The translations under genes were made by a program, and so were the position numbers. DNA of 24,000 nucleotides from an uncultured Candidatus Melainabacteria bacterium. GTDB lineage: Bacteria > Cyanobacteriota > Vampirovibrionia > Gastranaerophilales > Gastranaerophilaceae. The DNA lies in assembly GCA_934699705.1 (NCBI GenBank), contig CAKUXD010000012.1:22683-46682 (forward strand), given 5' to 3'. The notes below the pieces were generated by a model. The model was not told where the DNA came from. It was given only the letters and a program-made list of their open reading frames with translations, and made no database searches. Of the stretch, positions 1 to 24,000 are shown piece after piece; the first letter of the stretch is position 1; every line of letters begins with the position of its first letter.

Positions 1-60
1 GAACCAATAAAGCATTATTGGGATACAGGTGTTATCGCAAGAGAAGGAATTGAGTATTAA
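1..60 (+). CDS. 3' end of an unidentified gene entering from the left edge (19 codons + TAA)
   Basis: Frame 1 open from nt 1 to TAA at 58-60 (EPIKHYWDTGVIAREGIEY*). Too short to assign. Overlaps the stop of the convergent gene by 4 nt. Confidence 0.2.
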   Translation, partial: EPIKHYWDTGVIAREGIEY

Positions 61-1328
61 AGCGTTTTTATCATATCAATAATTTCTTTTACAGAATTTG
101 AATTTTGTACGATAAAGAAATTTTGATGTGTTTTCTTTCTTACATAATCAAGTGTTTTTCCGTCTAGGAACACTTCTGAGAAGGCTTTGAGCATTATTGA
201 TGGAATAATTGTAATATCAGCTTTTTTGTCTTTTATTGAATTAATTAAATCGTCGCTTGTTATTAACCCTGCAACTGTGATGTTATTACCCCAATAAGTT
301 GATTTTACTGGAACACATTCGCAAGTTAAGTTTTTCACGTTTTGATTAAGTTTTTCGCAAACTTTTTTAATTGCATATTCTGCTGCGTATGAAGTCGCAA
401 ATGTTATTTTTGTTTCTTTTTTGATTGATTTTGGAAGTTTTAGTTTTTCAAATTCATCAAGTAAAAGTCTTAAAGTCCCAACGCCATCGCTTAATTGAGA
501 GAAGTTTCCATAATATTCTGTTGGCGGAATTTCTTCTCCAGCAAGTAAAAAGAATTCATCAGAACAACAAACTCCTTTGTATTTTGAAGCAATTTTTAAA
601 GTTTCTTTTGCAATCGTTTCATCAACTTGTTTAAGCATATTATCATTTCTAAATTGAGTTAATCCAACTGGCACAATTGCCGTTGATAAAACAGCATTCT
701 TTAAGGATTTTAAATCTTTTAATGTTCGGTCTAATTCTGCGCCATCATTAAAGTCTGGGCAAAGTACGATTTGACAATGAAATGGAATTTCTTGTTTCTT
801 TAACCATTTTAAGTTGTCCATAATTTTTCCTGCATTAGGATTTCTAAGCATTTTAACGCGAAGTTCAGGGTTAGTTGTATGTACAGAAACATATAAAGGC
901 CCTAGATGCATTCTTGCTATGCGGTTTTTGTCTTCTTCTTTTAAGTTTGTAAGCGTTACATACGTTCCTTGTAAATAAGAAAGCCTGTAATCATCGTCCT
1001 TGATGTATAAAGTATCTCTTAATCCTTTTGGTTGTTGGTCAACAAAACAAAAAATACATTTATTTAAACAAGGTTTAATTTTGTCAAAAACAGCTGATTC
1101 GAAAATTATACCTAAAGGTTCGTCAAAATCTTTTTCAATTTCTATATCTTCAAGTTCTCCGTTTAATTTTTTTACAGAAAGAGTTAAAAATTCTGTTTTG
1201 CAGTAAAAATTGTAATCTATCAGGTCGGTTAATTTGCAACCATCAATTGAAAGAATTTCATCGCCTGCTTCAAGTTCTATTTCGTCAGCAATTGAGTCTA
1301 GTTCAACATCACTAATTATTGCGGGCAT
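57..1328 (-). CDS. DUF512-type radical SAM protein with N-terminal PDZ-like domain
   Basis: ORF 57..1349. CxxxCxxC motif (KPCLNKCIFCF), an N-terminal PDZ-like segment (AGDEILSIDG) and a conserved C-terminal region are typical of the DUF512/TIGR03279-like family. Start placed at ATG 1328 (MPAIIS..) because GGAG (1336-1339, minus strand) sits 7 nt upstream; the track start at 1349 is a TTG with no SD. Confidence 0.8.
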   Translation of the reverse strand: MPAIISDVELDSIADEIELEAGDEILSIDGCKLTDLIDYNFYCKTEFLTLSVKKLNGELEDIEIEKDFDEPLGIIFESAVFDKIKPCLNKCIFCFVDQQPKGLRDTLYIKDDDYRLSYLQGTYVTLTNLKEEDKNRIARMHLGPLYVSVHTTNPELRVKMLRNPNAGKIMDNLKWLKKQEIPFHCQIVLCPDFNDGAELDRTLKDLKSLKNAVLSTAIVPVGLTQFRNDNMLKQVDETIAKETLKIASKYKGVCCSDEFFLLAGEEIPPTEYYGNFSQLSDGVGTLRLLLDEFEKLKLPKSIKKETKITFATSYAAEYAIKKVCEKLNQNVKNLTCECVPVKSTYWGNNITVAGLITSDDLINSIKDKKADITIIPSIMLKAFSEVFLDGKTLDYVRKKTHQNFFIVQNSNSVKEIIDMIKTL

Positions 1329-1842
1329 TTTCTTTCTCCAAGTTTTCAATTAGTGAAATAAAATTTTGATATTCACATAAAGTATTATCTAAAATAACTC
1401 TTTGATAGAACGTAAGAGGTGTATATTCGTCATTAAGAGTGTTTTCCGCTGAAAATTTATGTTCCATAGCACGAAGTTTTAAGTTTGCAAAAAGTTTTTC
1501 ACACTCATCTTGTGATAAAAAAGAGGCACAAGCTATTTTTATTCTTGCATTTGAGAAAAATTGTATTGGATTTTCAGATAAATTTTCTAACAACATTTTT
1601 TTTAGCTCTTGTAAGCCATCATTTGTTATTGAATAAAATCCAGATTGTTTGCCACCTTCGGACATTGCACGACGTGAACGAATAAAACCATCTGCCTCAA
1701 GTCTTTTAAGCGCAGGTTTTATTGCGCCAAAACTAGGTTTTGTGTAGGCAGAAAAAGAGTCTAAAATGGCTTTTTGTATGCCATACATAGTTAATTCTCT
1801 TTTTATTAATAAAAATAAGATTAATTGTTCTAACATACACAT
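1312..1842 (-). CDS. PadR-family transcriptional regulator
   Basis: N-terminal winged-helix pattern LILFLLIKRELTMYGIQKAI...GAIKPALKRLEADGFI...YSITNDGLQEL is typical of PadR. Stop TAG at 1312-1314 lies 13 nt before the DUF512 start, so the two are a likely operon. Start could be ATG 1842 or 1836. Confidence 0.75.
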   Translation of the reverse strand: MCMLEQLILFLLIKRELTMYGIQKAILDSFSAYTKPSFGAIKPALKRLEADGFIRSRRAMSEGGKQSGFYSITNDGLQELKKMLLENLSENPIQFFSNARIKIACASFLSQDECEKLFANLKLRAMEHKFSAENTLNDEYTPLTFYQRVILDNTLCEYQNFISLIENLEKENARNN

Positions 1843-1915
1843 ATTTTAGCATAAAAATTTGGAGAAAATTTTTTTTAGATTATAATAATTATGTACTTAT
1901 AAATAGTAGGATTTT

Positions 1916-2644
1916 ATGGAAACCTTAATAAATTTAGAAAATATAAATGAAATTGTAAAAGAAACTAATCTAAAGCACATTGCAATTATTATGGACGGCA
2001 ACAGACGCTGGGCAAAATTGAAAAATTTGCCGTCTGCAATGGGACATAAAAAAGGTGTTGATGCGCTAAAAGAAACGCTTAAAGCGTGTGATGATTTTGG
2101 AGTAAAATATTTAACAGTTTATGCTTTTTCAACTGAAAATTGGAAACGCAAACAAGAAGAAGTTGATTTTTTAATGGATTTATTTTGTAAAACCCTGAAA
2201 AATGAAACTTTAGAAATGCATCAAAAAAATGTTGTTATAAGTTTTATCGGAGATACTTCAAAATTATCTCCAAAGTTGCAAGAAATTTTACGCGAATCAA
2301 CTGAATTAACGAAGGACAACACAGGTGTTCATTTGCAAATTGCATTTAACTATGGTTCGCGAGATGAAATTGTTCATGCGGTTAAAAACATTGTTAAAAA
2401 AGGTGTTTCAGCTGATGAAATTACAGAAGATTTAATTTCATCTGAATTATATACTGCAAATACTCCAAATCCTGATTTGCTGATTAGAACAGGTGGAGAG
2501 ATGAGAATTTCAAATTATTTGTTATGGCAAATTGCTTACTCAGAATTTTATGTTACTCAACAATTTTGGCCAGAATTTGGAAAAAATGCTTTGGCTGAAG
2601 CGATTATTGAATTTAAAAATCGACAAAGACGTTTTGGAGTTTAG
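1916..2644 (+). CDS. uppS: Undecaprenyl-diphosphate synthase (cis-isoprenyl transferase)
   Basis: Hallmark motifs HIAIIMDGNRRWA, YLTVYAFSTENWKR, RTGGEMRISNYLLWQIAYSEFY. Full length 242 aa. Confidence 0.95.
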   Translation: METLINLENINEIVKETNLKHIAIIMDGNRRWAKLKNLPSAMGHKKGVDALKETLKACDDFGVKYLTVYAFSTENWKRKQEEVDFLMDLFCKTLKNETLEMHQKNVVISFIGDTSKLSPKLQEILRESTELTKDNTGVHLQIAFNYGSRDEIVHAVKNIVKKGVSADEITEDLISSELYTANTPNPDLLIRTGGEMRISNYLLWQIAYSEFYVTQQFWPEFGKNALAEAIIEFKNRQRRFGV

Positions 2645-2646
2645 AA

Positions 2647-3219
2647 ATGAAAATTGTTTTTGCAACTGCAAATCCTCATAAATTACAAGAAGTAAATGCG
2701 ATTTGTGAAGGAGCAGGTTTAGAATTTATCTTACCCGCAGATGGATTTAATCCGATTGAAAATGGTAATACTTTCGAAGAAAATTCATTAATTAAGGCAA
2801 AAGAAGCCTTCAGAGTGTCAAAAACTTATGCCCTGGCCGATGATTCAGGTCTTTGTGTTGAAGCGTTAAATGGAGCGCCTGGACTTTATTCTGCCAGATA
2901 TGCAGGTTCTCAAGATGAAAAAATTGAAAAAATCCTTGCGGAATTAGAAGGTGAAGAAAACAGAAAAGCAAAATTTGTTTGTTGTATGACACTTTTGAAT
3001 GAAAAAGGTGAAATGATTTTTCAAACGACTGGTGAGTGCCATGGTTCTATTGTTGAAAAGAGAAAAGGGGTTAATGGCTTTGGTTATGACCCAGTATTTT
3101 TAGTGAATGGTTACGATAAAACAATGGCTGAATTATCAGAAAATGAAAAAAATAAAATTTCACACAGAGCTAATGCTTTGGCAAAAGTTTTAGATTTTAT
3201 AAAAAAAGATTTAATATAA
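2647..3219 (+). CDS. rdgB: RdgB/HAM1-family non-canonical purine NTP pyrophosphatase
   Basis: MKIVFATANPHKLQE.., ADDSGLCVEALNGAPGLYSARY, GFGYDPVF, SHRANAL motifs. Starts 2 nt after the uppS stop. Confidence 0.9.
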   Translation: MKIVFATANPHKLQEVNAICEGAGLEFILPADGFNPIENGNTFEENSLIKAKEAFRVSKTYALADDSGLCVEALNGAPGLYSARYAGSQDEKIEKILAELEGEENRKAKFVCCMTLLNEKGEMIFQTTGECHGSIVEKRKGVNGFGYDPVFLVNGYDKTMAELSENEKNKISHRANALAKVLDFIKKDLI

Positions 3220-3292
3220 CGTAAAATCTAATGATTTAAAAAAATGTTAATAATATAATATTTATATAAGAGATTTATGAAAGGATTTTTCA

Positions 3293-4303
3293 ATGATTAA
3301 TAGTGAAGTGTATCAACAATTGGAAAGAGAAATTAATCCAACACATGATATAAAACTTTTTGCTGGCCGTTCAAACCCAAAATTAGCACAAGAAGTTGCA
3401 GAGGCTTTGGGTACATCTATTGGGCCTATGGTTATTAAAGATTTTGCTGATGGTGAAATTTATGTACAGGTAAAAGACAGCGTAAGAGGCGATGATGTAT
3501 TTATTATTCAACCTCTTTGCAAACCTGTTAATCAAAATTTGATGGAATTATTGATTATTATTGATGCATTTAAACGTGCAAGCGCAAAATCAATAACTGC
3601 AGTTATTCCATATTACGGTTATGCAAGACAAGATAGAAAAACTTCTGGTAGAGAAGCAATTACTGCAAAATTGGTTGCGGATTTATTGACAACAGCTGGT
3701 TGTAACAGAGTTTTGGCGGTAGATTTACACTCTGGTCAAATTCAAGGCTTCTTTAATATATTGGTTGATCATATTTTTGCAACATCAATTTTAGTAAATC
3801 ATATTAAAAAATTAGGTTTAAACCCTGATGATATGGTTGCAGTCAGCCCTGATACGGGTGGAGTTCAAAGAGCAAGACACTTTGCAAAAGATTTAAGTTG
3901 CTCTCTTGCAATTATTGACAAACGTCGTGATAAACATAATGAAGCTATCGCAAATTGTGTAATTGGTGATGTTAAAGATAAAATTTGTATTATGTTTGAT
4001 GATATTATTGATACAGCAGGTTCAATCACAGAAGCAGCTAAATTGTTGAAAAAAGAAGGAGCAAGAGATATTTATGTTTGCGCTATTCACCCTGTATTCT
4101 CAGGTCCAGCTATTCAAAGATTGGAAGAAGCTCCTATTAAAGAAGTTATTGTAACTAATACAATTCCTCTTGATACAGAAAAACTTCCTGCAAAAATTAA
4201 ACAACTTTCAGTTGCAAACTTGTTAGGTCAAGCTATTTCTCGTATTCACGATGATGAATCTATAAGTTCTTTATTCGGTTTTGAAAAAGAAATGAAGGTT
4301 TAA
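3293..4303 (+). CDS. prs: Ribose-phosphate pyrophosphokinase (PRPP synthetase)
   Basis: FADGEIYVQ, YYGYARQDRK, DLHSGQIQGFF and the PRPP-binding loop MFDDIIDTAGS. AAAGGA sits 7 nt upstream of the ATG. Confidence 0.95.
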   Translation: MINSEVYQQLEREINPTHDIKLFAGRSNPKLAQEVAEALGTSIGPMVIKDFADGEIYVQVKDSVRGDDVFIIQPLCKPVNQNLMELLIIIDAFKRASAKSITAVIPYYGYARQDRKTSGREAITAKLVADLLTTAGCNRVLAVDLHSGQIQGFFNILVDHIFATSILVNHIKKLGLNPDDMVAVSPDTGGVQRARHFAKDLSCSLAIIDKRRDKHNEAIANCVIGDVKDKICIMFDDIIDTAGSITEAAKLLKKEGARDIYVCAIHPVFSGPAIQRLEEAPIKEVIVTNTIPLDTEKLPAKIKQLSVANLLGQAISRIHDDESISSLFGFEKEMKV

Positions 4304-4315
4304 TAATTAGATTTT

Positions 4316-4353
4316 AAAAAGGCGCGAGTGATTTATCACTCGCGCCTTTTTTT
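4316..4353. terminator. Bidirectional Rho-independent terminator between convergent prs and the alpha/beta-fold gene
   Basis: Perfect GC-rich inverted repeat GGCGCGAGTGAT (4321-4332) / ATCACTCGCGCC (4335-4346), flanked by an A-run upstream and a T7 run downstream. Confidence 0.85.
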
Positions 4354-4364
4354 GTTTATTTGTC

Positions 4365-5162
4365 TTAGTTTTGGTTTTTAAAATATTGAATTGTCCAGTT
4401 TAAAATTGTATCAAGAATTTCAGGGTGTTGCTTTAATAGCAACATTCCGCCACTTCCAGACTCAACATTACAAACATCAAAAGTACCTTGTGCAAATTTT
4501 ACAAGTTTTTCTTGTTCTTTTATTGCATAAACATCTGTTTTACTTGCAAGTGCAAGAATTGGAGTTGTGCCAATTTCAGTTAAAGCAACAGGAATGTATA
4601 AACTTTTAAACGTCATAGATGGAGATAATAAAACCAACGCTTTTGGCTTAACTTGTAGTTTTTTTGCAACTAAAACAGCTGTATTTGCGCCAATATCTCC
4701 GCCAATGATTGCGTAATTATTAAAGTTAGCCTTCTTTGTTTCCTTTTCAATTGATTTAATTATTGCAATTATGTCGTCAGGGTATTTTGCAAAAGTGTCG
4801 TTTTTGTAACTTCTCCAAGAACGCTGGTGGAAGGTTTTACTGTAAACACTTTTTCCATGACCTCTTAAATCAACTCTTAATACTGCAAATCCTTTTTTGT
4901 TAAATTTTTGTTGTAAAGGAATCCAATAAGAACTATTGTAACCAATTGAATGCAACATTATTATTGTAGGATACCCTTTTTGTTTTGTCTTTGGATAACT
5001 CAAATAAGATTTTATGATTTGGTTATCAGATGTTAAGGTTGAAAATTCTCTTTCAGTATAAGGCTTTTTAGGCTTTTTGGCTTGTTCTGCTTTAACTGAT
5101 AAAACATTTAGCATCATTGTTACAAAAACTATTGTCAAAAATAAAATTAAATTTTTTTTCAT
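4365..5162 (-). CDS. Secreted alpha/beta-hydrolase-fold protein with non-canonical catalytic positions
   Basis: Signal-peptide-like N-terminus (KKNLILFLTIVFVTMMLNVLSVKAEQ). Alpha/beta-fold landmarks IIMLHSIGY, DLRGHGKS, IIGGDIGANTAV, PILALASKTD. Start moved to the second ATG (5162) because AAGGA is 8 nt upstream of it and only 2 nt from the first ATG (5168). Confidence 0.7.
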   Translation of the reverse strand: MKKNLILFLTIVFVTMMLNVLSVKAEQAKKPKKPYTEREFSTLTSDNQIIKSYLSYPKTKQKGYPTIIMLHSIGYNSSYWIPLQQKFNKKGFAVLRVDLRGHGKSVYSKTFHQRSWRSYKNDTFAKYPDDIIAIIKSIEKETKKANFNNYAIIGGDIGANTAVLVAKKLQVKPKALVLLSPSMTFKSLYIPVALTEIGTTPILALASKTDVYAIKEQEKLVKFAQGTFDVCNVESGSGGMLLLKQHPEILDTILNWTIQYFKNQN

Positions 5163-5297
5163 TTGCATATTCCTTTTTTACATATTTTATTATAATATTA
5201 ATTATGAAATATTACAAATGTTACAATTTTTCTTAAAATTGAAATTTGTGATATTGTAAATTGTTATTATAAGTAAGATTATAATTAGAGGGTTATT

Positions 5298-6209
5298 ATG
5301 GCAAACATAGCAATTGATACAAATATATATGCTTTGCAACGTAAGTTGAATATTACATCTGCTCGTATGATGCAATATACTGATAAAACTGTTGATGAAA
5401 TTATCGAAGCAGAAGCGGCTCAGGGTAATAGACAAGCGGTTGAATTTGCTAAAAAATTAGAGTCAGACCCTCAAGAACTTATAAAAACTTATAAGTTAGA
5501 TGATCCTGGAAATAAATTTAATATTTTATCACAAGTTCCACCTCAACAGATGGAAAAATTATTGGTTTTTCTTGAAGATGAAGATTTGAGATTAGGCTTA
5601 AATTTCTTTTCTCAAGAAAAATTGTTGAAATTAATGGAAGAAATGGCACCAATTGAAGAAGTTGTAAATGCGGCTTTATTATGTTTCCCATTAAAAGATA
5701 TTATGGAAATGATGCCAGATAAAGAGTTAAACAAATTTATTGTTAATAGAGATTTAGATGAAAAATTTTTGACGGATAATCTTGCGAAAATGCCACCAGA
5801 AGTAATTGCGGCAATGATAGAAACTGCAACTGGCGAGCCTGTTTTGGAAGAAAAACCGCAAATGTTAATGAAAATGCTTAAAGATTTAGATGATGATACT
5901 TATAAAGAAGCTCTAATTGCAATGAATTCTGACGCAAAAAGAGTTATGGTTATGAATATGTATCAGCAAGATGAGGAAGTAATGCAATTGTTCCCAGCAG
6001 GTGCTTATACAGATATGTTAGCAATATTGCAAAAACCAGATATGATGGTATGCGTTAATGCGTTGCAAAATGAAACTTTGGTTAATATGAACGCAGAATT
6101 GCCACCTGAGTTAATGTCAATTGTTCTTACTCAAATGGATTCAAAAGACTTTGCTAAAATTCTTATTGAGAAATATCCTGATTTGTTGAGTCAGATAGTT
6201 GCTGCGTAG
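5298..6209 (+). CDS. Hypothetical acidic helical-repeat protein, loosely MgtE-N/FliG-like
   Basis: 303-aa ORF with GAGGG 5 nt upstream of the ATG. Recurring approx. 30-50-aa helical motif of type L..MPPE....L (SQVPPQQMEKLL, MEMMPDKELNKFI, LAKMPPEVIAAMI, AELPPELMSIVL). No family assignment possible by eye. Confidence 0.55.
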   Translation: MANIAIDTNIYALQRKLNITSARMMQYTDKTVDEIIEAEAAQGNRQAVEFAKKLESDPQELIKTYKLDDPGNKFNILSQVPPQQMEKLLVFLEDEDLRLGLNFFSQEKLLKLMEEMAPIEEVVNAALLCFPLKDIMEMMPDKELNKFIVNRDLDEKFLTDNLAKMPPEVIAAMIETATGEPVLEEKPQMLMKMLKDLDDDTYKEALIAMNSDAKRVMVMNMYQQDEEVMQLFPAGAYTDMLAILQKPDMMVCVNALQNETLVNMNAELPPELMSIVLTQMDSKDFAKILIEKYPDLLSQIVAA

Positions 6210-6744
6210 ATTGTACGTAATTTTTGTTAAGAAAGTCTATCAAAAATTCTAATGCCACTTGAGTAAAGAGGAATTTTATCATTCTTCTGCTATGGCAAGG
6301 ATTGACTTCAAATTTTCGAACTTGCTCGTCGCATTTATTTTTGATTGCAACATAAATATGACCAACAGATTTACCCGTTTCTGGTATCGTTGGTCCAGCA
6401 ACGCCTGTTGTTGATATTGCTATATCACAACCAGTTTTTCTAAATAAACCATTTGCCATTGCAAGCGCGCATTCTTCGCTTACTGCACCATATTTTTCAA
6501 AAATATTTTTATCTACACCTAAAAGTTCAGTTTTAGCCTCGTTTGCGTAAGTTACAAAGTTTGCAACTGTAAATGACGAACTTCCTGCGATGTCTGTAAG
6601 TCTTGAACTAAGAAGCCCGCCAGTACAAGATTCGGCTGTTGCGATTTTTATTGAATAATTAAATAAAATTCTGGCTATTTTTTGTTCGGTTTTTGTGCTA
6701 AATTGATTTTTTATATAATTTATATTTTCTAAAAATTTATTCAT
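6163..6744 (-). CDS. CinA-family protein / nicotinamide-nucleotide amidohydrolase (PncC-like domain)
   Basis: IATAESCTGGLLSSRLTDIAGSS, AISTTGVAGP and HIYVAI motifs of the CinA C-terminal (PncC) domain. The approx. 30-aa C-terminal tail overlaps the convergent 5298..6209 gene by 47 nt. Confidence 0.85.
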   Translation of the reverse strand: MNKFLENINYIKNQFSTKTEQKIARILFNYSIKIATAESCTGGLLSSRLTDIAGSSSFTVANFVTYANEAKTELLGVDKNIFEKYGAVSEECALAMANGLFRKTGCDIAISTTGVAGPTIPETGKSVGHIYVAIKNKCDEQVRKFEVNPCHSRRMIKFLFTQVALEFLIDFLNKNYVQSTQQLSDSTNQDISQ

Positions 6745-6750
6745 AGTATT

Positions 6751-6779
6751 AATTTATAGTGATTATGATGTTTTGTCAA
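6751..6779 (-). promoter_or_regulatory. Candidate sigma70-type promoter for the cinA-like gene, possibly giving a leaderless mRNA
   Basis: Minus strand reads TTGACA (6779-6774), 17 nt, TAAATT (6756-6751), 6 nt, ATG (6744). No Shine-Dalgarno between them. Sequence-only prediction. Confidence 0.3.
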
Positions 6780-6783
6780 GAAC

Positions 6784-6815
6784 AAAAAAGCGTACTGAAA
6801 AAGTACGCTTTTTAT
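6784..6815 (-). terminator. Rho-independent terminator downstream of the GH13 gene
   Basis: AGCGTACT (6789-6796) / AGTACGCT (6802-6809) stem with a 5-nt loop. On the minus strand it is followed by a T6 run. Lies between the GH13 stop (6837) and the cinA start (6744). Confidence 0.8.
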
Positions 6816-6836
6816 GTATTTAATTTATATGTTTAT

Positions 6837-9800
6837 TTATTTTGCCAATAACTCTAACTTTGAACCTGTTTCAGCTTTTGATACAGTTTTGTATGGATTA
6901 GTTGCAAAGTTATATTGTGGGTTGTACATAACTCTTGTTTTTTCTGTTTTTTCAGGCACAGAATATAAAATTAATGTACTATCATACATATCAACTCGGT
7001 TGTCATCTCTGTATTTGCCAGTTGACATTACGTATCTATAATCTTCTTCGTTGTTGAAACGTTTAATAAAGTAATTACCTTTGTCCTCGCAAACTTTATA
7101 AAGGGATTTATCTCTATTGTCTGCGTTTTTGAAGGTTGTGCCTACTTTTAAACCGCCTCTTAAACCAACTTTGTCATTATTTGTTGTGTGTAAAGATATA
7201 CTATCTAATTTAACGTGCGTTGGGTGATATTCTGCTTCTTTATCAAGATTTACGTTATTTGCGTTAAATAAAGTTACTGCCATAGCACCGTCTGCTGATT
7301 GTCTAAGAATTGCAGAAACAGGTTTACCAGTTTGAACATCTTTGTGTAAATCTAATGTAAATGGCGCGCCATCATTAAGAGCTTTTAATTCTGGTCTATC
7401 TCGAAGTGCCATAGTTTCGTTCATTTTATTGTAGAAATCTTGAACGAATTGTTTATTTTTATCGTTTAGCCAATCCCAACGAACTGCATTACGGTTTTGA
7501 ATATAAACGTTTTTAGCTTTTTCTTCGTAGCCTGTCATACCTAATTCATCACCTGCATACATTGTTGGATTTCCGGGTAAACTTACCAAAAATCCCATCA
7601 TTGCTTGGAATTTCGTCATTGACGGTTTTAAGATTGTTTCAAAAGTTGCGTTGAATAATTTTGATTTTTCTTCTTTTGAAATATTTAGACCATGTTTTGC
7701 TTCAGCTTGTTTAATTACATATTTGATAGTTGTATCAAAAGGTTTAGTTCCAAATGCGTCAGCTGAAAATTCTTTGTCCATGTATTTACCAGAAGCTAAA
7801 TCTGCAATTGATTTACTTATAGCAGAGAAGGCTTCGTCTTTTTTCTGACCATAAAATACTTGACCTAATGCCTTTCCAAATCCGCCTTTAACTGCATCTG
7901 CCATAGCAATAGCCTTGTTGCTTACTTTGTTAAAATCAATGCTGTTGATATCAGCGTCTGTAACTTGATTATACATTTTATCTTTCAAAATTGCAGTTGC
8001 AATTTTTTTGTGGTTGTAATTGTCAGCAAAATTCGTGTGGAATAGTTCCATATCTAATGATAAACAGTGTAACATACGAGGTTTATCGTGATTACCTACG
8101 AATGTGTATGAGTAAAGGATTGAATCCAATGGTGCTGAATTTAAGTAATTGTCAGAACCTACCATTTTATCAAAAATCTTGCGTTCTCTGCCATTTGCAT
8201 CAAGAGTTACGCCAGTTGTAATATCTTTATTGAAGATATTTGCAACATCTGTGAAGAAATAAGAATAGTTCGCAATACTTGTCATTCCAGCTTCTTGATG
8301 TAATTTCATAACAGCATCTTTTGCAGTTGAAAATTTACCAGAATTATCGTGCAAAGCAAATTCATCTGTAACTTCTGCTACCATATATGCGTTTTTGTTT
8401 TCACCGATAACACCTTTTGAGAAATTTCTCCAAAAGTCGATTACACTTGACCATTCATCTTTAAAATTTGCGTTACCATTTCTTAAAGCGTCCATATCAG
8501 CAATATCCTTGGCTGCGTCAATTCTCCAGTCAAGACCTGCATTATTTCTGTCAACTATCATTTCTGCAAGTGCAAAACTGTTTTCGTTTAAGCCTTCAAG
8601 ACGTTTAGTTACTGCTGATGTTATTGCGTCTTTATCTTTTAATGAAATGTTTTTAATACCTGATTTTAAGCGTTTAATTACTAAATTTGCTTCATCTTCA
8701 GGTGAATCAGCTAAAATATTCATTGAAGCAAGTGTTGTTTCTTCTTTCAATTTATTGTAATCATAAGAAACTGTGCCATCTTCGTTCATTTTTGCTTGTG
8801 AATTTGGTGCTACTGCTTTAACTAACGCAAATTTTGCAATATCTTGGTTAACAAGAGGTAAAACATATTTGCCAAGTTTTGACACTTTATCGCCATCAAA
8901 TAATTTACCACCTAAATTTTTATTTACTTTTTGCATAACATCATTTGTAAATCTGAATAAATCTTCAGTAAATAATGTATCTGCTTTTTTATAAATATCT
9001 TTGTTTTCCGCCGTAACTTGTGGATTACCAGCTTTAAACATTTCATAACGACTCATGCCAATTTGATCTGCTTTCGTTGCACGATTTGTTATGAACGAAG
9101 AACTTAAAACGGCAGAAGTATCATCTGCGAATTCAATAGAGTCAAGTGGTAATGACATAATTGATTGAAGTGTTAATTCTTTGTAGTTATCTGTCAATTT
9201 TGTTGTTTTTGACTCGTAATCGCCTTTTATAACATTTTTCACAATATTTTCGTTGATATCATTGTTTGCAGGAAGTTCGCCTTTTTGAGTTAGCGCTTGA
9301 ATTTGAGCCATTGCTTTTTTAGGGTCAGAACTTACATTTTTTAATTCTTGAGCTACGTATTCATTTAAAATATCATTTGTCTTTCTTGTCCAGTATTTAC
9401 CAGAGTTTACAACGTAATCTTGAGCTTCAAAGTTTTTAGCCTTGATTAATTGTGTTTGATATTCTCTTTCGTGTCTTGGTAAGTTTTCTAAACGTTTTGT
9501 ATCAGCATGAGAAAATACGAAGTTTAATTTTGCAATATCTGTGTTTGCGTCCCATGTTTCAAAACCATTTTCAAACTTATCTTCTAAAACGTAAGATTCT
9601 GATTGAGTCAAGAATTTTGCTGCTAAAGGTTGATCTAGCATAATTTTCTTGTCTGCATTTTTGTTATATGCGTTTAAGTTTTTAACGTTTTTGTTGTATG
9701 TTTCAGGATTAATTTCAAACGAATAAGGTACAACTGTATCGTTATGATTGTTGATATCATAAGTGTTGCCTGTGTCTAGTTTATCGTAAGATTTGATAAG

Positions 9801-10907
9801 ATTTTTAGTATCTTTTTTGTCTGCTTCGGAAACTAATCTGCTATCATAAATTTGAACAAAAGTAGGCTTTTTAGCGTTGTAATCAGGGTTTTTAGATGTT
9901 TTAATTTGTCCATCTGTACCTTGTTCATATTTATAAGGTGAGTTTACAATCTTATGTTCAACATAATCTTTGTTCTTAGCAAAAATACCCATTGATAATG
10001 GTCCAGATTGAAGGCCACTAGCTCTAAACCAGTTATAAAATGGTGATTTTTCGCCCCACTTTAACATGTGTTTGAAATGAATACCTTCTAAACCTTCGTT
10101 TACAAACGCACCGTCTGAAACAAAGTTTATACCATTTTTAAATAATTTCTTTTGTAAAGATGCATAATTGTCGATGTTTCCGATAGAATTTGACATTTGC
10201 ATACAGTTTTTATTCCAATAACTGTGAGAAGATAAGCTGTCATCTGTAAATATTGGAGTAGAAACAATTCTTGTATAGCCAGCTTTTTTTAATTTATCAA
10301 CATTAGCCTCAATACCAGCCAATGTTCCGCCCATTTTATTTGAAAAAGTTCTTGTCGCATATTTAGCTTTCTCTTGAATATTCTTGTTTAAAGCTGGTTT
10401 GCCTTTTTCATCATAAACCCAGCCTACTGCGTAAGAATCAGGAATTGCAAGCGTCATAGAACCACCTTTTGAAACCTGTGTTCCGTCTTGCATTACAAGG
10501 TTAAATTTATCAAAGTTACCATTCTTCGAATAGTCAATCACAGAGCCTGCGTCAACCTGATAGAAAGATTTTGAGTTATCACGTTTATCAACTAATTTAT
10601 AGCGATATGCAAAAGGTTCTTTATTGCTTAATTCATCATAAGCATAACCCATATCAATCTTAACTCCGCTATTGTTAAGTTTTACTGACTTTACTCCTAA
10701 ATCAGTATTTGTAAGCATTTTGTTTACATTATAATTCGCGTTTTTGTCTTTCTTTACGCTAAAAACTTCCAAATAACAGTCATATTTATTACTGTCATGT
10801 GGAAAATTAAATTCAAATTCGCTTGCTCCTGTTTCGGACTTCTTATGGTTAAATCCAGTAAAATTCGGGGTTTTAACTGGGGATAATAAATTTAAATTGA
10901 TTTTCAT
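6837..10907 (-). CDS. Very large GH13 (alpha-amylase family) protein with giant insertions
   Basis: GH13 landmarks in order: GGTLAGIEANVDKLKKAGYTRIVSTPIF..HSYW (aa 193-231); region I GINFVSDGAFVNE (aa 259-271); region II GLDWRIDAAKD (aa 791-801); region III YMVAEVTDE (aa 841-849); region IV FVGNHDKPR (aa 936-944); beta8 PGNPTMYAGDELGM (aa 1111-1124). AAGG sits 6 nt before the ATG. No signal peptide evident. Confidence 0.8.
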   Translation of the reverse strand: MKINLNLLSPVKTPNFTGFNHKKSETGASEFEFNFPHDSNKYDCYLEVFSVKKDKNANYNVNKMLTNTDLGVKSVKLNNSGVKIDMGYAYDELSNKEPFAYRYKLVDKRDNSKSFYQVDAGSVIDYSKNGNFDKFNLVMQDGTQVSKGGSMTLAIPDSYAVGWVYDEKGKPALNKNIQEKAKYATRTFSNKMGGTLAGIEANVDKLKKAGYTRIVSTPIFTDDSLSSHSYWNKNCMQMSNSIGNIDNYASLQKKLFKNGINFVSDGAFVNEGLEGIHFKHMLKWGEKSPFYNWFRASGLQSGPLSMGIFAKNKDYVEHKIVNSPYKYEQGTDGQIKTSKNPDYNAKKPTFVQIYDSRLVSEADKKDTKNLIKSYDKLDTGNTYDINNHNDTVVPYSFEINPETYNKNVKNLNAYNKNADKKIMLDQPLAAKFLTQSESYVLEDKFENGFETWDANTDIAKLNFVFSHADTKRLENLPRHEREYQTQLIKAKNFEAQDYVVNSGKYWTRKTNDILNEYVAQELKNVSSDPKKAMAQIQALTQKGELPANNDINENIVKNVIKGDYESKTTKLTDNYKELTLQSIMSLPLDSIEFADDTSAVLSSSFITNRATKADQIGMSRYEMFKAGNPQVTAENKDIYKKADTLFTEDLFRFTNDVMQKVNKNLGGKLFDGDKVSKLGKYVLPLVNQDIAKFALVKAVAPNSQAKMNEDGTVSYDYNKLKEETTLASMNILADSPEDEANLVIKRLKSGIKNISLKDKDAITSAVTKRLEGLNENSFALAEMIVDRNNAGLDWRIDAAKDIADMDALRNGNANFKDEWSSVIDFWRNFSKGVIGENKNAYMVAEVTDEFALHDNSGKFSTAKDAVMKLHQEAGMTSIANYSYFFTDVANIFNKDITTGVTLDANGRERKIFDKMVGSDNYLNSAPLDSILYSYTFVGNHDKPRMLHCLSLDMELFHTNFADNYNHKKIATAILKDKMYNQVTDADINSIDFNKVSNKAIAMADAVKGGFGKALGQVFYGQKKDEAFSAISKSIADLASGKYMDKEFSADAFGTKPFDTTIKYVIKQAEAKHGLNISKEEKSKLFNATFETILKPSMTKFQAMMGFLVSLPGNPTMYAGDELGMTGYEEKAKNVYIQNRNAVRWDWLNDKNKQFVQDFYNKMNETMALRDRPELKALNDGAPFTLDLHKDVQTGKPVSAILRQSADGAMAVTLFNANNVNLDKEAEYHPTHVKLDSISLHTTNNDKVGLRGGLKVGTTFKNADNRDKSLYKVCEDKGNYFIKRFNNEEDYRYVMSTGKYRDDNRVDMYDSTLILYSVPEKTEKTRVMYNPQYNFATNPYKTVSKAETGSKLELLAK

Positions 10908-11097
10908 TTTCTACCTTTACACACTATATAGTTATTTATTTTAATGCTTATGAATATTTTTTTTGCGCGTCATGCCTAATTTTGTTACAAAAATTTTACA
11001 TGAATTTTTTCTATTATTTTTAGAGTTTTGTAAAAAACTAGCCATTAAATCGAAAACATGCGAAAATGTCATTGTTAATGTACGTGGAGGATTTATT

Positions 11098-11874
11098 TTG
11101 AATTTTACGGCAATTTTTGCTTTATTTTTTGGAATTATATTAGTATTTTTAAGTCAAAAATCTGATGGAGGCTCTTTAAGTTTACTTATTCAGCCCGTTG
11201 CGTTTTGCATTGTTATTGGAGGTAGCTTTTGCGCGGTTTTATTAAACTTTAATTTACATACATTAATAAATTCTTTAAAAAGCGTAACTTCTGTTTTTGT
11301 AAAAACTCCAGATAATTCTTCAAAGGTTTTAAGTGAAATTATTCAAATAGCATATTTCGCCCGTAGAAACGGACTTTTTGCTTTGCAAGAAGTGCTTTCA
11401 AATATCTCTGAACCTTTTTTAGCAAGAGGGTTACAATTGGCAATTGACGTGAATAATCCTTCTTTGGTGTATGATATTTTATCAGCAGAAATTTCTTATG
11501 AGGAAGAAGAAGAATTAATTTCTTCGCGCGTATTTGAGGCTCTTGGTGGTTATGCACCTACTTTTGGTGTTGTTGGTGCTGTAATGGGGCTTATTAGAGT
11601 AATGCAGGATATTAGAAATTTGGATATTGTTGGTGTTGGTATTGCAACGGCTTTTGTTGCAACGCTTTACGGGGTAGGTTTTGCAAATTTAATATTTTTA
11701 CCAATTGCAGGAAATTTAAAACAAAAAACGAGAGAAAAAATCTTGCTGAAAGAAATAGTTTTGCAAGGTATTATTTCTATTCAAATGCAGGAAAATCCTG
11801 CTGTTATAGAGGAAAAATTAATCGCTTATTTGAAATTTCATAATAAATCAACTCGTATGGAGGTTGGTGCTTAG
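11098..11874 (+). CDS. motA: Flagellar motor stator protein MotA (MotA/TolQ/ExbB proton-channel family)
   Basis: Four TM segments; conserved YAPTFGVVGAVMGLI and GFANLIFLPIAGNLK motifs. Start placed at TTG 11098 (GGAGG 7 nt upstream), giving approx. 258 aa. The track start at 10963 adds 45 aa of non-MotA-like sequence with no SD. Confidence 0.85.
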   Translation: MNFTAIFALFFGIILVFLSQKSDGGSLSLLIQPVAFCIVIGGSFCAVLLNFNLHTLINSLKSVTSVFVKTPDNSSKVLSEIIQIAYFARRNGLFALQEVLSNISEPFLARGLQLAIDVNNPSLVYDILSAEISYEEEEELISSRVFEALGGYAPTFGVVGAVMGLIRVMQDIRNLDIVGVGIATAFVATLYGVGFANLIFLPIAGNLKQKTREKILLKEIVLQGIISIQMQENPAVIEEKLIAYLKFHNKSTRMEVGA

Positions 11875-12509
11875 TGCGAAACGATTATTATTCAAATTCA
11901 AAAGACTATATTAATAGATGGGTGGTTTCTTATGCAGATTTAGTAACCATGCTTTTGGCTTTGTTCATGGTTTTGTTTGCAGTATCGCAAAATGTTACGA
12001 AATATCAAGCAAAAATGATTGCCGAACATCGTATTCAAATCCCTGTTGAGTCGCCAATGGTGCAAATTGAGGGCTTAGAAGAATTAAAAGAACTTTTTGA
12101 TGAAAATATTTCGCAATCTGAGAATATAAAATACTTAAAAGATAGCAGAGGACTGATTATTAGGCTAAATAATTCGGTGCTTTTTGATGAAGGTTCTGCT
12201 ATAATTAAAAAAGATGCATTGAAAACAGTTGATGAAATTATAGATACAATTTCAAAAGTTGATAACAATGTTATGGTAGAAGGTCATACGGATTCAACTC
12301 CGATAAGCAATGAAAAATATCCTTCAAATTGGGAGTTATCAACTGCCAGAGCAACAAATATTATTGCATATATGCTTTCTACTAAGAAAATTCAACCGAA
12401 TAGACTTTCTGCTGTTGGTTATGGAGAATTTATGCCAATTGCAGATAATACATCAATTGGTGGAAGATTATTAAACCGCAGAGTTGATATAATTATTTTG
12501 AAAAAGTAA
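11874..12509 (+). CDS. motB: Flagellar motor stator protein MotB (OmpA-like peptidoglycan-binding C-terminus)
   Basis: WVVSYADLVTMLLALFMVLF with the conserved channel Asp. C-terminal OmpA-like motifs GHTDSTP, NWELSTARA, NRRVDIIIL. GTG start overlaps the motA TAG (TAGTG); GGAGG 10 nt upstream. Confidence 0.9.
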   Translation: MRNDYYSNSKDYINRWVVSYADLVTMLLALFMVLFAVSQNVTKYQAKMIAEHRIQIPVESPMVQIEGLEELKELFDENISQSENIKYLKDSRGLIIRLNNSVLFDEGSAIIKKDALKTVDEIIDTISKVDNNVMVEGHTDSTPISNEKYPSNWELSTARATNIIAYMLSTKKIQPNRLSAVGYGEFMPIADNTSIGGRLLNRRVDIIILKK

Positions 12510-12524
12510 TAATTGGAGAATAAT

Positions 12525-13157
12525 ATGGCTAAACCAAATCAAACTAAAGATATGAAACCAAAAGAAAATGACGAATTAGTAAAAGTTCCGATTGATAACA
12601 ATTTGAAATTAGTTTTAATTAACATTATTTCAACAATTTTAATTTGTGTCTTGTTAATTGGAGTTAATTACCTATTGCAAGAAAATCTTTTAAATAAAAA
12701 ATTAAGTGCAATTACAACTTCAGAAAATTCTGATGAGGATAATGTTCCTCAAAATGAAGAAGAAGTTCAAAAAGGTATTATTGTTGACTTAGGAGATTTT
12801 ATTTTAAATCTTAGTGATCCAAGTCAAAAGAAATATTTGAAGGTTAATGTTGCATTAGAGCTTTCAAGAATACCAACTGACCCAGATTTTAGTAAACCAC
12901 AAGAAGAAAAATCTGGCGGTCATGGTTCTTCTGATGACAACGACCCTATGAAGTTAATAGAAGCAGAAATGGCTCAATATAAGCCTGCAATTAGAGATGC
13001 GGTTATTTCGAATTTCTCAAGTAAAACTGCTGATGAAGTCTCAACTACTGCTGGTAAAGAACTTGTAAAAGAACAAATTACAGAAGATGTTAACGCAATA
13101 TTTGCAGGCGAAAGAGAAGTTATCAGAGTAAACTTCGGTCAATTTATTATTCAGTAA
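12525..13157 (+). CDS. fliL: Flagellar basal-body-associated protein FliL
   Basis: Single N-terminal TM helix, then a FliL-type domain (VDLGDFILNLSD..KYLKVNVALEL...IRDAVISNFSSKT..., ending FGQFIIQ). ATG 12525 is preferred over TTG 12513 because GGAG lies 6 nt upstream. Confidence 0.85.
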   Translation: MAKPNQTKDMKPKENDELVKVPIDNNLKLVLINIISTILICVLLIGVNYLLQENLLNKKLSAITTSENSDEDNVPQNEEEVQKGIIVDLGDFILNLSDPSQKKYLKVNVALELSRIPTDPDFSKPQEEKSGGHGSSDDNDPMKLIEAEMAQYKPAIRDAVISNFSSKTADEVSTTAGKELVKEQITEDVNAIFAGEREVIRVNFGQFIIQ

Positions 13158-13166
13158 TGAGGTAAA

Positions 13167-14186
13167 ATGTCAGATTATCAACAAAGTTCTAATAATTTAT
13201 ATTCAGGAAATTCCTACAATTCGGGAATTTCCAATTCTGGCAGTAAAAATTCTGATGATGAATACAAAAAAGGGTACAAATTATATAACTTTAGAAGACC
13301 TGATAAATTTTCAAAAGAACATTTAAGAGCGTTACAAGATGTGCATAGAGAATTTTCAAGACAATTATCTCTTGTCTTGACTGCTTATTTGCGTATGCGT
13401 ATTGAAATTGAAGTTGTTTCCACAGACCAACTTACGTATGATGAATTTATACGTTCGATGCCATCACCTATGACTATTGGTATTTTTGAGTTAAATCCAC
13501 TTCCTGGGCAAATTTTACTTGGTATAAGTTTTGAAATTCTATCTTGTATTGTAGACCGTATGCTAGGTGGTTTGGGTTTAAGCGAATATAAACAAAGAGA
13601 ATTAACAGATATTGAAGAAGCTCTTGCTAAAAAAGTTATTGAGCGTATTGTTAAGAATTTGGAAAGTTCTTGGAGTAACATTATTCCAGTTCAAGGTAAT
13701 GTTGTAGGCTTGGATAATAATTATCAAATGGTTCAAGTTGCATCAACAGGTGAAATTGTGGCATTGATTACCTTTGAAATTCAGGTTGCAGGTAAATACT
13801 TTGGTTTAATGTCCTTGTGTTTCCCATATCCAGTTTTGGAAACAGTTTTGGCAAATTTATCTACTCAACATATTTTCCAAACAAAAGGTATTATCGCAAC
13901 GACTGAAGAACGTCAAAAAATGATTCAAAAATTAAACACTTCAAACGTTGATTTGAGCGTAATTTTAGGAACTACCGATATTTTACTTGAGGAATTTTTG
14001 GATTTAAAAGAAGGCGATATTATTAAACTTGATACAAAAACGACTGATGATTTGATTGTAAAAGTAAACGGTGAAAAGAAATATTTTGCTCGCCCAGGTA
14101 CAGTAGAAGAAAATGTAAGCGTTAAAATTACTGAGGTTTACGACCATCAACAAGATTTATTAAAACACTATTATGATAAAAAATAA
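13167..14186 (+). CDS. fliM: Flagellar motor switch protein FliM
   Basis: YNFRRPDKFSKEHLRALQDVHREFSRQLS, DQLTYDEFIRSMPSPM and DRMLGGLG motifs plus a C-terminal SpoA-like segment (LKEGDIIKLD). An in-frame TGA at 13158-13160 excludes a longer N-terminus. Confidence 0.9.
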   Translation: MSDYQQSSNNLYSGNSYNSGISNSGSKNSDDEYKKGYKLYNFRRPDKFSKEHLRALQDVHREFSRQLSLVLTAYLRMRIEIEVVSTDQLTYDEFIRSMPSPMTIGIFELNPLPGQILLGISFEILSCIVDRMLGGLGLSEYKQRELTDIEEALAKKVIERIVKNLESSWSNIIPVQGNVVGLDNNYQMVQVASTGEIVALITFEIQVAGKYFGLMSLCFPYPVLETVLANLSTQHIFQTKGIIATTEERQKMIQKLNTSNVDLSVILGTTDILLEEFLDLKEGDIIKLDTKTTDDLIVKVNGEKKYFARPGTVEENVSVKITEVYDHQQDLLKHYYDKK

Positions 14187-14200
14187 GAAAGGATTCATTA

Positions 14201-14773
14201 ATGTTTGAAAATGATGACGATATTGAAAACTTCAATCCATTAGATGATTCAGCTTCTGATTCAGACTTGGATTTTACTGAAAATTTCAAAGATGCTAAGG
14301 AAGAGCAACCTGAAATTATAATGTCTGATGATGACGCAAATGTTAATTCTGATATTGATATGGATAATATTTTTGCGGATATACCTCCAATGCCAGAAGA
14401 AGAAATTCCTCAGGAAGATGATGCACATGTTCCAAGTGGTGATGAAACAGTTACTGTGCAACCTGTAAAATTTCCTTCTTTTGATGATGCTCAAAGCGCT
14501 TCAGGTAATGCGTCTAAAAATTTGGATAACTTGTTAGATATTAAACTTCAATTGACTGTTGAATTAGGTCGAACAACATTACCAGTTAAAAAAGTTCTTG
14601 AACTGACTAGAGGTTCAATTATTGAGTTGGAAAAAATTGCAGGTGAACCTGTTGAACTTTACGCAAATGGAAAATTGATTGCGCATGGCGAAGTTGTTGT
14701 TATTGAAGATAATTTCGGTTTAAGAATTACAAGTATGACAGAGCCAGAAAACAGATTGAACGGTCTTCAATAA
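14201..14773 (+). CDS. fliN: Flagellar motor switch protein FliN with a long acidic N-terminal extension
   Basis: C-terminal SpoA/FliN domain LLDIKLQLTVELGRTTLPVKKVLELTRGSIIELEKIAGEPVELYANGKLIAHGEVVVIEDNFGLRI. N-terminal approx. 105 aa are D/E-rich. Confidence 0.88.
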   Translation: MFENDDDIENFNPLDDSASDSDLDFTENFKDAKEEQPEIIMSDDDANVNSDIDMDNIFADIPPMPEEEIPQEDDAHVPSGDETVTVQPVKFPSFDDAQSASGNASKNLDNLLDIKLQLTVELGRTTLPVKKVLELTRGSIIELEKIAGEPVELYANGKLIAHGEVVVIEDNFGLRITSMTEPENRLNGLQ

Positions 14774-14837
14774 AAGTACTTGAAATTAAAATTTGTTTAT
14801 GGCAGAATGAAATAAGAATTTAATAGTGAATTAAAAT

Positions 14838-14911
14838 GGCAAGATAGCTCAGCTGGTGAGAGCGCTCGGCTCATACCCGGGAGGTCCTCGGTTCGATCCC
14901 GAGTCTTGCTA
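14838..14911 (+). tRNA. tRNA with anticodon CAT (elongator Met, or Ile2 if lysidine-modified); no encoded CCA
   Basis: Manual cloverleaf: acceptor GGCAAGA/TCTTGCT (G1-U72 wobble); D-arm GCTC-AGCTGGTGA-GAGC; anticodon arm CTCGG-CTCATAC-CCGGG (CAT at 14872-14874); variable loop AGGTC; T-arm CTCGG-TTCGATC-CCGAG; discriminator A. C11:G24 and the lack of a C1xA72 mismatch argue against an initiator. Confidence 0.85.
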
Positions 14912-14965
14912 TTTTTGTTGTGAATAGGACCTCACTGGTTGTTTTCACTTCGTTCAACCCCTCTC

Positions 14966-14992
14966 GTAAAAACAATTATTAATTGTTTTTAC
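14966..14992 (+). other. Perfect 12-bp AT-rich hairpin of module X1
   Basis: GTAAAAACAATT (14966-14977), loop ATT, AATTGTTTTTAC (14981-14992). Confidence 0.8.
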
Positions 14993-15041
14993 TCGGCAGA
15001 GTCCGAGAGGTTCGGTTCGATCCCGAGTCTTGCTATTTTTT
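14992..15041 (+). repeat. Partial tRNA-like copy B (degenerate anticodon arm + T-arm + 3' acceptor strand + T6)
   Basis: CTCGG-CAGAGT-CCGAG, AGG, TTCGG-TTCGATC-CCGAG, TCTTGCT, A, TTTTTT. Aligns with tRNA positions 27-73. No 5' acceptor strand or D-arm upstream. Confidence 0.85.
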
Positions 15042-15084
15042 GTTATTTGCTCCCGTGTAATCGCCTCGCGCTGCGCTCGTCTTT

Positions 15085-15123
15085 CTCCATTTTAACTTGA
15101 CATTTAGTCAACTTAAAACGGAG
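15085..15123 (+). other. Long imperfect hairpin of module Y
   Basis: CTCC-A-TTTTAACTTGAC, loop ATTTA, GTCAACTTAAAA-C-GGAG. 15 of 17 positions pair, with C96/C112 and A89/C119 mismatches. Confidence 0.65.
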
Positions 15124-15169
15124 TCCTTCCGTTAGGTCCTCGGTTCGATCCCGAGTCTTGCTATTTTTG
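15118..15169 (+). repeat. Partial tRNA-like copy C (small hairpin + exact copy of the tRNA from the variable loop to the T-run)
   Basis: ACGGA-GTCCT-TCCGT hairpin, then AGGTCCTCGGTTCGATCCCGAGTCTTGCTATTTTTG, identical to 14882-14917. Confidence 0.85.
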
Positions 15170-15217
15170 TTGTGAATAGGACCTCACTGGTTGTTTTCAT
15201 TTTGTTCAAACCCTCTC

Positions 15218-15244
15218 GTGAAAACAATTATTAATTGTTTTCAC
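15218..15244 (+). other. Perfect 12-bp hairpin of module X2, with a compensatory change relative to X1
   Basis: GTGAAAACAATT (15218-15229), loop ATT, AATTGTTTTCAC (15233-15244). Pair 3 is G:C here and A:T in X1. Confidence 0.8.
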
Positions 15245-15293
15245 TCGGCAGAGTCCGAGAGGTTCGGTTCAATCCCGAGTCTTGCTATTTTTA
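15244..15293 (+). repeat. Partial tRNA-like copy D (duplicate of copy B, T-loop G to A)
   Basis: CTCGG-CAGAGT-CCGAG, AGG, TTCGG-TTCAATC-CCGAG, TCTTGCT, A, TTTTT. Confidence 0.85.
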
Positions 15294-15453
15294 GTTTAAT
15301 TTTGTATCTTACTATTAAAGTACATTTGATTTATAAAGGTAATCTGCTTTAACGAGTAGCACATTTTGATTAAAGGACTTCAAAGAGGTAAAAAGAAAAG
15401 TTCAAATTCATAATAAATTTAAACCTTCCTTTTTTCTTCTTTTAAAAATAAAC

Positions 15454-16989
15454 CTATCCTAAAATTGCTTTTAAATCCTCTTTTGCAGTTGTAATCGGTT
15501 TTATCTTGAATTTATCAACCAATATATTTAACACATTAGCTGAAACGAATGCAGGTAATGTTGGTCCTAGTCTTATATTTTCAATTCCTAAATATAACAA
15601 CGTTAATAAAACACAAACTGCTTTTTGCTCGTACCAAGATAAAATTAAAGATAATGGTAATTCGTTTACAGAACAATTAAATGCTTTTGATAATTCAACA
15701 GCAACCTTTATTGCAGAATAAGCATCGTTACATTGTCCCATATCTAAAAGTCTAGGGATTCCATTTATTTCGCCTAAATCTAAATCGTTAAATCTATATT
15801 TTCCGCAAGCTAATGTTAAAATAAGTGTGTTTTTCGGTGTTTCTTTTACAAATTCTGTATAATAGTTACGACCTGTTTTTGCTCCATCACAACCACCAAC
15901 TAAGAAAATATGTTTCAATTCACCAGATTTTACTGCATCTATAACTTTATCTGCTACCGATAAAACTGTATTATGGCCAAATCCAACAGTTAATGTATTT
16001 CCTCCATTAATTCCTGTATTTTTTTGTGTTTCCTTGTAACCACCTAATTTCAAGGATTTTTCTATAATGATTGAAAAATCTTTATCTTCGCCGATATGTT
16101 CCATTTCTGGATATCTTACAACTGAGGTTGTAAAGACTCTATCTTTATAACTGTCTTTTACTGGCATAATACAGTTTGTTGTGAATAAAATTGGCGCTGG
16201 AATATTTTCAAATTCTTTTTGTTGATTTTGCCAGGCTGTTCCAAAATTACCTTTCAAATGTGGGTATTTTTTTAATTCTGGGTATGCATGACAAGGTAAC
16301 ATTTCTCCATGTGTATAAATATTTATTCCTTTATCTTTTGTCTGTTCTAGTAACAAAGCTAAATCATGTAAGTCATGTCCTGTTATAACAATAAAAGGTC
16401 CTGCTTCAATTTCTGTTGAAACTTTTGTTGGTACAGGATTTCCATAAGTTTCAGTGTTAGCTTTATCTAAAAGCTCCATACATTTCAAATTAATTTCACC
16501 TGTTTTTAAAACAAGTTGTAAAAGTTCGTCTGTTGATAAATCTTTTGAAATACCTTGCAAGGCTTCAAAAAAGAATTTATCTACTATTTCATCTGTATAA
16601 TTCAAAGCCCTTGCGTGATGAGCATAAGCAGCAGTACCTTTTAAACCAAATAAAATTAATGATTTTAAGCTTCTGATATCTTCATTACATTCCCATACTT
16701 CTTTAATATCAAAGTGATTTTTACAAGTATTTTTTTCTGATAATTCATTTATCAAATTCTTTATAGACTTATTATCAAAATTTACGTTAGTAATAGTTGT
16801 AAACAATGCGTTTACAATTAATTCTGTATTATCTTTTGAATAATCAACACAATTTGCAAATTCGATAGTTTTATTTGTTAATTCATCTTGAAGATTTGCA
16901 GTATCAAAAGTTTTTCCGCAAACACCTTGTATTGTACAACCTTCACCTTTAGCTGTCTGCTCGCATTGAAAACAAAACATTTTATTCAT
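15454..16989 (-). CDS. hcp: Hybrid-cluster protein / hydroxylamine reductase
   Basis: N-terminal Cys-x2-Cys-x8-Cys-x5-Cys (FCFQCEQTAKGEGCTIQGVCGK), plus ITGHDLHDL, TNCIMP, LVGGCDG, GQCNDAYSAI motifs. GGAG 8 nt upstream of ATG 16989. Confidence 0.93.
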   Translation of the reverse strand: MNKMFCFQCEQTAKGEGCTIQGVCGKTFDTANLQDELTNKTIEFANCVDYSKDNTELIVNALFTTITNVNFDNKSIKNLINELSEKNTCKNHFDIKEVWECNEDIRSLKSLILFGLKGTAAYAHHARALNYTDEIVDKFFFEALQGISKDLSTDELLQLVLKTGEINLKCMELLDKANTETYGNPVPTKVSTEIEAGPFIVITGHDLHDLALLLEQTKDKGINIYTHGEMLPCHAYPELKKYPHLKGNFGTAWQNQQKEFENIPAPILFTTNCIMPVKDSYKDRVFTTSVVRYPEMEHIGEDKDFSIIIEKSLKLGGYKETQKNTGINGGNTLTVGFGHNTVLSVADKVIDAVKSGELKHIFLVGGCDGAKTGRNYYTEFVKETPKNTLILTLACGKYRFNDLDLGEINGIPRLLDMGQCNDAYSAIKVAVELSKAFNCSVNELPLSLILSWYEQKAVCVLLTLLYLGIENIRLGPTLPAFVSANVLNILVDKFKIKPITTAKEDLKAILG

Positions 16990-17073
16990 CTTTAATTCTC
17001 CTTTACTTTTACCTATATTTAATTTATATTACTTTAACAAACAAATATGTTGGAAATCCCACAGAAAGGTAAA

Positions 17074-17730
17074 ATGGAAGAACTAATTAAGAATTTAGAA
17101 GAGTGTATTTTGTTTAAGAATATAGAAAATTCTCAAATTTTGCCCTTGTTAAACTGTTTAGAATATAAAATTAAGGAATATAAAAAAAATCAATTAGTTT
17201 TTCAAAATGGCTGTAAAACTAACAAAGGCGGAATTGTATTAAATGGAGCATTGCAAATTGTTCAATATGATTACTTTGGCAATCGTTCAATTTTATCAAG
17301 AATTGAAGAAAATCAACTATTTGGAATTTCCTACTCTTTATGTAATTTAGCATTACCAATATGCATTGAAGCTTCAACAGAAAGTGTGATTTTATTTATA
17401 AATGCAAATAAAATTACAACTCCTTGCAAAAAATTATGTCAAAATCACATAGTTTTAATGAATAATCTTTTAAACATTTTAGCAAGAAAAAATGTAAATC
17501 TTAATCAAAAAATAGAATGTTTATCTAAAAGAACAACAAGAGAAAAAATTCTAAATTATCTTACACAAAAATCAATTGAAAATAATTCAAAAACTTTTAA
17601 TATCCCCCATGATAGGCAAGGTTTGGCAGATTATTTATGCGTGGAAAGATCGGCGATGTCTGCTGAAATCACTAAACTTCAAAAAGAGGGGCTTATAAAG
17701 ACTAGAAAAAATTATTTTGAAATTTACTAA
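17074..17730 (+). CDS. Crp/Fnr-family transcriptional regulator, divergent from hcp (HcpR-like by context)
   Basis: N-terminal cNMP-binding-like beta-roll (LFKNIENSQILPLL...GGIVLNGALQIV..DYFGNRSIL) and C-terminal HTH (RQGLADYLCVERSAMSAEITKLQKEGLI). ATG 17074 is preferred (GAAAGG upstream) over ATG 17047, which has no SD. The HcpR role is inferred only from adjacency. Confidence 0.8.
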   Translation: MEELIKNLEECILFKNIENSQILPLLNCLEYKIKEYKKNQLVFQNGCKTNKGGIVLNGALQIVQYDYFGNRSILSRIEENQLFGISYSLCNLALPICIEASTESVILFINANKITTPCKKLCQNHIVLMNNLLNILARKNVNLNQKIECLSKRTTREKILNYLTQKSIENNSKTFNIPHDRQGLADYLCVERSAMSAEITKLQKEGLIKTRKNYFEIY

Positions 17731-17810
17731 ATTATATTTTATAAATAGACCATACATTGGAATATCTAGTGTTGTGCTTGTCTTGTTAACTATAAAATAT
17801 AAGTTTTCTG

Positions 17811-17819
17811 TGTTATAAT
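17811..17819 (+). promoter_or_regulatory. Candidate extended -10 promoter element upstream of the glycosyltransferase-like gene
   Basis: TGTTATAAT (TG-n-TATAAT) at 17811-17819, 20 nt upstream of the ATG and before the GAAGG SD. Sequence-only prediction in AT-rich DNA. Confidence 0.3.
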
Positions 17820-17839
17820 TTTTATAGTGAAGGTATTGT

Positions 17840-18808
17840 ATGTCTTTTTTTATACAAAAAAATATTAAAAATTTAAAATACAAGTTTATAAAATTTTATG
17901 CTTATAAAAGTGTTAAATTAAGATCTTTTTTGCTTAAATTAAAAGGTGAAAAAAGACTTGCAGAACGTTATAAGTCGTATTCTCATGAAAAATTATGTTC
18001 ATACAAATTAAAAAATACAAAATGGGGCTGTTCTTATTCTGTTTTTGATGGTGTAGAACTCTTAGAACGCAGTCTAAAATCAATTCGTGGGGCTTGTAAT
18101 TATATCAATGTTGTATATTCTGACGTATCTTGGTATGGTAAAAAGTCAGATGAACCGATATTACCAGTTTTAGAAGATTTAAAAGAAAAAAAATTAATTG
18201 ATGAAATTATTTTTTATGAACCAGATTTGAATTTATCAGCAGGTGAAAATGAGTTGAAAAAACGTAATTTGGGGCTGAAATATGCAAAAAAAGCAGATGT
18301 CGATTACTTTATGACTATTGATGTTGATGAATTTTATTTGCAGGAAGAAATGGAAATTGCAAAAAGAAAAATAATTGCTTTGGGTATAACTCATTCCTTC
18401 TGCAACATAATTGACTACTTTGTTTTGCCTGTTTTTGCGTATAGAACATCTAAAAATTGTGTTTCTTTTTTTTCTAAGTTGAATTGGAATAGTGTTCTAA
18501 AATTAAATGAAAAAACGATTACTCTTGTTGATCCAACTCGTCAAATGAGTGATTGTTTTAAATCAAAGTATTATTTATTATTATGTGTTGAAATGCATCA
18601 TATGGCGCTTATCCGTAAAAATGTTATTTCAAAATTTAGAAATTCTTCGGCAAGCATATATTTAGAAGGATTGAATTCTCTTGATAAATTGATTAAAAAT
18701 GATTTAAAAGATGTTTTTAGGACTAATGATTTGTTTAATCTAAAAGATTTGGCTCAAAAACTTTTGCGCAAACAAACTGATACTAACTTTGATTTTGATA
18801 GTGTTTAA
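17840..18808 (+). CDS. Putative GT-A-fold glycosyltransferase (DxD-type)
   Basis: CSYSVFDGVELLERSLKSI...INVVYSD resembles a GT2-like N-terminal nucleotide-binding core; DxD-like MTIDVDEFY. GAAGG 6 nt upstream of the ATG. Family not resolved by eye. Confidence 0.5.
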   Translation: MSFFIQKNIKNLKYKFIKFYAYKSVKLRSFLLKLKGEKRLAERYKSYSHEKLCSYKLKNTKWGCSYSVFDGVELLERSLKSIRGACNYINVVYSDVSWYGKKSDEPILPVLEDLKEKKLIDEIIFYEPDLNLSAGENELKKRNLGLKYAKKADVDYFMTIDVDEFYLQEEMEIAKRKIIALGITHSFCNIIDYFVLPVFAYRTSKNCVSFFSKLNWNSVLKLNEKTITLVDPTRQMSDCFKSKYYLLLCVEMHHMALIRKNVISKFRNSSASIYLEGLNSLDKLIKNDLKDVFRTNDLFNLKDLAQKLLRKQTDTNFDFDSV

Positions 18809-18811
18809 TTG

Positions 18812-19432
18812 TTATTTCAATAAAGCTAATACTGCAAAGTAGTGTAAAATTGCGCCAACAAGTACAAATAAGTGCCAAATTGAGTGCATAAATGTAATCT
18901 TTTTTAATAAGTAAAAGATACAGCCAAAAGAAAATGCAACGCCACCTGCAAGTAAATAATATACAGATACTGGATTATACGCCCACATTCTGAACATTAA
19001 GAATAGTGATAACCAGCCCATAACTAAGTACAAGGCAGTATTTAGATATTTAAATTTAAGTGTAATACAAGAAAAGACAATACCCATAACTGCTAAATAC
19101 CAGGTCATTGCAAGTAAAGCTACTGAATGAGGAAATGGCACTACTAATAATAAAATTGGAGTGTATGTTCCTGCAATTAGTAAAAATATTGCAGAATGGT
19201 CAATTTTTCTGAAAACCTTTTTTGCGGTTTCGTTTACCATTGCATGATAACATGTGGAAGATTGGAATAATAAGAACATTGTTGCGCCATATATTGCAGT
19301 AGATGCTGTTTCTGTCGGAGTATTAGAGGTTACAACAAGGATTACTAGTCCATAAATTGATAACAAAGTTCCGATTGCGTGAGAAAAAGCGTTTGCAAAT
19401 TCTTCGAGTGGTGAATATTTAATTTCTTCCAT
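18812..19432 (-). CDS. Hemolysin-III / PAQR-family integral membrane protein
   Basis: Seven predicted TM segments with family motifs EEFANAFSHAIG, STCYHA, DHSAIFLLIAGTYTP and HLFVLVGAILHYFAV. AAGGA 8 nt upstream of the ATG. Confidence 0.88.
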   Translation of the reverse strand: MEEIKYSPLEEFANAFSHAIGTLLSIYGLVILVVTSNTPTETASTAIYGATMFLLFQSSTCYHAMVNETAKKVFRKIDHSAIFLLIAGTYTPILLLVVPFPHSVALLAMTWYLAVMGIVFSCITLKFKYLNTALYLVMGWLSLFLMFRMWAYNPVSVYYLLAGGVAFSFGCIFYLLKKITFMHSIWHLFVLVGAILHYFAVLALLK

Positions 19433-19562
19433 TATAATTTTCCTTAATTTGTTTCAACCATATTATCGTATGTTTAAAAAGTCTTGTATAGAGATTTCTA
19501 ATAAAAATTTACACTATCTGATATTTAAAAAAAGTACATCTAGTCTGAATTACAAGTTGTTT

Positions 19563-19604
19563 TTTATAAAAAAAACAGAAATTAATCAGATGATTAATTT
19601 CTGT
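19563..19604 (-). terminator. Rho-independent terminator overlapping the stop codon of the Cys-cluster gene
   Basis: Perfect 13-bp inverted repeat 19575-19587 / 19592-19604 with a 4-nt loop. On the minus strand it is followed by T8. The TAA stop (19594-19596) lies inside the stem. Confidence 0.8.
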
Positions 19605-19944
19605 GAAATAACTTTTTAAAAAAGTCTTTAACTTTTTGTTTGAAAGATTTCTTTTGCTGAACCTCAGGCTGTTCCTGAACTTGAGCTTGTTCTTCAGTTG
19701 CATACTTAGGACGCTTAAAATCTTCCCATTTCTTTTTAAGTTTTTCTTGCGGAGTTAATTTAACTTCTGGACCTAAACCTGCATATTTATCAGGTTTCCA
19801 ATCTTTTGGTGGAAGAATTCCAGCATGTTTTACAAATGCATCTGAGGTTTCTTGACCTACTATGGTCGGTTGGCAACAGTGGCAATTGCAATTGCATTGC
19901 GGTTGTTGGACTAAATTATTTTTGATTGGATTAATACCTAACAT
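19594..19944 (-). CDS. Small hypothetical protein with an N-terminal CNCNCHCC cluster and a basic amphipathic C-terminus
   Basis: 116-aa ORF with AAGGA 7 nt upstream of the ATG and its own terminator. Cys cluster encoded at 19873-19896. The C-terminus KKSFKQKVKDFFKKLF looks like an amphipathic helix. No family recognised. Confidence 0.6.
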   Translation of the reverse strand: MLGINPIKNNLVQQPQCNCNCHCCQPTIVGQETSDAFVKHAGILPPKDWKPDKYAGLGPEVKLTPQEKLKKKWEDFKRPKYATEEQAQVQEQPEVQQKKSFKQKVKDFFKKLFHRN

Positions 19945-20201
19945 TAATTTTTCCTTATTGTAATTACATTAATATAAGATTGCTCAAAATATTTTTTGCT
20001 AAATTTTCAAGGTTTGTTAAATTTTATTTACAATTTACTTCTCAATTTCGTACTGTGCTTGATTTTAAAAAATATTTATATTAAGATAATCCTTGTCAGA
20101 AAACTCACGTTGAATATGAATTTCCAATAGGCTTAAATGCTTTTATTTTGGCGTATTCAAATTAAATAGAATGTTAGAACTACTTTATAAGGAAGGTAAA
20201 A

Positions 20202-20864
20202 ATGTCAAACGAAGAAAAATTAGAACAAACTGAAGCAGTTGAAACAAACGAAACTGCTGAAGCTGTAGAAACAGAAGAAGTTGCTGAAGAAGCACACGAA
20301 GAATTTGAAGATGCAGCAAGAGAAAAAGGTGAAAGAAAACAACGTTCACGCCGTAAAAAAGTTGAAACAACAGAAGAAAAACCAGTTTCTGAATGGCAAG
20401 AACGTGTTGTACAAATCAGACGTGTAACAAAAGTTGTAAAAGGTGGTAAAAAATTAAGCTTCCGCGCAGTTGTTATCGTTGGTAATCAAAAAGGCCAAGT
20501 TGGCGTAGGTTGTGCAAAAGCAGCTGAAGTTATTATTGCTATTCAAAAAGCAATTGCTGATGGACGTAAAAACTTGATTAATGTGCCAATTTTTAAAACA
20601 ACTATTCCACACCCAATTACAGGTGAATCAGGCGCAGGTGCTGTAATGTTAAGACCAGCTTCACAAGGTACTGGTATTATTGCAGGTGGTGCAGTTCGTT
20701 CAGTATTAGAACTTGCAGGTATTGAAAATATTTTATCAAAATCTTTAGGTTCTAAATCACCATTAAACGCAGCAAACGCAACTTTGGACGCTTTACAAAA
20801 ATTAGCTCCATTTTCAGACGTTGCTAAAAAACGTGGTTTAACAGTTGCAGAATTATTAAATTAG
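20202..20864 (+). CDS. rpsE: 30S ribosomal protein S5 with an acidic N-terminal extension
   Basis: Core [35 protein letters not shown]..., [12 protein letters not shown].. GGAAGG 5 nt upstream of the ATG. 220 aa. Confidence 0.95.
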
Positions 20865-20917
20865 TCAACTGTCTTATTTTGTTATTACTTTGATTATTAT
20901 AAAAAGGAATTATAAAA

Positions 20918-21112
20918 ATGGCTAAAACACAAACTCAATTAGTAAAAATTAAATTAGTAGGAAGCTTAATCGGCGCATCTCCAAATCAAAGAAAGGTTGT
21001 TGCTGCATTAGGTTTGAAAAAATTAAACCAAATTGTTGAACATGCTCCAAGTGCAACAATTATGGGTATGGTAAACAAAGTTTCTCACTTAGTTAAAGTT
21101 GTAGAAGAATAA
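20918..21112 (+). CDS. rpmD: 50S ribosomal protein L30
   Basis: [47 protein letters not shown] is typical of L30. Position between rpsE and rplO. Confidence 0.9.
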
Positions 21113-21132
21113 TTTAGAAAGAAGGATATAAA

Positions 21133-21576
21133 ATGATTACATTAGAAGATTTAAAACCTGCTGAAGGTTCAACAAAAAAATCTAAAAGATTTGGTCGTGG
21201 TCGTGCGTCAGGTCATGGTAAAACATCTTGTCGTGGTGCAAATGGTGAAGGACAACGTGCTGGTAGAAGCTCTAAAAGAGGTTTCGAAGGTGGTCAAATG
21301 CCATCATACAGACAAATGCCTAAATTAAAAGGTTTTAAAATTATCAACAAAATAAAATATGCAGAAATCAATGTTAACGCTATTGAAAGACTTTCTTTAG
21401 AAGAAATTTCTTTAGAAACATTAAAATCTGCTAAAAAAGCTCACCCTTCAACAGAAGGTTTAAGAGTTATGGGTAATGGAGAAATCAAAAGAGCTGTTAC
21501 AGTTAAAGCATCTTATGTTACTCCATCAGCAAAAGAAAAAATTGAAGCAGCAGGCGGAAAGGTTGAATTAGTATAA
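21133..21576 (+). CDS. rplO: 50S ribosomal protein L15
   Basis: LEDLKPAEGS.K..KR.GRG.ASGHGKTS.RG..G...R.G...GFEGGQMP..R..PK.GF pattern. Synteny with rpmD and secY. Confidence 0.93.
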   Translation: MITLEDLKPAEGSTKKSKRFGRGRASGHGKTSCRGANGEGQRAGRSSKRGFEGGQMPSYRQMPKLKGFKIINKIKYAEINVNAIERLSLEEISLETLKSAKKAHPSTEGLRVMGNGEIKRAVTVKASYVTPSAKEKIEAAGGKVELV

Positions 21577-22916
21577 TGCAACAAGGTAAAATGAAAATGC
21601 CAACATCTGCAGATTTAATGTCGATGTGGAATGCTTCAGGTTTAAAAAGTAAAATTATTTTTACTGTTTTGATGATTGCGGCTTTCCGTTTTGGCGCTCA
21701 ATTGCCGATTTTTGGTATTAATAATGCGATATTTTCAAACATCGCAAGTGGAAACAACTTAATTGGATTTCTTGATTTATTTTCAGGTGGTGCATTAGGT
21801 AAGGTTTCAATCTTTGCATTAGGTATTGGACCGTTCATTACAGCGTCTATCATTATGCAATTGATGGCAGTTGTTATTCCGTCATTAGAAAAACTTCAAA
21901 AAGAAGACGGCGAAGCTGGTCGTAGAAAATTATCGCAATATACAAGAATATTTACAGTATTCCTTGCCGCATTTCAAGCTATTATATTTATGGCATATTT
22001 AAACCATCTACCAGGGTCTATTATTGCTGGTATTAATCCAATTATGTTCTATATCAGTTCAATTACTACATTAACTGCAGGTTCTGTGTTAGTTATGTGG
22101 CTTTCAGAACTTATTACAGAAAAGGGCATAGGTAATGGTGGTTCGTTAATCATTTTTGTAGGTATTATTTCTGGTATTCCTATTTATGCTTCAAGAACTG
22201 CTCAAATGGTTTCACGTGATCCGTCATTGGGATTTGGTTTATTTATGTTGTTGTTAATATTCTTTGTAACAATGGTTGTAATTGTTATTATGCAAGAAGC
22301 AATAAGAAAGGTAACTATTATTAATCCAAAACGTCAAGTTGGTAACAAAGTTTATGGTGGTGTTAACACATTCATTCCATTTAAACTTAATCCAGGTGGC
22401 GTTATGCCAATTATCTTTGCGATTGCAATTTTGTTATTTCCAACAACAGCTCTAAGTATTGTCGGTCAAGCAAATTTGCCTGCCGGTTTTATAAAGGAAT
22501 CTGTTATGTGGCTAACAAAATTCTTGAGTCCAGATGGTATTCCGTATTATGTATTATATTTCTTATTGATTTTTGGTTTAACATTTTTTTATGCATCAAT
22601 TATGCCAAATATGCAACCAAAAGATATTGCAACTAATTTAAAGAAATATGGTTCTTCAATTCCGGGAATTAAACCAGGAAAGCCAACGGCAGAGGCATTA
22701 GATAAAATTTTAAGTAAAACAACTTTTATTGGTGCACTTGCTTTGGGTATAATAGCCTTAGTCCCTTCATTTGCGTCTTATGCAACAAACATAAAAACTT
22801 TACAAGGGATTGGAGCTACATCTTTAATCATCATGGTTGGGGTTGCTCTTGATTTAATAAACCAAGTTCGCTCTCACTTGCTTGCAAGAAATTATGAATC
22901 ATTCTTGAAAGAATAG
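21576..22916 (+). CDS. secY: Preprotein translocase subunit SecY
   Basis: Ten-TM profile with FALGIGPFITASIIMQLM, WLSELITEKGIGNGGSLIIF and GGVMPIIFA motifs. The ATG overlaps the rplO stop (TAATG). An internal ATG at 21591 or 21597 could be the true start. Confidence 0.93.
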   Translation: MQQGKMKMPTSADLMSMWNASGLKSKIIFTVLMIAAFRFGAQLPIFGINNAIFSNIASGNNLIGFLDLFSGGALGKVSIFALGIGPFITASIIMQLMAVVIPSLEKLQKEDGEAGRRKLSQYTRIFTVFLAAFQAIIFMAYLNHLPGSIIAGINPIMFYISSITTLTAGSVLVMWLSELITEKGIGNGGSLIIFVGIISGIPIYASRTAQMVSRDPSLGFGLFMLLLIFFVTMVVIVIMQEAIRKVTIINPKRQVGNKVYGGVNTFIPFKLNPGGVMPIIFAIAILLFPTTALSIVGQANLPAGFIKESVMWLTKFLSPDGIPYYVLYFLLIFGLTFFYASIMPNMQPKDIATNLKKYGSSIPGIKPGKPTAEALDKILSKTTFIGALALGIIALVPSFASYATNIKTLQGIGATSLIIMVGVALDLINQVRSHLLARNYESFLKE

Positions 22917-22923
22917 TATATAA

Positions 22924-22955
22924 AGCGCGGAAAATTTTATTTTCCGCGCTTTTTT
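22924..22955 (+). terminator. Rho-independent terminator after secY
   Basis: AGCGCGGAAAAT (22924-22935) / ATTTTCCGCGCT (22939-22950), followed by T5. Confidence 0.85.
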
Positions 22956-22969
22956 AGGAAGGTTAATTA

Positions 22970-24000
22970 ATGAGAAAATTAATAAATTTATCTGCATTTG
23001 TTTTAGCAATATTGATTATAGTGTTTATGTTAATTCCAACAAAAACAGTTGATAGAAACGCTTCTGTTTATGTAGAGCACGAATGGGATACCTTAGAAAA
23101 CGTTATTTTAGGTTCTCCTAAAATGCTTGCAGTTCCGCAAATTCATAAATCAGTTTTAGGATATGGTTATATTGTAAAAAATGAAAAAATTATGAAGGAA
23201 GCTCCAGGAAAGCCTATTCAGCAAGTTAATCCTTTTGTTTTTTCAAATGTTTTAACAGAATCAGATACAGTTGCTAAAATATTAAAAGATAAATCTATTA
23301 ATATTGTAAGACTAAACCCTGAAGTGCTTGATTTAGCAGAACTTCAATATATGAAAAATGTTCAACAAGGGCACAACTTTATGTATCCAAAAGATGCAGT
23401 ATTTGTTGTTGGTAACAATGTTATAGAGTGTTCTCAACGTGTTCCAATGCGTGATAATGAACGATTTATAGTAAGACGTATTTTTAACAAAATTATGGCA
23501 GAAGACCCTTCTGTAAAATATATTGCAGTTCCTGTTCCATCACCGTCTTTTCCAGATAAAGGATTATATTTAGAGGGTAGTGATGTTTTAGTTGACGGAA
23601 ACAATGTTTATGTAGGTTGCTCAGGAAGAGGAACTTCGCCAGCTGGCGTACGTTGGTTGCAATCAGTTCTTGGGCCAAAATATAAAGTTTATAGAATAGA
23701 TTTTACTGGATTTGTACACTTAAACTCAGTTTTAACTTTAGTTAGACCTGAATTGGGAATTAAAGTTTCAGGTGCTATTACTGGTGAACTGCCAAAACCT
23801 CTTGCAAATTGGGATTTTATAGAAGTTAAACCAGAAGATGCAAAACTTTATGCTACAAGTATTTTGATTGAAGGTCCAAACAAGGTTTTAGTCGATGAAA
23901 GATTTGAATCTCTAATTGATCAATTACGTGCTAAAAATGTTGATGTAACAACGGTTTCTTTTGATGAAATTTCTGAATTTGGTGGTGGTCTAGGTAGTTT
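22970..24000 (+). CDS. Amidinotransferase-fold protein (glycine/inosamine amidinotransferase-like), N-terminally membrane-anchored; 3' end cut by the window edge
   Basis: Not in the supplied track because it has no stop within the window; translated by hand from ATG 22970 (AGGAAGG 7 nt upstream), 343 codons open to the edge. Matches family landmarks VEHEWDTLENVILG (cf. NEWDPLEEVIVG), MYPKDAVFVVGNNVIE (cf. MPRDILIVVGNEIIE), LEGSDVL, VHLNS (cf. MHIDA) and EFGGGLGS (cf. LGGGFHC). Hydrophobic N-terminus LINLSAFVLAILIIVFMLIP. Confidence 0.75.
   Translation, partial: MRKLINLSAFVLAILIIVFMLIPTKTVDRNASVYVEHEWDTLENVILGSPKMLAVPQIHKSVLGYGYIVKNEKIMKEAPGKPIQQVNPFVFSNVLTESDTVAKILKDKSINIVRLNPEVLDLAELQYMKNVQQGHNFMYPKDAVFVVGNNVIECSQRVPMRDNERFIVRRIFNKIMAEDPSVKYIAVPVPSPSFPDKGLYLEGSDVLVDGNNVYVGCSGRGTSPAGVRWLQSVLGPKYKVYRIDFTGFVHLNSVLTLVRPELGIKVSGAITGELPKPLANWDFIEVKPEDAKLYATSILIEGPNKVLVDERFESLIDQLRAKNVDVTTVSFDEISEFGGGLGS

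What the first reader, a model, noticed from the sequence alone, without database searches (positions are those of the whole stretch)
14838..15296. tRNA-Met gene trailed by three extra copies of its own 3' end, interleaved with hairpin modules, with no CDS or integrase nearby
**Seen in the sequence.** The last 30-36 nt of the tRNA (T-arm, 3' acceptor strand TCTTGCT, discriminator A) plus the following T5-6 run recur at 15014-15041, 15134-15169 and 15266-15292.
- Copies B and D retain a degenerate anticodon-arm-like hairpin (CTCGG-CAGAGT-CCGAG, 6-nt loop). Copy C has a different one (ACGGA-GTCCT-TCCGT).
- None has an upstream 5' acceptor strand able to pair with TCTTGCT, or a D-arm, so they are not tRNA genes.
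- Each spacer carries a long hairpin.
- The layout is A-X1-B-Y-C-X2-D with an exact 252-bp period. 14882-15044 and 15134-15296 show 7 substitutions in 163 nt and no indels.
- The block looks more G+C-rich than its flanks (not computed).
- There is no + strand gene downstream that it could regulate, because hcp converges on it.

**Established knowledge.** Direct repeats of a tRNA 3' end are the classic footprint of tyrosine-integrase att sites. Serial integration or accretion gives arrays of them, as in CIME-type elements and tRNA-flanked genomic islands.

**Inference.** The units between repeats here are only about 90-125 bp, far below any autonomous element. Two readings remain open:
- (a) Miniature non-autonomous att-flanked modules, or scars, stacked at a hot attB site.
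- (b) Small structured RNAs with tRNA-like 3' tags, co-transcribed with tRNA-Met and released by tRNA-processing enzymes.
Basis: partly seen in the sequence, partly recalled or inferred. Interest (0 to 1): 0.72.

Follow-up and report, generated by a model that had tools for sequence, protein, structure and literature searches.

The report
tRNA-Met-linked structured repeat modules
Downstream of a tRNA-Met gene in an uncultured gut bacterium (Gastranaerophilales) lie three conserved hairpin-rich modules, each ending in a copy of the tRNA's own 3' end, which resemble the still unexplained "tRNA-linked repeats" of E. coli more than they resemble integration scars.

Summary
One tRNA-Met(CAT) gene (14838-14911) is followed by three extra copies of its 3' end, in the order tRNA-X1-B-Y-C-X2-D, with a 252-bp period.

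The organism is a gut Gastranaerophilales ("Melainabacteria"). Modules X and Y, and an upstream module Z that carries the tRNA's 5' end and is absent from this window, recur at the same tRNA-Met locus in many species.

- **Conservation.** X bodies stay 79-90% identical where synonymous sites are 50-84% identical. The hairpins keep pairing through compensatory changes, one of them between X1 and X2 in this window.
- **tRNA-derived parts.** From about tRNA position 40 each module's tag equals the host's own tRNA. Each module starts with a segment complementary to tRNA positions about 37-52.
- **Mobility evidence.** No integrase lies near any array. No copy was found in viral contigs or at another locus.
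- **Copy number.** It varies within a species, from 0 to 3 modules.

Best reading (about 0.55): these are tRNA-linked repeat modules, meaning selected structured RNAs co-transcribed with tRNA-Met and ended by tRNA-derived hairpin plus U-run tags. Recombination between the repeated tRNA ends shuffles them. Transcription is inferred, not shown. Decaying att scars are rejected. Integrase-less mini-cassettes remain a rival.

The parts
14780..14808 (+). Sigma-70-like promoter (TTGAAA, 17 nt, TG-n-CAGAAT) directly after the fliN stop codon. It is the only promoter-like site in 14700-15500.
   Evidence: The motif CTTGAAAT...TRTGnnAnAAT sits at the same place in other species (sequences printed).
14838..14911 (+). 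tRNA-Met(CAT) gene with no encoded CCA. It has a G1-U72 pair, C11-G24 and A73, which is elongator-like. It is followed by T5.
   Evidence: The gene was identical in every Gastranaerophilales locus retrieved with the 3'-end 22-mer.
14925..15035 (+). Module X1-B. It consists of an anti-tRNA segment (14926-14939), hairpin 1 (14937-14959), the C-rich motif CCCTCTC (14959-14965), an A/T-rich hairpin 2 (14966-14992), a pseudo-anticodon hairpin (14992-15007) and a tRNA-derived tag (15003-15035).
   Evidence: Covariance-model match of 130.2 bits, alignment A1, folds.
15007..15041 (+). Copy B remodelled into a terminator-like hairpin: a 9-bp extended T-arm (GAGGTTCGG/CCGAGTCTT) followed by GCTATTTTTT.
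15042..15163 (+). Module Y-C. It consists of an anti-tRNA segment CTCCCG (15050-15055), a G+C-rich body, a C/U-rich motif TCTTTCTCC, a hairpin at 15090-15118 with a C-C mismatch, a pseudo-anticodon hairpin (15118-15132) and a tRNA-derived tag (15129-15163).
   Evidence: The same module occurs in L020 and in L161/L162/L167.
15177..15287 (+). Module X2-D, a paralogue of X1-B. Its two changes in hairpin 2 (15220 G and 15242 C, against 14968 A and 14990 T) keep the base pair.
   Evidence: and 76 (131.4 bits)
15259..15292 (+). Copy D, a terminator-like extended T-arm followed by GCTATTTTTA. It is the end of the array.

Best explanation
The block is a lineage-specific family of tRNA-linked repeat modules in the tRNA-Met transcription unit of Gastranaerophilales.

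**Build of a module.** Each downstream module (X or Y) is about 110-120 nt and is assembled largely from rearranged pieces of the tRNA itself. In order, it holds:
- a 5' segment complementary to tRNA positions about 37-52;
- one or two hairpins;
- a conserved unpaired C/U-rich motif;
- a conserved 'pseudo-anticodon' hairpin;
- the tRNA's own sequence from about position 40 to the discriminator base, then a U-run.

**Proposed mechanism (inferred).**
- The single promoter after fliN drives one transcript.
- tRNA 5' and 3' processing frees tRNA-Met.
- The modules are left as discrete structured RNAs, whose 3' ends are made at the tRNA-derived T-arm hairpin plus U-run. In copies B and D this has become a 9-bp terminator-like hairpin.
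- The RNAs then act through the conserved C-rich motif, the hairpin loops, or their anti-tRNA segment.

**Copy number and order.** These change by homologous recombination between the repeated tRNA ends, which also keeps the tags identical to the tRNA.

**Shown:** anatomy, conservation, compensatory changes, polymorphism, and absence of an integrase. **Inferred:** transcription, processing and function.
For: **Recurrence.** The modules recur at the same tRNA in many species and assemblies. The covariance model finds 12 full X-B copies at 97-139 bits. It finds none outside tRNA-Met loci and none in 14 control contigs.

**Selection.**
- Four-fold degenerate sites of fliN are 50-64% identical between the window and L168/L022/L013. 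X bodies in the same comparisons are 79-88% identical, and identity falls with host divergence, to 67% in L089.
- Y differs at about 4 positions in 80 nt between the window and L161 (sequences), where four-fold sites are 51% identical.

**Structure.**
- Hairpin 2 is kept in all 8 sequence variants.
- Two of the seven X1/X2 differences form a compensatory A-U to G-C pair.
- L089 shows double-sided changes.

**Strand.** In Z, two pairs vary only as A-U/G-U and U-A/U-G. These pair on the tRNA strand but not on the opposite strand.

**Transcription signals.** There is one conserved promoter upstream, and B and D are terminator-like. Seven terminator-like sites were found against 0.6 expected.

**Anti-tRNA segment.** Its duplex with the tRNA is -24.6 kcal/mol against -14.0 +/- 3.1 for shuffles, with none of 500 shuffles reaching it.

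**Precedent.** E. coli has 22 tRNA-linked repeats at ten loci, one to five per locus. Their last 18-19 bp are identical to the end of the upstream tRNA or rRNA gene, and some are transcribed by read-through and processed (PMC8144298).
Against: - There are no expression data of any kind.
- In some species a canonical terminator hairpin lies between the tRNA and the module (L013, L161), so read-through would be needed.
- Modules are dispensable within a species, with alleles carrying none (L164). That is odd for a strongly conserved function.
- The sample is small, about 8-10 lineages. RNAalifold gave a covariation term near zero and an ambiguous overall fold.
- The extra copies lack a 5' acceptor strand, so RNase P or RNase Z recognition of the tags is not expected.
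- No target or partner is known.
Confidence: 0.55

Rival explanations
1. The modules are miniature non-autonomous cassettes that enter and leave the tRNA-Met gene. Movement would be driven either by a recombinase encoded elsewhere, or simply by homologous recombination using the universally conserved tRNA sequence as a landing pad. Their hairpins would then be cis-acting recombination structures rather than RNA.
For: - Alleles with and without modules occur inside one species with identical FliN: L164 has the tRNA only, L161/L162 have tRNA-Y-C, and L163 has Z-tRNA. The window species shows variants V1-V4.
- In three lineages with different tRNA-Met sequences, the module's tag equals the host's own tRNA from about position 40, while the 5' strand of the pseudo-anticodon stem does not follow the host. 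This resembles a fixed crossover point.
- Y is nearly identical between species whose synonymous sites are saturated.
- The gene downstream of this tRNA differs from species to species.
- L029 carries a tRNA 3' half that starts exactly at the anticodon loop and is preceded by foreign DNA.
Against: - No match to an integrase or transposase family among the 20 window ORFs scanned.
- No integrase among the genes called, with their Pfam hits, beside the arrays or in the four flanking ORFs scanned. Other ORFs downstream of the tRNA were only listed, not scanned.
- The tRNA end and the X, Y and Z cores are absent from 2.9 million viral contigs, apart from chance hits.
- Every copy in the species-representative genomes lies at this one locus.
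- X divergence follows host divergence, as in vertical descent.
- The species-specific spacer is duplicated together with X (L017, L022, L023, L151). That points to local tandem duplication rather than repeated entry.
- Circles of 125-190 bp are very small substrates for a recombinase.
Confidence: 0.2
2. The block is a purely cis-acting 3' trailer. The tRNA-derived hairpins with U-runs, and the anti-tRNA segments, would serve to terminate, insulate or quality-control transcription and folding of tRNA-Met. No module would act in trans.
For: - The anti-tRNA segment followed by a U-rich run persists right after the tRNA even where the rest of X is gone: L181, with a -31.7 kcal/mol duplex with its own tRNA, and L155/L025.
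- B and D are terminator-like.
- The array faces a convergent gene in the window.
Against: - It gives no role to the conserved internal hairpin, the C-rich motif or the pseudo-anticodon loops.
- It gives no role to tandem copies or to the upstream module Z.
- Pairing with tRNA positions 37-52 would have to invade an already folded tRNA.
Confidence: 0.15
3. The extra tRNA ends are decaying scars of past integrations, or remnants of duplicated tRNA genes, with no function. Alternatively they are an assembly artefact.
For: - Direct repeats of a tRNA 3' end are the classic footprint of integrases; tycheposon islands hold scattered partial tRNAs (bioRxiv 10.1101/2020.12.28.424599).
- Terminal copies carry point changes (15019 G against 15271 A).
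- Truncated X copies end several arrays.
- Contigs often break at the repeat, and L001 has an N-gap inside X2.
Against: - Conservation is far above neutral, with compensatory changes.
- The same modules are kept in lineages whose tRNA itself has diverged.
- The same build appears in independent assemblies of several species.
- The unique B-Y and C-X2 junctions, and the seven X1/X2 differences, require two X copies if Y is present.
Confidence: 0.05

Closest known systems
E. coli tRNA-linked repeats (TLRs; rtT/RttR RNA of the tyrT operon; rrA/rrB/rrF of rRNA operons)
   Same: - Non-coding units lie directly downstream of a tRNA, on the same strand, in one to several tandem copies.
- Each ends in an exact copy of the 3' end of the upstream tRNA.
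- Copy number varies, and the function is unknown (PMC8144298).
- The E. coli unit also holds an internal stretch (GGGGAAGGAT) complementary to its tRNA-derived tag (ATCCTTCCCC), and a degenerate T-arm-like piece (read). This parallels the anti-tRNA segment here.
   Different: - There is no sequence or Rfam relationship.
- The tag here is longer: 22-35 nt with a whole T-arm, against 18-19 nt.
- CCA is not encoded here.
- A conserved pseudo-anticodon hairpin precedes the tag.
- The anti-tRNA segment targets the anticodon-stem/variable/T-stem region, not the acceptor end.
- A companion module (Z) copies the 5' end of the tRNA upstream of the gene.
- The host is a different phylum.
sRNAs cut from tRNA external transcribed spacers (3'ETS-leuZ of E. 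coli)
   Same: A functional RNA lying between a tRNA and the operon terminator, released by tRNA processing (as summarised in PMC8144298).
   Different: 3'ETS-leuZ carries no copy of the tRNA end and is not repeated. Its sponge function is demonstrated, whereas nothing is demonstrated here.
Arrays of partial tRNAs left by serial integration of tyrosine-recombinase elements (tycheposons of Prochlorococcus, CIME-type accretion)
   Same: Direct repeats of a tRNA 3' part stacked downstream of an intact tRNA, one tRNA-Met among the targets, next to a variable gene region.
   Different: - Those repeats flank kilobase elements with integrases or their remnants.
- Here the units are about 125 bp, no integrase was found beside them, and they are conserved with compensatory changes.
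- Here they are duplicated locally together with their spacers.
Modular intergenic repeats that form RNA hairpins (pneumococcal BOX, Neisseria Correia, REP/BIME); this comparison rests on my own knowledge
   Same: Modular, hairpin-rich, variable in copy number.
   Different: Those are dispersed in tens to hundreds of copies per genome. These are confined to one locus and tied to one tRNA.

Membership tests
tRNA-linked repeats (E. coli TLR type) | Unit lies immediately downstream of a tRNA or rRNA gene, on the same strand, within its operon | tested here: met
   The three units follow tRNA-Met on the + strand with no intervening gene or promoter-like site.
tRNA-linked repeats (E. coli TLR type) | The 3' end of the unit is identical to the 3' end of the upstream tRNA (18-19 bp in E. 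coli) | tested here: met
   22/22, 22/22 and 21/22 nt. In L089 and L178 the tag equals their own, different tRNA.
tRNA-linked repeats (E. coli TLR type) | One to five tandem units per locus | tested here: met
   Three units here, and 0-3 in relatives.
tRNA-linked repeats (E. coli TLR type) | Homology to rtT/TLR sequence (Rfam rtT family) | tested here: not met
   No Rfam match other than tRNA, at the gathering score or at E<=1. Local alignment to the tyrT unit is no better than shuffles after correcting for six tests.
tRNA-linked repeats (E. coli TLR type) | Transcribed with the tRNA and processed to a discrete RNA | not testable with these tools
   No transcript data are available. Only a promoter-like site and terminator-like sites were found.
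Integrase att-site array (tycheposon / genomic-island type) | Direct repeats of the tRNA 3' part bounding each unit | tested here: met
Integrase att-site array (tycheposon / genomic-island type) | A tyrosine or serine recombinase, or its remnant, within or beside the repeats in at least some relatives | tested here: not met
   No integrase family among the 20 window ORFs scanned, in the called genes with precomputed Pfam hits beside the arrays, or in the four flanking ORFs scanned. ORFs downstream of the tRNA in about 17 loci were listed but mostly not scanned. The only hit is a weak rve (DDE transposase) remnant in L011.
Integrase att-site array (tycheposon / genomic-island type) | A free or phage-borne element carrying the matching attP | tested here: not met
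   The tRNA-end 22-mer is absent from viral contigs. The X, Y and Z cores gave only chance hits in G+C-rich contigs. Plasmids and integrative conjugative elements were not searched.
Integrase att-site array (tycheposon / genomic-island type) | Identity to the host tRNA begins at a fixed crossover point | tested here: inconclusive
   Identity starts at about position 40 in three lineages. Gene conversion bounded by a selected hairpin would give the same picture.
tRNA gene or pseudogene | Cloverleaf with a 5' acceptor strand and a D-arm | tested here: not met
   ARAGORN and Rfam call one tRNA only. The units score 26-30 bits on the model solely through the shared tag.
Dispersed miniature repeats (MITE, REP, BOX) | Many copies scattered over the genome | tested here: not met
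   All 20 matching stretches in the species-representative genomes are at, or are contig ends of, the tRNA-Met locus. There is no model hit elsewhere in the window.

The most novel reading that the evidence does not exclude
The modules may be regulators of their own tRNA. Z carries a 12-nt perfect complement of the D-arm. Every X or Y starts with a 9-14-nt complement of the anticodon-stem/variable/T-stem region, and in L089 this changes in step with the tRNA (AGGACC/GGTCCT becomes ACGACC/GGTCGT). Together they could hold the tRNA-Met precursor in a non-cloverleaf state, or capture tRNA-Met in trans, and so tune the supply of this tRNA.

A related and less likely version is that Z (a 5'-half mimic) and X-B (a 3'-half mimic) assemble into a two-piece tRNA-like RNA, with the real tRNA nested between them.
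Probability: 0.12. Interest if true: 0.8.

Novelty: new variant of a known kind. Interest (0 to 1): 0.55.

Why it matters
tRNA-linked repeats have been known in E. coli since 1978 and still have no assigned function. This is a second, unrelated family with the same logic, in a distant and uncultured phylum. It is conserved under selection and has clearer anatomy: a tRNA-derived tag, an anti-tRNA segment, a conserved hairpin loop and a C-rich motif.

That suggests that tagging an RNA with the end of the neighbouring tRNA is a recurrent solution rather than an E. coli oddity. It also gives comparative data from which to form hypotheses.

There is a practical warning too. Stacked partial tRNAs are not always integration scars, and such arrays break metagenome assemblies at this locus.

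Tried and rejected
- **Metagenome scan.** The pattern TCGGCAGAGTCCN{8,13}GGTTC was too loose.
- **Viral-contig scans.** Scans for the tRNA end and for the X, Y and Z cores found nothing, or only chance hits in G+C-rich contigs.
- **Rfam.** Only tRNA was found, at the gathering score and at E<=1. A hammerhead-like look of Z (CGAAAC...GUC) was therefore dropped.
- **Permuted or two-piece tmRNA.** ARAGORN reports none.
- **A 5' partner for TCTTGCT inside the modules.** None was found. GGCAGAG in the X loop pairs only with a bulge, and Y has no equivalent.
- **Z plus X-B as a split tRNA-like pair.** The cofold gain was -15.2 kcal/mol against -9.9 +/- 3.0 for shuffled Z, which is not significant. 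Z and X also occur without each other.
- **Own-tRNA against foreign-tRNA duplex energies for the anti-tRNA segment.** This was not discriminating, because the tRNA variants are too similar.
- **Helix CCCTCTCG/CGAGAGG from the single-sequence fold.** It is not supported, because the 3' partner varies without compensation.
- **Whole-transcript minimum-free-energy fold.** It is dominated by pairing between repeated tRNA pieces and is uninformative.
- **Homology to the E. coli TLR unit.** None was found.
- **Repeated 3' ends at other tRNAs.** None was seen, but only five other tRNAs were available.
- **Small ORFs in the modules.** There is no ATG-initiated conserved frame. The 81-aa ORF across L013's array is spurious.
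Full report
**1.

- The window has one tRNA gene, tRNA-Met(CAT), at 14838-14911 (ARAGORN; Rfam 64.6 bits).
- Its last 22 nt recur at 15014, 15142 and 15266, the last with one mismatch. Zero copies are expected in shuffles.
- G+C is 0.45 in the block against about 0.30 in the flanks.
- fliN ends at 14773, and a Prismane/hcp gene converges from 16989 to 15454.
- The 20 longest of the window's 25 ORFs of at least 80 aa were scanned. None matched an integrase or transposase family.
- Rfam knows no family for the spacers.

**2. Organism and comparative material**

- The FliN protein of the window is encoded, identically, on at least 23 human-gut metagenome contigs.
- A scan of one genome per species for the tRNA end returned 20 stretches. 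All come from 'Melainabacteria'/Gastranaerophilales MAGs, or from contigs mis-binned under other names that carry the same fliN-tRNA junction.
- Look-ups with FliN homologues added more species. Look-ups with the signal peptidase that precedes the tRNA in a second clade added still more.
- The tRNA is identical across the fliN-linked species.
- A promoter-like motif (CTTGAAAT, then TRTGnnAnAAT) sits right after fliN in all of them. It is at 14780-14808 in the window.

**3. The spacers are conserved modules, not filler**

Three module types recur.

- *X.* Its consensus is AGGACCTCACGGGTTG...CAAACCCTCTCG, then an A/T-rich hairpin, then CTCGGCAGAGTCCG, then the tRNA-derived tag. It is present in at least ten species or strains. 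A covariance model built from ten copies finds 12 full copies at 97-139 bits, truncated copies at 35-63 bits, nothing elsewhere in the window and nothing in 14 unrelated control contigs.
- *Y.* It is present in the window, in L020 and in L161/162/167, with a diverged form in L089.
- *Z.* It is not in this window. It lies upstream of the tRNA in other strains of the same species (L002, L003, L009) and in eight other lineages. It consists of:
  - a copy of the leader and the first 14 nt of the tRNA;
  - a D-arm-like stretch;
  - a conserved hairpin;
  - CACCAGCTGAGC, the exact reverse complement of the tRNA's D-arm.

**4. The modules are under selection**

| Comparison with the window | fliN four-fold site identity | X body identity |
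|---|---|---|
| L020 | 84% | 90% |
| L151 | 70% | 87.5% |
| L013 | 64% | 87.5% |
| L022 | 60% | 79% |
| L168 | 50% (about the floor for this A+T-rich genome) | 81% |
| L089 (distant) | not compared | 67% |

- X therefore diverges with the host, but much more slowly than neutral sites.
- Spacers between the tRNA end and X cannot be aligned between species.
- Y differs at about 4 of 80 positions between the window and L161, where four-fold sites are 51% identical.
- Hairpin 2 of X is kept in all eight sequence variants, with changes on both strands. Examples are GUAAAAAC.../...GUUUUUAC, GUGAAAAC.../...GUUUUCAC, GCAAAAAC.../...GUUUUUGC and GGAAAAAGAUU/AAUCUUUUUCC.
- Inside this window, two of the seven X1/X2 differences (14968 A to G, 14990 T to C) are partners in that stem. 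I estimate a chance of roughly 0.01 for that.
- In Z, two stem positions vary only between A-U and G-U, or between U-A and U-G. That variation is tolerated on the tRNA strand but not on the opposite strand.
- These points reject decaying scars. They favour a structure read on the + strand as RNA, or less likely as single-stranded DNA.

**5. How the modules relate to the tRNA**

*The tag tracks the host tRNA.*
- Three lineages have a different tRNA-Met: L089, L178/179 and L181.
- In L089 and L178 the module's tag is identical to that lineage's own tRNA from about position 40 to the discriminator base and the U-run.
- The pseudo-anticodon hairpin just before the tag keeps the module-specific sequence: (C/T)TCGG-CAGAGT in X, ACGGA-GTCCT in Y. 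It does so even at the cost of a mismatch in its stem.

*Every module begins with a segment complementary to tRNA positions about 37-52.*
- X has AGGACCTCACGGGT, which pairs at 13 of 14 positions. Y in L161 has GACCTCCCG, which pairs at 9 of 9.
- The duplex energy is -21 to -32 kcal/mol. For L020 it is -24.6 against -14.0 +/- 3.1 for shuffles, and none of 500 shuffles reached it.
- In L089 the segment reads ACGACC where the tRNA reads GGTCGT. In the window the pair is AGGACC/GGTCCT. This is one compensatory double change.
- The segment, followed by a U-rich run, persists directly after the tRNA even where the rest of X is lost (L181, L155/L025).

*Copies B and D have a shortened variable region.* As a result the T-arm extends to 9 bp and is followed by GCTATTTTTT. 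The terminator scan picks these up, with 7 sites found against 0.6 expected.

*A C/U-rich motif lies unpaired just before the long hairpin in all module types.* It reads CCCTCTC in X, TCTTCCTCC in Y and CTCCCTCTC in L178.

**6. Turnover**

Alleles within one species, with identical FliN, are as follows.

- *Window species:*
  - tRNA-X-B-Y-C-X-D (window, L001);
  - Z-tRNA-X-D (L002, L003; L009 shares the Z part but ends before the tRNA);
  - a Z-deletion remnant plus the tRNA (L004, L005, L010);
  - tRNA-X-B-X... (L008).
- *A second species:*
  - tRNA alone (L164);
  - tRNA-terminator-Y-C (L161, L162, L167);
  - Z-tRNA (L163, L165, L166).

Other points on turnover:
- L151 has Z-Z-tRNA-X-B-X'.
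- Within a species the species-specific spacer is duplicated together with X (L017, L022, L023, L151).
- Every gain or loss is bounded by the repeated tRNA ends. Unequal homologous recombination between those ends explains them, and also explains why the tags stay identical to the tRNA.

**7. What argues against integrases**

- No recombinase lies in the window.
- None appears among the genes called beside the arrays in related loci, nor in the four flanking ORFs scanned. The further ORFs listed downstream of the tRNA at about 17 loci were mostly not scanned.
- The tRNA end and the module cores are absent from 2.9 million viral contigs.
- No copy lies at another locus.

What remains in favour of mobility:
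- the presence/absence alleles;
- the fixed switch point at about position 40;
- the near-identity of Y across species;
- the variable gene content downstream of this tRNA;
- L029, where a tRNA 3' half starting exactly at the anticodon loop is preceded by foreign DNA and followed by the start of X, while the intact tRNA of the same MAG is on another contig (L030).

I therefore keep an integrase-less or trans-mobilised mini-cassette as the main rival, at about 0.2.

**8. Mechanism proposed**

- *Shown:* anatomy, conservation, structure-preserving changes, strand bias of G-U pairs, the promoter-like and terminator-like signals, and recombinational turnover.
- *Inferred:*
  - One transcript starts about 20 nt before the tRNA, or before Z.
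  - RNase P and 3' processing free the tRNA.
  - X and Y remain as 110-130-nt structured RNAs that end at the tRNA-derived hairpin plus U-run. Z remains as a leader-derived RNA.
- *Action of the RNAs:* this is unknown. The candidates are pairing through the C-rich motif with purine-rich ribosome-binding sites, protein binding at the invariant pseudo-anticodon loops, or pairing of the anti-tRNA segment with tRNA-Met or its precursor.

**9. Comparison with what is known**

- *E. coli tRNA-linked repeats are the closest kind.* There are 22 units at ten loci, one to five per locus. Their last 18-19 bp are identical to the end of the upstream tRNA or rRNA gene. Some are transcribed by read-through and bind Hfq and CsrA in vitro. 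Their function is unknown (PMC8144298).
- I read the tyrT-tyrV-rttR region of MG1655. Each 178-bp unit ends in AATCCTTCCCCCACCACCA. It also holds GGGGAAGGAT, which is complementary to that tag, and a degenerate T-arm-like piece. The design principle of a tRNA-derived tag plus an internal anti-tag is therefore shared.
- There is no sequence relationship. The present family also differs in tag length, the pseudo-anticodon hairpin, the target of the anti-segment and the upstream module Z.
- Tycheposon-type arrays of partial tRNAs share only the repeated tRNA ends.

**10. Verdict**

- The feature is real.
- It is a new variant of a known but poorly understood kind.
The 'scar' half of reading (a) is rejected.
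- Interest is moderate. It is an independent, conserved example that makes the old question of what tRNA-linked repeats are for approachable by comparison, but it has no functional data.

Noticed in passing
L011 about 960-1230 (+) and L024 about 1790-1837 (+): About 120 nt downstream of tRNA-Met, direct and inverted repeats of TGTACGG(G/A)TAA cut into module Y (L011) or X (L024). They look like the multi-site end of a Tn7- or Mu-like DDE transposon. In L011 a 314-aa ORF (2819-3763, minus strand) has a weak rve-domain hit (E=0.003), and a truncated ABC-transporter ORF follows.
   Followed up: partly
L029 (273 nt, minus strand as printed) and L030, same MAG CAJOPF01: A copy of the tRNA from exactly the anticodon loop (CTCATAC...) to the 3' end is preceded by unrelated DNA and followed by TTTCTTTTTTATATTGGACCT, which is the start of X. 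The intact tRNA of that MAG has a different trailer. This looks like a genuine element inserted at the anticodon loop of this tRNA. The rest of the contig could not be read.
   Followed up: no
L019 4950-5277 (+): X is cut inside the pseudo-anticodon loop (CTCGGCAGA|). It is followed by a terminator-like hairpin and by DNA with repeated CACTAAG(G/A)TACTA(A/T)GG motifs, up to the contig end.
   Followed up: no
L089, oriented coordinates about 3120-3235: The tRNA-derived tag of the Y-type module is interrupted inside its T-loop (GGTTCC|...|GACTCTTGCTG) by about 110 nt of unrelated sequence.
   Followed up: no
L161-L166, 300-450 nt downstream of the tRNA: There is a strain-variable pair of paralogous genes for 224- and 235-aa proteins with no Pfam match. 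Each is preceded by a repeated upstream region holding an (ATGAT)n microsatellite of variable length. One or both genes are present, depending on the strain.
   Followed up: partly
window 15454-18808 compared with L151 5184-6621: Between the array and the conserved HlyIII gene, the window has hcp, a Crp-family regulator and a 322-aa ORF with no Pfam family. The related species L151 has a single glycosyltransferase instead. Gene content next to this tRNA differs in nearly every species sampled.
   Followed up: partly
L189 (E. coli MG1655 1287066-1287236 region): Each 178-bp tyrT-linked repeat contains GGGGAAGGAT, the reverse complement of its own tRNA-derived 3' tag ATCCTTCCCC. It also contains a degenerate T-arm-like stretch, CTTCGACCAAGGTTCGA.
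   Followed up: partly
L181 3680-3765 and L188 3680-3714: In the lepB-linked clade, L181 has a D-arm-like fragment (AGCAAAGCTGGTTAGA) and two hairpins upstream of the tRNA. L188 has a 5' tRNA fragment (GGCAAAGTAG) fused to a G+C-rich hairpin at the contig end. These may be counterparts of module Z.
   Followed up: no
window 20230-20301: A 27-nt and 21-nt tandem repeat lies inside the 5' part of the ribosomal protein S5 gene. It would encode a repetitive, Glu- and Lys-rich N-terminal extension.
   Followed up: no
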